This document shows, piece after piece, positions 1 to 64,000 of a stretch of 64,000 nucleotides of DNA. A program made the position numbers and the translations under genes. The first letter of the stretch is position 1. Every line of letters starts with the position of its first letter. The stretch is from a virus. The stretch is taken from the IMG/VR virus record IMGVR_UViG_3300044639_001193, positions 1-64,000 of that record; one strand, 5' to 3'. The notes beneath the pieces were generated by a model. The model worked only from the letters and a program-made list of their open reading frames with translations. It was not told the origin of the DNA and did no database searches.

Positions 1-1
1 T

Positions 2-214
2 GCAACAGCAAACGGCACATACACCGTTGCAACTTCAAGCACCAACTCATTTACTGCAACAGGTACAAACACTGATGTTCTTGCACTTACAGGACTATCA
101 GCAACTGTTGTTGGTCTTGAAGGAACTATCAAGACTCAATCAATTGCAGCAGGAGCAAATACAATCGCTCCAGCAGCAGCAGTAACAATTACACCATTCG
201 CAGCAGCATCATAA
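2..214 (+). CDS. 3' end of an Ala/Thr-rich protein (partial; possibly virion-associated)
   Basis: Open frame from the window edge, ATANGTYTVATS...TITPFAAAS*, ending at TAA 212-214; codon usage resembles the structural genes. Confidence 0.7.
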   Translation, partial: ATANGTYTVATSSTNSFTATGTNTDVLALTGLSATVVGLEGTIKTQSIAAGANTIAPAAAVTITPFAAAS

Positions 215-221
215 TCTAAAA

Positions 222-923
222 ATGGTTAGACCTACAGGCGGACGAGGCACCTCTAGAGGGGTGTCTCGTCCGTCTGCTCAGGAAATGTTAAGAAGTATTA
301 CTTCTAATGTTTTTGGTGATGAGTTCAGCGGTGTGCCTGTTACCGCAACAAAAGCAGAGTTTAAAAATATGAATGACGCTTGGCTAGACAATGATGTTTC
401 TATGGACTACTACGACCCAAAGAAATACGACAATCTTGCTGGTCAAACACAGGCGGTAGATACCCAACTCAGTCGCCAATTTTATGAGGTTATTGGTGTA
501 AACGAATATGTTCCTGGATATGCGGGTCCGCAAAATGAAGAAGACACTTCTCCAGCACCCCTTACTTTAGTTCCAACCTCTACTACGAACCCGCAACGTC
601 CACGTACAGTTGCCGCTGGTTATGATGAGGACGAAGAAAAACTCACCGTTATGTTCCGTGATGGAACTCTTTATAATTATTACGAAGTAGACGCAAGTGA
701 ATGGGCAGCATTTAAAGCAAACCGTTCTAAAGGCGCTATCATTTATCGTATGTTAGATTTTAAACCACGTGGGTATGCTGATGAATCAAGCATGTCTAAA
801 AGTGCACGTGAAGCGTTTTATCGCTATAGTCGTGGTGTTCAAGTTGTTAAAGAAGGTAAGGGTAAAGGGCAAACTAAAGCCACCTATAAAACAGTCTCAC
901 AGGCGGCTAAGAAAAGGAAATAG
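222..923 (+). CDS. KTSC domain-containing protein
   Basis: RTVAAGYDEDEEKLTVMFRDGTLYNYYEVDASEWAAFKANRSKG matches the KTSC pattern (GYD...L.V.F..G..Y.Y..V...W..F....SKG). Confidence 0.75.
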   Translation: MVRPTGGRGTSRGVSRPSAQEMLRSITSNVFGDEFSGVPVTATKAEFKNMNDAWLDNDVSMDYYDPKKYDNLAGQTQAVDTQLSRQFYEVIGVNEYVPGYAGPQNEEDTSPAPLTLVPTSTTNPQRPRTVAAGYDEDEEKLTVMFRDGTLYNYYEVDASEWAAFKANRSKGAIIYRMLDFKPRGYADESSMSKSAREAFYRYSRGVQVVKEGKGKGQTKATYKTVSQAAKKRK

Positions 924-925
924 AA

Positions 926-1324
926 ATGCCAAAGGTGCATAAACTCGGAACAAAGCATTTCTTACAGATAGTTGACCTTCCCGTTGTATGGGGCAATAAG
1001 GTTGTTGTACGTGGGTGGACACAAGAAATAGAAGAACCTTTTCGCACCTCGGAACCTCTTTTGATACGATTACCTAAGTACAAGGCACTAGTCTTAGGTA
1101 AATGGACTGGTAGCAAAACTGAAGAAGAAGCACTCAAATCGGCACTAGAAACACGGGAAGTTACATATGATGATTTTACGGAAGAAGCAGGATGGACAGC
1201 CCCAGACTCGGATAGAGAAGAGAGTGGCGAAGATATCTACGCCAGACTTGATTCAGTGGATGGAACAGTCAATGTACACGATTGGCAAACTTATTACCGA
1301 ATGGCAAAAGAGTCCGAACAGTGA
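926..1324 (+). CDS. hypothetical protein
   Basis: 132-aa ORF with AAAGGA upstream, 2 nt after the previous stop. Confidence 0.65.
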   Translation: MPKVHKLGTKHFLQIVDLPVVWGNKVVVRGWTQEIEEPFRTSEPLLIRLPKYKALVLGKWTGSKTEEEALKSALETREVTYDDFTEEAGWTAPDSDREESGEDIYARLDSVDGTVNVHDWQTYYRMAKESEQ

Positions 1325-1400
1325 TGCACTTTTAGATGAAGTAGAGATGGGTGCAGAAGCATTCTTAGCAATTGCTAGAGAATTGAAGCGTCGCAAATAG
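1167..1400 (+). CDS. small helical protein upstream of TerL (possible small terminase subunit)
   Basis: Amphipathic helical sequence directly upstream of the terminase; overlaps the previous ORF; function inferred from position only. Confidence 0.55.
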   Translation: MMILRKKQDGQPQTRIEKRVAKISTPDLIQWMEQSMYTIGKLITEWQKSPNSDALLDEVEMGAEAFLAIARELKRRK

Positions 1401-1405
1401 TGTGT

Positions 1406-1462
1406 TACAATTTGCCTGCTTCACCTCTCTCTTGGTCTGGCGACGACCCACTTCGGTGGGTC
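1406..1462 (+). promoter_or_regulatory. putative -10 box (TACAAT) and C(UUCG)G hairpin in the terminase 5' leader
   Basis: gtgtTACAAT, then GACCCAC-TTCG-GTGGGTC (1445-1462), then SD AGGAGG. Confidence 0.5.
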
Positions 1463-1482
1463 TAGTCATTTAGGAGGACAAA

Positions 1483-3072
1483 ATGGAAACTTACGATTCC
1501 GATAAGTTTGAAGAGATTAATCCTGAGTTTTATTTGCAGGAAGAACCTCTTCCCGAAGAAGCCTCAGAAGACGAACTAGATGAACTATCTCAACAGTTTG
1601 TTAACAAACTAATAGATAAAATTATGGACTTCTTAAAAGTCCTTGTAGGTCATGATTTGCACCCATACCAAAAACCCTTAGCACGTCGCATCATTGAGTC
1701 TGTAATTATCAATGATGGCGAAGAAATCACAGCACTTGCTTCACGTCAGTCAGGTAAGTCAGAAACTGTTGCTGACACAGTAGCCACACTAATGATTTTG
1801 CTTCCACGTCTTGCAAAGTTGTATCCAGACCTTCTTGGGAAGTTTAAAGGTGGTTTATGGGTTGGCCTTTTTGCGCCTACAGAAGGACAGGTAGAAACAC
1901 TCTTTGGTCGTACTGTTACACGGCTCACATCTGAACGTGCAATTGAAATTATGGGTGACCCAGAAATTGATGATGTTGCAGCACGTGTAGGTGGTGTTAC
2001 ACGACAAATTAAATTAAAGAAGTCTGGCTCCACAATTACGATGATGACTGCAAACCCTCGTGCAAAAATTGAATCTAAGTCTTTCCATTTGATTATCATT
2101 GATGAGTGCCAAGAAGCAGATGACTTCACTGTGTCTAAATCAATTTCACCAATGCTTGCGTACTACGCAGGAACCATGGTTAAAACAGGCACTCCTACAA
2201 CTTCTAAAAACAATTTTTATCGTGCTATCCAAATGAACCGACGTCGCCAAAATGAAAAGGGCAAACGTCAAAATCATTTCCAATGGGATTGGAAAGAAGT
2301 TTCAAAGTACAACGAAAACTATGAGAAGTTCATTAGAAAAGAAATGCTACGTATTGGTGAAGACTCAGATGAGTTTCAAATGTCATATTGCTGCAAATGG
2401 TTACTTGAAAGAGGTATGTTTGTTACTTCTTCTGTAATGGACAAACTTGGTGATACGTCTCAAGAGTTAGTTAAGTCATGGCATAAGACTCCTTGCGTTG
2501 TCGGCATTGACCCTGCACGTAAAACTGACAGCACTGTTGTAACTGTTGTGTGGGTTGACTGGGATAGACCAGATGAGTTTGGTTACTTTGACCATCGTGT
2601 TTTAAACTGGATGGAATTACAGGGAGATGACTGGGAAGAACAGTATTTCCAAATTGTAAACTTCTTAGAGAACTACGACGTCCTTGCAGTTGGTGTAGAT
2701 GCTAACGGTGTTGGTGATGCAGTAGCGCAACGTCTTAAGTTGCTGTTACCTAGAGCAGAGGTTATGTCACTCACCTCTAGCCCGTCAGAACAGTCAAAGC
2801 GTTGGAAGCACTTACAGGCACTAATTCAACGAGAGATGGTTTCTTGGCCTGCTCATGCAAAAACCCGCAGACTTCGTACTTGGAAACGTTTTTACCAACA
2901 AATGGTGGATGCAGAAGTTACTTTTAAAGGTCCTAACTTTTTAGTGGCAGCACCCGATGAAACCTACGCCCATGACGATTTTGTAGATTCTTTGTCTATT
3001 GCTTGTTCATTGACACAGGATTTAGTAATGCCAGAAGTAGTTGCCTCAAGTAATCCTTTTTTTGGCAGTTAA
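1483..3072 (+). CDS. terL: terminase large subunit
   Basis: LHPYQ adenine-binding motif, Walker A SRQSGKS, Walker B LIIIDE, coupling motif TGTP, nuclease motifs VGIDPA and HDDFVDS. Confidence 0.95.
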   Translation: METYDSDKFEEINPEFYLQEEPLPEEASEDELDELSQQFVNKLIDKIMDFLKVLVGHDLHPYQKPLARRIIESVIINDGEEITALASRQSGKSETVADTVATLMILLPRLAKLYPDLLGKFKGGLWVGLFAPTEGQVETLFGRTVTRLTSERAIEIMGDPEIDDVAARVGGVTRQIKLKKSGSTITMMTANPRAKIESKSFHLIIIDECQEADDFTVSKSISPMLAYYAGTMVKTGTPTTSKNNFYRAIQMNRRRQNEKGKRQNHFQWDWKEVSKYNENYEKFIRKEMLRIGEDSDEFQMSYCCKWLLERGMFVTSSVMDKLGDTSQELVKSWHKTPCVVGIDPARKTDSTVVTVVWVDWDRPDEFGYFDHRVLNWMELQGDDWEEQYFQIVNFLENYDVLAVGVDANGVGDAVAQRLKLLLPRAEVMSLTSSPSEQSKRWKHLQALIQREMVSWPAHAKTRRLRTWKRFYQQMVDAEVTFKGPNFLVAAPDETYAHDDFVDSLSIACSLTQDLVMPEVVASSNPFFGS

Positions 3073-3143
3073 ACAACACAAGAGGGTTAAAACGAGAGAC
3101 ACTTTTCTCTGGAATGGCCTTCCATAATCCTTAAGGAGTAAAC

Positions 3144-3539
3144 ATGACAATTTCACCAGCACCTCGCTTTCCAGAGCGTGCACCACACAACTACGAAGTA
3201 AAGGGTGCAGGCAACGAAACACGCCGTGGACCACTTCGTTTTGAAGAAGGTATCGCAACCGATACTGATGTTCCAAATGATTTCCAAAAGGGAATGATGC
3301 AGGGAATGGTTCCTGCAGCAGGTCGCCCTAACCACAATGCAAACGTATTTGAGAAGCCAGCAGCAGAAACTCTTGCTGAGCGTGCTCACGTAGGTTCTGC
3401 TGCGTGGGTAGAAGCACCAACTTTCCTTGGTGAGTTCGCACACGGCACATACAACGACTACTCTGCTCAAACAATTGAGACAGTAGTTCGTTCAGGTGGA
3501 CGCACACAGCGTCAATCTGCAACCGTAGTAAACGACTAA
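3144..3539 (+). CDS. hypothetical protein (head module)
   Basis: Strong SD AAGGAG; biased codon usage; lies between TerL and portal. Confidence 0.8.
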   Translation: MTISPAPRFPERAPHNYEVKGAGNETRRGPLRFEEGIATDTDVPNDFQKGMMQGMVPAAGRPNHNANVFEKPAAETLAERAHVGSAAWVEAPTFLGEFAHGTYNDYSAQTIETVVRSGGRTQRQSATVVND

Positions 3540-3557
3540 TTTAAGCAGACAGCCGAC

Positions 3558-3597
3558 TGGCCTCCACACTAGTGTGGGGGCCATAGGCGGATTTTTT
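3558..3597 (+). terminator. putative intrinsic terminator
   Basis: TGGCCTCCACA-CTAG-TGTGGGGGCCA hairpin with a T-run shortly downstream. Confidence 0.55.
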
Positions 3598-3610
3598 GGA
3601 GGAAAAATAA

Positions 3611-3871
3611 ATGGCAAGTAAACCAGCCAACCCACGATTGTGGAACACCATTGTCGCAATGGCAAAAGCAAAGTACTCCAACTACCCTAACCCAGGCGCA
3701 TCGCACTGGGTGCATAAGAATTATGTTGAAAAAGGTGGTCAGTTTATTGAGACCTCTGAAAAAGACCGTCGTAAAAAGATGGAACAAAAGAAACAAGAAA
3801 ACAAAGCCCAAAAAGAACGCATAACAAAAAAAGAAGATAAACCTTCTAAAAAGGATAAAGGCAAGAAGTAA
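3611..3871 (+). CDS. small basic hypothetical protein
   Basis: GGAGG SD; Lys-rich C-terminus; TAATG overlap with the portal gene. Confidence 0.8.
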   Translation: MASKPANPRLWNTIVAMAKAKYSNYPNPGASHWVHKNYVEKGGQFIETSEKDRRKKMEQKKQENKAQKERITKKEDKPSKKDKGKK

Positions 3872-5607
3872 TGTCATTTCTTGATTTCAGCCCTCCTAGT
3901 TATAGGGCTGCGTCGTCTGATTTAACAATCTCAATTTCTCCCCTTGGGCTTGTTGAACTTGCCGACGAAGAATTTGAAGTACACGGTCCACGATTAAATC
4001 GTTACTCCCTTAACTGGGCAATGTATTTGGGACACCATTGGGGTTATCGCCGTGAGTCAGGCGAAATGCAAATTGCAGTTAACTATTACAGAGCATTCAA
4101 TGACTTCTTAGCACGTTTCGTTTTTGGTAAGGGTGTTCACTTCCGTTCCCCTAAAGCAACAGAAGCAATTATTCCAGACCGCTTAGAGCGCATCTGGGAA
4201 GTAGATAATGACAAAATGCGTGTGCTTCTTGAGATGGCACAGCAAGGCGGAATTACTGGTGACATATTTACAAAGATTGCATACGAAGAACCATGGACAG
4301 ATTCTGCAGGTGGATTCCACCCAGGACGTGTTCGTATTCTTCCTATGAACTCTTCGTTCTGTTTTCCTGAGTTTCACCCACATGACCGCACACGTTTATT
4401 GCGTTTTAAACAAAAGTATCGTTTCTGGGGAACATCTCTAGAAGGTACTCGCCAAGTATTTACTTACACTGAAATTCTTACAGATGACACAATTGAAGAG
4501 TACATCAACGATGAACTCATTGACTCACGTCCTAATCCACTTGGATTAGTTCCTGTAGTCCACATACCTAATGTTCCTGTTTCAGGTTCGCCATGGGGTC
4601 TCGCAGACGCACACGACATCATCACAATAAACCGAGCCTATAACGAGATATCAACTGACGTAGCAGACATCATTAACTATCACGCTTCCCCTGTGACAGT
4701 TATTGTTGGTGCTAAAGCCTCTAACCTTGAAAAGGGCGCAAAGAAGGTTTGGGGCGGTCTTCCAAAAGATGCCCAGGTCTTCAACTTAGAAGGCGGTGCA
4801 CAAGGTATTGACGGAGCCTTGAAGTACCTAGAACTTCTAAAGCGCTCAATGCATGAAATCATGAACATCCCAGAAACCGCACTGGGTCAAGTTCAACCTA
4901 TCTCCAATACATCAGGTGTTGCGCTTTCTATTCAGTATCAGCCATTGATGAATCGTTGGTCACAGAAAGTTGCTCAATACGGTAAGGGCATTGAACGCAT
5001 CAATGAACTTGCACTACGTACTCTTGCATTAAAAGAACCTCAACTTCTTGTGTACGACCCAACCCAAGATGGGCCAATCAAAGAAGGTCAACTAGACCGT
5101 CTTGACCCTAACGACCCAATCACATACCAGAACTATGTGCAGTTCCCACAACCACTGCCATTAGATAAGTTAATTGTTTTGAATGAGATTCAAACTAAAT
5201 TGGGCATGGGCTTAGAGTCCAAAGAAGGAGCCTTGCGTACGCTGGGCGAGGAATTCCCAGAAGAGAAGTTAACTGAGATTCGTGAGGAACTCATCGCTGA
5301 TGCTCAGGCTGATGGCGCCTTACAACTTGTAAAGATTCAAGTCCAGAAAGCAATTATGGACATGACAGGCATGATGATGGGTCCAGACGGAAACTCTGCT
5401 ATCCCAATGCCACCACAGCAATTAGGCGATGGCGATGTTCTAGGTGACGGTATTGAAGGCGCCCCATCAGAAGAAAACGCAAAGAACCCAGATAATTTAG
5501 CAAGCGAACAAGCAAACATGAATGCTGAGTCCGCTATTAGAAACAAACTTGTCACTGAAGCCTACGGAACGAAACTTCCACAACGCAGAGCAGTAGACAA
5601 AGAATAA
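3871..5607 (+). CDS. portal protein (SPP1 gp6-like)
   Basis: Size and position after TerL; NPLGLVPVVHIPN and SNTSGVALSIQY motifs typical of SPP1-like portals. Confidence 0.9.
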   Translation: MSFLDFSPPSYRAASSDLTISISPLGLVELADEEFEVHGPRLNRYSLNWAMYLGHHWGYRRESGEMQIAVNYYRAFNDFLARFVFGKGVHFRSPKATEAIIPDRLERIWEVDNDKMRVLLEMAQQGGITGDIFTKIAYEEPWTDSAGGFHPGRVRILPMNSSFCFPEFHPHDRTRLLRFKQKYRFWGTSLEGTRQVFTYTEILTDDTIEEYINDELIDSRPNPLGLVPVVHIPNVPVSGSPWGLADAHDIITINRAYNEISTDVADIINYHASPVTVIVGAKASNLEKGAKKVWGGLPKDAQVFNLEGGAQGIDGALKYLELLKRSMHEIMNIPETALGQVQPISNTSGVALSIQYQPLMNRWSQKVAQYGKGIERINELALRTLALKEPQLLVYDPTQDGPIKEGQLDRLDPNDPITYQNYVQFPQPLPLDKLIVLNEIQTKLGMGLESKEGALRTLGEEFPEEKLTEIREELIADAQADGALQLVKIQVQKAIMDMTGMMMGPDGNSAIPMPPQQLGDGDVLGDGIEGAPSEENAKNPDNLASEQANMNAESAIRNKLVTEAYGTKLPQRRAVDKE

Positions 5608-5736
5608 AAGAATTCTGATAAAAATCAGAATATAACGAGACAAAAGCATTAAAATGTAATGCAATTATCTCACTATAACCAAGTGATACGCCGCAAGGCA
5701 TTCGGACAACTAGACAAGAAAGATAAGTGAATCCTA

Positions 5737-6498
5737 ATGGATACAGACAACCAAGTAGTAATGGATGAACTGCCAGTAAACTCGGCAAATGCTCCAGAAG
5801 TGAGTGACCAAGTGGGAAAAACTTTTACTGCAGACGACCTTGCAAAGGCTCGTGAGCAAGAAAAGGCCAAGGTCTATCCAAAGATGGAAAAAATGGCTGA
5901 AGAACTTGCTTCATTGAAAAAGCAAGCAGAAGAAGTTGCTGCTAAAGAAGCAGAAAGAACTGCCCAAAGAGCAGCAAAGAAAGCCGAAGAAGTTGCAAAA
6001 GCAAAGCAGAAAGAAGAAGAAGAACTTTCTGTTAAAGAACTCCTATCTAAGAAGGAGCAAGAATTTCAGAGTCAACTTGACAATGAGCGTCTTGAGAGAG
6101 AAAAGGCTTTTGCCCTTCTTGAAAAAGAACGTCAATTTACAGAATTGATGAATTACCGTCAGGGCCGTCTAGAACAAGAGCGTGACAGCATTGTTCCTGA
6201 ACTGATTGACCTGATTCAAGGTAATTCAAAAGATGAAATTGAGCAGAGCATCGCAATGTTAAAAGAGAAATCTTCTAGCATTCTTGCGTCAGCCCAAGCA
6301 GCAATGCAATCCGCAAAGCAGCAAATGGTTGGAGCACGTGTAACGGCTCCAGCATCAGGACCCCTAGATAATGACTCGGAACAATCATCGTACTCGCCCG
6401 ATTCACTTCGGGATATGTCAATGGCAGACTATGCGAAGCAAAGAGCCAAATTACTTGGCAGTGCAGCAAGCAATCGTGGTCAGGGACTGTTCGGTTAA
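5737..6498 (+). CDS. capsid scaffolding protein
   Basis: Glu/Lys/Ala coiled coil between portal and capsid; C-terminal DMSMADYAKQR helix. Confidence 0.8.
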   Translation: MDTDNQVVMDELPVNSANAPEVSDQVGKTFTADDLAKAREQEKAKVYPKMEKMAEELASLKKQAEEVAAKEAERTAQRAAKKAEEVAKAKQKEEEELSVKELLSKKEQEFQSQLDNERLEREKAFALLEKERQFTELMNYRQGRLEQERDSIVPELIDLIQGNSKDEIEQSIAMLKEKSSSILASAQAAMQSAKQQMVGARVTAPASGPLDNDSEQSSYSPDSLRDMSMADYAKQRAKLLGSAASNRGQGLFG

Positions 6499-6536
6499 TC
6501 CCCCCCCTTAACAACTAATGAAAGGACTTGACCTCA

Positions 6537-7667
6537 ATGGCAAGTGCAATTACAGGTACAGGGCAACTCGCTACTGCCCCAACCGCCTACTCAGGCGCTA
6601 ACTCAAGCCTCAACCAGGCTATCCAAACAATCTGGTCAAAAGAAATTTTGTTCCAGGCAATGCCAATTCTTCGTTTTGAACAGTTCGCTGTTAAGAAGAC
6701 TGAACTAGGAGTTGCTCCTGGTCTTCGTGTGAACTTCCTTCGTTACAAGAACTTTGCTGTTGACCCATCACCTCTTACAGAAGGTGTGCGTATGACAACA
6801 AACGCTCTTACAGCAGAGCAGATTGCAATCACAGTTGCAGAACACGGCTACGCAGTAGCAGTTTCTGAACTACTTCTTAACGCATCATTTGATGACGTTA
6901 TGGCATCTGCTTCACGCCTTCTAGGTCGCCACATGGCACAGTACCTAGATGTACAGGCTCGTAACACACTATCTGCAGCAACTTCTGCAGTATTTGGTTA
7001 TGACCGTTCAGGCATCTCAGGCGGCGCCTTCACTAACTACGACGAAGGTACAGCAGGAACAGCAATTTCATCTCTTGATGGTAACTTCAAGTTGACAACT
7101 GCTGCAATCAAGGACGCTGCTCTTACCCTTGCTGGTAAGAACATCCCACGCCTTGGCGAAACCTACGTACAGTTCGTACACCCAAAGCAGTCTCGTGACC
7201 TTCGCTCTAACCCAGAGTTTATTGAAGTCACAAAGTACGCTGCTCCAGGTAACTTCATGCTCGGTGAAATTGGACGTCTATACGACGTAGTATTCATTGA
7301 AACAACACAGGTTAAGAAGTTGGCAATCAACGCTGCTTACACAACCTCAACATCTGTTGGTGTTCCAGCAGACCAGGGAGTTGTGCCTGTTAAGGCTAAC
7401 ACAGCCCCAGGTTCAGGCGGAAACCCAGAGTCTGCAGATTTCACTGCAGAAGCAGGTTACCTAACAACAGCAACTGGTAACGCTGCTGAAGTTTACGAAT
7501 CAATCATGATTGGTGACAACGCATTCGGTCACGCAATCTCACTCCCAGTTGAACTACGTGATGGTGGTGTTCTTGACTTTGGTCGTGAGCACGCTCTTGC
7601 ATGGTACGCAATCTGGGGCCTTGGTGTAATTACAGACCAGGCTATCGTCAAGGTTTACACAAACTAA
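6537..7667 (+). CDS. major capsid protein (N4 gp56-like family)
   Basis: LTEGV, FVHP, GEIGRLYDVVFIET and DFGREHALAWY motifs; strongly biased codons; ATG at 6537 after AAAGGA. Confidence 0.92.
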   Translation: MASAITGTGQLATAPTAYSGANSSLNQAIQTIWSKEILFQAMPILRFEQFAVKKTELGVAPGLRVNFLRYKNFAVDPSPLTEGVRMTTNALTAEQIAITVAEHGYAVAVSELLLNASFDDVMASASRLLGRHMAQYLDVQARNTLSAATSAVFGYDRSGISGGAFTNYDEGTAGTAISSLDGNFKLTTAAIKDAALTLAGKNIPRLGETYVQFVHPKQSRDLRSNPEFIEVTKYAAPGNFMLGEIGRLYDVVFIETTQVKKLAINAAYTTSTSVGVPADQGVVPVKANTAPGSGGNPESADFTAEAGYLTTATGNAAEVYESIMIGDNAFGHAISLPVELRDGGVLDFGREHALAWYAIWGLGVITDQAIVKVYTN

Positions 7668-7673
7668 GACTCC

Positions 7674-7719
7674 GTAGTTGTCTGGGGGACCTACTCCTTC
7701 CTGGTCCCCCAGCCACTAC
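7674..7719 (+). terminator. strong hairpin after the capsid gene (terminator or transcript-stabilising)
   Basis: CTGGGGGACC (7682-7691) pairs with GGTCCCCCAG (7703-7712); the stem extends to GTAGT/ACTAC. Confidence 0.6.
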
Positions 7720-7753
7720 AAAAAATTAAAAACTATTTTAGGAGAAAAACACC

Positions 7754-8125
7754 GTGGCAAATACACCAGTAAGTCCGCTTGACGCAACAGGCCGTGCAGC
7801 GGCTGAAGCAACAAAGAAAAATGCAGAAGAACTTAGAAAGCGCAAAGATGAAATATCTATTGCCGCTCAAGTTGAAGCAGAGAGCATGGAACGGGATGTC
7901 TTTGACCCAAAGCACCCAGATGCTCCGCTTGTTCTAGACGAGATTGAAACCGTTGGAGTATCAACAGCAGGAGATATGGTTGTAATTCGTACCATTACCG
8001 ATGTTGAAGAAATGACTTACGGAGTTGGAAATCACTACACCTTTAAAGCAGGTGTTAAGTACCGAGTTCCATCTAGTCTCGCCAGTTATCTAGAACAACT
8101 TGGATATATTTGGCGGCCTAACTAA
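7754..8125 (+). CDS. hypothetical protein (head-associated)
   Basis: GTG start with AGGAG SD, immediately after the capsid gene. Confidence 0.8.
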   Translation: MANTPVSPLDATGRAAAEATKKNAEELRKRKDEISIAAQVEAESMERDVFDPKHPDAPLVLDEIETVGVSTAGDMVVIRTITDVEEMTYGVGNHYTFKAGVKYRVPSSLASYLEQLGYIWRPN

Positions 8126-8140
8126 GGCTTGTCAACAAAT

Positions 8141-8194
8141 GTCCAACCTCAACTGGTTCCCGCCCTCCTCCCAGTTGGGGTTGGACCTTTTTTT
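8141..8194 (+). terminator. intrinsic terminator
   Basis: 16-bp stem GTCCAACCTCAACTGG/CCAGTTGGGGTTGGAC followed by T7. Confidence 0.8.
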
Positions 8195-8241
8195 AACGCG
8201 TATATTTGAGATGATTGCGCTAATTAGTTTTCGGAGGTTAC

Positions 8242-9297
8242 GTGGCTACACTAACAAACCTTGCAGACCGTCTACGGTCTGAACTTGGTGACCTAGGTAA
8301 ATCTTTTGTTTACCAGTTTGTAGCCGACGGTACTACCAACCGTTATTTACTCCCTTATTCCCCTGTAGATGCCATTAACATGGTCATCTCTGTAGACGGA
8401 ACAGATGTCTCTCCAACCGTAGATGTTGAAGAAACCACTGGGTATATGACCTTTGATACGACTCCTGTAGAAGACGCAACAGTAGTTGTTGTAGGAACTT
8501 ATTTTAGATACTTTACTGTTACTGAAATTGAAAGATTTGTTTGCACTGCTTTTGAGCAACACACTGCAAACCACGCCGATACTTATGGCAGAGCAGTTCT
8601 CTTTGAAACTATTCCTGGGCTAGAAGAATACCCAATAGTTATTTATGCATCTACTTTAGCGCTATACACACTAGCCACAGACGCCTCATTTGACATTGAC
8701 ATCTCTGCTCCAGATGGTGTGACTATCCCTCGTTCTGAGCGTTACCGTCAGTTGATGCAAATGGTTGATATTCGCAAAAATCAATATAAGGAACTTTGTT
8801 CACAACTTGGTATTGGTCTTTATGCTATTGACGTCTTTACTTTGCGTCGCACATCTAAAACTACAAATCGTTATGTACCAATTTATCTTCCTATGGAAGT
8901 TGATGATAGGTCTATGCCAAGACGTGTACGACTTTCTATACCTAGTTATGGAAGTGCGATTGCTCCATCGTCAGTACCTACAAAAGATTTATTCTTATAC
9001 GAAGGTGACGCATTTACTGCAATCCTTGATTTCCCAGACGCATTTGATATAACAGAGTATACTTGGGAATCAAGTATCTCTAATCAAATTGGAAGCGCTG
9101 TATCTATTGTTGACTTTACAATTGAAATCATTACTGGAACAACTGACCAACTTCAAATTTCGTTAACACCAGAACAAACAGATTTACTTCCAGAAAAAAC
9201 TTATTGGGATATTCAAGGAACTTTAATTTCAGATACATCGCAAGTAACAACTTATATGCGTGGAACAATCATCACTACAAGGCAGGTAACTCAATGA
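8242..9297 (+). CDS. putative head-to-tail adaptor/neck protein with C-terminal Ig-like domain
   Basis: Position; N-terminal LADRLRSELGD helix typical of adaptors; beta-rich C-terminal domain (YWDIQGT...TYMRGTI). Confidence 0.55.
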   Translation: MATLTNLADRLRSELGDLGKSFVYQFVADGTTNRYLLPYSPVDAINMVISVDGTDVSPTVDVEETTGYMTFDTTPVEDATVVVVGTYFRYFTVTEIERFVCTAFEQHTANHADTYGRAVLFETIPGLEEYPIVIYASTLALYTLATDASFDIDISAPDGVTIPRSERYRQLMQMVDIRKNQYKELCSQLGIGLYAIDVFTLRRTSKTTNRYVPIYLPMEVDDRSMPRRVRLSIPSYGSAIAPSSVPTKDLFLYEGDAFTAILDFPDAFDITEYTWESSISNQIGSAVSIVDFTIEIITGTTDQLQISLTPEQTDLLPEKTYWDIQGTLISDTSQVTTYMRGTIITTRQVTQ

Positions 9298-9896
9298 CAA
9301 GACCAGGAAGTGTTCATACTTCTTCATGTAGTTGCGCTAATTGTTCTGCTGATGTAATTCAAGTAGTTATACCAGGCACTGGTGGCGTTCAAGGAATTCA
9401 AGGCGTACAAGGTAGAACTGGAGTACAGGGTGCTCGTGGACTACAGGGAGTTCAAGGTACACAGGGAACTCAAGGTGTTCAAGGACGTCAAGGTACAACT
9501 GGAACTGGTACACAAGGTACCACTGGTACCCAAGGAACCACTGGAACAGGTGCCCAAGGCACAACAGGTACGCAAGGTGTTCAAGGCTTACAAGGTGGTG
9601 GCGTAACTCTTCAAGATGTAGAAGATGCTATTGCTAATTCAGCGCTAGATAACACTGATGATTTATCCGAAGGAACAACAAATAAGTACTTTACTGTGGC
9701 TCGTGTTTCGTACACACACACTCAAGGGTCTGCCAGCAACTCTTGGACAATTCCTCACGGTTTAGGGTTCTACCCTAACGTTACGGTTGTAGACTCTGCT
9801 GGTACAATATATGAAGGCGAAATTGCGTACACTAATACGAACTCACTTACGGTCTCCTTTTCAGCGGCATTCAGCGGTAAAGCATATTTATCTTAA
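9294..9896 (+). CDS. collagen-like (G-X-Y) fibre protein
   Basis: ATGA overlap at 9294; GVQ/GTQ/GTT triplets; TDDLSEG motif; C-terminal YTHTQ...WTIPHGLG domain. Confidence 0.8.
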   Translation: MTRPGSVHTSSCSCANCSADVIQVVIPGTGGVQGIQGVQGRTGVQGARGLQGVQGTQGTQGVQGRQGTTGTGTQGTTGTQGTTGTGAQGTTGTQGVQGLQGGGVTLQDVEDAIANSALDNTDDLSEGTTNKYFTVARVSYTHTQGSASNSWTIPHGLGFYPNVTVVDSAGTIYEGEIAYTNTNSLTVSFSAAFSGKAYLS

Positions 9897-9910
9897 GGAG
9901 ATAAACCACT

Positions 9911-12814
9911 ATGGCACGTAAGTTTCTGACACCGATTGACCTCAATAAACTTGAGTTGCAAAATGCACGTATCCAGAACCTTGCTTCTGCTCCCGCTGAC
10001 CCAGTCGTTGGTCAATTTTACTACGACACAACTCTTAACTACGTTCGCACATGGACTGGCTCTGCGTGGATTAATGCACTGCAAGGTGTAAACGGTGCAC
10101 AGGGCGAAACTGGAACACAGGGAACAACAGGAACTCAGGGAACAACAGGAACTCAGGGTACTGATGGAACTCAAGGTAATACAGGTGCTCAAGGTACAAC
10201 TGGTACCCAAGGAACCACTGGCACGCAAGGTACTGATGGTACAGATGCACTTTGGAACTTTACTGGCGCTTATAGTGGTGGTGCCTCCTACGCAGTTGGC
10301 GACGTAGCAACTTACGAAGGACAGACTTGGTACCGTGTAGGTGCTAATGGTGGAAATACTGGAGACACTCCTTCACCTGGATTCTGGACATTACTTGCTG
10401 CACAAGGAGTACAAGGTACTGAAGGCTCACAAGGTACAACAGGTACCCAAGGTGAGACTGGTACCCAAGGAGACACTGGTACACAGGGCGTTCAGGGTGA
10501 AACAGGTACACAAGGTGTGCAGGGCGAAACAGGAACACAGGGTACCCAAGGTGAAACAGGTATCCAGGGTGCTGAAGGTTCATTTGGTGGCGTAACTGTT
10601 CTTTACAACTACAACAACGCTGTTTACGCAAACAGCGCAACAGACAATCCATCAAGTGGAAACGTTAAATTTAACAACGCAGCACTAGGTTCTTCCACCG
10701 TGATGGCTATTCACGAAGAAGACCTTCTTGCAGTACAACTTAACAGTTACTTACAGACAATTGATGACTCAACATCAACAATCAAAGGTCACTTAAAGGT
10801 ATCTCAAAAGTCTAATCCTGCAGTATTTGCTCTTTACGCAATTAACACTTTGGCAGAGTTTGATGCTCAGAATTTCTTTGAAGTAGGAATCACATTCCTT
10901 AGCGGTATTGGACCATTTTATAATGGTGATGATGTACTTATCACATTTGCTCGTACTGGTGACGTTGGTGCTCAAGGTACGCAAGGTACTCAAGGCGAGA
11001 CTGGTACTCAAGGAGAAATTGGTACTCAGGGAACTACTGGTACTCAAGGTGAAACTGGTACTCAAGGAACAACAGGTACACAGGGTGAAACTGGTACCCA
11101 AGGTACTGATGGAACTCAGGGCGAAACTGGTACCCAAGGAGAGACTGGTACACAGGGTGTACAGGGAGAGACTGGTACCCAAGGAGTCCAAGGCGAAACT
11201 GGAACACAGGGTGTTCAGGGTGTACAAGGTGAAACTGGAACTCAAGGAGTTCAAGGAGAAACTGGAACACAGGGTGAAACAGGAACTCAGGGTGAAACTG
11301 GTACTCAAGGCGAAACAGGTACCCAAGGCACTACTGGCACCCAGGGTGACACAGGAACGCAAGGCGTACAAGGAGAGACTGGTACTCAAGGTATCCAAGG
11401 TGAACTCGGTACTCAAGGTGCTGAAGGCTCATTCGGTGGTATCACAGTTGCATACCTCTACAGTAACACCACCGCAATGTCAGACCCAGGCGACAACAAT
11501 GCTCGCTTTAACAACGCAAACCCAACTTTAGTTACACACCTTGCATTAGATGATAATCCTGCAGATGGTAACTACGATGTGTCTAGTTTCTTAACTACCA
11601 TTGATGATTCAACATCTACCATCAAGGGTCACGTAAAGGTATCTAGAAAATTTGAGACTGACGTTTTTGCACTCTACACAATCTCTGGTGTTACAGATTC
11701 AGCGCCACACTGGTTTGACGTAGAAGTTGCTTATGTATCTGGTAACGGCACATTTACTAACGGAGAAGAACTTCTCTTTACATTTGCCCGTACAGGTGAT
11801 GTCGGTGCTCAGGGTGCTCAAGGCCTACAGGGAGAAATTGGTACCCAAGGTACTACAGGAACTCAAGGCGAGACAGGCACACAGGGCGAGACTGGTACAC
11901 AGGGCACCACAGGAACCCAAGGAGAGACTGGAACACAAGGTACCCAAGGCGAAACAGGAACTCAAGGCGTACAAGGCGAGACAGGTACTCAAGGCGTACA
12001 AGGCGAACAAGGCACACAGGGAACTCAAGGAGTTCAGGGTGAGACTGGTACGCAAGGCGTTCAAGGAGAGACAGGAACCCAAGGTACAACTGGTACACAA
12101 GGTGAGACTGGAACTCAGGGAACCACAGGTACCCAAGGCGAAACTGGAACACAGGGTGAAACTGGAGCACAAGGTACTCAAGGTACTGAAGGTGCTGATG
12201 GAGATAAGTACTCCACCGCTGCAACTGGTTCAGTAACACTTGCAAACAATGGTGCTGGTTCAGTAACTGTCTCTGATGTGAATGTTGACTACACAGTTGG
12301 TCAAGACATCACTCTTGCTTACGATGTTTCCAACATTCAGTATGCGATTGTATCGGGGTACAACTCTGGTACTGGTGTACTTAGTTTTAATAAGACCAAG
12401 CACATTGGTTCAGGAGCATACTCAGTATGGTCAGTAAACCTTGCTGGTGCAGTAGGTATTGCTGGTGTACAGGGTACAACAGGTGCTCAAGGTGAGACTG
12501 GTGCTCAAGGAGAGACAGGTACCCAAGGTACTACTGGTCTCCAAGGAACTGACGGAACACAAGGTGTTCAAGGTATCTCTGGTACTGCAGATACATACGC
12601 TGCAAACATCACTCCAGTAAGCCCATACACAGCAACTACATTTGCTATCACTCACAGTTTCGGTACCAAAGATGTTCTTGTAACAGTGTGGGATTCAGTA
12701 ACAGATACTGAAGTAGTTACTGACGTTACAAAAACTAATACAAATACAGTAACTATCGGGTTTGCCGTAGCACCTGCTTCAGGGGAAACCTACCGAGTAG
12801 TTGTAAAGCAGTAA
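9911..12814 (+). CDS. large collagen-like fibre protein
   Basis: Four G-X-Y blocks (GTQ/GET/GVQ) separated by a CBM5/12-like segment ([14 protein letters not shown]) and two copies of an [11 protein letters not shown] domain, plus a short fifth block near the C-terminus. Confidence 0.85.
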
Positions 12815-14290
12815 TTACATGAGCAAAAAAGCACTTGTCCCTGTAAATGTCCTGGCAACTCCATCAGAGCCAACAGGACAATACAAGGGCGACGTGTATT
12901 TTAACGAGAACACACAGAGTTTATTTATCTATAATGGTGGTACTTGGATTGAGTTCATTCCAACTGTAGCATCCGAAAACGGTGGAGCACCAAACTCTAC
13001 TTACACAGGCGCACAAGTAGATGGTGGAATTCCAGGACCACAAACTTTTGAATACACCTATGATGGAGGTACATTCCAGTGACAGTAAAGATTCAAGTAC
13101 GTCGTGGTACTGCAACTCAGTGGAACACTGCAGACCCAACACTGTCTGCTGGTGAAATTGGTTTTGAAACCAACACTGGTAAGTTTAAGATTGGTACTGG
13201 AAGTACCATATGGTCTGAACTTGATTACCACATTGACCAGGCAGACATTGAAAACCTTATTTCAGGTGCCGCTCTTGACAACACAGATGACCTTTCAGAA
13301 GGCGCAGTAAACAAATACGCTACAAATACTCGCATTGCTAATGCGCTAAATAGTGGCTCTCTACAAAACATCTCTTTTACCTATAACTCTGGGGCTCAAA
13401 CAATTGATGTCTCTGTACCTACCGTTCAAGGTACAACAGGAACCCAAGGAACCACAGGAACTCAAGGTACGACAGGAACCCAGGGAACTACTGGCTCACA
13501 AGGAACTACAGGTTCTCAAGGTCAACAAGGTACTCAAGGAGTACAGGGGTCTCAAGGACTTCAAGGAACTCAAGGCGAGATTGGAACCCAAGGAACAACA
13601 GGTACCCAAGGAACTACAGGACAAAACGGTAACTTTGGTGGAGCCGCTTTTGATTACACCTTTAGTACAACTGTAACTGCTGGAGACCCTGGTACAGGAA
13701 ATCTACGCTTTAACAATGCGACTCTTTCATCTGCTACAGCGCTGTTCATTGACTCTGAAAACGATGCTGCAACAAACCTTAGTAGTTATTTAAACACTAT
13801 TGACGATTCAACCTCTACTATCAAGGGCCACTACCGTGTGTCCAAGAAGTTTGATGACAGCGTTTTTGCGCTTTATACAATCTCTTCTATTGTAGACCAA
13901 ACAGGCTGGTTCACAGTAAACAGTTCTTACGTTTCTGGTAATGGAACATTTACTAACTCTGATGACATCGTAATCACTTTTGCTCGCACTGGTGATAAAG
14001 GTGATACAGGAAATCAAGGCACTACAGGTACCCAAGGTGCAACAGGCACGCAGGGTACGACTGGAACTCAAGGAACTACTGGAGCGCAAGGCGAGACAGG
14101 TACTACTGGTAGCCAAGGAACAACAGGAACCCAGGGAACTACTGGCTCACAGGGCACCACAGGTTCCCAGGGAACAACGGGTACTCAGGGCACTACTGGT
14201 GCTCAGGGAACTACAGGAGCAGGTACACAGGGCACCACAGGTACCCAAGGAACTACTGGAGCGCAAGGTACAACAGGCGCTACTGGTTCT
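10090..14290 (+). repeat. 9-bp-period coding repeats (GGN ACN CAR / GGN GAR ACN) in the collagen-like genes
   Basis: Degenerate tandem triplet-codon repeats in blocks around 10090-10240, 10405-10575, 10965-11425, 11805-12195, 13425-13630 and 13990-14290. Confidence 0.85.
12819..13082 (+). CDS. small fibre-associated hypothetical protein
   Basis: GDVYFN...LFIYNGGTW and DGG motifs common in phage fibre proteins. Confidence 0.7.
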   Translation: MSKKALVPVNVLATPSEPTGQYKGDVYFNENTQSLFIYNGGTWIEFIPTVASENGGAPNSTYTGAQVDGGIPGPQTFEYTYDGGTFQ

Positions 14291-14521
14291 TATGCTAACT
14301 CTGCGGCCCTTGCTTCCGCCATCTCTGATGAGACAGGTACTGGCGTAGTTGTATTTGGTACTGGCCCAACAATCTCTAACATTACTTTGACAGGAACTCT
14401 TACTGCAGGTGCTGCTGTTGGAACTAGCGGACAAGTACTTGTCTCAACAGGTTCTGGTATTCAATGGTCAACTCCTGCTGCAGGTGCTGCCTTCTCTGAG
14501 TTTATGCTGATTGGTGCTTAA
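13079..14521 (+). CDS. fibre protein with Mtd N-terminal/hyaluronidase-like anchor domain and collagen repeats
   Basis: KIQVRRGTATQW...L..GEIGFETNTGKFKIG.G...W..L.Y N-terminus; GTQ/GTT repeats. Confidence 0.85.
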   Translation: MTVKIQVRRGTATQWNTADPTLSAGEIGFETNTGKFKIGTGSTIWSELDYHIDQADIENLISGAALDNTDDLSEGAVNKYATNTRIANALNSGSLQNISFTYNSGAQTIDVSVPTVQGTTGTQGTTGTQGTTGTQGTTGSQGTTGSQGQQGTQGVQGSQGLQGTQGEIGTQGTTGTQGTTGQNGNFGGAAFDYTFSTTVTAGDPGTGNLRFNNATLSSATALFIDSENDAATNLSSYLNTIDDSTSTIKGHYRVSKKFDDSVFALYTISSIVDQTGWFTVNSSYVSGNGTFTNSDDIVITFARTGDKGDTGNQGTTGTQGATGTQGTTGTQGTTGAQGETGTTGSQGTTGTQGTTGSQGTTGSQGTTGTQGTTGAQGTTGAGTQGTTGTQGTTGAQGTTGATGSYANSAALASAISDETGTGVVVFGTGPTISNITLTGTLTAGAAVGTSGQVLVSTGSGIQWSTPAAGAAFSEFMLIGA

Positions 14522-14528
14522 CAACCGA

Positions 14529-14534
14529 TAGACT
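14529..14534 (+). promoter_or_regulatory. -10 box of a putative leaderless transcript
   Basis: TAGACT lies 6 nt upstream of ATG 14541 and there is no SD. Confidence 0.55.
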
Positions 14535-14540
14535 CCGCTC

Positions 14541-15548
14541 ATGAACTTGGTGCAAAAATCGGTACAACATGGTGGCAAATTACGCCCCTTAATCATTCCT
14601 GCTGAAGCCACTGGTGGAACTGGGTTAATGAACCCTTCTCCATTCCTAGATGATGATGGTGAATTGCTTCTTATTCTTCGCCATATCAACTACACGCTTT
14701 ACCACTCAGAGAACGACCAACGCTTCCCAAGTGTGTGGGGGCCGTTGTCGTATCTGCACCCAGAGAAAGACCAGCGTCTTGTTACACAAAACTTTTTGTG
14801 TCGGTTAGATGCAGACTACAACATTACTGACTACACATTAATTGATACAACAGAACTAGATGTAAAACCTATTTGGACGTTTGTTGGTATGGAAGATGCA
14901 CGTTTAGTTAAATGGAAAGGTAAGTACTACGGCACTGGTGTTCGTAGAGATACAACTACTAATGGTGTAGGCCGTATGGAACTACAGGAATTAGAGATTG
15001 ATAAAGAAGCCTTTACCGCAAAAGAAGTATCTCGTGTGCGTATTGAAGCGCCAATTGATAAAGACTCTTATTGCGAAAAGAACTGGATGCCTATCCTTGA
15101 TAAACCTTTTCATTACATCAAGTGGACTTCACCTACAGAATTAGTAGAAGCAAAGCCCACAACAAAAAAGTCTAAACAAATTTCTGTAGTAGAAGGCATC
15201 AAGGCTCCTGCAGACCAGCGTGGCGGTTCACAGGTACTTAAATGGGGCGAGTACTACATCGCTATCACGCACGAAGTTGCTCTCTATAAAAACTACCTAA
15301 AACAAAAAGACGGACAGTATCGCCACCGCTTATGCGTGTGGGATAAAGACTTTAAGTTAATTGGACTATCACCTGAGTCTTGGTCATTCCTTGATGGAAA
15401 AATTGAGTTTGTATGCGGTGCTGCAATCGTCAATGACAATCTTGTTATTGGGTTTGGATTCCAAGACAATGCTGCATTTGTATTAGAGGTTCCAAATGAT
15501 TTGGTAAACAACATGGTTGAGGAGGCGCTTTCTTATGGCACGGTATGA
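14541..15548 (+). CDS. glycoside hydrolase/phosphorylase-like five-bladed beta-propeller (GH130/GH43-like)
   Basis: NPS, EDARL, EKNWMP, RGGSQ, IEFVCG and FGFQD motifs. Confidence 0.75.
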   Translation: MNLVQKSVQHGGKLRPLIIPAEATGGTGLMNPSPFLDDDGELLLILRHINYTLYHSENDQRFPSVWGPLSYLHPEKDQRLVTQNFLCRLDADYNITDYTLIDTTELDVKPIWTFVGMEDARLVKWKGKYYGTGVRRDTTTNGVGRMELQELEIDKEAFTAKEVSRVRIEAPIDKDSYCEKNWMPILDKPFHYIKWTSPTELVEAKPTTKKSKQISVVEGIKAPADQRGGSQVLKWGEYYIAITHEVALYKNYLKQKDGQYRHRLCVWDKDFKLIGLSPESWSFLDGKIEFVCGAAIVNDNLVIGFGFQDNAAFVLEVPNDLVNNMVEEALSYGTV

Positions 15549-16848
15549 GGCTATTGATGATTTAATCGTTCAATTTTCTAAAGACCCATTTAATCCATGG
15601 CTAAGTTTACGCATTGCTGTTGAGTATGAGCGTGCAGGACAGACAGCATCTGCCGTCTCCTTCTACCTGCGTACTGCAGAATACGGCTACCACTCACACG
15701 GTGAACATGTTTATGCGTCTCTTTTAAAGGCTGCACACTGTTTTGAGAATCAAACAGGTAGAGAAACTACTGTTCGTAACTTGATGGAAAAAGCCATTGC
15801 ATACAGCCCTAAACGTCCAGAGGCATGGTTCCTCTTGGCTCGTTGGTATGAGCGCAATAAGAAGTGGCAAGAGTCTTACACTGCTGCATCAGTTGGGATA
15901 CACAACTTACCTTCAATATTTTCCCCACTTCCAGTAGATGTTGATTACGCAGGAGACTTTGTACTTCCATTTGAGAAGGCTGTTGCTGCATGGTGGGTAG
16001 GGCGTCAAGATGAAAGTGAACAAATATTCCGCACATTGTTGCAACAGAACTTGCCAAATAATTATCGCAATGCAATCAAGTCAAACATGGACAACCTCAA
16101 GATGTCCTACGAGTCACCAGCAGAGAACAACCCATTTGATAAGTTCTTAAGTGAAGGCTTTAAGGCTGTACCTGGTTGGGTAGTAGCAGACCTTCCAGAG
16201 TTCTTAAGGCTTCTTAAAGACGTTCCCTGGAACCAACAAGGTGGCGTTGGAGAAATCGGCGTTTATATGGGGCGCTTCTTTCTCTTGTTACGGGCAATGC
16301 TAGATAAGCCAGAACCCTCATACGGCATTGATATCTTTGAAGACCAAGAGTTAAACCTAGACTTCAGTGGTACAGACAAGGCACGCCAAGAAATATTTGC
16401 TAACTACATCCATAAGTATGATGCATTCCAAGGGGAGAATGTCCAAGTAATCAAGGGCGACTCAACTTCTAGTGCTACACAGGCTCTACTAGCCAAAAAC
16501 ATTAAAGAAGGTTCTCTTCGCTACATCTCAGTAGATGGTGGTCATACCAAGATTCACGCCCTTAACGACCTAAAACTTTCTGAGAAGTATCTAGCAGATG
16601 GTGGCGTTGTTATCCTTGATGATATCTTGCACCCACACTGGCTCGGTGTGATGGACGGGCTAGTCCAATATTTATCTGAGTTCCCCACCCTCGTACCCTT
16701 TGCAGTAGGGCATAATAAGATGTTCCTCTGCAAGTTCTCGTATCATCAAAAATACCTAGATGTTGCCTCAAAGAGCAAAAGTGCTACCAAACTCATTGAG
16801 TTTATGGGGCATAAACTTTGGGTCGTACAATGGGTAAATATCGGCTAA
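15535..16848 (+). CDS. TPR-repeat plus class I SAM-dependent methyltransferase fusion
   Basis: N-terminal helical repeats (AIAYSPKRPEAWFLLA); C-terminal GEIGVYMG, GIDIF, GDS, ISVDGGH and GGVVILDD; ATG 15535 follows GAGGAGG. Confidence 0.8.
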   Translation: MARYEAIDDLIVQFSKDPFNPWLSLRIAVEYERAGQTASAVSFYLRTAEYGYHSHGEHVYASLLKAAHCFENQTGRETTVRNLMEKAIAYSPKRPEAWFLLARWYERNKKWQESYTAASVGIHNLPSIFSPLPVDVDYAGDFVLPFEKAVAAWWVGRQDESEQIFRTLLQQNLPNNYRNAIKSNMDNLKMSYESPAENNPFDKFLSEGFKAVPGWVVADLPEFLRLLKDVPWNQQGGVGEIGVYMGRFFLLLRAMLDKPEPSYGIDIFEDQELNLDFSGTDKARQEIFANYIHKYDAFQGENVQVIKGDSTSSATQALLAKNIKEGSLRYISVDGGHTKIHALNDLKLSEKYLADGGVVILDDILHPHWLGVMDGLVQYLSEFPTLVPFAVGHNKMFLCKFSYHQKYLDVASKSKSATKLIEFMGHKLWVVQWVNIG

Positions 16849-16911
16849 CTTTTAACCCGTACAAACCGCTCTTAACCAGAGATAATAAAGCACTACCACC
16901 CAAGGAGTCTC

Positions 16912-17241
16912 ATGGCAACAGTTTACAAGGTTTTAGCGCAGAGCAATCCTGCAGCAACTACCGCAACTTCTCTTTATACAGTGCCTTCATCCACATCTAC
17001 TGTGGTATCAACAATCACTGTATGTAATCAAGCATCAACTGCAGGTACCTTCCGTATCGCAGTTCGTCCTGCTGCTGCTACTTTAGCGGCTCAGCACTAC
17101 ATTGCTTATGACACACCAGTTGCGGCTAATGACACAATTGCTTTGACTTTAGGAATTACATTGGCAACAACAGATGTCGTAACAGTCTACGCTTCTGCGT
17201 CAACAATGTCATTCAACGCATACGGCTCTGAAATAGCGTAG
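16912..17241 (+). CDS. small beta-rich virion protein
   Basis: AAGGAG SD; Thr/Ala-rich beta-sandwich-like sequence in the fibre block. Confidence 0.75.
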   Translation: MATVYKVLAQSNPAATTATSLYTVPSSTSTVVSTITVCNQASTAGTFRIAVRPAAATLAAQHYIAYDTPVAANDTIALTLGITLATTDVVTVYASASTMSFNAYGSEIA

Positions 17242-17251
17242 GTAATCGCTA

Positions 17252-17884
17252 ATGGCGATTAACAGATTCTCTCAGTCCTCAGTACAGAACGCTTTTCCAA
17301 AATACAACTCTCTTTGGGATGGCGTTAGTGCTGTTGGCGGTATGGACACCATTGGTTCAACAGTTATTGTTTCTGCAACTAATACTGTAACTTTTTCAAG
17401 TATTCCATCTACATATTCTCATTTACAACTTAGGTTTTATGCACAAACAAACCGTGCTACTTACATCATTGATGATAGTTTTTTAACTTTTAATGGCGAT
17501 GTAACTGGCGCAAATTATTATAGTCACAATATTTATGGCGCAGGTTCTAACGCTTATGCGGGCGCTTATGCAGGAAACGCTGGTGGTGGTCAAGGTATAT
17601 TTTGGCCTTATACCTTTGGTTCAACTGCTGGAGGAACAATAACAACTGTTTGGAGCAGCGGAATACTAGATATTTTAGATTATGCTAGTACAACAAAAAA
17701 TAAAACTGTTCGTTGTCTATGTGGTTCTAACTCTAGTGGTTCAGCCCCAGGAGGATATCCTTCTGCAGTGCTTTTAAACTCAGCAGTATGGGCTAATAAC
17801 ACTACTGCAATTTCTACATTAACTTTTAAAGCAAATGGTAACTTTACCGTTGGTTCTTCTTTTGCTTTGTATGGGGTTAAATAA
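17252..17884 (+). CDS. fibre-associated paralog A1 (shared N-terminal domain only)
   Basis: VTFSSIPSTYSHL...DILDYA...KTVR...FALYG signature. Confidence 0.75.
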   Translation: MAINRFSQSSVQNAFPKYNSLWDGVSAVGGMDTIGSTVIVSATNTVTFSSIPSTYSHLQLRFYAQTNRATYIIDDSFLTFNGDVTGANYYSHNIYGAGSNAYAGAYAGNAGGGQGIFWPYTFGSTAGGTITTVWSSGILDILDYASTTKNKTVRCLCGSNSSGSAPGGYPSAVLLNSAVWANNTTAISTLTFKANGNFTVGSSFALYGVK

Positions 17885-19224
17885 TGGCTACTAATAGACC
17901 TTTACAATCAGTAGTACTTACTTCAAGTGCTACTACAGTTACGTTTTCTGGCATTGACCAAAGTTATACAGATTTAGTTATAGTAGTTAATGCAAGCCAC
18001 AGCAACGCTACAACCGCAAATATGACTTTAGTATGCAACGGCGATACCGCTTCTAATTACACTTCAAATAGATTACTAGGAAGTGGGTCTGCAGCATCTG
18101 CTGCCTCACAAGGCGCTGGGTTTGCAATGGTTGGCGACATTGACGCAAATACTTTTACTTCAGTCATAAACATAAACAACTATTCAAACTCTAGTAACTA
18201 CAAACACATTCTTTCTAAAACAGGAAATACTGGTGCGTATCTTGGCATCTACTCTTCTATCTGGCGTGGCAGCACTGGCACCAGTAAGGAAGCAATTAAC
18301 TCTATTACTATAGGGTACAACGGCTCTGGTACTTTTAGCGCTGGTTGTACTTTTGACCTTTACGGTATTTCAGCAGGTTCACAAAAAGCAATGGGCGGTG
18401 ACGTTGTTGCTACTGATGGTACTTACTGGTACCACGCATTTAATTATTCAGGAACTTTTACTCCAATTTCAGCATTATCTGTTGACGTGTTAGTTGTTGC
18501 AGGTGGCGGTGGTGGCGCAGGCATGTCAGGAGGCTCAAGTTGCGGCGGCGGTGGCGGCGGTGCAGGTGGACTTGTTTACTACTCTTCACAGTCTCTTGCG
18601 GCATACTCTGCTAGACCAATAGTAGTTGGAGCAGGCGGTGTAGGGGGTGCTTCTGGCAGCAACAACGGCACCAATGGTACTGACTCTTCTTTTGCGACTT
18701 TAACTTCCAGCGTAGGCGGCGGTGGCGGCGGAACTAGCGGAACAAACGGACTTAATGGTGGTTCTGGTGGAGGTGCTGGACAAGGTTCTGGCGGTACTCC
18801 ACGCAGCGGTGGTACGGCTACTGCAGGTCAAGGTAATGCTGGTGGTGGTTCTACGGGACTAGGAGGCGCTGGTGGTGGTGGCGCTGGCGCAGTTGGCGGA
18901 ACAACAAACGATAATCTTGGACGTACGGGTGGTGCTGGAATAAACACTTACTCAACTTGGCATACAGCAACTAGGACTGGCGCTAGTGGGTACGTTGCTG
19001 GCGGCGGTGGCGGTGGTCACTCCCTTTACGGACCAACATCAGGAGTTGCAGGCGGTGCAGGCGGCGGTGGAACTTCAGGGTATTATTCCCCTAACCCATA
19101 CGGCATGGGAAACCCAACACCAGGAACAGCGAATACTGGAGGTGGCGGTGGCGCTGCTGGCGGTACAAACATGCCTGGCGGCAAAGGTGGTTCTGGTCTA
19201 GTTATTGTGAGGTATGCAGTATGA
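17884..19224 (+). CDS. glycine-rich fibre/adhesin-like protein, paralog B1
   Basis: Shared N-terminal domain plus a VVAGGGGG...NTGGGGG...GGSGLVIVRY Gly-rich domain. Confidence 0.8.
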   Translation: MATNRPLQSVVLTSSATTVTFSGIDQSYTDLVIVVNASHSNATTANMTLVCNGDTASNYTSNRLLGSGSAASAASQGAGFAMVGDIDANTFTSVININNYSNSSNYKHILSKTGNTGAYLGIYSSIWRGSTGTSKEAINSITIGYNGSGTFSAGCTFDLYGISAGSQKAMGGDVVATDGTYWYHAFNYSGTFTPISALSVDVLVVAGGGGGAGMSGGSSCGGGGGGAGGLVYYSSQSLAAYSARPIVVGAGGVGGASGSNNGTNGTDSSFATLTSSVGGGGGGTSGTNGLNGGSGGGAGQGSGGTPRSGGTATAGQGNAGGGSTGLGGAGGGGAGAVGGTTNDNLGRTGGAGINTYSTWHTATRTGASGYVAGGGGGGHSLYGPTSGVAGGAGGGGTSGYYSPNPYGMGNPTPGTANTGGGGGAAGGTNMPGGKGGSGLVIVRYAV

Positions 19225-20585
19225 GTCTAGAGACAATGACAAAACTTGCCACTTATACAGTAGGTGCTGGTGGTGATAGTTCGGTAACTTTTTCCAACAT
19301 TCCACAAACTTACACCGATTTGGTAGTTAAAGCATCGGCTAGAACGGCTAGAACTGCAAGCACTATAAATATTTTAAACGTTACATTTAATGGTGTAACA
19401 ACAAATCAAACTGCTCGTATTGTATACGGTGACGCTAGTGGTCTGGCATCAACCACGGACACTAATATTTGGGGGCTTGTTGCAGCAACGGATGCTTGCA
19501 CTGCAAGCACTTTTGGCAATTCTGAATTAACAATTCCAAACTACACTTCAGCAAATTACAAATCAATGTTTTCAGATGGCTTATCTGAAAACGTTGGAGC
19601 AACCGCTTACACTGTACTTTCTGCGGGTCTTTGGTCATCAACTGCTGCTATTACCAGCATTTCATTTGCTTCATCAACAAGTAACACGTTAAAACAATAC
19701 TCAACTTTTACTCTTTATGGCGTAAAAGCAATGCGAAATGCAGTTGGTAACAAAGTTAAAGCAACTGGTGGAACAATAGCCTTTGATGGCACATTTGTAA
19801 CTCATACGTTTAATTCAACCGCTACTTTTACTCCAACTACAAACTTATTAGTTGACTACCTTGTCGTTGCAGGTGGCGGTGGTGGTGGTGGAAACCTTGG
19901 CGGAGGTGGCGGCGCTGGTGGACTTCGCTCAACAGTTACGGCAACAGGTGGTGGCGGGTCGTTAGAATCTGCTTTATCTCTTGCTAGTGGAACAAATTAC
20001 ACAGTCACTATTGGTGCTGGTGGTGCTGCAGGCGCGGCAAACGCACGAGGTGCAAACGGCAGTGATTCTGGATTTGCAAGTATTGCATCATTAGGCGGCG
20101 GTGGTGGTGCGTCAGATGCAAGTACAATTGGTTTAAATGGTGGTTCAGGCGGCGGCGCTTGCGGTACAGACGCATCTAGTGGAACTGCTAACCAAGGTTA
20201 TGCAGGTTCAACTAAGACACCATCAGATGCCTATGCATCAGGTGCTGGTGGTGGCGCAGGTGCTGTTGGTGGTATTTCATCCTTGTACAGGGCTAGTAAT
20301 GGAGGCATCGGTGTTGCAACATCCATAAGTGGTTCACCTGTGTATTATGCAGGTGGTGGAGGTGGTTCTTACTATAACTCTTCAACTCAAGGGTTTAACG
20401 GCGTTGGTGGAGAAGGCGGTGGAGGACGTGGCGGCAATAACCTCAGCACTACAAACTTAGTCGTTCCTACGTCAGGAACTGCCAATACAGGTGGCGGTGG
20501 CGGTGGTAGAGGATGGGCTACAGCAAGTAACAATATCAACGGTGACGGTGGTTCAGGTATAGTTATTGTTCGTTATAAGGGTTAA
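19221..20585 (+). CDS. glycine-rich fibre/adhesin-like protein, paralog C1
   Basis: Same architecture; ends GGSGIVIVRYKG. Confidence 0.8.
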   Translation: MSLETMTKLATYTVGAGGDSSVTFSNIPQTYTDLVVKASARTARTASTINILNVTFNGVTTNQTARIVYGDASGLASTTDTNIWGLVAATDACTASTFGNSELTIPNYTSANYKSMFSDGLSENVGATAYTVLSAGLWSSTAAITSISFASSTSNTLKQYSTFTLYGVKAMRNAVGNKVKATGGTIAFDGTFVTHTFNSTATFTPTTNLLVDYLVVAGGGGGGGNLGGGGGAGGLRSTVTATGGGGSLESALSLASGTNYTVTIGAGGAAGAANARGANGSDSGFASIASLGGGGGASDASTIGLNGGSGGGACGTDASSGTANQGYAGSTKTPSDAYASGAGGGAGAVGGISSLYRASNGGIGVATSISGSPVYYAGGGGGSYYNSSTQGFNGVGGEGGGGRGGNNLSTTNLVVPTSGTANTGGGGGGRGWATASNNINGDGGSGIVIVRYKG

Positions 20586-20633
20586 TAGATAAACTTTATT
20601 GTTATCATAAGACAATCGTAAGGAGAAAAACGT

Positions 20634-21005
20634 ATGGCACATTTTGCCGAAATTGATGGCGAAGGCACAGTCCTTCGTGTTCTAGTTGTTGCTGATGACC
20701 AGGAAGCACGTGGTCAAGAGTTCTTGGCTGACGACTTAAGTCTTGGCGGAACTTGGAAGAAGACTTCGTATAACACTGCAGGTGGCGTTCACGCTAATGG
20801 CGGAACTCCGTACCGCAAAAATTATGCAGGCATTGGCTTTAAGTACGATGCCGTTAAAGACGCGTTCATTCCACCAAAGCCTTTCGCATCTTGGATACTT
20901 GATGTTGAAACATGCTTATGGAATGCGCCAACACCAATGCCTACAGATGACAAACTATATGTGTGGGATGAACCAACTACATCTTGGAAGGAAGTAACTG
21001 AATAA
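20634..21005 (+). CDS. hypothetical protein (fibre module)
   Basis: AAGGAG SD; RKNYAGIG...DAFIPPKPF.SW motif. Confidence 0.8.
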   Translation: MAHFAEIDGEGTVLRVLVVADDQEARGQEFLADDLSLGGTWKKTSYNTAGGVHANGGTPYRKNYAGIGFKYDAVKDAFIPPKPFASWILDVETCLWNAPTPMPTDDKLYVWDEPTTSWKEVTE

Positions 21006-21235
21006 TGGCTGATACAAAAGTAATCGTAAACTGCGCCACTGGCGAAACAACAATTGTTGAACTAACTGCTCAAGAGATTGCAGACCGTGACCAAATGGCT
21101 GCTGCTGCTGCTGAAGAACAAGCAGCACGTGAAACAGAGGCTGCACGTGTAGCCGCTCTTAAAGTTAGCGCAAAAGCAAAACTCGTCGCTGGTGAGCCTC
21201 TCACAGCAGACGAAGCAGCAGTTCTTGTAATTTAA
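21005..21235 (+). CDS. small helical hypothetical protein (possible fibre chaperone)
   Basis: TAATG coupling; Ala/Glu-rich helix. Confidence 0.7.
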   Translation: MADTKVIVNCATGETTIVELTAQEIADRDQMAAAAAEEQAARETEAARVAALKVSAKAKLVAGEPLTADEAAVLVI

Positions 21236-21266
21236 TTACGCCCTTTTTTCAGTAAAGGATTCATTC

Positions 21267-21872
21267 ATGTCTATTAGACGATTTAGTACATCCAGTCTAA
21301 CAACTGGTTCTAAGTCGTCTAAATTCTGGGACCAAGAAACTCTTCCTGGTGCTTTTGAATCTATTGCTGTTGCTACTGTGACTAGCGGTGGAGCAGCGTC
21401 TGTCACTTTTAGCAGCATCCCTAGTACTTATACGCATTTAGAATTGCGCTCTCTAAACAAAAATACAGGCACTGGCGTTTCACCTAAAAATGCAAACAAT
21501 TTAATTATATTTAATAGTGATACTGGTTCTAATTATGCCAGTCATTATATTTATGGTACTGGTGCTGCTGCTGCTGTTGGAGCAAATGCCAGTCAAACAT
21601 CTATATTAGGTGGCAAGGGTGGTAATCTAAACGCTTCCTACACACTTTATGTAGGTTCACAAGTTACAAGTATTTTAGATTATGCAAACACAAATAAATA
21701 TAAAACTGTTAGAACCTTGACTGGTGCAGATTTTAATGGTTCAGGTGAAATATTTTTTGCTAGCGGTTTATGGATGAATACAAATGCAATAACCACAATT
21801 ACAATTACAAATGATGCAGGTAATCTTGCCGAGTATTCATCTTTTGCGCTATACGGAATTAGAGGTGCATAA
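21267..21872 (+). CDS. fibre-associated paralog A2
   Basis: Clear paralog of 17252-17884 (RFS...K...WD N-terminus, VTFSSIPSTY.HL, ILDYA, FALYG). Confidence 0.75.
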   Translation: MSIRRFSTSSLTTGSKSSKFWDQETLPGAFESIAVATVTSGGAASVTFSSIPSTYTHLELRSLNKNTGTGVSPKNANNLIIFNSDTGSNYASHYIYGTGAAAAVGANASQTSILGGKGGNLNASYTLYVGSQVTSILDYANTNKYKTVRTLTGADFNGSGEIFFASGLWMNTNAITTITITNDAGNLAEYSSFALYGIRGA

Positions 21873-23252
21873 ATGGCTGTAACAAGTAACTACGGTGCTG
21901 CACCTACGTATGTAAAAATTGCCAGTACTACATTGGGTAGTGCTTCTTCCTCATACACTTTTTCTAATATTCCACAAGGTTATACTGATTTAAGATTGGT
22001 ATGTACTGCCCAAAATACTTCGGCTAACTTCTATATGGAAATCAACGCTGATACTGGTGCAAACTATTCAATGACATATCTTGATGGAGATGGTTCAAGT
22101 GCTTTGAGTGGTAGATTTTCTGGATTAACAGTAGGTGCTTTAGTCGGAAGGTCAGCAACATTTCCAGATACGACTAATGTATTTGGTACCTGTCTTATAG
22201 ATGTAATGAATTATGCAAACACAACGACATATAAAACTGTTCTCTCCCGATATGGAAATGCAGGGGTCAATACTGCGGTAGCGGTAAATCTATGGAGAAG
22301 CACATCTGCAATAACACAGTTAAAGTTAGTAGCATTTGCTTCTAACTTTAGAACTGGCAGCACATTTACTCTATACGGTATTAAAGCCGCTATTGGAGCG
22401 CCAAAAGCAATTGGTGGCGACAGTATTACCACTGACGGTACTTATTGGTATCACGCATTCCGCAATACTGGTGCATTTAAACCTAGCCAAGCAATTACTG
22501 CAGACGTTCTACAGATAGCAGGTGGTGGTTCTGGTGCAGTTGATGACGTTCAGTTCTGGGGCGGCGGCGGTGGTGGTGCTGGTGGTGTTTCATACGTTGC
22601 CTCACAATCTTTAACTGCAAATACTTCTTACACAGCAACAGTTGGTGCTGGCGGTATGTTTGACTGGACTTGGCCTTCTGCAACAAAAGGTTCTAACTCT
22701 CAATTTGGTTCTTTAACTGCTGCTGTTGGTGGCGGTGTTGGTATAGGTAACTACTCTTCTGGACTTGGTAATGGCGGTTCTGGTGGTGGTGGTTTTTCTA
22801 GAATTACAAGTACTGGTGGTACGGCTACTGCAGGTCAAGGTAATGCTGGTGGTACGTCTGGTCAACCAGGCGGCGGTGGTGGCGGTGCTGGCGGTGCTGG
22901 TGGTAATGCGCCTAATCAATACAGTGGTGGTCTTGGCGGCGTTGGTACCTCAACTTACTCAAGTTGGGGCGCAGCAACTAATACAGGCCATCTAGTTTCT
23001 GGCGTTACGTACTTTGCTGGCGGTGGAGGTGGTGGTTCTGTTCCTTATTATGGAACTGTAGTTACTCCTGCTGGTGGTTCTGGCGGTGGCGGTGCTGGTT
23101 CAGTAGGTGGAATTGGCAATAAAGGTACTTCTGGTCTATCTAATACTGGCGGTGGTGGCGGTGGCGGTGGCGGCGTTAGTACTGCTGGCAGTGGCGCTGG
23201 CCCTGGAGGTAATGGTGGTTCAGGAATTATCATTGTGAGGTATACAGTCTAA
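21873..23252 (+). CDS. glycine-rich fibre/adhesin-like protein, paralog B2
   Basis: KAIGGD..TTDGTYWYHAF shared with B1. Confidence 0.8.
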   Translation: MAVTSNYGAAPTYVKIASTTLGSASSSYTFSNIPQGYTDLRLVCTAQNTSANFYMEINADTGANYSMTYLDGDGSSALSGRFSGLTVGALVGRSATFPDTTNVFGTCLIDVMNYANTTTYKTVLSRYGNAGVNTAVAVNLWRSTSAITQLKLVAFASNFRTGSTFTLYGIKAAIGAPKAIGGDSITTDGTYWYHAFRNTGAFKPSQAITADVLQIAGGGSGAVDDVQFWGGGGGGAGGVSYVASQSLTANTSYTATVGAGGMFDWTWPSATKGSNSQFGSLTAAVGGGVGIGNYSSGLGNGGSGGGGFSRITSTGGTATAGQGNAGGTSGQPGGGGGGAGGAGGNAPNQYSGGLGGVGTSTYSSWGAATNTGHLVSGVTYFAGGGGGGSVPYYGTVVTPAGGSGGGGAGSVGGIGNKGTSGLSNTGGGGGGGGGVSTAGSGAGPGGNGGSGIIIVRYTV

Positions 23253-24595
23253 TGGCTAGAGGTTATGAACTTATTCAAGCACAAACTTTAACTAGTTCTG
23301 CTGCTTCTGTTACATTCTCTAATATTCCGCAAAATTTTACTGATTTGGTTGTTAAGATGTCAGCAAGGTCAGTCACAGATACTCCTGCTTGTGTTGGATT
23401 TGTTCAATTTAATGCCGATACTGGTTCAAACTACTCATATAAATATATAAGAGGCATTGGTTCTGGTAGCGGTGATTCAAGTGGGGCTTCACCCACTACA
23501 AGTGTATATTTGTTTATTATTGCGGCTTCTAACGCTACTGCTTCAACTTTTAGTAATTCAGAAATGTATATTCCAAATTATGCGAGTGCTAATTACAAAT
23601 CAGTTTCAATGGATAGCGCATCAGAAAATAATGCTGCAAGAGCAGATGCAGTATTAACTGCTGGATTATGGAGCAGCACCGCCGCCATTACTTCAATAAA
23701 ATTATCAGAGGCTACTGGAGCCTTCGCCCAACACTCAACCTTTCAACTTTACGGTGTTGGCGGTACTCGTGCTACAGGTGGAACTATTACAGCAGATGTT
23801 AATTATACTTATCACACATTTACTTCAACTACGCTTTTTACCGCATTAGAAAAGATTAACAATGCCGATTTCCTTGTAGTAGCAGGTGGCGGTGGAGGCG
23901 GTTCTGACCGTGCTGGTGGTGGTGGCGCTGGTGGTTATCGTTCTTCTACAGGACAAACTTTCTTAGCAGGAACATCTTATACAGTAGTAGTAGGTGCTGG
24001 CGGTGCTGGCGGTGCTGGCGGTGGTGCTAACAACGGTGTTAAAGGTGGTACTTCTTCTTTTAGAAGTACATCTTCTACTGGCGGCGGCGGTGGAGGTGCT
24101 GGTACAACTGGTTTGATTGGCGGTTCAGGTGGTGGTGGTTTTGGACAATCAAATTATGCTGGTGGAGCAGGTAACGAAGGTGGTTATTCTCCAGTAGAAG
24201 GTTATGCTGGCGGTGCGTCTTATCAATCAGGAGCAATTTTTTCTTCTGGAGGTGGCGGTGGTGCTGGCGGACTTGGCCTTGCAGCAACAAGTGTTGGGCC
24301 AGGACACGGTGGACCAGGCTCTAACGCACATACAACTTGGTTAACTGCAACTGGTACGGGAAATAATGGTTACCTTGCAGGTGGCGGCGGCGGTGCTGGA
24401 GATTCTATGGCTAACCCAACTGGTGGTGGTAATGGTGGAATTGGTGGTGGTGGTACTGGTGGATTTAAAGCAGGAGTGGGAACTGCTGGAACTACTAACA
24501 CTGGTTCAGGTGGCGGTGGCGGCGGCAATAACCCACAGGTGGCTGGCGGTGCTGGCGGTTCTGGCTTAGTTATCATTCGTTACCCTAATACATAA
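23252..24595 (+). CDS. glycine-rich fibre/adhesin-like protein, paralog C2
   Basis: TDLVVK.SAR, TASTF.NSE..IPNY.SANYKS and ATGGTI shared with C1. Confidence 0.8.
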   Translation: MARGYELIQAQTLTSSAASVTFSNIPQNFTDLVVKMSARSVTDTPACVGFVQFNADTGSNYSYKYIRGIGSGSGDSSGASPTTSVYLFIIAASNATASTFSNSEMYIPNYASANYKSVSMDSASENNAARADAVLTAGLWSSTAAITSIKLSEATGAFAQHSTFQLYGVGGTRATGGTITADVNYTYHTFTSTTLFTALEKINNADFLVVAGGGGGGSDRAGGGGAGGYRSSTGQTFLAGTSYTVVVGAGGAGGAGGGANNGVKGGTSSFRSTSSTGGGGGGAGTTGLIGGSGGGGFGQSNYAGGAGNEGGYSPVEGYAGGASYQSGAIFSSGGGGGAGGLGLAATSVGPGHGGPGSNAHTTWLTATGTGNNGYLAGGGGGAGDSMANPTGGGNGGIGGGGTGGFKAGVGTAGTTNTGSGGGGGGNNPQVAGGAGGSGLVIIRYPNT

Positions 24596-24604
24596 GGAGA
24601 CGCC

Positions 24605-25138
24605 ATGCGTGGAAGTAAAGTCCAGGGGCGTTTTAAAATTGATTTTGAAAGCAAATCTATGGAAGAAGGCGTAACGGATGAACTCCGTGACCCTGTAGGT
24701 TCCCTGGTTAATTGGTACCAATGGGATGAACAAGCCTTACAAGATGACTATGAGAACTGGGTTGACCCAATCTACGATGTCTCTAATGAAGGTGTAGATA
24801 GCGGCCTTGCTTGGAAGACGCCAATTGAAGTGCCAGTAATTATGGCGCAACAAATTCGCGGTACTAACATCATGAACGAACGCGGTCTTTACACCACAGA
24901 TACATTGCGCCTAGTTATAGGTGTTAACGATGTAAACCGTTTAATCCCAGATGTCTTGGTAAACCCAACACTTCATATCCAAGACCGTATTGTCTTTCAA
25001 GATACTGTCTTTATCCCTACCCGTGTACTCCCACGAGGACGTTATGCCAATTTCTACAGCGTTGTAACTGTTGACCTTAACCAGCAGAACCCTGAAGAGT
25101 TGGTAAACTTTAAGACGTTCCAACAGTGGGCACGCTAG
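24605..25138 (+). CDS. putative head closure/neck protein
   Basis: Position before tail genes; beta-rich with QDRIVFQDTVF; function inferred. Confidence 0.5.
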   Translation: MRGSKVQGRFKIDFESKSMEEGVTDELRDPVGSLVNWYQWDEQALQDDYENWVDPIYDVSNEGVDSGLAWKTPIEVPVIMAQQIRGTNIMNERGLYTTDTLRLVIGVNDVNRLIPDVLVNPTLHIQDRIVFQDTVFIPTRVLPRGRYANFYSVVTVDLNQQNPEELVNFKTFQQWAR

Positions 25139-25152
25139 GAAAGGGAAGCACG

Positions 25153-25299
25153 ATGTCTTTTGAACCAGAAATTGATGAAGACCTATTTGACGAGGATTGT
25201 GATTGTAAAGGCAACTGCCTTTGCGATGATTACGATGACCATGCGTTAGACGAAGAAAAATTAGAAGACCTTGATGACGAGGATTGGGAGGATAGTTAA
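25153..25299 (+). CDS. 48-aa highly acidic Cys-containing peptide (not in the ORF track)
   Basis: MSFEPEIDEDLFDEDCDCKGNCLCDDYDDHALDEEKLEDLDDEDWEDS*; purine-rich SD; TAATG coupling to the next gene. Confidence 0.7.
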   Translation: MSFEPEIDEDLFDEDCDCKGNCLCDDYDDHALDEEKLEDLDDEDWEDS

Positions 25300-25484
25300 T
25301 GGCAACTAAAGCACCAAAACCTATTAAAGGCAAAGGTAAAGTAGAGAAAGTAATGAAGGAAGCCAAAGCAGGCAAACTTCACTCTGGCTCTAAGACTGGA
25401 CCTATCGTAAAGAACCCTAAGCAGGCTGTTGCAATTGCTCTTTCAGAACAACGCAAGGCTGACAAAGGCAAAAAGAAGAAGTAA
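25299..25484 (+). CDS. small basic protein (DUF6496-like)
   Basis: KVEKVMKE.K.GKLHSG...V.NPKQA.AIALSE pattern. Confidence 0.75.
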   Translation: MATKAPKPIKGKGKVEKVMKEAKAGKLHSGSKTGPIVKNPKQAVAIALSEQRKADKGKKKK

Positions 25485-25543
25485 TGATTACCAAGATTTT
25501 GCCAGCACCGTTGGCATACCCAAATGGGGGAGGACTAAAGACC

Positions 25544-25678
25544 ATGGCTAATAAAAAACCTGAATCTCAAAAACTAGAGATGGAAGCGCTTGAAGCCAAG
25601 CACAAAGTTGAAATAGCAAAGTTGTCAGAGAAACATGCTAAGTCTAATAAACCAGTAAAGGCAAAGACAAATGGCTAA
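25544..25678 (+). CDS. small basic hypothetical protein
   Basis: ATG 25544 follows GGAGG; the frame is open from 25484, so the start is uncertain. Confidence 0.55.
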   Translation: MANKKPESQKLEMEALEAKHKVEIAKLSEKHAKSNKPVKAKTNG

Positions 25679-25874
25679 AGTTATTAAAGCAGATGGCGAA
25701 AAACATACTATTAAGAAAAACAAAACAGGAGATGTAATCGTTGACCATGCTGGAAAAAAAGGTCCTTACGACAAGATTAACCTGACAAAAAAGGCTGGGG
25801 CTAAGACACTTACGCAAGGTGTTGCTGCTACCAAAAAGTGGCATTCAACTCACCAGTCTAAGAGAGGTAAATAA
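25671..25874 (+). CDS. small Lys-rich hypothetical protein
   Basis: Overlap-coupled 67-aa ORF. Confidence 0.7.
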   Translation: MAKVIKADGEKHTIKKNKTGDVIVDHAGKKGPYDKINLTKKAGAKTLTQGVAATKKWHSTHQSKRGK

Positions 25875-26032
25875 TGCCAAAAGCAACTACTCCTCCGTGG
25901 AATAAGAAAAACCCAAATAAGAAATCTAAGCCAATGTCTCCTGCAAAGAAGGCTGCGGCTAAAGCACGGGCAGAAAAGGCTGGGCGCCCATACCCAAACC
26001 TTGTTGACAATATGTGGGCCTCAAAAAACTAA
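25874..26032 (+). CDS. 52-aa Lys/Ala-rich protein (not in the ORF track)
   Basis: MPKATTPPWNKKNPNKKSKPMSPAKKAAAKARAEKAGRPYPNLVDNMWASKN*; GAGG SD; TAATG coupling. Confidence 0.75.
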   Translation: MPKATTPPWNKKNPNKKSKPMSPAKKAAAKARAEKAGRPYPNLVDNMWASKN

Positions 26033-26041
26033 GGAGATAAT

Positions 26042-26209
26042 ATGTGCGTTAAATGTGGATGTGGAAAGAAAAAGGGAGAACCTGGCTACGGCAAAGGTAA
26101 GGCTTCAAAAGGCATGTCTCCAAAACAGGCTAAAATTGCAGGGGCTGCAAAGCCAACAAATAAAATTACTGGGGATGACTTCAAAGCCCTAAAGCGTGGC
26201 AAGAAGTAA
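26042..26209 (+). CDS. 55-aa basic protein with N-terminal CxxCxC (not in the ORF track)
   Basis: MCVKCGCGKKKGEPGYGKG...KITGDDFKALKRGKK*; AAGGAG SD. Confidence 0.75.
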   Translation: MCVKCGCGKKKGEPGYGKGKASKGMSPKQAKIAGAAKPTNKITGDDFKALKRGKK

Positions 26210-26458
26210 ATGATTTCCCAAACTCAATTTGCTCCAGGTGGCGGTGGTTCTGGTGCTATGCCTATGAACCCTGGCGCTATGTCAGTAAGGATGACCCCTA
26301 TGGCTGTCTCTATGCCACAAGCACCACGGTCAGTCTTTGGGGGTGCTGGGATGCTTAAAACTCCAGACCCTGTGGGTTCTGGGCTTAGTAAAGCACTATC
26401 AAAATCAACCACTTCCGCACCAGGAGCGATGGTCCAACCAAACAAAAAGGTTATGTAA
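26210..26458 (+). CDS. Pro/Met/Gly-rich hypothetical protein
   Basis: Abuts the previous stop codon; 82 aa; low complexity. Confidence 0.6.
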   Translation: MISQTQFAPGGGGSGAMPMNPGAMSVRMTPMAVSMPQAPRSVFGGAGMLKTPDPVGSGLSKALSKSTTSAPGAMVQPNKKVM

Positions 26459-26461
26459 TCT

Positions 26462-26716
26462 ATGTCCAAATACACAAAGGCTTCAGATAAGAAGCAAGAT
26501 GCCAAGACCACTAAAGGCCTGGACAAAGAAGAAAAGGCTATGTTTGAAAAGATGGACAAGAAGCATCGTAAGCCTAAGTCCCAAGAGGATGACCGCAAGA
26601 TGGATGTTGCAAACGTAAAGAAAATTAAAGCCAAAGAAAAAGCCCATGAAAAGAAGGAAGGCAAGAAGGGCGAAAAGGCTGAAGACAAACGTGAGAAGAA
26701 GAAAGAAAAGAAGTAA
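26462..26716 (+). CDS. Lys/Glu-rich hypothetical protein
   Basis: 84-aa highly charged ORF followed by a terminator. Confidence 0.75.
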   Translation: MSKYTKASDKKQDAKTTKGLDKEEKAMFEKMDKKHRKPKSQEDDRKMDVANVKKIKAKEKAHEKKEGKKGEKAEDKREKKKEKK

Positions 26717-26721
26717 GAGTT

Positions 26722-26745
26722 AGGCCCCTACAAAGGGGCCTTTTT
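26722..26745 (+). terminator. intrinsic terminator
   Basis: AGGCCCCT-ACAA-AGGGGCCT followed by a T-run. Confidence 0.85.
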
Positions 26746-26850
26746 CTTTATCATAGGCATATCGGTAACTCGCTGCGAGTCCGTGTAGTTCCCAACTACT
26801 TGCGCTTTAAAAGGGGTTTATTTCATGCTACCTACATACCTGGTTAAGCA

Positions 26851-27159
26851 ATGAAGCACATCCATAGCGCAGTAGAACAAGCAGCCAAACACACCAGCCG
26901 CTACATGACTGGTCAACTTCGCAAAGAAGCAAAAGCAAGTGGATGGCCTCGCCACGTTGTTGGCAATATGGGCGTTGTTTACGACGATAAGCGTTTCCAA
27001 GTTCACGTTCACGATAAGCACTTCAATGAGGCTCAAACCCTTGAGTATGGCACAGAGCACAATCGCCCTACTGCTGCTATTCGCCGTTCTTCAGCCCGCA
27101 CTAAAGAAGCAGATAACTTCTTTATGGGAACTTTGCAAAAACTTGTAGGTGAACTATGA
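26851..27159 (+). CDS. putative neck/tail-completion protein (HK97 gp10-like)
   Basis: LEYGT...RP motif; position before the sheath gene. Confidence 0.55.
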   Translation: MKHIHSAVEQAAKHTSRYMTGQLRKEAKASGWPRHVVGNMGVVYDDKRFQVHVHDKHFNEAQTLEYGTEHNRPTAAIRRSSARTKEADNFFMGTLQKLVGEL

Positions 27160-27857
27160 CTTTTCTCCTATCGGAAGACGAAGCCTTAAAGAATCTTCTT
27201 AAAGGAATTGTAGTTACTGACCAGAAAGCCGCTGATACACAGCAAACTACCCGCAATGTAGATGTCCGTTTTGGGCAACCTGACCAGGAAATCTCTGACC
27301 AGAAGTACCCATACATCATCATTGACATGATTGATATTGCAGAGGACACAGCCCGTGCAATGCGTGGAATGGTTAAACCTGTTTACCTAGATGACCCAGC
27401 AAATATGCCTCCAGTTTCTGAAGGCGATGACCCAGTTGCTTACGACTCAGAAACTAATAACTGGGAAATGCACTGGCCTATTCCAGTAAATATTGATTAC
27501 CAAGTAACTACTTACTCACGTCAACCACGTCATGACCGTGAAATTTTAGGGCAAATTCTTACTCAAAAGATTCCAATGCGCTTTGCAATATTGGAACCAG
27601 ACGACGGTAACAGCCAAGGCATTGGCACTGTTCGTCGCTTAGACCTTCTGGATATCTCTAAACGAGATGTTACAGAGCAAGGAAAGCGTTTATTCGTAAA
27701 TGCTTTTACAGTCCGTGTCTCATCTGAGATTACGGAATCCACATATACCCAAGTATACAAAGCGTTACAAATTAACGTTACAGGCACAACTGACAACCCA
27801 GTTATTGGGCGTGGTCAGTTCACCGCCATTGACCCGTACACAATTTCGCAACCATAA
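27156..27857 (+). CDS. putative tail terminator/completion protein
   Basis: YPYIII and PVNIDYQVTTYS motifs; directly upstream of the sheath gene. Confidence 0.6.
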   Translation: MTFLLSEDEALKNLLKGIVVTDQKAADTQQTTRNVDVRFGQPDQEISDQKYPYIIIDMIDIAEDTARAMRGMVKPVYLDDPANMPPVSEGDDPVAYDSETNNWEMHWPIPVNIDYQVTTYSRQPRHDREILGQILTQKIPMRFAILEPDDGNSQGIGTVRRLDLLDISKRDVTEQGKRLFVNAFTVRVSSEITESTYTQVYKALQINVTGTTDNPVIGRGQFTAIDPYTISQP

Positions 27858-27888
27858 GGAACCCTTACCCAACTAGTTAGGAGAAATC

Positions 27889-29397
27889 ATGGCTTATAGC
27901 CGTCCAGGAGTTTACATTAGTGAACGCCTACTACCGCCTGTGCTCCAAGGTGGAGTAACTGCAAACGCCGCTGGCGCTGTAGTTGCACCATTTGCACAAG
28001 GCCCAGAAGCAGTAACGCTTGTTAACTCTTGGTATGAATTTACCAAGTATTTTGGTGGCTACAACGCCGCCTACCCAGCCACCTTCCAGGTTGGCTCTTA
28101 CTTCTCAAACGGAGGAAAAGAACTTTATGTTCAACGCCTTCTTAAAGCAGATGCAGATGCAGCAAGTGTAATTATCCAAACTTCTGCTTCTGACAATGTT
28201 TGTATTGTTACTGCTAAAAACGCAGGAGCAGACGGAAACAACCTTCGTGTTGTAGTAACTGCTGGTTCAGTAGCCTCTACTTATACACTCACCGTGTACA
28301 GAGAAGCAGGTGTAGCAGGCAATATCTCAGACGACGTTTTACTTGAGCGCTACGAAAACATTGTGTTTAATGACGATGCTTCAAGTGATTTTGCAAACGT
28401 TGTTATCAACACAGTTTCTGCTAATATCACTGTTGCTGCCGTAGATGGTTCAGGAGCACCTGTTCTCACAACATACCCACTTACAGGTGGAGACAACGGA
28501 ACAACTCCAGTGGCTGCTGACTACACAGACTACAAGAGTAGCGGAAGTTCAGTGTTTGAGCGTTTCTCAGCACTAGACCGTCCTCTTGTTGTATTCCTTC
28601 CAGGAATTTGGGCCGCACTTGCTTCTGCTGAAGTTTCAGTTATTGATGCTGCTACCTCATGGGCAGAAGACAATAATGGTTTTGTTGTTATTGAAACAGC
28701 AGCAGACCTAACAGTTGCTAACGCAATTTCAGCAGCAGGAAGTTTGACTGACACCAGTTTTGGTGCTGTCTACTATCCACACGTTTATATCTCAGACCCA
28801 GTAGGTCGTGGTACAGGCGCTCTTCGTCTAATTGGACCATCAGGTGCAATTGCAGGTCTTTACATGGCAACAGATGCAAGCCGTGGTGTCTTTAAGGCTC
28901 CAGCAGGTATTCAAACAACTGTTGCTGGTGTTGTTTCTGTAGAAAAAACCTTTACCTCTGCAGAACTAGACTCAATGAACGCAAGTACATCACCAGTTAA
29001 TCCACTTCGCCAGATTCCTGGTGCAGGTCTTTCTGTAATGGGTGCTCGCACACTTAAGCAAGATGGTACAGCGAACAAGTATGTAAACATGCGCCGTTCA
29101 CTTATCTACATCCGTAAGCAACTCAAAAACAACACAGAGTTTGCTATTTTTGAGAACAACGACGAAAAGTTGTGGTCACGTATCCGCAGCACACTTACCG
29201 TGTTCCTCACTGAATACAAAAACCAAGGCGGACTTCGTGGTGCAAACAACGCTCAGGCTTTCTTCATCAAGTGTGATGCAGAAAACAACACAGCAACCAC
29301 AATCGCTAACGGCGAAGTGCACATCCAAGTTGGTGTAGCACTCCAATACCCAGCAGAGTTTATTGTCATTGACCTAAGTCAAAAGACAATTAACTAG
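27889..29397 (+). CDS. contractile tail sheath protein
   Basis: SRPGVYISE N-terminus; RGVFKAPAG, GARTL, YVNMRR, FENND and PAEFIVI motifs. Confidence 0.95.
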   Translation: MAYSRPGVYISERLLPPVLQGGVTANAAGAVVAPFAQGPEAVTLVNSWYEFTKYFGGYNAAYPATFQVGSYFSNGGKELYVQRLLKADADAASVIIQTSASDNVCIVTAKNAGADGNNLRVVVTAGSVASTYTLTVYREAGVAGNISDDVLLERYENIVFNDDASSDFANVVINTVSANITVAAVDGSGAPVLTTYPLTGGDNGTTPVAADYTDYKSSGSSVFERFSALDRPLVVFLPGIWAALASAEVSVIDAATSWAEDNNGFVVIETAADLTVANAISAAGSLTDTSFGAVYYPHVYISDPVGRGTGALRLIGPSGAIAGLYMATDASRGVFKAPAGIQTTVAGVVSVEKTFTSAELDSMNASTSPVNPLRQIPGAGLSVMGARTLKQDGTANKYVNMRRSLIYIRKQLKNNTEFAIFENNDEKLWSRIRSTLTVFLTEYKNQGGLRGANNAQAFFIKCDAENNTATTIANGEVHIQVGVALQYPAEFIVIDLSQKTIN

Positions 29398-29417
29398 GAC
29401 GAAGGAGAAAAAACACA

Positions 29418-30044
29418 ATGGCAATAGTAAATAGCCGCTCAACGTTAGCCACAGACCCAGTACGTAACTTTCGGTTCTTGGTAACATTTGAACCACAAGA
29501 TACAAGTAACACAGGCCTTGGAACCACAACTATCCCTATGGGCTTTACCTCAGTATCTGGATTGGCTGTTACAACAGACTCAATCCCTTACCGTGAAGGT
29601 GGATACAACACCACTGTTCACCAAATTCCAGGACAGACATCGTTCACACCTATCACTTTGCAACGTGGCGTAATCCTCGGAAGCAAGCAAAATTGGGATT
29701 GGATGAAGCAGTTGTTCGCAACTGTACAGGCTGGCGGTTCAACCCTTGCATTAGGAAAGAACTTTCGTTGCGACCTTGAGATTGCGGTATTAAACCACCC
29801 AATCCCATCTTCAGGTGCAAACGTACTTTCTGGTGATGTAGCAGCAACTGCACCAAAAGATGAAGTTGCAATGCGCTTTAAAGTGTTCAATGCATGGCCT
29901 ACAACAGTGGCATACTCAGACTTAAACGCTGGTGATAATGCTCTCTACGTTGAACAAATGACCCTCGTACACGAAGGCTTTGACCTCAACTGGGGTGCGT
30001 TTAACACTACAACTAAGGCATTTGAAAACGCAGCAGACTTCTAA
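29418..30044 (+). CDS. tail tube protein (T4 gp19-like)
   Basis: DPVRNFRF, GFTSVSGL, YREGG, ITLQRGV, NAWPT and LVHEG motifs. Confidence 0.93.
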   Translation: MAIVNSRSTLATDPVRNFRFLVTFEPQDTSNTGLGTTTIPMGFTSVSGLAVTTDSIPYREGGYNTTVHQIPGQTSFTPITLQRGVILGSKQNWDWMKQLFATVQAGGSTLALGKNFRCDLEIAVLNHPIPSSGANVLSGDVAATAPKDEVAMRFKVFNAWPTTVAYSDLNAGDNALYVEQMTLVHEGFDLNWGAFNTTTKAFENAADF

Positions 30045-30061
30045 TCTAACAAAGGAATAAC

Positions 30062-30868
30062 ATGACGAAAACAATTAGTGCAGCGGCTAATCCCGCAATG
30101 GCAAACAAAGCCGCTCAAGACATGATGGCTGAACAGCCTCAAGAAATAGAAGTAACGATTACACCTCCTTCGGACACAGTAGTTAACCTTCCTGGCGGAT
30201 ACATAACATCCGCTGGGGAGGTTGCTACCGAAGCAGAAGTACGTGAACTAAATGGTCGTGACGAAGAAGAAATCTCAAAGGCAAGCACTTTGGGTAAAGC
30301 GCTTTTAACAATCTTAAAGCGTGGAACCGTACGTGTTGGTAATGAGCCAGTATCTGAAAAAATGTTAGATGCTCTCCTTTCAGGTGACCGAGACATGCTT
30401 CTTGTAGGAATCTTTAAAGCAACATTTGGAAACATTGCACACTTGGGTGGCTATTGTGGCTCTTGTGCAGAGACCAAAGAAGTTGATATAGAAATTGATA
30501 AAGACATTAAGGTAAAGGTTTTAACAGACCCAGTTAATGACCGTACCTTTACCGTAAAAGGTAAAACTGAATACTTAGTACAACTACCAACTGGTATTAC
30601 TCAAAAAGAACTACTTCTTAGTGCGGATAAAACAATCCCTGAACTAAACACACTTCTTTTACAGAATACAGTTGTTAAAATTGGAGATTCACCAGTAGTA
30701 AGCAAGATTCAAGTATTAAACATCGGCCTTACAGACCGTCGCAAGATTGTTGACGAAATCAACAACCGACTATGTGGACCACAGTTTAACGACTTAACGC
30801 TTGATTGCCCAGATTGTGAAGGCGAGGTACAGGTCCCTATTAGTTTAGGCACCTTGTTTCGTTTCTAG
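30062..30868 (+). CDS. tail assembly chaperone / baseplate hub assembly protein (T4 gp26-like)
   Basis: Between tube and tape measure; VRELNGRDEE, LLSGDRD and two CxxC pairs. Confidence 0.75.
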   Translation: MTKTISAAANPAMANKAAQDMMAEQPQEIEVTITPPSDTVVNLPGGYITSAGEVATEAEVRELNGRDEEEISKASTLGKALLTILKRGTVRVGNEPVSEKMLDALLSGDRDMLLVGIFKATFGNIAHLGGYCGSCAETKEVDIEIDKDIKVKVLTDPVNDRTFTVKGKTEYLVQLPTGITQKELLLSADKTIPELNTLLLQNTVVKIGDSPVVSKIQVLNIGLTDRRKIVDEINNRLCGPQFNDLTLDCPDCEGEVQVPISLGTLFRF

Positions 30869-31007
30869 CAGAATTTCATACGCTCAATTACTTTTTGAGT
30901 GGAAAAGAGTAGCGGACTACTACCCAGGATGGACGTTGGCAGATATACAAAATCTGTCAAGAAGAGAAAGAGACAACTGGTTACAAATACACCAGTTAAA
31001 GAGTTAA
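30858..31007 (+). CDS. +1-frame extension of the tail assembly chaperone
   Basis: Frame with no ATG/GTG start: (F)VSSRISYAQLLFEWKRVADYYPGWTLADIQNLSRRERDNWLQIHQLKS*, filling the gap to the tape measure SD; GWTLxDIxxLxxxER resembles G-T/gp51-type chaperone tails. Confidence 0.7.
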   Translation, partial: FVSSRISYAQLLFEWKRVADYYPGWTLADIQNLSRRERDNWLQIHQLKS

Positions 31008-31016
31008 GGAGATGAC

Positions 31017-33581
31017 ATGGGTTATGCAGCAGATGTAAAAGCCTTAACCGCTGACATCGCTAAACTTACTGAAGCAATTAACGCTATGCACGCTGCCCTT
31101 TCATCAACGGGCAAAGAGGCAGGTGGCATTTTCTCTTCTCTTAAAGGCATCATTGGAAAAGGTGGTCAACGCGGAGTTGGCTCAACTGGTGGTAACAAAC
31201 TAAGCGGTTCACTTGCTGGGTTCAGTACTCCTACAAGTACACCTAAGAGTATGAACACCAACGGTGGTCAGGGTGGTGGCGGTGAAGTAGGAGGCGGTAC
31301 TACCCCTAACGGTGGCGGCGCTTCTTTCGGTGGAGTACCGATGGTTGGCTCCAGTATGTCCCGAATGGTTCAAGGCCAAGGCTACGCTGCAATTGGTTCT
31401 GGAATGATGGGGGCAGTAAAGGCTGTTGTTGGAACTGTTTACGACGCTGCTCCAGATTCTTCTGGCGTAGTAAACCGTGCTGGTTCATACTATCAAGCAG
31501 CGCTACGTTCTCCAGGAATGGCACGAGCAGGATTAGCACAAGCAACTTTTAGCGCATTAAAAGGTGGACTAAGCAGCATTGGCTCTGACGCAAATGTTGC
31601 AAACATCCTTGCAAATGCTGGCTATGTTCCAGGTAGTAAAGATTATTTATCTGCCGCACGCCAAACACGAGGTGCGGCAACTTACCTTGGAATGCAAAAT
31701 GAAAATGCAGCCTCTGCAATTGCAGGGCTACAAGGTGGGCCGATGTCTGCTCAACTTTATCAATATGGCATTACAACTATGGGTGCAAATGGTGAGGCTA
31801 AAAGTGTTGGTGACATTGCTAAGCAACTTTATAGCGTTATGTTCCCAGGCGGTGCTACACCTAAAAGCGTTCAAGAATCTCTTCGTAGTGGTTATGCAGA
31901 CCTAAACTTACAAGGTTTGGGGATGAACGCAGACCAAAAACAGATGATTAGCCAAGCATTTATTGATATTGCTGGAGGAAAAAACCCTGACCTTGCCTCT
32001 GCAAAGTCTGCTAAAGATAACCAAAATCCTTTTGACCCACTTTACCGAATGAATACTTCTTCCACCATGATTCAAGGTGCTGCAGAAAAAAATACTCTTT
32101 CTGGTCTTGGCGCTGCAGCAGGAACTATTGAAACATTTAACAATGTTATGAAAGACACCATTGCATCTATGTCTACCTTAAAGGGTTACCTAGATGGTCT
32201 ACAAGGTAATCCACAAGGTTCTGCTCTAAAGAAGGGTGCACAGGGCCTTTGGAGTGCTGGCAAAAAAATTGTTGGCGGCCTAATGATGCTTGGTGGCGGA
32301 GCATTAGCCGCAACAGGAGGTGGAGTTGTACCAGGATTAGCAATTGCTAGTGGAGGTGCCGCTCTTGCTTTTGGTGGAGGTACACCAGGTTACGGTTCTT
32401 CTTTTGGTGGTCGTAATTTAGGCTCAGGAAAATATGCAAACAATCTTGTAAGTGCTGCTTACGGTGCACGGGATGCACAAGGCGGTAACTGGGATAGTAC
32501 TGGTGGAGTTCACCAAGGAACAGACTACAACGTTAAAGTTGGAACACCTGTAGTAGCAGTTAAAGAGGGCGTTGTTTCTGACAAAGTGTTAAGCGCCGAT
32601 TATGGACAAGCAGTACTCCTTGACCACGCAGATGGGTACTCTTCTCTTTATGCACACTTAAGTTCTAAACAAGCAACTCCTGGAACAAGAGTATTTCAAG
32701 GACAAAAAATTGGTGAGTCTGGAAAATCAGGTAATGCTACTGGCCCACACTTGCACTACGAGGTATGGCATGGACCTAACAACCCTGTAGACCCAGCAGA
32801 GTTAACAAATGCTGGTTTGCCTGTTTCTGGCTCAAACGTTACTCAAAACATGAACGTTTCAAATCCAAACTTATTATCCGATGTAACAAGCATTAGTGCT
32901 TTAGGTAATACCAGTTCTGGTGGTTCAAGCGGTTCAAGCGGTTCTTTATCCCTTGTTAAGGGCACTGGAGACAAAAAGACTTGGGCTACTCAATTGCTTA
33001 CAGCAATGGGTGCCCCTGTATCTGATACCAACATTAATGCCCTTACAACTTGGCAAAGCAGAGAAGGTGGTCACTGGAATAACAGTGCCAACTATAACCC
33101 GCTTAACACCACGCTTGACATGGGTAACTCTGAAAGTATGAACAGTGTTGGAGTAAAACGTTACAAGTCTTGGGAAGAAGGAATTCAAGCAACGATTAAA
33201 ACTTTAACAGGCGGAAGTGCAGATGCTCGTGGTTATACAGCCATTGTTAATGCTTTAAAGAGCGGTGCAGACACAGCAACAATTCTTAAAGCAGTTAGCA
33301 ACTCTGCCTGGGTAACAGGTAAAACTGGTCAAAACAGTTATAAAGGCTTTACAGGTGGCGGTACTCCTGGTTCTCCTGGTATTCCAAACCCAGACACTAC
33401 AAGCCAAAACATAACGCCTACGCCTATCCCAGTTACAACTCCACAAGCAAGTGAATCTAAAGTTGTTAATTTTAATGTTTATTTAAACGATGTATCCGAT
33501 GCTCAAGCATTACTTTGGGCTAGAAAAGTTGAAACGTACTTGCACGATAAAAAAGAAATTTCTTTAATGGGAGGTAAGTAA
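31017..33581 (+). CDS. tape measure protein with M23 peptidase and lysozyme-like domains
   Basis: Position after the chaperone; HQGTDY, YAHL and TGPHLHYEV (M23); W...EGG...NPLNT...Y.SWEEG (lysozyme/transglycosylase-like). Confidence 0.85.
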   Translation: MGYAADVKALTADIAKLTEAINAMHAALSSTGKEAGGIFSSLKGIIGKGGQRGVGSTGGNKLSGSLAGFSTPTSTPKSMNTNGGQGGGGEVGGGTTPNGGGASFGGVPMVGSSMSRMVQGQGYAAIGSGMMGAVKAVVGTVYDAAPDSSGVVNRAGSYYQAALRSPGMARAGLAQATFSALKGGLSSIGSDANVANILANAGYVPGSKDYLSAARQTRGAATYLGMQNENAASAIAGLQGGPMSAQLYQYGITTMGANGEAKSVGDIAKQLYSVMFPGGATPKSVQESLRSGYADLNLQGLGMNADQKQMISQAFIDIAGGKNPDLASAKSAKDNQNPFDPLYRMNTSSTMIQGAAEKNTLSGLGAAAGTIETFNNVMKDTIASMSTLKGYLDGLQGNPQGSALKKGAQGLWSAGKKIVGGLMMLGGGALAATGGGVVPGLAIASGGAALAFGGGTPGYGSSFGGRNLGSGKYANNLVSAAYGARDAQGGNWDSTGGVHQGTDYNVKVGTPVVAVKEGVVSDKVLSADYGQAVLLDHADGYSSLYAHLSSKQATPGTRVFQGQKIGESGKSGNATGPHLHYEVWHGPNNPVDPAELTNAGLPVSGSNVTQNMNVSNPNLLSDVTSISALGNTSSGGSSGSSGSLSLVKGTGDKKTWATQLLTAMGAPVSDTNINALTTWQSREGGHWNNSANYNPLNTTLDMGNSESMNSVGVKRYKSWEEGIQATIKTLTGGSADARGYTAIVNALKSGADTATILKAVSNSAWVTGKTGQNSYKGFTGGGTPGSPGIPNPDTTSQNITPTPIPVTTPQASESKVVNFNVYLNDVSDAQALLWARKVETYLHDKKEISLMGGK

Positions 33582-34882
33582 TGGCTAGTTATTCTAACCC
33601 AGGAACTAATTTTGACCTCAAAAAACTAAAACTTTACGAACAATATGGTGGTCAACAAAAATATTTAGCCGCTAAAAAAGCCCTTGATAATGCTAAAAAA
33701 CAAGCCGCTAAAGACTCAAAGCCATTGCTAAATTCAAATAAAGTAATCCTTGACGAGTTAAACGACCCTGTTAATGGGTATTACGCAAGATTAAAATTAG
33801 CACAATTAGAAAATAACGCAGTAGATATTGCTTTTTGGAAAACCAAAATTACTAAAGCAAGAGCAAAAATTAAAGAAAATAATCTTAAAATTTACGTAAT
33901 AGAAGTAAAACTTAAAGACGCACAAGACAAGTTTAACAAAGCAAAAATTAAAAGTACTACTGGTTCAGGCTCAGGCTCAGGCGCGGACACGGTCACTTCA
34001 AATACCCCAGGTACTGGTCCTTGGCACTTTAATGCTCCGCTAGTTAAACGAGCAGACTTTGTTTACACAACAACCTCAAGTGTTAACGAAGGAACCGAAT
34101 CTAGAAGAGACGTTACAATCACACGAACAAACCAAATAGTTGTTCCGTTGCCAAAACTAATTCCTGCTGGTACTTCGTCAGTGGACGATGCATACAACTT
34201 TTGGACTAACCAAGAGTACGGTAAAGGCGCTATTCAGATGGACCGTAAAACAAACACAATAGAACTTGCAGCAAACGCTAAAAAAGAAGCAGCATTAAAT
34301 AAAATTAAATTTGACGATAAAATGTATGGTTTTAGGTTTAACTACAACCCAACTACGGTAAACATGAGTTGGGGAGCCATTGCTGGCGCTAACCCAGTAT
34401 ACGAATCTGCAGGCAAAGACCCTGCGGCTCCCATGGCTCAAAATCTTATCTCTAGTTATTTAACCTTTGATATTATTTTAAACCGCATTCAAGACTTGGC
34501 TCTTTTAAACTCTAGTGGAAAATACCTTTACGGAGAAAATCCATACCCATGGGAAATTAGTGCTGAAGACCGAAAAATGATTGTTAACAAAGGAACTATG
34601 TACGATTTAGAGTATTTGTTTCGTACTATGCACGGTTATGCGTTTTATAGTAATTTTTCCAGCACTCTTATGGGCAAAACAAATGACCCAGGTTGGTTGC
34701 CTGTCCGTCCAGTAGAACTACACCTTGGTAACAAACTGCGTTACCGTGTTCGTATTAGTGGACTTGAAGTTGTGCATAAGATTTTTTCTGCCAAAATGGT
34801 TCCACTTTTATCCGTCGTTTCTATCACCTGTATGCGTTACTGGGATGGTCCTAATGCAAAAGACTATAAGAAGGCAACATGA
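33581..34882 (+). CDS. baseplate/tail-tube initiator-like protein
   Basis: GFRFNYNPTTV motif; position after the tape measure. Confidence 0.55.
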   Translation: MASYSNPGTNFDLKKLKLYEQYGGQQKYLAAKKALDNAKKQAAKDSKPLLNSNKVILDELNDPVNGYYARLKLAQLENNAVDIAFWKTKITKARAKIKENNLKIYVIEVKLKDAQDKFNKAKIKSTTGSGSGSGADTVTSNTPGTGPWHFNAPLVKRADFVYTTTSSVNEGTESRRDVTITRTNQIVVPLPKLIPAGTSSVDDAYNFWTNQEYGKGAIQMDRKTNTIELAANAKKEAALNKIKFDDKMYGFRFNYNPTTVNMSWGAIAGANPVYESAGKDPAAPMAQNLISSYLTFDIILNRIQDLALLNSSGKYLYGENPYPWEISAEDRKMIVNKGTMYDLEYLFRTMHGYAFYSNFSSTLMGKTNDPGWLPVRPVELHLGNKLRYRVRISGLEVVHKIFSAKMVPLLSVVSITCMRYWDGPNAKDYKKAT

Positions 34883-35154
34883 TATATCTAGATAGCAGAT
34901 ATGCTGATGGTGTTTTGTTCATAGCACAAGAACCAAAATCTCTTGATTATATGTTAAGTATTTTTAGAACTTTTCCAAGTTATAGCGTTACTTATTACTT
35001 GTATGAAGTCACTGAAAATGACCGCATTGAATGGATTGCAAGTAAAACGTTAGGTAATCCACACCTTTGGTGGCAAATTATGGATATTAACCCAGAAATT
35101 TTAAATCCATTTAATTTAGAACCAGGCCTGCAGTTAAGGATTCCTCGTGAATAA
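34879..35154 (+). CDS. LysM-like / tail X baseplate protein
   Basis: DRIEWIA...LGNPHLWWQIMDINP...PG.QLRIP. Confidence 0.8.
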   Translation: MIYLDSRYADGVLFIAQEPKSLDYMLSIFRTFPSYSVTYYLYEVTENDRIEWIASKTLGNPHLWWQIMDINPEILNPFNLEPGLQLRIPRE

Positions 35155-36400
35155 AAGAACTCAGAGCCGTATAGGTACTACCTTTGAAATTACTTTTCCA
35201 GATTTTCCGACGTTTAAAACAGCACCACAATGGTTTCGTCTAACTCAAGAACAAGGAAAACACGATGTAATTGAAGTTGCTTTTGCTTCTTTTGATAGAC
35301 ATTTTCAAAAAGCATTAAAAACTGGAGTAATGTTTAAAGTAAAATGGAAAACAGAACATGCAAAAAATGAATGGGTTGGATACGTCTATAACGGCGACAA
35401 CACTACCCAAGCAACAATTGCTAAAAACGTTATTGTGCGTGGAATGGGCCCTTCGTTTGCCTTAAAACAAGGCGGTAATAAAATTTGGAAAAACAAAACA
35501 GCATCTGAGATTGTCCAAGAAATTTGTAAAGAACACAAACTAAAAGCAATTGTAGATAAAAGTAACGTTCGGTTTGGTATGCAGTCTTTAGTAGGTTTAA
35601 CTAAATGGGAAAAGATTCAAGAACTTGCAGAACGTATAGGGTTTCATGCTCATGTTAGCAACACAACACTGTATTTCCAACGCATTGACAAGATGATTGA
35701 CCAGTTTGCTTCTATTATTCCCGTGTTTTCTTATCAAGATGGCAATGCTCCTCAAGGCACAATTATTGATGCACAAACTTTGGACTACTTTAAAGCACGT
35801 ACTGGAGATATTTCTGAGTCTGGTTCCCACAGTAAAAAAGATAAAACTATTCACGGCATTGACCCTATTACTGGAAAAAGCCATAGCCATACAACTAGCC
35901 CAAATAAAGTTGGAAAACAAATTAGAGTGAGCAATACAGATGTACTTTTTAAAGAAGTTTCTTCAACGGTTGTAGCAGAAACAAAATCAATTGCTAAAGA
36001 ACTTTCTGAAGGAATGGCGCACCTTGCTCGTTTCTCTATGCACGCTGAGGGTAATGGGCAAGGCGACCCACGTATGGCTCCGTATAGAACTGTAGAAATA
36101 AACGGAACGGGAAGTAACACAGACGGTTTTTGGGTTTTAAAAAAAGTAGAACATTTAGTTACTTTTGATGGGCGTTACACTGTTGACTTTAAATGCATGA
36201 CAGATGGGCTTGGTAAAAACAAAGAAGGCGCTTTTCGTAAGACAACAGCCTCAATTGTACCCACACGAGATGTTGCATACGAAATGGCTACAGGCGGAAA
36301 TCAAGCCCCTTCAACCCCTACAATTAGTTCTAGACAGCCTATGGTGAACGAAACAAGTGGCGGGTTTACAACCAGTACAAAAAGATGGGTAGGTCTCTAA
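35147..36400 (+). CDS. baseplate hub protein (P2 gpD/T4 gp27-like)
   Basis: ASEIVQEI, WEKIQELAERIGF, GDPRM and DGFWVLKKVEH motifs. Confidence 0.75.
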   Translation: MNKRTQSRIGTTFEITFPDFPTFKTAPQWFRLTQEQGKHDVIEVAFASFDRHFQKALKTGVMFKVKWKTEHAKNEWVGYVYNGDNTTQATIAKNVIVRGMGPSFALKQGGNKIWKNKTASEIVQEICKEHKLKAIVDKSNVRFGMQSLVGLTKWEKIQELAERIGFHAHVSNTTLYFQRIDKMIDQFASIIPVFSYQDGNAPQGTIIDAQTLDYFKARTGDISESGSHSKKDKTIHGIDPITGKSHSHTTSPNKVGKQIRVSNTDVLFKEVSSTVVAETKSIAKELSEGMAHLARFSMHAEGNGQGDPRMAPYRTVEINGTGSNTDGFWVLKKVEHLVTFDGRYTVDFKCMTDGLGKNKEGAFRKTTASIVPTRDVAYEMATGGNQAPSTPTISSRQPMVNETSGGFTTSTKRWVGL

Positions 36401-36801
36401 TGGCTGAAGTAGCACTAACGCTTCCATTTACAATAAACGCTTACGGCAGTGTTTCTACAACAACTGAACAAAGTAAAATTTGGTCAGATAGAGTTCGGTT
36501 TGTGATTGGTACCAACCTTCATGAAAGAATTTTAGACCCTCAGTTTGGAACCCTTGTTCCAGAAGCCTTTATGCAAACATCAGATGATGCTGAATCTATG
36601 ATTATTGCTGAAGTAGAAAGAGCATTTCCAGAACAACTTGAACTCTTAACCCTTCAAAGTGTTGATGTTTCTTTTGACGAATACACCAGCACTACTAATG
36701 TAAACATCATTTACGAACTTCCAAATGGTGAAGTAACCGACACCGTTGTGGCTGTAACTTCTATTGGCGGAAACAACATATCAGTACAGGAGATATTATG
36801 A
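36400..36801 (+). CDS. baseplate wedge protein (gp25/GpW-like)
   Basis: T..HERILDPQFGT motif; TAATG coupling at 36400. Confidence 0.85.
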   Translation: MAEVALTLPFTINAYGSVSTTTEQSKIWSDRVRFVIGTNLHERILDPQFGTLVPEAFMQTSDDAESMIIAEVERAFPEQLELLTLQSVDVSFDEYTSTTNVNIIYELPNGEVTDTVVAVTSIGGNNISVQEIL

Positions 36802-38357
36802 GCATAGTTGCTCCAAGCGATACACCCGTTCCACTAGACTATACAAGTCGTGATTACTACTCCATTCGTGAGCAGTTAATCAAACGTATTCAAGACCGCA
36901 TACCTGATTGGGCTGCATCAGACCCAGCAGACTTTGGTGTGGCTCTTGTAGAGGCTTTTGCATATATGGGCGATTTAATGTCTTACTATATTGACCGCAA
37001 CGTAAACGAATCATTTATTGCAACTGCAACACAACGAGATAGCGTTGTAAACATTGCTCAGGCTTATGGGTACATTCCAACAGGATACCGTCAAGCATTT
37101 GTAACTTTAACTTTTACAAACTCTTCTGCAACCGATGTTATAACAATTCCTGCAGGTACAGTAATTAATGGAGATGTAATCAGTGGCGATACTGTAAACA
37201 CCGTTTACTTCACAACTGATGCCGAGTTAACTTTAGACCCAGACGTTGACAATGGTATTGGGACAATGACTGCACGAGAAGGTCGCAGTGTTACTTTAGT
37301 TGCTCCCGACTACACAAACATTTATGGAGAACTAGTTGGAACTTCTGATGGCACACCTAACCAAACTTTTGCTTTAGGAGAATCTCCAGCAGTAGATGGT
37401 TCTTTAAGCGTATATGTACAAGGCGGTCCTGAGTACTCTAAGTGGCGCCAAGTTCAACACTTAATTGACGCTAATCCTTTTGACCAGGTGTTTTCCGTAA
37501 CTAGCGATGCCAACGATTTACTGTACGTAAATTTTGGTGACGGCGTATCTGGAGCAATTCCAGTTAATTTTTCTGCAGTTCGTGTGCTTTACACGGTTGG
37601 TGGAGGAACTATTGGAAATGTAACTACTGGTCTGCTTACAAACATTGATTATGTACCAGGCCTTTCTACAAACGACGTTATTGCGTTACAGTCTCTTGTA
37701 ACTGTTACAAACGATGAAGTTGCACTTGGCGGCGCTGACCCAGAAACTTTGTCTCAAATCCGTTATGCAGCGCCGTTAACTCTCCGTGCAAACACACGTG
37801 CTATTTCTCTTGAGGACTTTAACAGCCTTGCATTAAACGTAACAAACTGCGGTAAAGCAAACGCAACTGCAGACCTTTGGACATCCGTAACTTTGTATGT
37901 AGCACCTTCGCGTAACTCTGGTGATTCTGATTTACAACCTGGCCTTGATGAGGCCCAAGACCCAACAAGCGAGTATACAACCCTTGCTGAAGATGTATAT
38001 GATTACGTTTTTCCTCGTACTTTGATTGGGTCTAGTTTGACCATTCAACCACCAACTTATGTAGACGTTGTTTTGACTGTTCAATATGCAAAACTTCCTC
38101 AATACACTGAAACTGAAGTTGAGGCTTCAATTAAATCAGTTTTAGTAAACGACTATGGTTATGTAAACAACACTTTTCAACAGACTATTTACGTACAAGA
38201 CATTGAAACCACGCTCAACAACAGAGTTACTGGAATTAAGATTTCAAAACTAGCAGCACTTTATCGTGCAGGCGGTAGTGGGTTAAACACTCTTGTAGGA
38301 GCAGCGGATGAAATTTTCCGAATTAAAGAAGAAAATATCACCATTGGACTTATTTAA
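36798..38357 (+). CDS. baseplate J-like wedge protein
   Basis: DYTSRDY, DFGVALVE, FGDGVSG.IP and GGADPET...RAISLEDF motifs. Confidence 0.9.
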   Translation: MSIVAPSDTPVPLDYTSRDYYSIREQLIKRIQDRIPDWAASDPADFGVALVEAFAYMGDLMSYYIDRNVNESFIATATQRDSVVNIAQAYGYIPTGYRQAFVTLTFTNSSATDVITIPAGTVINGDVISGDTVNTVYFTTDAELTLDPDVDNGIGTMTAREGRSVTLVAPDYTNIYGELVGTSDGTPNQTFALGESPAVDGSLSVYVQGGPEYSKWRQVQHLIDANPFDQVFSVTSDANDLLYVNFGDGVSGAIPVNFSAVRVLYTVGGGTIGNVTTGLLTNIDYVPGLSTNDVIALQSLVTVTNDEVALGGADPETLSQIRYAAPLTLRANTRAISLEDFNSLALNVTNCGKANATADLWTSVTLYVAPSRNSGDSDLQPGLDEAQDPTSEYTTLAEDVYDYVFPRTLIGSSLTIQPPTYVDVVLTVQYAKLPQYTETEVEASIKSVLVNDYGYVNNTFQQTIYVQDIETTLNNRVTGIKISKLAALYRAGGSGLNTLVGAADEIFRIKEENITIGLI

Positions 38358-38359
38358 AG

Positions 38360-38836
38360 ATGGCAAAAGAAAGACAACAATTTTCTGGCGTTTATAGAGG
38401 AACTATTGTAAACAATAGAGACCCTAAAAAACAGCGTCGGTTACAAGTAGAAGTCACAACTTCAGTAGGGCATTACACCGACTGGGTTTGGCCTATGGAG
38501 CCTGCCAACATAAGCACTGAAGTACCTGAAATTGGTCAAGGTGTTTGGATTCATTTCCAAGCAGCAGACCATGAGTATCCAGTATGGTTTGGCGCCTTTG
38601 GTAAACACCAAGGAAAAAGCAAAAAACTTTATGTTAAAGCGCTTGCGGATTCCGTAAATATTTCTACAGTAACAACTTATTTAAAAACAATTCAACAACC
38701 AGACGGAACTACCGAAGTAGATTTGATGGCAACTCTAGTTGCTATGGCAAACTCTTTAAAAAATTATGAAACCAGAATTGCCTCTTTAGAGACCCAAATT
38801 ACTCAAAAAGCAAGCACTAGCCATAGCCATCCATGA
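38360..38836 (+). CDS. baseplate spike, gp5/VgrG OB-fold
   Basis: GVYRG.IVNNRDP...RLQV, P.IGQGVWI.F...D..YPVW.G; C-terminal HSH. Confidence 0.85.
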   Translation: MAKERQQFSGVYRGTIVNNRDPKKQRRLQVEVTTSVGHYTDWVWPMEPANISTEVPEIGQGVWIHFQAADHEYPVWFGAFGKHQGKSKKLYVKALADSVNISTVTTYLKTIQQPDGTTEVDLMATLVAMANSLKNYETRIASLETQITQKASTSHSHP

Positions 38837-38899
38837 CTTTAGCCAGTAAATAAATGACAAAGACGAGAAAATACAAACAGATATTGAGAGGATAACCTA

Positions 38900-39448
38900 G
38901 TGCCAACATCACCCCTGTACCCAGGTGCCGTACGCAATTTTGGGTCTGACGTTGTTAACTTCACTGACACCATCCTTGCCGAGCACGTTAACTTTTTACG
39001 TGCTGAAGTTAACTCTATTGAAACAGTGCTTGGTACTTACTTAACCCTTAGTTCTGGTTGGAGTGGCTCGTTTACCCGTCCTAACATTTCTTACACTTGG
39101 GACAGTCTTAAGGACCGTCTTGCAAATATTGAGTATGGGTTAAACACTGCTTACTCAGCAAGAACTCCTATCGGGGGTAGCACGGGTCAAGTGTTAGTAA
39201 AATCTTCAAGTACCGATTACGACTTTGCTTGGACAACGTTTACTGGCCTTCCTTCACAGTCTACTAACACTGGAAAGTTTTTAACAACAGACGGCAGTTC
39301 TGCTTCTTGGGCATCTATTAGCCAAGTCCCAACTCAAACTGGTGAAAGTGGAAAATATTTAACTACAAATGGAACTAATGCTTCTTGGGCAACTGTTGAA
39401 GCATCTGGTGGCGCAAATGAATTTGTCCTAATGATGATGGGCGCATAA
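38900..39448 (+). CDS. short tail fibre-like protein
   Basis: GGSTGQVLVK.S.TDYD..W and two P.Q....GK.LTT.G..ASW repeats. Confidence 0.65.
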   Translation: MPTSPLYPGAVRNFGSDVVNFTDTILAEHVNFLRAEVNSIETVLGTYLTLSSGWSGSFTRPNISYTWDSLKDRLANIEYGLNTAYSARTPIGGSTGQVLVKSSSTDYDFAWTTFTGLPSQSTNTGKFLTTDGSSASWASISQVPTQTGESGKYLTTNGTNASWATVEASGGANEFVLMMMGA

Positions 39449-39461
39449 AGAAGGGCACTAA

Positions 39462-41411
39462 ATGTCAAAGTACGGCTATTCCGTATATGGGTACTCTAAA
39501 TACGGTATAACACCAAAGTTGGCTTACTCAGTTGAGCCAATGGATGTCAACGTGATTAAATTTCACGAAGTGTACGTTTCTTGGCAATTGCCAACAGGTG
39601 ATTTTACTCGTTTTCGTGTAGTTCGTAATCAAAATGCATACCCAGAAACAGCAGAAGATGGAATAATTATTTATGAATTACTTTCTACAGATGGTGAAAG
39701 CCTTGAAGGTAATTCAACTTTAAGGTATGACTTTTACGATGGTTCAGATAATCCTACACAACCAAGTATTGCTCCAGGACGCAATATTTTTTATCGTGTT
39801 TTTTTGTATACCTCAGATAATGTTTGGGTTAAAGCAGGGCAAATAAGCGAAGTAGTACCAGAAGATACTGGTGCAATTACAAAAATGATGGATTTATTAC
39901 CGCGTGTGTTGACCAGTTCAGTGCTAAGTCCTTTGGGCGTTATACAAGAAGACTCAGAGTTATATCAATTTTTAGACGGCCTTGCTTTTTCGTATGAACA
40001 AATGATGACTGAAATTAAACTAGCACGTCCTGCACATAACTTAGAAAACTCCAACTACAAAACAATTCCTGGAGAAGTGCTTAACTTAGGTTTAACCTCA
40101 GAAGCAAACATGCCAATGATTCGTCAACGTGCTTTGATACGTGAAGCAATTGGACTATATTCAAATAAAGGAACTGCTTTAGGCGTAGAAAATTACTCTG
40201 AAGCACTTACGGGATTTGCTCCCACAGTAACTACTTCTCCTAATTTGATGCTTTCAATTCAAGACTCTACGTTTTACGAAAGCACGGGACGTTGGGTTGC
40301 GGTTAACGCCACAATTTCATCATCTGATGAGATGGTTCCAAACAACGTTAACAAATCTATTGATTTGGTTTATACACTAAAAATTATAGCAGCCACTACT
40401 AGCGCCAGCATTTCTTTAGGTCTTGACGACCCAATAACTCAAGGGATTCCAGTTCAACCAAGTACTGAATACGTGTACAAAACAAACATAAAATGCCCAG
40501 CAAGTGGTAACGCTACTTTAAAAATAGAGTATTACGATAAAAATGGAACTGTAATATCAAATATTACTCAAGCAATTTCTGCAACAAATTCTTGGCAAAC
40601 AATTAGTAAAACTGCTACTTCTCCAAGTAATGCTTCTTACGTTGTGTTGTATGTTTTATTTAGTACAGCAACTACGTATTATGTAGACATGATTTATGTA
40701 GGGTCTACACCATTTGTTGAATACGATGAGGCACGTGCAACGACAATTCAACTGGCACCAACTTATGAGAATTACGTAGAGAACCCATCGTTTGAGGTAG
40801 ATGCTAGTAATTGGACTCTTACGGGGTTAACTTTTACTCAAGATGCTGATGTTCCGTTAGTAGGTTATCCAGGTTCATTTAGCGGAAAATTTGTTGCTGC
40901 TGGTGCTTGGACATTAGAGTGTGATTCAATTTTTCCTGTAGAAACAGGTATTTACTTTAACGTTTCTCACTACATAAAATCAGCAAATATGACGACTATG
41001 GATGTAACTATAGAACTATACGATGCCGATGATGAACTTGTAGACACTGCAGTTAGTTCTCATGACGTAACCAATACGTGGGAAAGAAGTTATACTTCTA
41101 TCCTTATCCCACCTGAGTCAACAGCGGTTTACGCAAAGGCTCGCCATGAAGGAACTGCTGGAACTTTCTACTTAGACATGGTTATGGCACAAGATACTTA
41201 TGCCCCAAGTGATTACTTTGACGGTTCTATGCCAGAACTAGTAGGAGCAATTTGGGAAGGCACCGCAAATGCCTCAACAAGCCTTTACTACCCAAATAAA
41301 TCTACTAAGATTTTACGCCTTGCCCAGACACTAAATGACTGGATGCCAATGAACTCTTGGTGGAGAATTACTACTCCTGCTGGATTGGAATATACCAACT
41401 TAGACGTGTAG
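39462..41411 (+). CDS. baseplate/tail protein (gpI-like region with carbohydrate-binding-like domains)
   Basis: KGTALGV wedge motif; NPSFE...W jelly-roll-like repeats. Confidence 0.65.
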   Translation: MSKYGYSVYGYSKYGITPKLAYSVEPMDVNVIKFHEVYVSWQLPTGDFTRFRVVRNQNAYPETAEDGIIIYELLSTDGESLEGNSTLRYDFYDGSDNPTQPSIAPGRNIFYRVFLYTSDNVWVKAGQISEVVPEDTGAITKMMDLLPRVLTSSVLSPLGVIQEDSELYQFLDGLAFSYEQMMTEIKLARPAHNLENSNYKTIPGEVLNLGLTSEANMPMIRQRALIREAIGLYSNKGTALGVENYSEALTGFAPTVTTSPNLMLSIQDSTFYESTGRWVAVNATISSSDEMVPNNVNKSIDLVYTLKIIAATTSASISLGLDDPITQGIPVQPSTEYVYKTNIKCPASGNATLKIEYYDKNGTVISNITQAISATNSWQTISKTATSPSNASYVVLYVLFSTATTYYVDMIYVGSTPFVEYDEARATTIQLAPTYENYVENPSFEVDASNWTLTGLTFTQDADVPLVGYPGSFSGKFVAAGAWTLECDSIFPVETGIYFNVSHYIKSANMTTMDVTIELYDADDELVDTAVSSHDVTNTWERSYTSILIPPESTAVYAKARHEGTAGTFYLDMVMAQDTYAPSDYFDGSMPELVGAIWEGTANASTSLYYPNKSTKILRLAQTLNDWMPMNSWWRITTPAGLEYTNLDV

Positions 41412-41414
41412 GCT
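41409..41414 (+). promoter_or_regulatory. -10 box of a putative leaderless transcript
   Basis: TAGGCT lies 7 nt upstream of ATG 41422 and there is no SD. Confidence 0.5.
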
Positions 41415-41421
41415 CTGCCGT

Positions 41422-41691
41422 ATGGCTGACCTATTTATATCAATAATCCTTGCAGGATTTGCTGTTACATTCGTTGTAGAACTACTGTCTTTAGTTACTT
41501 CGTGGTTCTTTCAAAAAGAAACGCTATATGCGGTTCTATCGCTTCCGCTTTCATTTGGAGCAATGTATGTGATGTACGACATTACTGATTACTTTTTTGT
41601 AACAGTACCAGCAACTGCTTTTATAGCGTTGATTCTTAAAAAGTATTTGAACACAAAGACAGTGACTAGCACTCGGTTAAACCGTTTATGA
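41422..41691 (+). CDS. small membrane protein (holin-like)
   Basis: Three hydrophobic segments and a basic C-terminus; located at the end of the tail module. Confidence 0.55.
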   Translation: MADLFISIILAGFAVTFVVELLSLVTSWFFQKETLYAVLSLPLSFGAMYVMYDITDYFFVTVPATAFIALILKKYLNTKTVTSTRLNRL

Positions 41692-42257
41692 AAATTGCTA
41701 TCTTTTCAGAACTTGATAAAGACGCACATGAAGGCGCACTTCAATTACTCACGAGGTATGCTAACAAGTCGCCCGAAGTTATTTTTCCAGTATCGGAAGA
41801 TAATCAACAGTTTGCAACCTCTGTAGGAAACCTCTGTAAGCAACTAGGCATAAGAACCACTGCTTACTGTAGTCACGAGTTCTTGCTGGCTGATGAGATT
41901 GAGTACGCCGATGACGAGGTAGTTGCTGTATTGCACCAGTTGGAAAAGGGTGATGCCATCGGCATACTCTGGCGAGATAGCGAGTACGACCATTTCGTAC
42001 TTCACAGTGTTGAAGACCTTGCCCTAGACGTTTGGGATATCACCAAGGGTCTATCTGCCATTGAGCACGCAAGCCTAGGTCCACTAGACCCAGATGCGTT
42101 GCGAGATGCCATGATGGATTCCTTTGAGGACTTTGTGGACTTGATGGCTACCTATGTCGCTGCTACAGTCCTGAGTTCTATCACGCAAGCCGTAGAGGAG
42201 AACATCCGCGATATGGTTGACAAGAAAGATATTTCACCATTTGATGAAGAACAGTAA
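41688..42257 (+). CDS. hypothetical protein
   Basis: ATGA overlap; 189-aa acidic ORF. Confidence 0.7.
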   Translation: MKIAIFSELDKDAHEGALQLLTRYANKSPEVIFPVSEDNQQFATSVGNLCKQLGIRTTAYCSHEFLLADEIEYADDEVVAVLHQLEKGDAIGILWRDSEYDHFVLHSVEDLALDVWDITKGLSAIEHASLGPLDPDALRDAMMDSFEDFVDLMATYVAATVLSSITQAVEENIRDMVDKKDISPFDEEQ

Positions 42258-42261
42258 AGCC

Positions 42262-43239
42262 GTGAACATCCCCTTAGAAGCCTATTCTGCTGAGATAACC
42301 GATTTTCAGTTCAGGCTACTAGCGGTTTTATGCCGTTTAGCGGGGCCTGGAGGCCTATTACAGACCTCCGTAGCCGAGTTGTGTGTAGCGACTAACAAAA
42401 AGAGCGACAAGACGGTCCGTACGGCCTTACAAGGCTTAGAGACGGCTGGACTTATCTACACCGAAGCCACCAAACGAGCCAACGGTTACCAGGGAAAGAA
42501 AATGATATTGGTAAAAAATTACCGTCTTGTGGATAACCCACCAGAGCAAACGGTAAAGAATTACCGCACCTCACATGACTACGTGACTAATAGTTACAAT
42601 AGCCAAATAGTAGATAAGCCATTAGTACCTAATAGCCAAGATAGTTATAAATTAAAAGAATCTGCAAACACGAAACGTGTTTCCACAAAGGAGATTGCTA
42701 TGCCTATGAAACAATACGACGATGGAGAAGATTTGGCAGGCTTTGGACTTGTGGAACCGACAGACCCACCAGCGGTCAGGGTTCGCAAAAGCGACCCCAA
42801 AACGCGGGGCAAGAGGCCGCAGCATGAGTGGACGTCTATGGACATCGCTGCTGAGTTTAGTTACCAAGTCGGGCGCCGATATCCTCTTTTACCAGGCACG
42901 GTCAACGTCGCCAAACTTGCAGGAGCCTTGCGAAAGTTCCGAGGCCAGTACAACACCTCAGCGTTAATTGAACTTGAGTTGCTTCGTCTGTTCATGGCAG
43001 ATGAACGTAACTTTAAAGATATCGGGGACGAAGCGCCTCACCTGTACAAGAAGTTCCTAGCATCCTTTGGCAAGAAGATGAACCAAGCCAGAGAGAACCT
43101 TGGGTTGAGCAAAGTAACAGCCAAGGTAGACACCACCCCAACCTCTGGTACGCTACTTGCCAGTGACGGGCGTGCATTCCAGAATTCATTATCTGGTCGT
43201 GCACAACTAGAGCGATACGAAAAACGATTGAAGGGTTAA
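42262..43239 (+). CDS. HTH-domain replication initiator-like protein
   Basis: N-terminal winged HTH (FRLLAVL...SVAELC....SDKTVRTALQGLE.AGLI); internal DNA repeats; upstream of a DnaC-like loader; GTG start inferred. Confidence 0.65.
   Translation: MNIPLEAYSAEITDFQFRLLAVLCRLAGPGGLLQTSVAELCVATNKKSDKTVRTALQGLETAGLIYTEATKRANGYQGKKMILVKNYRLVDNPPEQTVKNYRTSHDYVTNSYNSQIVDKPLVPNSQDSYKLKESANTKRVSTKEIAMPMKQYDDGEDLAGFGLVEPTDPPAVRVRKSDPKTRGKRPQHEWTSMDIAAEFSYQVGRRYPLLPGTVNVAKLAGALRKFRGQYNTSALIELELLRLFMADERNFKDIGDEAPHLYKKFLASFGKKMNQARENLGLSKVTAKVDTTPTSGTLLASDGRAFQNSLSGRAQLERYEKRLKG
42510..42687. other. candidate replication origin inside the initiator gene
   Basis: Two GGTAA-N4-TTACCG palindromic repeats (42510, 42552) flank a perfect DnaA box TGTGGATAA (42528-42536); AATAGCCAA repeats and an AT-rich tract follow. 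Confidence 0.5.
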
Positions 43240-43242
43240 CAC

Positions 43243-43548
43243 ATGGCTAAGAAAACAAGCAAGACGTTCACTGCAACTCTTGAACTGAATCCAGAAAAAG
43301 CAGGTGCATGGATGGCAACTGTTTTTGTAACGTACCTTGATACAACAGATACCTTGAACTCAATTCCAAACACAATCGGTGTTAGTGAACAGAGTGCATG
43401 GAAAAATGCATCTGCTGCAAAGCGTTGGATTAAAGTAAAGGTTCAAGAACTAACACCACGTAAGTCAGTAAAAATGACTGCAACAAAGTTTGATAAAATT
43501 ACAGAGAAGCCAAGTTCTTTCTCTGGCGTACTTGAATACAAGGAGTAA
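43243..43548 (+). CDS. hypothetical protein
   Basis: 101-aa ORF in the operon, with SD. Confidence 0.75.
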   Translation: MAKKTSKTFTATLELNPEKAGAWMATVFVTYLDTTDTLNSIPNTIGVSEQSAWKNASAAKRWIKVKVQELTPRKSVKMTATKFDKITEKPSSFSGVLEYKE

Positions 43549-43550
43549 AA

Positions 43551-43706
43551 ATGTTTCCAGGAGAACACCTACTAAAAGAAAAAGAAACTGCATTGCCAAA
43601 TCTAATGAAGGATGCTGATTTTCTAGAGTACCTAGAAGAGAACTCAGTACCAGAAGAAGAGACACAAATCGCGTTTGCTGCTTGGTTAAAAGAAAACCAA
43701 CAGTAA
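43551..43706 (+). CDS. 51-aa acidic hypothetical protein (not in the ORF track)
   Basis: MFPGEHLLKEKETALPNLMKDADFLEYLEENSVPEEETQIAFAAWLKENQQ*; AAGGAG SD. Confidence 0.7.
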   Translation: MFPGEHLLKEKETALPNLMKDADFLEYLEENSVPEEETQIAFAAWLKENQQ

Positions 43707-43709
43707 CAA

Positions 43710-43871
43710 ATGGGGTACAGCAGCGAGGAAATAGAGGAGGCGCTGATGAACCTTTTTAATCTAGGAATTGTTTCAGTAGATTACGATGAGAACTTGGAAG
43801 CAAGATTCTCAGTCAAAGATGATGCAAAGTTTGAAAATGCAATAAAGAAAGTGAGGGACAACGATGTATGA
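43710..43871 (+). CDS. 53-aa hypothetical protein (not in the ORF track)
   Basis: MGYSSEEIEEALMNLFNLGIVSVDYDENLEARFSVKDDAKFENAIKKVRDNDV*; fills the gap and overlaps the next start. Confidence 0.65.
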   Translation: MGYSSEEIEEALMNLFNLGIVSVDYDENLEARFSVKDDAKFENAIKKVRDNDV

Positions 43872-44586
43872 CGTCAACACTCTCTCGCCACTTAAGAAGC
43901 ATTGGTTACTTCGTACATCAAATATTCCACGACGTTTCCTAGGATTAGAACCAAGCGACATTATTGACCGTGTTGGTTCTTTTCCTATGGAAGTCAGTGG
44001 TTGGGTTGATGACGTTGCCCATAAGCAGGTTATTAAGCAGATTGGGCACATCGGTATCAACGGTGTCGGTCTTGTCTTTGATGGCGGCCCAGGGCTAGGC
44101 AAAACAACACATGCCGTAGTTGCTGCTATGGAAGTTATTCGCAACATGCCAGAGAACGAACTTGTAGCAGCAGATTTGATGGGTCTAAAGCAAAGTGATT
44201 ACGGACTGAGTTTTCGTCCCGTTTATTACATGACCTATCCAGAGTTTCTTTCTCGTAAGAAGTCATCTTTTGATGCAGACGTCGCAGACAAGCGAGAGAT
44301 GATGTACGAGTTAGATGGCTTCCATGGTCGTTCTAAGTTTGACTGGTTAAACGTAAGAGTACTTATTCTTGACGATTTAGGTAAAGAATACGGTTCTAAG
44401 TATGACGATACTTCTTTTGATGAAATTCTAAGACTTCGTTATGACAAAGGATTACCAACAATTGTTACTACGAATGTACGTTTAGAAAATTGGGAAGCAC
44501 AATATGGAGAAGCAATGGCGAGTTTCGCCAACGAAGCATTCATTAGAGTCCCTATCATTGGTTCAGACCTTAGAGGCGCCCAATGA
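43864..44586 (+). CDS. DnaC/IstB-like AAA+ ATPase (helicase loader)
   Basis: GGPGLGKT, LILDDLGKE and R....LPTIVTTN. Confidence 0.88.
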   Translation: MYDVNTLSPLKKHWLLRTSNIPRRFLGLEPSDIIDRVGSFPMEVSGWVDDVAHKQVIKQIGHIGINGVGLVFDGGPGLGKTTHAVVAAMEVIRNMPENELVAADLMGLKQSDYGLSFRPVYYMTYPEFLSRKKSSFDADVADKREMMYELDGFHGRSKFDWLNVRVLILDDLGKEYGSKYDDTSFDEILRLRYDKGLPTIVTTNVRLENWEAQYGEAMASFANEAFIRVPIIGSDLRGAQ

Positions 44587-44888
44587 AAGGACCTTCAATG
44601 AGTACTCAGTGGAGAACTGTGCAGCAGTTTATCTCTGCACAAGGTGCTGGTATTTTTGAAGTTGAGTTGGATACAGAAACAAAAGAAACACGTTGTAACT
44701 GTCCAGTGTGGGAAAAAAAGAAGTTGTGTAAACATGTAGCCTTTGTGAATACACGGATACAAACACGAGGTCATTACTCAATCACGGTACCGATTGAAGT
44801 TCCAGAAGAACTGGCAATTGAAGCAAACGAAAACCCTGATTCATTTAGAGAGTTCGTAGTTAACTACGCAAAAATAGAGGTGCTATGA
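44583..44888 (+). CDS. SWIM-type zinc finger protein
   Basis: CNCP......CKH motif. Confidence 0.75.
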   Translation: MKGPSMSTQWRTVQQFISAQGAGIFEVELDTETKETRCNCPVWEKKKLCKHVAFVNTRIQTRGHYSITVPIEVPEELAIEANENPDSFREFVVNYAKIEVL

Positions 44889-45301
44889 GAGGCGGAGACA
44901 TCTCCAATGTCTCATCTCCTCAGTGTATTGCTACAGCAACGCTTGTTATAAAACTAGTAGAAGAAGAAACACGTAAGTTCTTAAGCAAGCAAGTGGGATA
45001 CAAACTGGGCGAGATTGATATGCTGGCTGCAAACAAACTGTGGAGCATCTCTAACCAGTACGGGTTGTCTTTAGAACTTGCTGGATTTGCGGACGAGGGT
45101 TGGACAGAAGAACTCCTTGACAAAGCATTTGAGAAATTAGAGCGTAGGGTTGTCAACCCTTTTAACTATCACCAGTTGTATGAGAGCGTAGACGAGTTAG
45201 TCGGTACGCTCCCCTACCGTCCAAACCTAAAGGCTGTGGTTGATGTCTCTAACAGAGTTGCGCGATATGGCTCTGCTGGTGTACAAATAGACAATATCTA
45301 G
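44885..45301 (+). CDS. hypothetical protein
   Basis: ATGA-coupled 138-aa ORF. Confidence 0.75.
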   Translation: MRGGDISNVSSPQCIATATLVIKLVEEETRKFLSKQVGYKLGEIDMLAANKLWSISNQYGLSLELAGFADEGWTEELLDKAFEKLERRVVNPFNYHQLYESVDELVGTLPYRPNLKAVVDVSNRVARYGSAGVQIDNI

Positions 45302-45319
45302 TCCTTGAGGGAGGGCGCT

Positions 45320-45436
45320 ATGTTCGGTATCGCAAATACAAACTGTCCGATGTGTCATGCAAACACTATTGCACGAATCTACGTAAACGGTAACTCTTAT
45401 CTGCAGTGTCAAGAATGCGGGGAACGGTGGAAGTAA
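45320..45436 (+). CDS. 38-aa zinc-ribbon protein (not in the ORF track)
   Basis: MFGIANTNCPMCHANTIARIYVNGNSYLQCQECGERWK*; strong GGGAGG SD; abuts dnaB. Confidence 0.7.
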   Translation: MFGIANTNCPMCHANTIARIYVNGNSYLQCQECGERWK

Positions 45437-46690
45437 ATGTCTGCAGATAATGAACATCGGTTAGTCAGCAAGGTAATCAAAGAACGTGACATCACTCCCG
45501 CTTTACAACGCGGAGTTATGGAGGCATGGTTTCTAGATGAGGACAACCGTAAGGTTTGGTCTTTTGTACGAAAGCACTACAGCGAGTACAGCGAAGTTCC
45601 AACTGCAACTACTGTCCTAGACCATTACCCAAATTACAAAGTTCTTAATGTAGAAGATTCTGTTGACTATCTTTTGGACACGATGGTGGATTTTCGCCGT
45701 CGTATGCTCACACGTCAAGGTCTTGAAAATGCTGTTGAAGAACTGCAGAGCAACGACCACAACGCTGCACTCCTTGCTATGGAGAAAACTGTTGCAAAGG
45801 TTAACGAGCAAGGCGTATTGGGCACCCACGAAGTTGACTTAACTAAGAACACAGAAGAACGTTACAAGGAATATCAAGCAATTCAGAACCAAGAGTTTTT
45901 AGGTATACCTACAGGATTTAAAGATATTGATGAAGCAACTGCAGGATTACAGGGCGGACAATTAGTAACCATCATTGCACCACCTAAGACTGGTAAGTCA
46001 CAGGTTGCATTACAGATTGCTATTAACACGCATCAAATTGGCAAGACACCAATGTTTCAATCGTTTGAAATGAACAACCATGAGCAGCAACAACGTCACG
46101 ATGCAATGCGAGCACACATTGACCACGGACGTTTGCGACGAGGAAAGTTGTTACCAGCAGAAGAAAGTCGTTACATAGATACCCTCAACGCTATGGAGAA
46201 AGAGCATTCATTTCATTTGGTTGATGCCGTTAACGGTATTACCGTTTCAGCATTAGCCGCAAAGATTGAGCACTTAAAACCAGACATTGTATTTGTAGAC
46301 GGTGTGTATTTGATGATGGATGAGTTAACTGGCGAGATGAACACGCCAGGTGCCATTACTAACATCACTCGTGCGCTTAAGCGGTTAGCACAGCGCATTG
46401 ATAAGCCAATTGTTATTACTACTCAGACTCTTCTTTGGAAGATGCGTGCTGGAAAAGTTACTGCTGATTCAATCGGTTACTCATCATCATTCTTTCAAGA
46501 CTCAGATGTTATCTTAGGTCTAGAGCCTGTAGAAGAAGACGATTCAATTCGTTTATTAAAGGTCGTTGCTTCCCGTAACTGCCCACCAAAAGAAACTTCA
46601 TTAACTTGGAAGTGGGAAACAGGTTGTTTCCACGACGAATCAAAGATGATGAGTTGTGAGTTCTGTTCTAACTGGGGCGGAAATGGTTGA
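45437..46690 (+). CDS. dnaB: replicative DNA helicase (DnaB family)
   Basis: GIPTGF..ID....GLQGGQL, APPKTGKS, SFEM, IVFVDGVYLM, QDSDVI and ASRN motifs. Confidence 0.92.
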   Translation: MSADNEHRLVSKVIKERDITPALQRGVMEAWFLDEDNRKVWSFVRKHYSEYSEVPTATTVLDHYPNYKVLNVEDSVDYLLDTMVDFRRRMLTRQGLENAVEELQSNDHNAALLAMEKTVAKVNEQGVLGTHEVDLTKNTEERYKEYQAIQNQEFLGIPTGFKDIDEATAGLQGGQLVTIIAPPKTGKSQVALQIAINTHQIGKTPMFQSFEMNNHEQQQRHDAMRAHIDHGRLRRGKLLPAEESRYIDTLNAMEKEHSFHLVDAVNGITVSALAAKIEHLKPDIVFVDGVYLMMDELTGEMNTPGAITNITRALKRLAQRIDKPIVITTQTLLWKMRAGKVTADSIGYSSSFFQDSDVILGLEPVEEDDSIRLLKVVASRNCPPKETSLTWKWETGCFHDESKMMSCEFCSNWGGNG

Positions 46691-47621
46691 TGTTGAAAAG
46701 ATTCTTCTTAATTTAGACGTATCACTTACTGCTCAACGTAGTGATGAGGTGCAGGGCTATTGCCCTATGCATGAGAAACGCACAGGTAAAGAAGACCACA
46801 ATCCGTCTTGGTGGATTAACACCAACACTGGAGCACACATTTGTTTTTCTTGCGGTTACAAAGGAAACATTTACACATTAGTTGCTGACATCAAGGGCAT
46901 TGATTACTTTGATGCAAAAGACTATATCAATGAAGGCGCCGAGATTCCGTTGGATTCTCTAATGAAGAGAATCAAGGAGTTACCACAGTATGTTGCAGCA
47001 GATGAGCCAATCATCATGTCAGAAGCAAGACTTGCGGTTTACACAGACCCTCCTGAAAATGAATTACGTAAAAGATTCATCAAACCAACAGATGCAAAAC
47101 ATCACGGCATCTTATGGGATACAAATAACTCAGCCTGGATTCTCCCAATCCGTGACCCTAACAATTACACTCTTTGGGGATGGCAAGAAAAAGGTGCACG
47201 TGGTCGTTTCTTCCGTAACCAGCCGCAAGGTGTAAAGAAATCTAAAACTGTTTTTGGTGTAGAGGTTATGTCTACGGAAACTCTTATAGTTGTTGAATCA
47301 CCGCTTGACGTGCCTCGTCTTGCATCTGCGGGATACACAGGAGCCATATCTACTTTTGGCGCTATACCTAGTGAAGAACAAGCAAAGGTCATGAGAAGAG
47401 CACAGAGGGTTATAGCAGCCTTTGATAAAGATGAAGCAGGAAGACACGCCAATGAACTTATGCGTGGCTTTGCTCGCAAGTATGGTATTGAATTGTCCTA
47501 CTTCAATTACACAGGTATTGATGTTAAGGACCCAGGAGACATGACAGAGAGCCAAATTAAACAAGGCATAGAAACTGCTCGTGACATGATTTACGGCAAG
47601 GAAGCCTTTACATGGTCTTAG
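46683..47621 (+). CDS. dnaG: DNA primase (CHC2 zinc finger plus TOPRIM)
   Basis: CPMH...PS...CFSC; VVESPLD; FDKDEAG; KDPGD. Confidence 0.9.
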   Translation: MVDVEKILLNLDVSLTAQRSDEVQGYCPMHEKRTGKEDHNPSWWINTNTGAHICFSCGYKGNIYTLVADIKGIDYFDAKDYINEGAEIPLDSLMKRIKELPQYVAADEPIIMSEARLAVYTDPPENELRKRFIKPTDAKHHGILWDTNNSAWILPIRDPNNYTLWGWQEKGARGRFFRNQPQGVKKSKTVFGVEVMSTETLIVVESPLDVPRLASAGYTGAISTFGAIPSEEQAKVMRRAQRVIAAFDKDEAGRHANELMRGFARKYGIELSYFNYTGIDVKDPGDMTESQIKQGIETARDMIYGKEAFTWS

Positions 47622-47797
47622 ATGCTAGGGGTGTTCCTACCCATGCTTGTCCCAATTGTGGTGAACAAGTTTTTATTATTAGAGCAATGTTTTATGAGTA
47701 CGAAATTGCTATGTGGATGACAGATGGGGAATGTTCTGGTTGTGGAACATTGTTAACCGTACCTACACCATTGGATGACCCAGATGTTTACGGGTGA
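47612..47797 (+). CDS. small zinc-finger protein
   Basis: CPNCG...CSGCG. Confidence 0.7.
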   Translation: MVLDARGVPTHACPNCGEQVFIIRAMFYEYEIAMWMTDGECSGCGTLLTVPTPLDDPDVYG

Positions 47798-49403
47798 GTT
47801 AAAGCCGTATCAAGTTGAGGCTGTTGACAAAATGGCTTCTCGTAAAAAGATGCTAGTTGCATACGAGATGGGTTTAGGTAAAACCTGTATGACTATTGCT
47901 GCTCTTGAAAAATTAAAAGAAGAAGGAACACTTACTAAACCAACTTTAATTATTGCGTTGTCTAGTCTGAAATACCAATGGCAAAAAGAAATTAATAAAT
48001 TCTCAGATGATTATTCCTCTGTAGTAGACGGTTCAAAAGGAACTCGTTACATTCGTTGGGAACGAGACATGACCTGGGAAGAACATACTGGTTACATTAT
48101 TGCTAACTACGAAACCATTGTTGCAGATTGGGATGTAATTAAAGACTACGAGTGGGGCGCAATTGTTTGCGATGAAGCCACTGCCATTAAAAGTTTTAAA
48201 TCCCAACGTTCAAAAGTAGTAAAGAAACTTGCTAGAAACATCCCAATTAGATTTGCACTTACAGGTACTCCAATTGAAAACGGACGCCCAGAAGAGTTGT
48301 ATAGCATTATGCAGTTTGTAGACGACACATTACTTGGTCGTTTTGATTTGTTTGACCAAACTTTTATTGTACGCAATCACTTTGGTGGAGTGCAGCGGTA
48401 TCGCAATCTCCCTATCTTTCACGAAAAAATGAAACAAGTGTTTGTTAGAAAAACTCAAAAAGACCCAGACGTAGCCCCGTATCTTCCTGAAACTATTCAT
48501 TTGGAACCAACGTTTATTTCCTTAGACAAAAAAACAAAAGAACTTTACGACAAAATTGCTAATGATTTAAAACAAGAACTTATAGAAGCACAAACACTTC
48601 TTGGTGGTGGGTTCTCATTAGAAGCCCATTACGGTCATGGATTTCAACCTGGTTCTCCAGCAGACCAATTGCGTGGCTCAATTATGAGCAAAATAACTTC
48701 TTTAAGAATGATATGTGATTCTCCTTTACTGCTTGTTGATAGCGCTACAAAATTTAAAAATGGTTGGGTTGATGTAGACGGTGAGTCTATAAACATTGAA
48801 GGCTCAAAAGGTGGCAGCGCTTACGTGGCAGGGTTAGCCGACCAAGGGCTTCTTGATGGGTTAACTAAATCGCCAAAATTAGATGCGGTTATTGACTACA
48901 TAATTGACCATCTCAACATGGAGGAAAGTCATAAAGTTGTTATTTTTACTTGCTATTTAGGTGTGCTACCACTTCTCCAAAATGCTTTAACCCAAAAGAA
49001 GATAACCAGCACTCTGTACTCTGGACAAATGGACGCCAAGGCTAAAGAAGAATCAAAGACTTTGTTCCAAACTTCTTTAGACGTACGAGTATTAATTTCT
49101 ACTGATGCTGGCGGCTACGGCGTAGACTTACCTCAAGCCAATCTTCTTGTTAATTATGATTTACCTTGGTCGTCAGGAACTGCGGTCCAAAGAAACTCAC
49201 GAATTCGTCGTGCTTCTAGTACTTGGAAAAGCGTTGTTATTCAAGACTTTTTAGTGCTAGGCTCCATAGAAGAGCGCCAGCACCAGATGTTATTACAGAA
49301 GAATGCCGTAGCAGATGCTGTAATGGATGGAGCAGGAATCAATAAAAAAGGCGGAATTGACCTAACCGTTGGTAGCCTGATAAACTTCTTGCAGGGAAAA
49401 TAG
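47784..49403 (+). CDS. SNF2-family (SF2) helicase
   Basis: LKPYQ, EMGLGKT, CDEA, LTGTPIEN, GGYGVDL and QRNSRIRR; start could be 47775 or 47784. Confidence 0.9.
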   Translation: MFTGELKPYQVEAVDKMASRKKMLVAYEMGLGKTCMTIAALEKLKEEGTLTKPTLIIALSSLKYQWQKEINKFSDDYSSVVDGSKGTRYIRWERDMTWEEHTGYIIANYETIVADWDVIKDYEWGAIVCDEATAIKSFKSQRSKVVKKLARNIPIRFALTGTPIENGRPEELYSIMQFVDDTLLGRFDLFDQTFIVRNHFGGVQRYRNLPIFHEKMKQVFVRKTQKDPDVAPYLPETIHLEPTFISLDKKTKELYDKIANDLKQELIEAQTLLGGGFSLEAHYGHGFQPGSPADQLRGSIMSKITSLRMICDSPLLLVDSATKFKNGWVDVDGESINIEGSKGGSAYVAGLADQGLLDGLTKSPKLDAVIDYIIDHLNMEESHKVVIFTCYLGVLPLLQNALTQKKITSTLYSGQMDAKAKEESKTLFQTSLDVRVLISTDAGGYGVDLPQANLLVNYDLPWSSGTAVQRNSRIRRASSTWKSVVIQDFLVLGSIEERQHQMLLQKNAVADAVMDGAGINKKGGIDLTVGSLINFLQGK

Positions 49404-49413
49404 GGGGAACAAA

Positions 49414-49854
49414 ATGGCACGAATCAAAGCAGAAGCAACACGTACAGCAGACCAAGACAGCCTTGTTAATCAGGCTAAAGAATATGCGTTCATCAAATCA
49501 CAGATGGATTATCTAGAAAAACAACAAAAAGAACTTCGTGAGAAGTTGTTTGAGGTTCTTGATACTTCAGGTGAACCTGATGATAAAGGCAACATAATTG
49601 TAGAACTTCCTCAAGAAGTTGATGGGTTTTTTTCCATTGTAAAACAAAAGCGAGTATCTCGTAAAGTTGATGAACTTGTTGCAGATGAAATTATTACCGC
49701 AAAAGGTATGGAAGAAACTTTGTACAAAACAGTTCGTATGGTAGACGAAGACGCACTAATGGCTGCGTTGTATAACGATGAACTTACAGAAGAAGAAATT
49801 GACCAAATGTATCCACAGAAAATTACGTGGGCACTTGTTCTAAGTAAGAAGTAA
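49414..49854 (+). CDS. hypothetical protein (Gam/Gp157-like coiled-coil nuclease-inhibitor candidate)
   Basis: N-terminal coiled coil and VDEDAL motif; family assignment tentative. Confidence 0.5.
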   Translation: MARIKAEATRTADQDSLVNQAKEYAFIKSQMDYLEKQQKELREKLFEVLDTSGEPDDKGNIIVELPQEVDGFFSIVKQKRVSRKVDELVADEIITAKGMEETLYKTVRMVDEDALMAALYNDELTEEEIDQMYPQKITWALVLSKK

Positions 49855-49856
49855 TC

Positions 49857-50342
49857 ATGGCAGGTCTACGGGGTCAAGACGAAATTGAAAAAGCGTTTGC
49901 TGATTTGGAATACGTTCCAGGTTCTAAGAAAAAACGCCGTGAACTAGACCCAAAAGTTTCTCGCCGTAAGGTGGGGGAAAGTAATGGTTGGGATGCAAAC
50001 CCAGTCATTAAAACATTAGGCGGAAAAGAAACGGAAGTCTTTACGATTAGTGCATTAGCACTAGCGTTGGAGAAGTCCATAGTAACAATCCGTTTATGGG
50101 AGCGCAAAGGGTATATCCCACGTGCACCATACAGACTTCGTGCCAAGACTCTTGGTGGGAAGAAGACTGGTGGTAATCGTGTGTACACCAGAGCGCTCAT
50201 TGAGTCCACACTTGAAGAGTTTTCAAAGCGTGGCTTACTAGGAACTGCTCGTGTAGAGTGGAACCAACACGATGACTTAACAGAAACGTTAGTAAGAACC
50301 TGGAAAGTCATCATATCCGAAGAGAGCCGTGAGGCCTCATGA
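49857..50342 (+). CDS. MerR-like HTH DNA-binding protein
   Basis: FTISALA.AL.KS..TIRLWERKGYIP....R......R.YT. Confidence 0.75.
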   Translation: MAGLRGQDEIEKAFADLEYVPGSKKKRRELDPKVSRRKVGESNGWDANPVIKTLGGKETEVFTISALALALEKSIVTIRLWERKGYIPRAPYRLRAKTLGGKKTGGNRVYTRALIESTLEEFSKRGLLGTARVEWNQHDDLTETLVRTWKVIISEESREAS

Positions 50343-50356
50343 CCGAAAGAAACCAA

Positions 50357-51007
50357 ATGCCGATTAAAATGCCAGCAGTAAACGCTGAAACCTATCTTGA
50401 AGAAGATAGCGCTGATATCCAACCTACAGTTGGAACAACCGTGCAAGAAGGCTGGGATGCAGCCGAAGCACTACTCAAAGTAGAGACATCTGAATTTCCA
50501 ACAGATTTCCGATTCTCTGACGAACCACGCCTTGTAAAGTTTTTACAAGACCGCCCATTCGCTACTTACGAGCAGCATTGGATTGAACGTCCAAAGGGCA
50601 AGAAGTCTTTTGTTTGCATCGGAGATGGTTGCCCACTCTGTGAAATCCTTGGCGATAAGCCACGAGGCAAGTTTGCATTCAATGTTCTTGTATTAACTGG
50701 CGATGTTCAGGGCGTACAAATTTTGACTGCACCTCCGTCACTTGCCCGCCAGATTAAGAAAGCCCACGATGATGAGCGCAAAGGCCCTCTTGACCGTGAG
50801 TTCTGGGAAATTTCTCGCATGGGAACAGGCCCTACTACGCAGTACACCCTCAACTTCGTACGTGGTCGTGACCTTGCAGAGGAATGGAAGTTGTCATTAG
50901 ACAACGTTAATGAGTTAATTGCAAACGCTGAGTCTTTTTCAGCCGAAGATGTAGTTCGTGAGACCCCTCGCTCTGAACTTCTTGAAATTGCTCGCTCAAT
51001 AGCGTAA
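50357..51007 (+). CDS. single-stranded DNA-binding protein (gp32-like)
   Basis: QHW...FVC....CPLC, FAFNV and ISRMGTG..TQY; located before the polymerase. Confidence 0.7.
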   Translation: MPIKMPAVNAETYLEEDSADIQPTVGTTVQEGWDAAEALLKVETSEFPTDFRFSDEPRLVKFLQDRPFATYEQHWIERPKGKKSFVCIGDGCPLCEILGDKPRGKFAFNVLVLTGDVQGVQILTAPPSLARQIKKAHDDERKGPLDREFWEISRMGTGPTTQYTLNFVRGRDLAEEWKLSLDNVNELIANAESFSAEDVVRETPRSELLEIARSIA

Positions 51008-51021
51008 GACTTCCAAGTAGC

Positions 51022-51072
51022 AGGGGGCCTGTTTATATCCGTTTCCAGGCCCCCTCTACACACTTAGAGGGG
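51022..51072 (+). promoter_or_regulatory. alternative RNA hairpins overlapping the polymerase SD
   Basis: AGGGGGCCTG/CAGGCCCCCT competes with CCCCTCTA/TAGAGGGG. Confidence 0.55.
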
Positions 51073-51078
51073 ATTTAG

Positions 51079-53088
51079 ATGAACATAATTACAACTAAAC
51101 AACAGTTAGCAGACCTTGTTGAGTTTTACTCCAAGGTAGAGGGTTTTGCTTTTGACGTTGAAACCGTTGGTGATAACCGTATCCAACCAGTAGTAAACGA
51201 CGTGCTATGGATTTCATTAGCAACAGATGACCGCACAGACGTTATACCTATGGGTCACCCTAATGGTGAATTTTTGCATTGGGATAAAGAACTTTTATTA
51301 AGTGGTCAAAAGAAACTTGCTGCAGGAAAAGAACGTGACGATTTAAAAGACACAGACTTTACAAAGAACCAAGCCAAGTGGACACCCGTGTTTGACGCTC
51401 CACCAGAACAATTACTTCCAGGAGATGTCTTTAAGGCATTAAAGCCATTGTTCTTTAGTGACCAGTTAAAAGTTGGTCACAACATTAAATTTGACCTTAA
51501 ATCAATTGCCAAATATTACCGTGGTGTAGTTCCAACAAAACCGTTCTTTGACACAATGATGGCAGCGTTTGTACTTGATAACCGTAACCGTGGAAAACTA
51601 GGACTTAAAGATTGCGCTGAAAAGTTTCTCAAGATTAAAGTTGAAAAAGGTATTGGTGCAATGGTGGAGGTTCATTCCTTCTCAGACGTAGCACATTACT
51701 CAGGGTTTGACTCAGAGGTTACTTGGAAGTTATACCGTTTATTAGCGCCTAAGTTAACAGGCGGGTTATCCCGTGTATGGGGATTAGAGATGGATGTTGT
51801 TGCAGCGCTTTGCGATATGGAACTTGCTGGAGCATCTATTGATGTAGAGGAACTTAAACTTCTTAAAGAGCGGTTAGAGACAGACATTGATTTAGCACGA
51901 GGCAAGGCATACAAGTTGGCTGGCAAACCATTTGCTATGAACTCAGTGCCAGAGAAACAGAAGTTGCTATTCCTTCCTAAAGACGAAGGTGGTCGTGGTA
52001 TCAAGCCAAACGTTAAGATTAAAATTGCTTTAACGGCTAAAGGCCAAGACATAGCGTATGCACACGGAGAGTTAACAATCAATCATTTTTCTGTATCATC
52101 AGATGCTTTGGAGTTTTATCGCGCTAAAGACGAGTTAGTAGATGCAATCCTTGAGTACCAGGACTTGAACAAGTTGATGACTACTTATGTGATTCCATAT
52201 TTAGGTGGCGAGGTAACTCGCACCAACTTAGGTAAGTCAAAGATTGTGCAAAAAGATTCGCTCCTAATCAAGGGTAAAGTACATACTAACTTTAAATCAC
52301 ATGGAGCAGAGACAGGTCGTTTCTCCAGTAGTGACCCAAACCTACAGAACATCCCTTCATCAGGTAAGTACGGTAAGTTGATTCGTAATCTGTTTATTGC
52401 ACCACCAGGATACAAACTGGTTGTAGCAGACTACTCGCAGATTGAACCACGCATTATTGCAGCGTTTTCTGGTGACCCAATTATGGTTGATAACTATGTA
52501 ACTGGTGGAGATATCTATACAACTATCGGTAACACAATGGGTGTAGACCGCAAAGCAGGTAAAGTTTTAGTGTTATCTATTGCCTACGGTGTAGGGCCAG
52601 ACAAGATTGCACAACAAGTTGGTTGTTCTATTACTGAAGCAAAAGATTTGCTTAATCGGTTTACAGCGCAGTTTAGTGACATTGCAAAATACAAAGCAAA
52701 GGTTATTCGTATGGCAGCACAGCAGTCTCCAGTACCGTTTGTAGAGACTTTAATGGGCCGTCGTCGTTACATTCCTGACCTACGAAGCATTGATAAAGGA
52801 TTAAAGTCAAGAGCAGACCGACAAGCATTTAATACAGTTATTCAAGGTTCTGCAGCAGACATTATGAAACTAGCCATTATTAGGGCACATTCGTGTTTTA
52901 TTGATGAACCAGATGTAAATGTTGTATTGACTGTGCACGATGAACTTGTTACAGTTGCACGTGATGATTTAGCCGAGGAAACCGCCGAAGCAATTCGTTT
53001 GTCAATGGAAGGAATCAAATTGAAAGAGATTACAGTTCCCTTGATTGCAGACGTAAAAATAGTAGACAAGTGGGGAGAAGCGAAGTGA
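51079..53088 (+). CDS. polA: family A DNA polymerase (3'-5' exonuclease plus polymerase)
   Basis: FDVET, GHNIKFD, TGRFSSSDPNLQNIP, ADYSQIEPR, QGSAAD and VHDE motifs. Confidence 0.96.
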   Translation: MNIITTKQQLADLVEFYSKVEGFAFDVETVGDNRIQPVVNDVLWISLATDDRTDVIPMGHPNGEFLHWDKELLLSGQKKLAAGKERDDLKDTDFTKNQAKWTPVFDAPPEQLLPGDVFKALKPLFFSDQLKVGHNIKFDLKSIAKYYRGVVPTKPFFDTMMAAFVLDNRNRGKLGLKDCAEKFLKIKVEKGIGAMVEVHSFSDVAHYSGFDSEVTWKLYRLLAPKLTGGLSRVWGLEMDVVAALCDMELAGASIDVEELKLLKERLETDIDLARGKAYKLAGKPFAMNSVPEKQKLLFLPKDEGGRGIKPNVKIKIALTAKGQDIAYAHGELTINHFSVSSDALEFYRAKDELVDAILEYQDLNKLMTTYVIPYLGGEVTRTNLGKSKIVQKDSLLIKGKVHTNFKSHGAETGRFSSSDPNLQNIPSSGKYGKLIRNLFIAPPGYKLVVADYSQIEPRIIAAFSGDPIMVDNYVTGGDIYTTIGNTMGVDRKAGKVLVLSIAYGVGPDKIAQQVGCSITEAKDLLNRFTAQFSDIAKYKAKVIRMAAQQSPVPFVETLMGRRRYIPDLRSIDKGLKSRADRQAFNTVIQGSAADIMKLAIIRAHSCFIDEPDVNVVLTVHDELVTVARDDLAEETAEAIRLSMEGIKLKEITVPLIADVKIVDKWGEAK

Positions 53089-53201
53089 AATTTATTTGTA
53101 AATTATTTGGACATAAGATGTATAACATTGTGTGGTCTAGCCTAGACCAAGACTTTACAGTCTTGTGCGTACGTTGCGAGTCACGTTGGGAAACCAAGTG
53201 A
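53085..53201 (+). CDS. 38-aa Cys/His protein (DUF1660-like; not in the ORF track)
   Basis: MKFICKLFGHKMYNIVWSSLDQDFTVLCVRCESRWETK*; GTGA overlaps at both ends. Confidence 0.65.
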   Translation: MKFICKLFGHKMYNIVWSSLDQDFTVLCVRCESRWETK

Positions 53202-53569
53202 CAAACGCAGATTGGTGGGCTAAACAACTAGGTGCACAACCACAACAAGCACCCGTAGCAGCACGTCCAGCAAATAACCCTATGCCGCCATCACAGCAGC
53301 CTATGACTACCTTTCAACAGCCTGCTCCTATGTCTAAAGCCCAGAGTTCTACTCAGACACAGTTGTGTCCAGATTGCGGTGGCGGTAACTACATGACCGT
53401 ACAAAATGCAGCAGCACGTTGTTACGATTGTGGTTATCCGCTTACTCAAGCAGGCAGCCGTTATGGAGCACTAACAGGTGCAAGCGTAGAAGGTAGCGCA
53501 AAACAAGCAAACGGTAATGACGTAGCAAGTAATTGGAACCCACAAGGAATTATTGGGAGAATTAATTGA
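53198..53569 (+). CDS. zinc-finger hypothetical protein
   Basis: CPDCG...CYDCG; GTG start at 53198 inferred from the overlap. Confidence 0.7.
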   Translation: MTNADWWAKQLGAQPQQAPVAARPANNPMPPSQQPMTTFQQPAPMSKAQSSTQTQLCPDCGGGNYMTVQNAAARCYDCGYPLTQAGSRYGALTGASVEGSAKQANGNDVASNWNPQGIIGRIN

Positions 53570-53958
53570 GTAGTAAAGCATTTTCAGCGTTTGATTTGGA
53601 CCTTGAATTTGGGCAAGAAGGAGAAGCCCTTGTACAAGAGTTGCTTACCGATGGGCGCACCATTGAAGTTAAACGAGATAGAAAATGGAAAGATACTCAC
53701 AACGTTTATGTTGAAACAGAATGTTATTTTGTTGGAAAACAGAGTTGGGGTTTGTCTGGGTTAAGCGTAACTGAAGCCAAGTATTGGGCTTTTGTACTAG
53801 AGGAAGCAGTTCTTCTGGTTCCTACCGATGCTTTGCGTTACGCAATAAAAGAATTTGGCGGATATACGGAGTGTCGTATTCCTCCGAACTACAGTAAAGG
53901 ATACCTTTTGACTGTGCCGCAAATATTAAAATCTATAAAGGAGTACAAAGGTGATTAA
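53566..53958 (+). CDS. PD-(D/E)XK nuclease-like protein
   Basis: G..GE..V.......IEVKRD......N.YVE. Confidence 0.6.
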   Translation: MSSKAFSAFDLDLEFGQEGEALVQELLTDGRTIEVKRDRKWKDTHNVYVETECYFVGKQSWGLSGLSVTEAKYWAFVLEEAVLLVPTDALRYAIKEFGGYTECRIPPNYSKGYLLTVPQILKSIKEYKGD

Positions 53959-54997
53959 TGATGAAGCCAAAAAGATTGTTGCTCAACTTAATAAAAGGTT
54001 TGGGGACAACGTTGTTGTTCTTGCCAGTGATATTCGTAGCGACACTATTCCTCGTATTACAAGCGGCTCTACTACTCTTGACTATGTTCTTGGGGGCGGT
54101 TTTCCAGGTAACCAATGGAATGAACTCATCGGTGAACCATCTCACGGAAAAACTGCTGTTGCTCTTAAAACCATTGCAGCCAATCAGCAACGAGACCCCA
54201 ACTACACAACCGTTTGGGTTGCCGCTGAACAATGGGTCCCAGACTATGCAGCAATGTGTGGTGTGGATACAACACGGGTCATTGTCATTGAAACGTCAGT
54301 CATGGAAGAGGCCTATCAAGCCGTAATTGAATTTGCTGAATCAAAAGCAGTTGATGCAATTGTAATTGATTCATTACCTGCCCTATCCCCTGCTCCAGAA
54401 ATGGAAAAGGACATGTCAGAAATGACTGTAGGAAGGGGCGCATTACTTACTAACAAGTTCTTCAGAGTCGTCGGGACAGCGATGAAGCGGTCATTGGTTG
54501 AGGATGAGCGTCCTGTATTGGGCCTCATCATCAATCAATACCGAATGAAGATTGGCGTAATGCATGGCGACCCACGGACAACTCCTGGCGGAGAAGGAAA
54601 GAACTATGCATTCTTTACACGTTGTGAAGTACGTCGTAAGGAATGGATTGAAATCGGTTCAGGAACAAATAAAGTACGAGTAGGACAACAAATTGTTGTT
54701 CGTACATTAAAGAACAAGACTGCACCACCACAACGTGTTGCATACTTTGATTTCTACTTTGCAGAAGGTGGCAACTGTGCTCCAGGAGAATACGATTTTG
54801 CAAAAGAAATTGCTTCTTTAGGAGTAATCATGGGAGTCATTAACCGCAAGGGTGGTTGGTTCTACCACGGTGAGCGCAAGTGGCAGGGTATTGACTCTGT
54901 TATTGCCAGCATCCGTGAAGAAGTTGACCTTAAAGAAGAGATACAAAAAGCAGTACTAGCATCTGATGCCGCACCTTTGGCGGCTGATGAAGACTGA
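53951..54997 (+). CDS. recA: RecA/UvsX-like recombinase
   Basis: SGS..LD..LGGG.P, GEPSHGKT, IVIDSLPAL, INQYRMKIGVMHGDPRTTPGG and KNKTAPP. Confidence 0.95.
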   Translation: MINDEAKKIVAQLNKRFGDNVVVLASDIRSDTIPRITSGSTTLDYVLGGGFPGNQWNELIGEPSHGKTAVALKTIAANQQRDPNYTTVWVAAEQWVPDYAAMCGVDTTRVIVIETSVMEEAYQAVIEFAESKAVDAIVIDSLPALSPAPEMEKDMSEMTVGRGALLTNKFFRVVGTAMKRSLVEDERPVLGLIINQYRMKIGVMHGDPRTTPGGEGKNYAFFTRCEVRRKEWIEIGSGTNKVRVGQQIVVRTLKNKTAPPQRVAYFDFYFAEGGNCAPGEYDFAKEIASLGVIMGVINRKGGWFYHGERKWQGIDSVIASIREEVDLKEEIQKAVLASDAAPLAADED

Positions 54998-55304
54998 AGG
55001 ACAGAAACAATCTCAGAAGCACGAGAAGAGACTTGCTAAGAAAATTGGCGGTAAAACTATGGCTGCATCTGGAGCGTTTTGGTCTCACAAAGGAGATGTT
55101 CGGTCAAGCGACCTCTTGATTGAACATAAATTTACAGGTAAAAAACAAACGACGTTAAAGTCGGATGTGTTACGCAAAATCACGAGAGAGGCAATTCTTG
55201 ATGGACGTATGCCCGTACTGGGAGTTCATCTAGACGGGGAGGACTACGTGGTCCTTCTTGAGAACGATTTCTTGGAGATGAGGGACCGACTAAAGGATGC
55301 CTAA
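54987..55304 (+). CDS. Hjc-like PD-(D/E)XK Holliday junction resolvase
   Basis: HE.R.AK..GG.....SGA.....GDV......IEHK.T. Confidence 0.7.
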   Translation: MKTEGQKQSQKHEKRLAKKIGGKTMAASGAFWSHKGDVRSSDLLIEHKFTGKKQTTLKSDVLRKITREAILDGRMPVLGVHLDGEDYVVLLENDFLEMRDRLKDA

Positions 55305-55307
55305 CAC

Positions 55308-55622
55308 ATGGAAGAACCAGAGTATGCGTGGCGTTACAGCGCACGCTGTAAGGGTGAAGACACCGACATCTTCTACCCACCACGAGATAAAGAACAATAC
55401 AAAATCATTGCTAATCAAGCAAAGGTATTTTGTTTTGGAGAGAATAAAAAGAACCCGTGTCCCGTACAAAAGCAATGTTTATGGGATGCAGTTAAACGTG
55501 AGGAGCCTCACGGTATTTGGGGGGGCTTGAGTCATAGAGAAAGAAATGCTTTAATTCGTAAGTGGAAGAAATCGCATAAAAAGAAAATGTCGTTGCAAGA
55601 ATTTATCTTAACTAAGGAATAA
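55308..55622 (+). CDS. whiB: WhiB-family transcription factor
   Basis: W...A.C......F.P, four Cys (C, C, CPV...CL) and GIWGGLS..ER. Confidence 0.92.
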   Translation: MEEPEYAWRYSARCKGEDTDIFYPPRDKEQYKIIANQAKVFCFGENKKNPCPVQKQCLWDAVKREEPHGIWGGLSHRERNALIRKWKKSHKKKMSLQEFILTKE

Positions 55623-55623
55623 A

Positions 55624-56463
55624 ATGACAACTGAATTAAAGCGTTTTCTAGACGCAAAGAAACGTGAACCACGTCTCGTTGGAGATGTTGAACGTCACCT
55701 TATGCGTCGTCCGTTAGGTGACCGTTCTACAACAGTTCTGCACCCTTCAGAAATGATTAAAGATGATTTTTGTTTAAGGTATTCGTATTACCTTATGACA
55801 GGCGGAGAACAAAAGCAAGAAAAGCCAAACCTTCGTCTTCAATCTATTTTTGATGAAGGCCACTTCATCCATGAAAAATGGCAAACATGGTTTCATGAGA
55901 TGGATGTTTTATACGGACGTTTTCAGTGCAAGCACTGCGGTACTTCTGTTACAGGCATATCACCAAAGTGGTGTTTAAACTGCGAAGACCGTCGTATGGA
56001 ATACAAGGAAGTCACACTCATAGACAATGACCTTCGTATTGCAGGGCACACAGATGGTTGGATTAAGGGTATTGGCGAAGATTGCTTAATTGAGATTAAA
56101 TCAATTGGGGCAGGAACTTTCCGTTACGAAGCACCCGACCTTCTTAGAGACAACGATGGTGACATCTTTAAAGCATTTAACGGGATTAAACGACCATTCC
56201 GTAGCCACTTGTTACAGGGTCAAATGTATTTAGAGTTAGCACATCGTATGTTTGGTGAACAAGCGCCAAAAGAAATTGTATTTTTATATGAACTAAAGGC
56301 AGACCAAGCGTATAAAGAATTCACGGTAAAAGCAGATTATGAAATTGTAGACCGTATTTTCTTTAAGGCTGAGAAAGTTATTAAAGCAATCAAGGATGAA
56401 ATAATGCCTGAGTGCAACATAAGTCCAGAAGAAGGTTGTAAATCATGCAACTTGATTCCATAA
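55624..56463 (+). CDS. Cas4-like PD-(D/E)XK exonuclease with zinc-ribbon insertion
   Basis: HPS...C.R, G...H, GHTDG, IEIKS, Q...Y, C-terminal C......CxxC; internal CKHC/CLNC. Confidence 0.8.
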   Translation: MTTELKRFLDAKKREPRLVGDVERHLMRRPLGDRSTTVLHPSEMIKDDFCLRYSYYLMTGGEQKQEKPNLRLQSIFDEGHFIHEKWQTWFHEMDVLYGRFQCKHCGTSVTGISPKWCLNCEDRRMEYKEVTLIDNDLRIAGHTDGWIKGIGEDCLIEIKSIGAGTFRYEAPDLLRDNDGDIFKAFNGIKRPFRSHLLQGQMYLELAHRMFGEQAPKEIVFLYELKADQAYKEFTVKADYEIVDRIFFKAEKVIKAIKDEIMPECNISPEEGCKSCNLIP

Positions 56464-56912
56464 CAGTTAAAGACCAACTCATTAACGCTAAGCAACCCAA
56501 CTATGACATGGTTAAGTTGCCACCAGATATTACTGCTTTGTCTAGTGAACAATTAGCAGAGATGTTTACGGTGTTAACAGGATGGGCAGACTACATTGCT
56601 ACTCAACTAGCAAATGCTCAAATTATGGAGAAGGTTGCTGAGAAAAAAGTAGACCGACTTATTGCGTCACTAACTGTAGACAAAATGGGCGCTGCAACAA
56701 AAGCAGATAGAGTCACTTTAATCAAAGCACAAATTGCAATAGACCCAGATGTACAAGACCTAGAAGACAGACACCATCAAACATACGCCCAACGCAAAGC
56801 GTGGGAAGTTATGTTGACTAACCAGGAACGTGATATCACACTGGTATCACGAGAGATAACTCGTCGTACTTCAGACCAACGAGCAATGCGAAAGGATTAC
56901 AACGGCGCATGA
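56445..56912 (+). CDS. coiled-coil protein (UvsY-like recombination mediator candidate)
   Basis: All-helical; C-terminal VSREITRR; located in the recombination module. Confidence 0.5.
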   Translation: MQLDSITVKDQLINAKQPNYDMVKLPPDITALSSEQLAEMFTVLTGWADYIATQLANAQIMEKVAEKKVDRLIASLTVDKMGAATKADRVTLIKAQIAIDPDVQDLEDRHHQTYAQRKAWEVMLTNQERDITLVSREITRRTSDQRAMRKDYNGA

Positions 56913-57445
56913 TTATTGGACTATCAGGTTACGCACGTTCTGGAAAAGATGAAGTAGCAAAGATTTTGGTAGAAGAATACGGCTATAAACGAATTGCGTT
57001 TGCTGACAACATTCGTAAATTGTTATACGCAACCAACCCTCAAGTAGGTGGGAACAGGTTACAGTTTTTAGTAGAAGACTATGGTTGGGATGTTGCTAAG
57101 TCCCAACCCGAAGTACGTCATTTGTTACAGTCTTTAGGCGTTGCAGCACGCAATCTTTTTGGAGAAGACTTTTGGATTAATAGTGCATTAAGACATTTAG
57201 AAATTCAAAAGAACTATGTTATTACCGATGTTAGGTTTGCTAATGAAGCAGACACTATAAAACTTAATGTAGAGTCTCAAATATGGCGCATTAAACGCAA
57301 CGGTGTAGAGGCAGTAAACGGGCATGTATCAGAGCATGATATGGATAGTTATCAAGTAGATATGATTTTAAAGAACGAGGGTACTTTAGAAGACCTACGA
57401 ACATTGGTTCGTAAGCGTATGGAGACTTCCCTCAATGCCAACTAA
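56909..57445 (+). CDS. deoxynucleoside monophosphate kinase
   Basis: IIGLSGYARSGKD, AFAD, R.LLQ.LG, ITDVRFANE and HVSE. Confidence 0.9.
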   Translation: MIIGLSGYARSGKDEVAKILVEEYGYKRIAFADNIRKLLYATNPQVGGNRLQFLVEDYGWDVAKSQPEVRHLLQSLGVAARNLFGEDFWINSALRHLEIQKNYVITDVRFANEADTIKLNVESQIWRIKRNGVEAVNGHVSEHDMDSYQVDMILKNEGTLEDLRTLVRKRMETSLNAN

Positions 57446-58016
57446 ACTTATAGAAGGCGGATTAAGTAAAGCAGGAGACATAGCGTTAGGTATAGACCAG
57501 TCGTTAACAGGTTTTGCTTTAACAGCATTAAGCGTAGAAGACCCCAGTAAACATTTAACGTGGGTTTATAAATCTCCTTATTTTGGTATTGAAAGATTAG
57601 TAGATATTAGACAGTGGTTAGTAGACCACTTTATGTGGTTTGAAGAACAGAATTTAGATGTAGTAGACATTGCAATGGAAGGCACAGTACTAGCCAGTCA
57701 TGCAGCCCTTGTATTGGGCGAGTTATCTGCAACAGTGCGGTTAGCAATATATGACCATTATGACGATTACTTACGATTCCCCCTTAAAGTTCCGCCAATG
57801 ACGTTGAAGAAATATGCAGCAGGCAAGGGCAATGCCAAGAAACAAGAGATGTTGTTACAAATCTACAAACGTTGGGGTATGGAGTTTAATGACGATAATG
57901 CTGCTGATTCGTACGCATTAGCCCGATTAGTATCAGGAAGCACTGATGGCGCTATTGAGGCAGCAATTGTTGAGCAAATGAAAGATGCCAAATACCGAGA
58001 CCAACCAGCGATTTAG
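57435..58016 (+). CDS. ruvC: RuvC-like Holliday junction resolvase
   Basis: LGIDQSLTG, AMEG, P..LKKYA.GKGNA.K and DNAADS. Confidence 0.85.
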   Translation: MPTKLIEGGLSKAGDIALGIDQSLTGFALTALSVEDPSKHLTWVYKSPYFGIERLVDIRQWLVDHFMWFEEQNLDVVDIAMEGTVLASHAALVLGELSATVRLAIYDHYDDYLRFPLKVPPMTLKKYAAGKGNAKKQEMLLQIYKRWGMEFNDDNAADSYALARLVSGSTDGAIEAAIVEQMKDAKYRDQPAI

Positions 58017-58069
58017 CCTTACCCTTTAGGTTAGGAGTGGCACACCAAACCGAACCAAAGGACTATAAA

Positions 58070-58360
58070 TTGAATACACCCCCTGAAGTATCTGCTGAAG
58101 AGCCGTTCCTACGTGTCAGCGCATCCTCAAATCCGCAGAGCGTTGCCTCAGCAATTGCTCATGCCATCTACGATAAGCATGAAGTAAAACTCCGTGCAGT
58201 AGGTGCAGGCGCAGTAAACCAAGCAGTTAAAGCAATTGCTATTGCCCGTGGATACGTGGCACCTCGTGGTATGGATTTAACAGATAAGCCAGGATTTACC
58301 ACCATTCAAAGTCGTGATGGTGAAATTTCCGCTATCGTGTTTCACATTACAGCGTCTTAA
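58070..58360 (+). CDS. spoVS: SpoVS-family (Alba-like fold) protein
   Basis: LRVSASSNPQSVASAIA...AVGAGAVNQAVKAIAIARG...PGF; likely TTG start at 58070 after AAAGGA. Confidence 0.9.
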   Translation: MNTPPEVSAEEPFLRVSASSNPQSVASAIAHAIYDKHEVKLRAVGAGAVNQAVKAIAIARGYVAPRGMDLTDKPGFTTIQSRDGEISAIVFHITAS

Positions 58361-58396
58361 AACAGCCTTATCCTTATCCAAGAGCAAGGAGTCAAA

Positions 58397-58855
58397 ATGG
58401 CACTATGGACATCAATGGGTCACGCAATGCGTCGTCGTATGGGCGCCCCATCCTCACATCATGAAGCGGCAGGTAAATCTATGAGTAAATCTGTTCCAAC
58501 AACAGAAGAGATTCTCGCTTCTGCAGCACATTCAAAGTCACCACGTCGCTACATGGGCATGGATGCAGCAAAGTTCACTAACGCAAGTGGTACACCTGAA
58601 AAGGGAAACCTTATGCCAAAGAAGAACGCACAAGCATCTGACCCAACAGCAGGCGGCAAGGCGAACAGAGCGAATGTTTCTGCAGGAAGCGCAGCACAAT
58701 CAGAACGTATGGGAGCACGTTACAACATTAACGTAAAGTTTCCTGTAGGTCATGACCCAGCAGCATCTGCAACAATGGGAAGTGCAAAAATTGTTCCATC
58801 AATTGCAGGGCGCCAAGCACCAAATTTTGGCGACGGGATTAGTAGCGTACGCTAA
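58397..58855 (+). CDS. hypothetical protein
   Basis: AAGGAG SD; first gene of a coupled run. Confidence 0.75.
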   Translation: MALWTSMGHAMRRRMGAPSSHHEAAGKSMSKSVPTTEEILASAAHSKSPRRYMGMDAAKFTNASGTPEKGNLMPKKNAQASDPTAGGKANRANVSAGSAAQSERMGARYNINVKFPVGHDPAASATMGSAKIVPSIAGRQAPNFGDGISSVR

Positions 58856-59124
58856 TGTCAATCCTATCTTCTTCAGAATTTATGGATGATAATTTTTCTG
58901 GTCAACCAACTCATCATGGCCCAGATACTGACCCACCATTGTCATTAAGTTCTAGCACCACAGGTTCTGCTAACCAAGCAACTGCTTGGCGTAACAGAGG
59001 CCTTGGTGGAGGAAGACCAATGTCTTACTCAAGCAAGACTCGTGGAACTACATTTAGTTTTGATGATGCAAAACAAACTACGTTACCAGAGGCAGATAAA
59101 GGCGCTAGTTTCGGAAAAGGATAG
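58855..59124 (+). CDS. hypothetical protein
   Basis: TAATG coupling; Ser/Thr-rich. Confidence 0.7.
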   Translation: MSILSSSEFMDDNFSGQPTHHGPDTDPPLSLSSSTTGSANQATAWRNRGLGGGRPMSYSSKTRGTTFSFDDAKQTTLPEADKGASFGKG

Positions 59125-59127
59125 TTT

Positions 59128-59664
59128 ATGGCAGGCGGCACTAACAACTATTCAGCCACACAAAACTGGCAATCACTTGGCGGCGGCGGTCTGTATGGTT
59201 ATAACAATCAAGGTGGTGCAGGAACTTCTGTAGCCCGTGACAGTATGGATGCTTCCCGCATTGGTGTGGGAAGAGTTCCGTCTGCAGAATATCCAGATGG
59301 TTACCTTGGTACTATTCGTTCACGTCGTGATGACCGTTTACTTGATAGCGTTAAGAATCGTGTAAACCAAAAAGCATATCAACGTGGTGTACACAAGGGT
59401 GAGCGTATTGAGCCATCCATGTATTTTTGGCCTGAAAACATTAACGATATGTCAGGCATTGAACGTCAAATGAAAGCAGCACGTGTACGCATCAATGGCG
59501 TCAACGTTTATCAAACAGAACGTGCTGCTCCACAAATTGGATTGACCCCTGCACCTCACCTAGTAAACGACGGTAAAGCAAACACAATTGCTACAGAGCC
59601 AGGACAAATCAATGAACGTCGCCAAGCAATGCTCGCTTACTTAAGGCCAGCGTGGTCTAATTGA
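59128..59664 (+). CDS. hypothetical protein
   Basis: PSAEYPDGYLGTIRSRRDDRL and YQRGVHKGERI blocks look conserved. Confidence 0.8.
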   Translation: MAGGTNNYSATQNWQSLGGGGLYGYNNQGGAGTSVARDSMDASRIGVGRVPSAEYPDGYLGTIRSRRDDRLLDSVKNRVNQKAYQRGVHKGERIEPSMYFWPENINDMSGIERQMKAARVRINGVNVYQTERAAPQIGLTPAPHLVNDGKANTIATEPGQINERRQAMLAYLRPAWSN

Positions 59665-60023
59665 CACAACATACTGATGGAGTATACGACTACACAAAAC
59701 CGTGGCGTCCACCAATCCAACCTGACCAGGTAGCAAAGCGTTACTCTTATAACGGCCCATGGTCAACGAATATGGAACGTTTAACTCAACAAGCCTTAAT
59801 GGTTATGCAAATTCCTGGTGCTGATATTCAAGCAATGGTTCGTCCACCATTGCCACAAATTCGTTTGTTTCCAGACCGTTATGGTTATGGAGACCGTCGT
59901 TCCCCAGGTATTGCAGACGTAGTAACTATTGACCGTGTGTATGCAGAGCCACGCATCTCTTGGTTCTCAGGAGGTCCTGCAGGATTTAGCGGAACATCTA
60001 CAAACTCTTTAGGCGGCATCTAA
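59661..60023 (+). CDS. hypothetical protein
   Basis: TTG-start ORF coupled to its neighbours. Confidence 0.7.
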   Translation: MTQHTDGVYDYTKPWRPPIQPDQVAKRYSYNGPWSTNMERLTQQALMVMQIPGADIQAMVRPPLPQIRLFPDRYGYGDRRSPGIADVVTIDRVYAEPRISWFSGGPAGFSGTSTNSLGGI

Positions 60024-60607
60024 TGTCTAAAGAAGATGCGTTTCCTCATTTTGTAGAGTACTCACCTAAAGAGGCTGGACACTTTAAAGCGTTTATTCAG
60101 CGTGCAAAAAAAGCAAGCCCAATGGGTGCAGCCGTTGATGTGCACAAAGTAAGTGACTACAAGAACATGCGTATGTTCTCAACTTCAGATGGATTAGCGG
60201 GGTACGCAGTAAACCAAGCAGGAGAAATTAACTCAGTATTTAAACATCCAGATGCACCGTATCAAAACGTTGCTCGCCATGCTGCAGAGCACGCTGTGTT
60301 AATGGCTGGTGGAACACACGCCTCAGCATTTGACCCTAAGTTGCCAGACATGTATGCCAAGGGTGGATTACGTCCACTGTCACACGTTCAATGGAATGAA
60401 GATTACAAACCACCTAAATGGAAAGTTAAAGCCCAAGGTCGCCCAGATGTAGCATTTTTAGGCGCAGACCGTTCCGTTGCTAGAGAAGCAAACTCAGGCA
60501 AGTTAAACTACAAAGCAATGAGTACTCCTGAAACAACAGATTACGACACAGGTATGGGACAAGCAAAAGCCCATGGCGAAGCAGAGACAAAGAAACGGGG
60601 TAAGTAA
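60023..60607 (+). CDS. GNAT-like domain protein (polyvalent-protein-associated type)
   Basis: DG.AGYAV...GEI.SVF...A...GG....AFD..LP..Y...G.......W...Y.P..W.....GRPDV.F. Confidence 0.5.
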   Translation: MSKEDAFPHFVEYSPKEAGHFKAFIQRAKKASPMGAAVDVHKVSDYKNMRMFSTSDGLAGYAVNQAGEINSVFKHPDAPYQNVARHAAEHAVLMAGGTHASAFDPKLPDMYAKGGLRPLSHVQWNEDYKPPKWKVKAQGRPDVAFLGADRSVAREANSGKLNYKAMSTPETTDYDTGMGQAKAHGEAETKKRGK

Positions 60608-60810
60608 TGGATATGGAAGGCGGCGGATTCCCGCTAGAAATTCAAGCCAAGCAAGTTGCAGAGAATGCAATGCGCTATGGCGGTTCATTGCCATGCCCAT
60701 CTTGCGGCGTTATTATGAACCCAATAGAAGCCATGTACAGCAAAGGTAATTGCGTTAAATGCTATAGCCAGATTCAAGCAAAGCGTGCTAAGAATCGTAT
60801 GGTTGGATAA
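60607..60810 (+). CDS. small zinc-finger protein
   Basis: CPSCG...CVKC. Confidence 0.7.
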   Translation: MDMEGGGFPLEIQAKQVAENAMRYGGSLPCPSCGVIMNPIEAMYSKGNCVKCYSQIQAKRAKNRMVG

Positions 60811-61841
60811 TGGCACGTAAAAAGAAGGTTATTAAAAGCGACGCTGCTAAAATGGACGTTGCTCCACATATACCGATGAGTGAAAAGTCAAAAGATATTG
60901 GTGCTGTCAAATCTTTAATTCCTGATTCTGCAGGAGTTGAAAAAATAGCAAGCATGGAACCAAATGCATTAAAAGAACATTTAAAGACTGCTCAACTTGA
61001 CCGTACAACAGTTGACGCCGTTATGAAACGTCACTTGGAAATTCAAGGTTCAAAACCTAAACCAGTTAAACCAGCCGTACTTCGTGACAAGACAACTGGA
61101 CGAGCAATCCCACGAGTTCCTGCAACTCCTACAAACGTTAAATCACCTGACCCTCAAACGCCAGGAAAAAGATTAACAGCGGTTACTGGAGAAACAATTC
61201 GTCCAGCAACAAACCCAGAATTAAAACGTGGAATTCCTTCCAGAGTTGTTCGTGACCAAACCAGACCAACACAATCGGCAGGTCCAAGTCTTCCACGTAT
61301 TGGTCAAATTTATAAACATAGCGATGGACGCATGATGCGTGTTAATCCAGAAAATATTGATGAAGTACACTCAGATGCAAAGCGCACAGTTTTGCCAACA
61401 GCAGGTCGTGACGTAATGATGCCAGAAGGTCGTCCAGCACCACTTCCAGGACCTCGTGGCGGAGTACGAGTTAACATTCCTAAAAACACCAAAGGTAACC
61501 GTTCTGGTCTTGGTGTTGACCACGCTACGGCAAAAGAACACGTGGATAGAGCAGTAGGCCACCTAGATGCTATGGCGTCGTCAGAGCACGGAAGCGGCGT
61601 TTACCGACAAGCCCAAAAGAGTTTTCAGGTTGTACATGGAGCAATTGGGGAAAAGAACATGTCCAAACCCATTCATACCATGCTTCAACTAGCCCATAAC
61701 CACATAGATAGCAAACTTCCTGGTACAGAAAAGATGTTAAACGCAACAAAAGAAGCCGTAGGAGATACACTTAAAGCAGGAAAAAAGGCAGAAGAGGAAC
61801 GTACGTTCCGCCAGATACAGACCGACAAAGGTGGTAACTAA
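60810..61841 (+). CDS. basic, Pro-rich hypothetical protein
   Basis: 343-aa ORF with TAATG coupling at both ends. Confidence 0.75.
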   Translation: MARKKKVIKSDAAKMDVAPHIPMSEKSKDIGAVKSLIPDSAGVEKIASMEPNALKEHLKTAQLDRTTVDAVMKRHLEIQGSKPKPVKPAVLRDKTTGRAIPRVPATPTNVKSPDPQTPGKRLTAVTGETIRPATNPELKRGIPSRVVRDQTRPTQSAGPSLPRIGQIYKHSDGRMMRVNPENIDEVHSDAKRTVLPTAGRDVMMPEGRPAPLPGPRGGVRVNIPKNTKGNRSGLGVDHATAKEHVDRAVGHLDAMASSEHGSGVYRQAQKSFQVVHGAIGEKNMSKPIHTMLQLAHNHIDSKLPGTEKMLNATKEAVGDTLKAGKKAEEERTFRQIQTDKGGN

Positions 61842-62200
61842 TGTTATTTAATGACCGTAAAAAAAAAGCAGCACCTAAACCTTCAATGAAACCTGCGATG
61901 AGCGAAGACGGTAAGTCTTATCAAGTCAGTAAAAACGTAACTGTACGAGGTTCCGCAAAGATGTCATTAGCAGGCAATGCTGGTCGTGGAAAGATTGACC
62001 CTAGAGATTTAAAAGGTGCAGCACAAGCAGTTCGTCAAAATGTAAATGCTGTTACTCCTATTTCAAAATCAGAAGCAAAAGCAAATGCTCGTGGACTAAA
62101 GGCTGCAAATTCAAAGAAACAACCTTCTCCTTTAAGTCAAAAGATTGCAAAGAAGATGTATCCAGCAGGAGTGCCAAAAGATAATAAAGGTGGTTACTAA
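61841..62200 (+). CDS. basic hypothetical protein with MLFNDRK N-terminus
   Basis: Coupled ORF; shared motif. Confidence 0.75.
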   Translation: MLFNDRKKKAAPKPSMKPAMSEDGKSYQVSKNVTVRGSAKMSLAGNAGRGKIDPRDLKGAAQAVRQNVNAVTPISKSEAKANARGLKAANSKKQPSPLSQKIAKKMYPAGVPKDNKGGY

Positions 62201-62201
62201 A

Positions 62202-62408
62202 ATGGCAGTTAATTCATCACGCTCAATGAACAAGTCTTTAGACGAGGGCGCAACAGATGGTAAGTACCGCAAGGTGCGTCCAGATACTGAAGTTATTCCA
62301 GGTCTTGGAGACTCAGCAACTGTAGACAACCGTGCATCACTCAACCCATTTTACAATTATGGTTTTGTAACAACAGAGTTTCCAACTAAGGTAAACCCAG
62401 GTAAGTAA
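62202..62408 (+). CDS. hypothetical protein
   Basis: ATG 62202 after AAAGGTGG; MAVNSSRSMNKSLDEGATDGKYRK... Confidence 0.75.
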   Translation: MAVNSSRSMNKSLDEGATDGKYRKVRPDTEVIPGLGDSATVDNRASLNPFYNYGFVTTEFPTKVNPGK

Positions 62409-62410
62409 CC

Positions 62411-62620
62411 GTGGAGTTCAATGACCGTAGGTCCGTACCTAAACACAAACACGAGTGGTATAGCGTGGGTGGCGATAATTATGGTCCTGTTTTTGATATG
62501 TGTGTAGCAAAAGAAGGTTGCACAGCAGAACGTCACAATGAAGAACGTAAAACTCCAAAAAGAGTAAACGGTTCAACATCGTTGTATGCAACACGCACTT
62601 ACCCTGAAGGAAAGAAGTAA
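62411..62620 (+). CDS. small protein with MEFNDRR N-terminus (His/Cys metal-binding candidate)
   Basis: GTG start; HKHEW...C....C. Confidence 0.7.
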   Translation: MEFNDRRSVPKHKHEWYSVGGDNYGPVFDMCVAKEGCTAERHNEERKTPKRVNGSTSLYATRTYPEGKK

Positions 62621-62622
62621 TC

Positions 62623-62835
62623 ATGGAGTTTAATGACCGTCGTAAATTTGTCACTAAAAAAACTGACAAAGGCATTCACGTTGAAGCAACCAATGACCGC
62701 AATGACTCTGGCGGTGCTATTTACGCAGTTGATTCAGCAGAAAAAGCCATTGAATTACACGCAGACCGTATAAAAAAACAATCGTTTGCTCCACGTAATA
62801 AGAAAAGACGTTCAAAGGGAAGGAACTACTTGTAA
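62623..62835 (+). CDS. small protein with MEFNDRR N-terminus
   Basis: Coupled ORF; shared motif. Confidence 0.7.
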   Translation: MEFNDRRKFVTKKTDKGIHVEATNDRNDSGGAIYAVDSAEKAIELHADRIKKQSFAPRNKKRRSKGRNYL

Positions 62836-62837
62836 TC

Positions 62838-63119
62838 ATGGCTGCATTTGACCCAAAAAAATCTGCAAGTGCAAATTACCTTGCTGGTCTTCAGGCTGCA
62901 CGTAAAGCCAGTGGAGCATTCTCTAAAGTACAACCTTTAATTGACGCTCACTTAAACCGCGACCGTTCAATTGACAAAAGTATTGTTTCTAAAAAAAGAA
63001 CACCTAAAAAGGCTACAGTTAAAAAACCAAACGAAATGGGTCCAACTAACTACACGCCAAAAAAAGGTAAAAATAAACCTAATCCAAATATTGAACATGC
63101 ACCAATAAGAGGTAAGTAA
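62838..63119 (+). CDS. basic hypothetical protein
   Basis: AAGGA SD; Lys-rich. Confidence 0.7.
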   Translation: MAAFDPKKSASANYLAGLQAARKASGAFSKVQPLIDAHLNRDRSIDKSIVSKKRTPKKATVKKPNEMGPTNYTPKKGKNKPNPNIEHAPIRGK

Positions 63120-63121
63120 CC

Positions 63122-63340
63122 ATGAGAACAGCGATAGGCGCACCAGACCCTGGTGATTTTGAGCGTAACCAACCTCATAATTTGTTCAATGACCGTCGCA
63201 TTGGCGGCAAATCAAAGAACCGTTCTTTTGCTCAATCTATTTTTACAAAGAAAAACCCACCAAGATTAAAACCAGACAAGAACCAACGTGGCGTTGAACG
63301 CGGCGGCGGTTGGTCAGAAGGGCCAATGTATAATGGCTAA
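63122..63340 (+). CDS. basic hypothetical protein with internal LFNDRR
   Basis: GAGGT SD; shared motif at 63182. Confidence 0.7.
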   Translation: MRTAIGAPDPGDFERNQPHNLFNDRRIGGKSKNRSFAQSIFTKKNPPRLKPDKNQRGVERGGGWSEGPMYNG

Positions 63341-63626
63341 AAAGATTAAGTACTCTGATATGTCGGTAGAAAAAGTGCGTCCATCTGGAGCCTACGTCAT
63401 TTCCCATTTATCTGACGGTGTATTGAACTCTAAGCAATACCAGGGGTACACTAAGAAACAAGCAATGAAATTACACAAAGATAATTACGAAAAGGGTTTA
63501 ACTCCACGTAAAGTTACGGCCCAAAATAAACGAGATGCTATGGACGCTGAACTTGGCGAATCGTATGCAGATAATGCTTTGGATAAAAAGATAAACAACA
63601 GATTTTCTAATGAAAGGAAAAAATAG
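63333..63626 (+). CDS. hypothetical protein
   Basis: ATG 63333 overlapping the previous stop; V...RPSGAYVIS......QYQGYTKKQA. Confidence 0.7.
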   Translation: MAKKIKYSDMSVEKVRPSGAYVISHLSDGVLNSKQYQGYTKKQAMKLHKDNYEKGLTPRKVTAQNKRDAMDAELGESYADNALDKKINNRFSNERKK

Positions 63627-63628
63627 TA

Positions 63629-63961
63629 ATGGCTAAAGCACGCAGAGTTACACACAAAACCGTAGGCGAAGCCGTTGCTAACCGTGAGCGCTTTGAAGGC
63701 CCAAGCAGCCGTGGTGGAGCACCTGACGAAGTAGGTAGTACACTTGGTCGTCTGTCTGAAGGCGAAGCCGAAACTATGAAACAGCACAATCCTTCGTATG
63801 TGGTAAAGTCATACGACACACCGATTGCGTGGCATTCAAGTGACTACGGATGGCACGTTGCTAACGACAAGCACAGCCAGACAACTTCACGTTTGCAGAA
63901 TAATATTCGTCGTTCATTGAACGGGCACTTTACGTCAGGGCACGACGCAGCAAAAAACTAG
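63629..63961 (+). CDS. hypothetical phage protein
   Basis: YVVKSYDTPIAW...S.TTSR.Q pattern recalled from actinophage hypothetical proteins; AAAGGA SD. Confidence 0.75.
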   Translation: MAKARRVTHKTVGEAVANRERFEGPSSRGGAPDEVGSTLGRLSEGEAETMKQHNPSYVVKSYDTPIAWHSSDYGWHVANDKHSQTTSRLQNNIRRSLNGHFTSGHDAAKN

Positions 63962-64000
63962 CAAAGATTTAAACCGAACACTATAAGGAGCACTATGAGT

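Follow-up and report, generated by a model that had tools for sequence, protein, structure and literature searches.

A putative programmed +1 frameshift at a conserved TTT_C in the gene for the tail assembly chaperone in a clade of actinobacterial phages

Frameshifting in tail assembly chaperone genes is a textbook example of how recoding can fix the ratio of two proteins, and to our knowledge nearly all tail chaperone frameshifts described so far are -1 shifts. The closest described counterparts of the locus reported here are G/GT of lambda and E/E+E' of P2, which, according to Xu, Hendrix and Duda (2004; cited in both PMC5009743 and PMC3711429), are made as a short form and a C-terminally extended form by a -1 change of frame near the 3' end of a gene located between the tube and tape measure genes, the extension having no start codon of its own. 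For the archaeal myovirus HSTV-2 a +1 shift in the tail chaperone gene has been predicted (PMC5009743), and protein sequencing has demonstrated +1 shifts in structural genes of phages (PMC3498833), so that a +1 shift in a tail chaperone would not be unprecedented. Moreover, UUU_Ynn has already been described as +1-prone in bacteria (PMC5009743), and hence a slip on UUU_C does not call for a precedent from viruses or eukaryotes. Among such precedents, PA-X of influenza A virus is made at UCC_UUU_CGU, where P-site slippage on UUU_C is favoured on re-pairing and mutational grounds and the direction, +1, was evident from the sequence of a junction peptide (PMC3498833).

Here, we describe a phage locus that has the layout of the lambda and P2 systems and differs from them in the direction of the predicted shift, +1 instead of -1. 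The window, by which we mean the whole stretch of 64,000 nucleotides that was analysed (positions 1 to 64,000 of IMG/VR record IMGVR_UViG_3300044639_001193), carries on its plus strand a tail sheath gene (27889-29397; phrog_23 tail sheath, E 5e-48), a tail tube gene (29418-30044; PF06841 Phage_T4_gp19, E 1e-27), a chaperone gene whose zero-frame, 'G'-like product has 268 aa (30062-30868; an open reading frame with a PF12322 match) and a tape measure gene with an M23 peptidase domain (31017-33581; PF01551, E 4e-28, and tape-measure PHROGs). The chaperone gene is followed in the +1 frame by a 'T/E-prime'-like extension of 49 codons plus TAA, supported by family alignments (30858-31007, plus strand), whose 3' end, on our reading of the sequence, overlaps the ribosome-binding site of the tape measure gene. 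The position of the chaperone gene between the tube and tape measure genes is that expected for the G/GT type, and the same order of tube, chaperone and tape measure genes is also found in GiJojo, BRock and BCD7.

The frame layout at the 3' end of the chaperone gene agrees to the base with the original prediction. The zero frame ends AGT TTA GGC ACC TTG TTT CGT TTC TAG, with TTT at 30857-30859 and the stop at 30866-30868, and the +1 frame is shut by TAG at 30846-30848 and then open from 30849 to TAA at 31005-31007. From TTC at 30858 the +1 frame comprises 49 sense codons (30858-31004) with neither ATG nor GTG, and its sole TTG is codon 27 (30936-30938), which lies within a conserved GWTL motif; the -1 frame at the site is shut after 22 codons. 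The two TAG codons limit the interval in which a shift could occur (30846-30868, plus strand), and by direct reading TTT to TTC is the only full tRNA re-pairing inside it. As had also been claimed, and unlike lambda and P2, this interval contains no X_XXY_YYZ heptamer; TTT_C is a site of the +1 type and not a canonical -1 heptamer. At 43% GC the chance of an open 49-codon +1 frame is about 5% by a rough estimate, so that its length alone is not rare; that it exceeds chance follows from the conservation of the layout in relatives.

We believe that a programmed +1 slip at this TTT_C (30857-30860, plus strand) probably yields a short and a long form of the chaperone, a reading which draws on comparative sequence analysis. 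Most ribosomes would translate 30062-30865 and stop at the TAG to give the 268-aa short form, and a minority, with UUU (30857-30859) in the P site, would let tRNA-Phe (anticodon GAA) slide by +1 onto the better-pairing UUC and go on to read GUU UCU AGC in the +1 frame. The long form would then have 314 aa, that is 48 more residues after the Phe, and the junction peptide LGTLFVSSR, proposed earlier as a target for detection, matches the predicted outcome of a slip from TTT to TTC. If lambda G/GT and P2 E/E+E' are a guide, binding of the tape measure protein may fall to the shared body and recruitment of the tube protein to the extension, and the slip rate would set the ratio of short to long form. 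The minimal signal would consist of UUU_C with a C-purine-N codon near a zero-frame stop. In a limited literature search, for which the sign of a shift is not a searchable term, we did not find a UUU_C +1 signal described for tail chaperones.

The case for the shift comes from relatives of the chaperone. These comprise 92 loci on 86 IMG/VR contigs, for the most part from lake metagenomes and not all independent, with 66 distinct sequences including the window and amino acid identities of 57-100%. The +1 ORF is conserved in the same layout in all 92 loci, each of which ends (Leu/Met) TTT C[G/A]N NNN stop with the +1 frame open and the -1 frame short. TTT followed by C is invariant in all 66 distinct sequences as well as in four Streptomyces phages, and everything around it varies: the codon 5' of TTT may be TTG, TTA, CTG or ATG, the codon 3' of it CGT, CGC, CGA, CGG, CAA or CAG, the next one TTC, TTT, CTC, ATC or ATA, and the stop TAG or TAA. 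The expectation that TTT CGN would be conserved holds for TTT_C and does not hold for the A-site codon, which is CGN in 54/66 sequences and CAA or CAG in 12/66. The stop near the site is itself absent from two variants (P0004 and P0040). Of the Streptomyces phages, which are more distant, GiJojo, BRock and pSt2308 (36-38% identity) have CTG TTT CGC at the site and LuckySocke has CTG TTT CAG; all four keep the +1 frame open across the site, and their peptide conservation reaches upstream of the annotated starts. A DNA-level search of isolated phages gave no match, and for one further protein (P0155) no viral locus was found.

How much weight the invariant TTT can bear depends on codon usage. 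Three other conserved Phe columns of the alignment contain 3-11 TTC codons each, of 80 conserved degenerate columns just 5 keep one and the same codon, and genome-wide a Phe before C is encoded by TTT in only 51% of cases. TTT is, on the other hand, the preferred Phe codon of the clade, so that invariance by itself carries only moderate information. In the rest of the gene, avoidance of in-frame TTT_C was uninformative, since Phe followed by C is rare there. As a separate matter, conservation of Leu-Phe-Arg could come in part from protein constraint at the C terminus. Taken with the layout, the comparative evidence strongly supports the +1 shift at TTT_C, with tRNA-Phe moving from UUU to UUC, that the original prediction had put forward.

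The extension itself behaves as coding sequence. Its consensus is F.SS..PY..L.aEW..lt..y.GWTLtEIk.LS.RER.NWLe., and the entropies at codon positions 1, 2 and 3 of the +1 frame (0.96, 0.65 and 1.25, i.e. 3 > 1 > 2) are a coding signature of that frame; zero and +1 frames are both under purifying selection. Against the frameshift-encoded part of P2 E+E' the extension gave an hhalign E-value of 4.7e-4 at a probability of 32%, which suggests that the tail of the long form may resemble the part of the P2 protein made only by frameshifting. This is in line with weak hmmscan matches to PF06528 Phage_P2_GpE (0.004) and PF10109 Phage_TAC_7 (0.013); phrog_10636 was matched by 11 of 20 extension members, and no match was found in NCBIfam.

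One alternative is a small gene of its own for the extension, whose translation would begin at a non-canonical start, either independently or through termination-reinitiation past the TAG. It can point to GenBank, where the extension is annotated as an ORF of its own in GiJojo, BRock and LuckySocke, and to gene callers, which have made 129 small-protein clusters of it. These clusters came from a search of the extension profile against 1.84 billion protein representatives, among which all 129 matches are 31-79 aa long and none is a long protein carrying the extension in frame, as would have been seen if homologs were fused; such absence of fusions is predicted by two genes as well. In the window an ATT at 30873-30875 could serve as a start, but it is not conserved in the alignment, no Shine-Dalgarno sequence lies ahead of the extension, ATG and GTG are lacking and the only TTG is inside a conserved motif. 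Among the relatives, 44/66 sequences lack ATG, GTG and TTG from the site up to the conserved EW motif, and 4/66 have no start codon anywhere in the extension; where such codons occur their positions vary, so that a start of its own for the downstream ORF is not a trait of the family. The starts annotated in the Streptomyces phages disagree with one another, cut into the conserved peptide or, in pSt2308, are missing. In addition, a Phe stands at the equivalent place in all 44 matches that extend far enough upstream, although in the most distant extension clusters the shift codon can be deduced only from this conserved Phe in called ORFs. A separate gene would leave the invariant TTT_C and the always-open +1 frame across the site unexplained, and we consider it improbable.

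Slightly less probable still is that a -2 shift, or a +1 shift on a different codon of the 20-nt interval, gives rise to the same long product. A -2 shift reaches the same frame as +1 and is used by phage Mu in its G/GT-equivalent tail assembly gene (PMC3498833), and a termination pause is conceivable with the zero-frame stop two codons downstream. From TTT, however, a -2 movement would have tRNA-Phe re-pair on UGU or UAU with a mismatch at the middle position, and from the last sense codon, which is the variable TTC/TTT/CTC/ATC/ATA position, it would lead to GNU with N free. In the Streptomyces phages the stop is preceded by GAA CTC, the two variants mentioned above lack the nearby stop, and TTT_C alone is invariant throughout. 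We therefore infer a direction of +1 rather than -2.

Homopolymer single-base indels are common in assemblies and the T run is located exactly at the change of frame, so that an indel artefact, or a mutation splitting a once-fused and now decaying gene, had to be weighed. The same frame relation recurs in the 86 contigs from many samples and in four isolate genomes, DNA contigs from three further studies have no indel at the site, the fused version is absent from the 1.84 billion representatives, and purifying selection on both frames speaks against decay; for practical purposes this very remote possibility is refuted. A metatranscriptome contig (X15) covers only 30700-30850 and ends before the slip site. 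For transcriptional slippage to be productive, some 6-9 identical bases in a row are required. Phages and bacteria do reach alternative frames in this way (PMC5009743), but the run at which RNA polymerase would have to drop or add a base here is three T's with variable flanking bases, which leaves this alternative a negligible chance.

Returning to a +1 slip at TTT_C, we asked how far its signal is that of PA-X and the amalgaviruses (UCC_UUU_CGN), PA-X being the model that the original prediction proposed. UUU_C is common to both and the window also has CGU next, the proposed mechanism, a P-site tRNA-Phe moving to UUC, is shared, and in neither case is there an RNA structure; low efficiency is expected for both. 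The likeness does not extend further: the ribosomes here are bacterial, the E-site codon is UUG, UUA, CUG or AUG with UCC found in none of the relatives, and CGN gives way to CAA or CAG in relatives. Among Arg codons, moreover, CGT is the one that the phage itself uses most (18.8 per 1000), so that a rare A-site codon is not evident from its genes. A hungry-codon effect was considered and is unsupported by this codon usage; the phage carries no tRNA genes. We take the resemblance to PA-X most simply as convergence on a generally slippery tetranucleotide.

No stimulator was found at the site. No Shine-Dalgarno-like sequence was found at a spacing helpful to a +1 shift, the only G-rich element nearby being a Gly codon 7 nt upstream, and no conserved RNA structure was detected downstream (4 pairs, -3.5 kcal/mol; z = -0.53). 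With neither kind of stimulator detectable, we expect a low efficiency, of the order of a few per cent. The +1 site of prfB (RF2), CUU_UGA, has an upstream Shine-Dalgarno sequence, and no such run is present here. The prfB site likewise involves a P-site slip by +1 onto a better or equally good codon, and it is resembled by high-GC relatives, which have CTT_CTA_TAG at the corresponding position (CTT_CTA; putative tRNA-Leu slip from CUU to UUC). It differs in that here the A site is CGT and the stop lies two codons on, or is absent in some variants. Bacterial UUU_Ynn sites, including Yersinia YopN-TyeA (PMC5009743), are similar in host domain and tetranucleotide, in needing no adjacent stop and in yielding a functional fusion of two neighbouring ORFs, which for the phage is a prediction. 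Here, by contrast, the site sits in a phage tail chaperone and is conserved across a large clade.

These findings place a putative +1 slip on a four-base signal in a large clade of lake-water actinophages, most of them uncultured, and in cultivable Streptomyces phages. They offer a natural bacterial system in which to study slippage on UUU_C and what the codon after it contributes, a question also left open for PA-X, and they imply that current annotations of BRock-like phages miss a predicted fused product.

The body of the chaperone also sets this system apart from lambda and P2, whose proteins have about 90-140 aa: here a 268-aa PF12322 protein has two chaperone-like halves and two CxxC pairs. 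PF12322 (T4_baseplate; T4 gp26/gp51) matches residues 76-166 of the body only, at 31-32 bits against a gathering cut-off of 24.5, and is precomputed for nearly all homologs of the body; no match to the Pfam Phage_TAC families was found. An AF2 model of the zero-frame body alone (pLDDT 86) had its best PDB match in the tail assembly chaperone of HK97 (2ob9; Z 6.7, with a Foldseek probability of 0.95 at E 0.17), followed by YqbN 3klu (Z 6.6) and 3fgx (Z 5.7), where Z below 8 can reflect a common arrangement; a profile search of PDB sequences gave no match. By family membership this is a PF12322 protein, and the predicted model suggests a tail-chaperone-like fold.

The T4 proteins gp26 and gp51, which both match PF12322, are hub assembly chaperones, and the hub contains the tape measure protein gp29 (PMC3004832). 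The shared family ties them to tail chaperones and bears on the apparent lack of a frameshift in T4, which differs from our phage in using two paralogous genes and an internal start. It is tempting to go further and to suppose both that UUU_C with C-purine-N is an autonomous, stimulator-free +1 signal long kept in actinobacterial phages and that PF12322 proteins are the tail assembly chaperones of T4-like tails, a double claim that we regard as possible and rather unlikely. If true, the signal would be the bacterial counterpart of the UUU_C class with restricted A-site codons predicted from PA-X, and the short gp26 and gp51 with its 48-aa tail would correspond to G and GT, made from two genes and not by a frameshift, which would explain why T4 is a stated exception to the conserved G-T frameshift. 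The idea about the gp51 tail is a lead only: its similarity to the +1 extension was not significant, and neither were hhalign comparisons of the family profiles with the single T4 gp26 and gp51 sequences. T4 gene 26, too, has two nested products, gp26 and gp26' (RefSeq annotation).

The observation behind the original prediction is confirmed, and a programmed +1 frameshift at TTT_C (30857-30860) is its best and a probable explanation, wholly on comparative evidence. The 268-codon chaperone gene (30062-30868) follows a tail sheath gene (27889-29397) and a T4 gp19-type tube gene (29418-30044) and precedes a plus-strand tape measure gene (31017-33581) whose product has an M23 peptidase domain. 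The window is the opening 64 kb of an IMG/VR virus record that is 99,750 bp long, with direct terminal repeats, a GC content of 43.1% and no tRNA genes. The 3' end of the chaperone gene reads AGT TTA GGC ACC TTG TTT CGT TTC TAG, and the coordinates first reported all proved correct against the sequence: the +1 frame is closed by TAG at 30846-30848 and then open as far as TAA at 31005-31007, so that the extension from TTC at 30858 has 49 codons without ATG or GTG. Its sole TTG is codon 27, within a conserved motif, and the -1 frame is closed after 22 codons. A slip from TTT to TTC predicts a product of 314 aa with the junction ...SLGTLF-VSSRISY.... By our own rough estimate, an open frame of 49 codons has a chance of about 1 in 20; the layout by itself is no more than chance, and the comparative evidence carries the weight.

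Two scans of IMG/VR yielded 92 usable loci on 86 contigs. With the window counted in, these amount to 66 distinct sequences, at protein identities of 57-100%; relatives in the second scan numbered 522 overall. In every one of the 92 loci the zero frame terminates (TTG/TTA/CTG/ATG) TTT C[G/A]N NNN stop and the -1 frame is short, and the +1 frame crosses the site without a stop and stays open for another 45-57 codons (the contig of relative L068 ends after 35 codons). The slip codon is TTT in all 66 distinct sequences, preceded by TTG (35), TTA (26), CTG (4) or ATG (1) and followed by CGA (20), CGC (18), CGG (9), CGT (7), CAG (6) or CAA (6); the last sense codon is TTC (45), CTC (10), TTT (7), ATC (3) or ATA (1), and the zero-frame stop is TAG or TAA. 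The expected conservation of TTT CGN in homologs holds for TTT_C and the open +1 ORF, with CGN itself kept in 54 of 66. At the three other conserved Phe columns TTC does occur, in 3, 10 and 11 sequences, and an invariant codon occurs in just 5 of 80 conserved degenerate columns. Because TTT is the preferred Phe codon of the clade, we regard its invariance as moderate, not decisive, evidence. Genome-wide, 77 of 152 Phe codons before C are TTT versus 284 of 307 before G, a dependence on the next base that fits avoidance of shift-prone UUU_Y and could equally be ordinary context bias. Across the whole genome TTT supplies 93% of Phe codons when the next base is G, 74% when it is A and only about 50% when it is C or T. 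Some close protein variants of the 30062-30868 product (P0004, P0040, P0046, P0050 and P0120) lack the stop that otherwise lies two codons past TTT and continue in the zero frame for another 10-17 residues (...LFRFQQNFIRSTFV); a nearby stop is therefore neither essential to the signal nor a fixed part of it.

The +1 frame reads as coding sequence, with the consensus F.SS..PY..L.aEW..lt..y.GWTLtEIk.LS.RER.NWLe. and column entropies, for codon positions 1 to 3 in order, of 0.96, 0.65 and 1.25. No ATG, GTG or TTG lies between the slip site and the conserved EW motif in 44 of 66 sequences, or anywhere in the extension in 4 of 66; where such codons are present they fall at differing Leu, Met or Val positions, and the extension has no start codon of its own. 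The original prediction had also named in-frame fusion in homologs, through an assembly indel, as evidence against it. Neither protein search returned a fused form: the best 120 matches to the fused product in a collection of 5.8 billion proteins were 267-286 aa long and covered the zero-frame part only, and the extension profile matched 129 of 1.84 billion representatives, all of 31-79 aa. Assembly artefact is out, as contigs from three further lake-water studies span 30600-31100 with few substitutions and no insertion or deletion. The 129 small proteins are ORFs that gene callers opened at incidental starts. Of these, 44 extend upstream to the relevant position, and every one has a Phe there at the matching spacing ahead of RER, in most cases within CF, SF or TF, which, read from the proteins alone, would fit (T/C)TT_C in the zero frame.

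Within the 20-nt shift window, UUU to UUC is the only codon with full re-pairing after a +1 move, and a single tRNA-Phe (anticodon GAA) would slip from UUU to UUC, its better-paired codon. In influenza PA-X, the UUU to UUC slip is favoured on re-pairing and mutational grounds, and the +1 direction was shown by the sequenced junction peptide (PMC3498833). The frame would also be reached by a -2 shift, at the cost of a mismatch in the middle position of the codon, and there is free variation in the bases concerned. Transcriptional slippage is implausible on a run of three T's only. For the +1 slip, we found no conserved RNA structure in the consensus fold of 16 diverse sequences (4 pairs, -3.5 kcal/mol) and none in the window itself (fold z = -0.53), and the only G-rich element, which lies 7 nt upstream in the codon for a conserved Gly, is too distant and too weak, compared with RF2, for a Shine-Dalgarno-like helper. 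Because no helper element was found, a low, constitutive slip rate is expected, which would suit the needs of a G:GT-type ratio, about 30:1 in lambda (PMC5009743).

The label PA-X-type survives in part. The UUU_C tetranucleotide is shared and so, in the window, is the next codon, CGT; however, the family does not keep CGN, since 12 of the 66 relatives, like Streptomyces phage LuckySocke, have Gln codons there and the high-GC relatives have CTA. UCC is absent, and within the phage's own genes the A-site codon is no rarity, CGT being the commonest Arg codon of the phage (18.8 per 1000). The likeness is best read as separate recourse to a tetranucleotide that is slippery in general and already known in bacteria. 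Tail chaperone genes that shift to +1 already have a precedent in the archaeal myovirus HSTV-2, for which one is predicted (PMC5009743), and for phage structural genes protein sequencing has demonstrated such shifts (PMC3498833). In a limited literature search we found no account of a PF12322-type chaperone with a UUU_C +1 site that is conserved across a large clade.

The gene occurs in five Streptomyces phages of the BRock group, at 36-38% identity, and at 23% in Bacillus phage BCD7, and in no other of 50,697 isolated phages. We compared the gene ends of four of the five (the fifth is Alone3): GiJojo, BRock and pSt2308 end in ATC CTG TTT CGC GAA CTC stop and LuckySocke in CTG TTT CAG GAA CTC TGA, and in all four the +1 frame is open across TTT_C and encodes ...YSEYEQLVD.Y..WSL.EI.KLT.RER.HW.... 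None of their GenBank records notes a frameshift. The extension is annotated as a separate hypothetical ORF, from a TTG that truncates the conserved peptide in GiJojo (L001, 3770-3967) and BRock (L002, 3767-3949) and from a later start in LuckySocke (L104, 1315-1470), and has no feature in pSt2308 (L103). The annotated starts differ among the three records, and a start of the downstream ORF's own, which would have spoken against a shift, exists in annotations only and not in the sequences. Four high-GC IMG/VR relatives (L099-L102, 65% GC) have GAC CTT CTA TAG at the equivalent place and the extension in +1 (L101, about 1240-1260); here tRNA-Leu would slip from CUU to UUC beside CTA, a rare codon in high-GC hosts, followed by the stop. 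The BCD7 homolog (L003, about 3690-3890) ends TTA CTG GGG GAG TAA, with a related extension (...AFNYHWSEDCILALSRSKRKRYVEMI...), unannotated in its record, open in the -1 frame, which suggests a -1 slip on the five-G run. From these equivalents we infer that the two-form design is old and the slip device changeable.

The body of the protein matches Pfam T4_baseplate at 31-32 bits (threshold 24.5), a family that takes in both T4 gp26 and gp51, which Leiman et al. list as hub assembly chaperones (PMC3004832). Its AlphaFold model (pLDDT 86, pTM 0.79) finds its best PDB matches in 2ob9, a tail assembly chaperone of HK97 (VIA Z 6.7; Foldseek probability 0.95, E 0.17), and, over the N-terminal half, in YqbN (3klu, Z 6.6), an XkdN-type chaperone; 3fgx follows over the C-terminal half (Z 5.7), with unrelated entries next at Z 4.3 and below. 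As these Z values are modest, the fold evidence is suggestive. The extension can be aligned with the part of P2 E+E' that is made only by frameshifting (hhalign E 4.7e-4, probability 32%), and single members touch PF06528 Phage_P2_GpE (0.004) and PF10109 Phage_TAC_7 (0.013). Taken together, the position of the gene, its two-form design, the fold and the extension justify the name 'tail assembly chaperone'; by analogy, the protein would bind the tape measure and recruit the tube. In T4 (L098, NC_000866), gp26 (7803-8429, minus strand) and gp51 (8480-9229, plus strand) both belong to PF12322, and, speculatively, T4 may have one gene for the short form of the chaperone and another for the long form, a link that, if confirmed, would add to the interest of the finding. 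T4 gp51 has a 48-aa C-terminal tail past the shared domain, which can be lined up by eye with the +1 extension (gp51 222-243 with extension 23-44; hhalign E 0.05, non-significant), and T4 gene 26 has an annotated internal-start product, 26'.

The window also carries a plus-strand WhiB-family gene (55329-55553; PF02467, 64 bits), and WhiB is a hallmark of phages of Actinobacteria. The host of the nearest isolates is Streptomyces, and the sequence is present in lake-water metagenomes of over a dozen studies; WhiB, the 43% GC and the lake-water occurrence suggest a freshwater actinobacterium of low GC content as the likely host. In the tape measure protein, the M23 peptidase domain occupies residues 498-593 beside long Gly/Ser-rich stretches, and the BRock homolog carries the annotation 'endolysin'.
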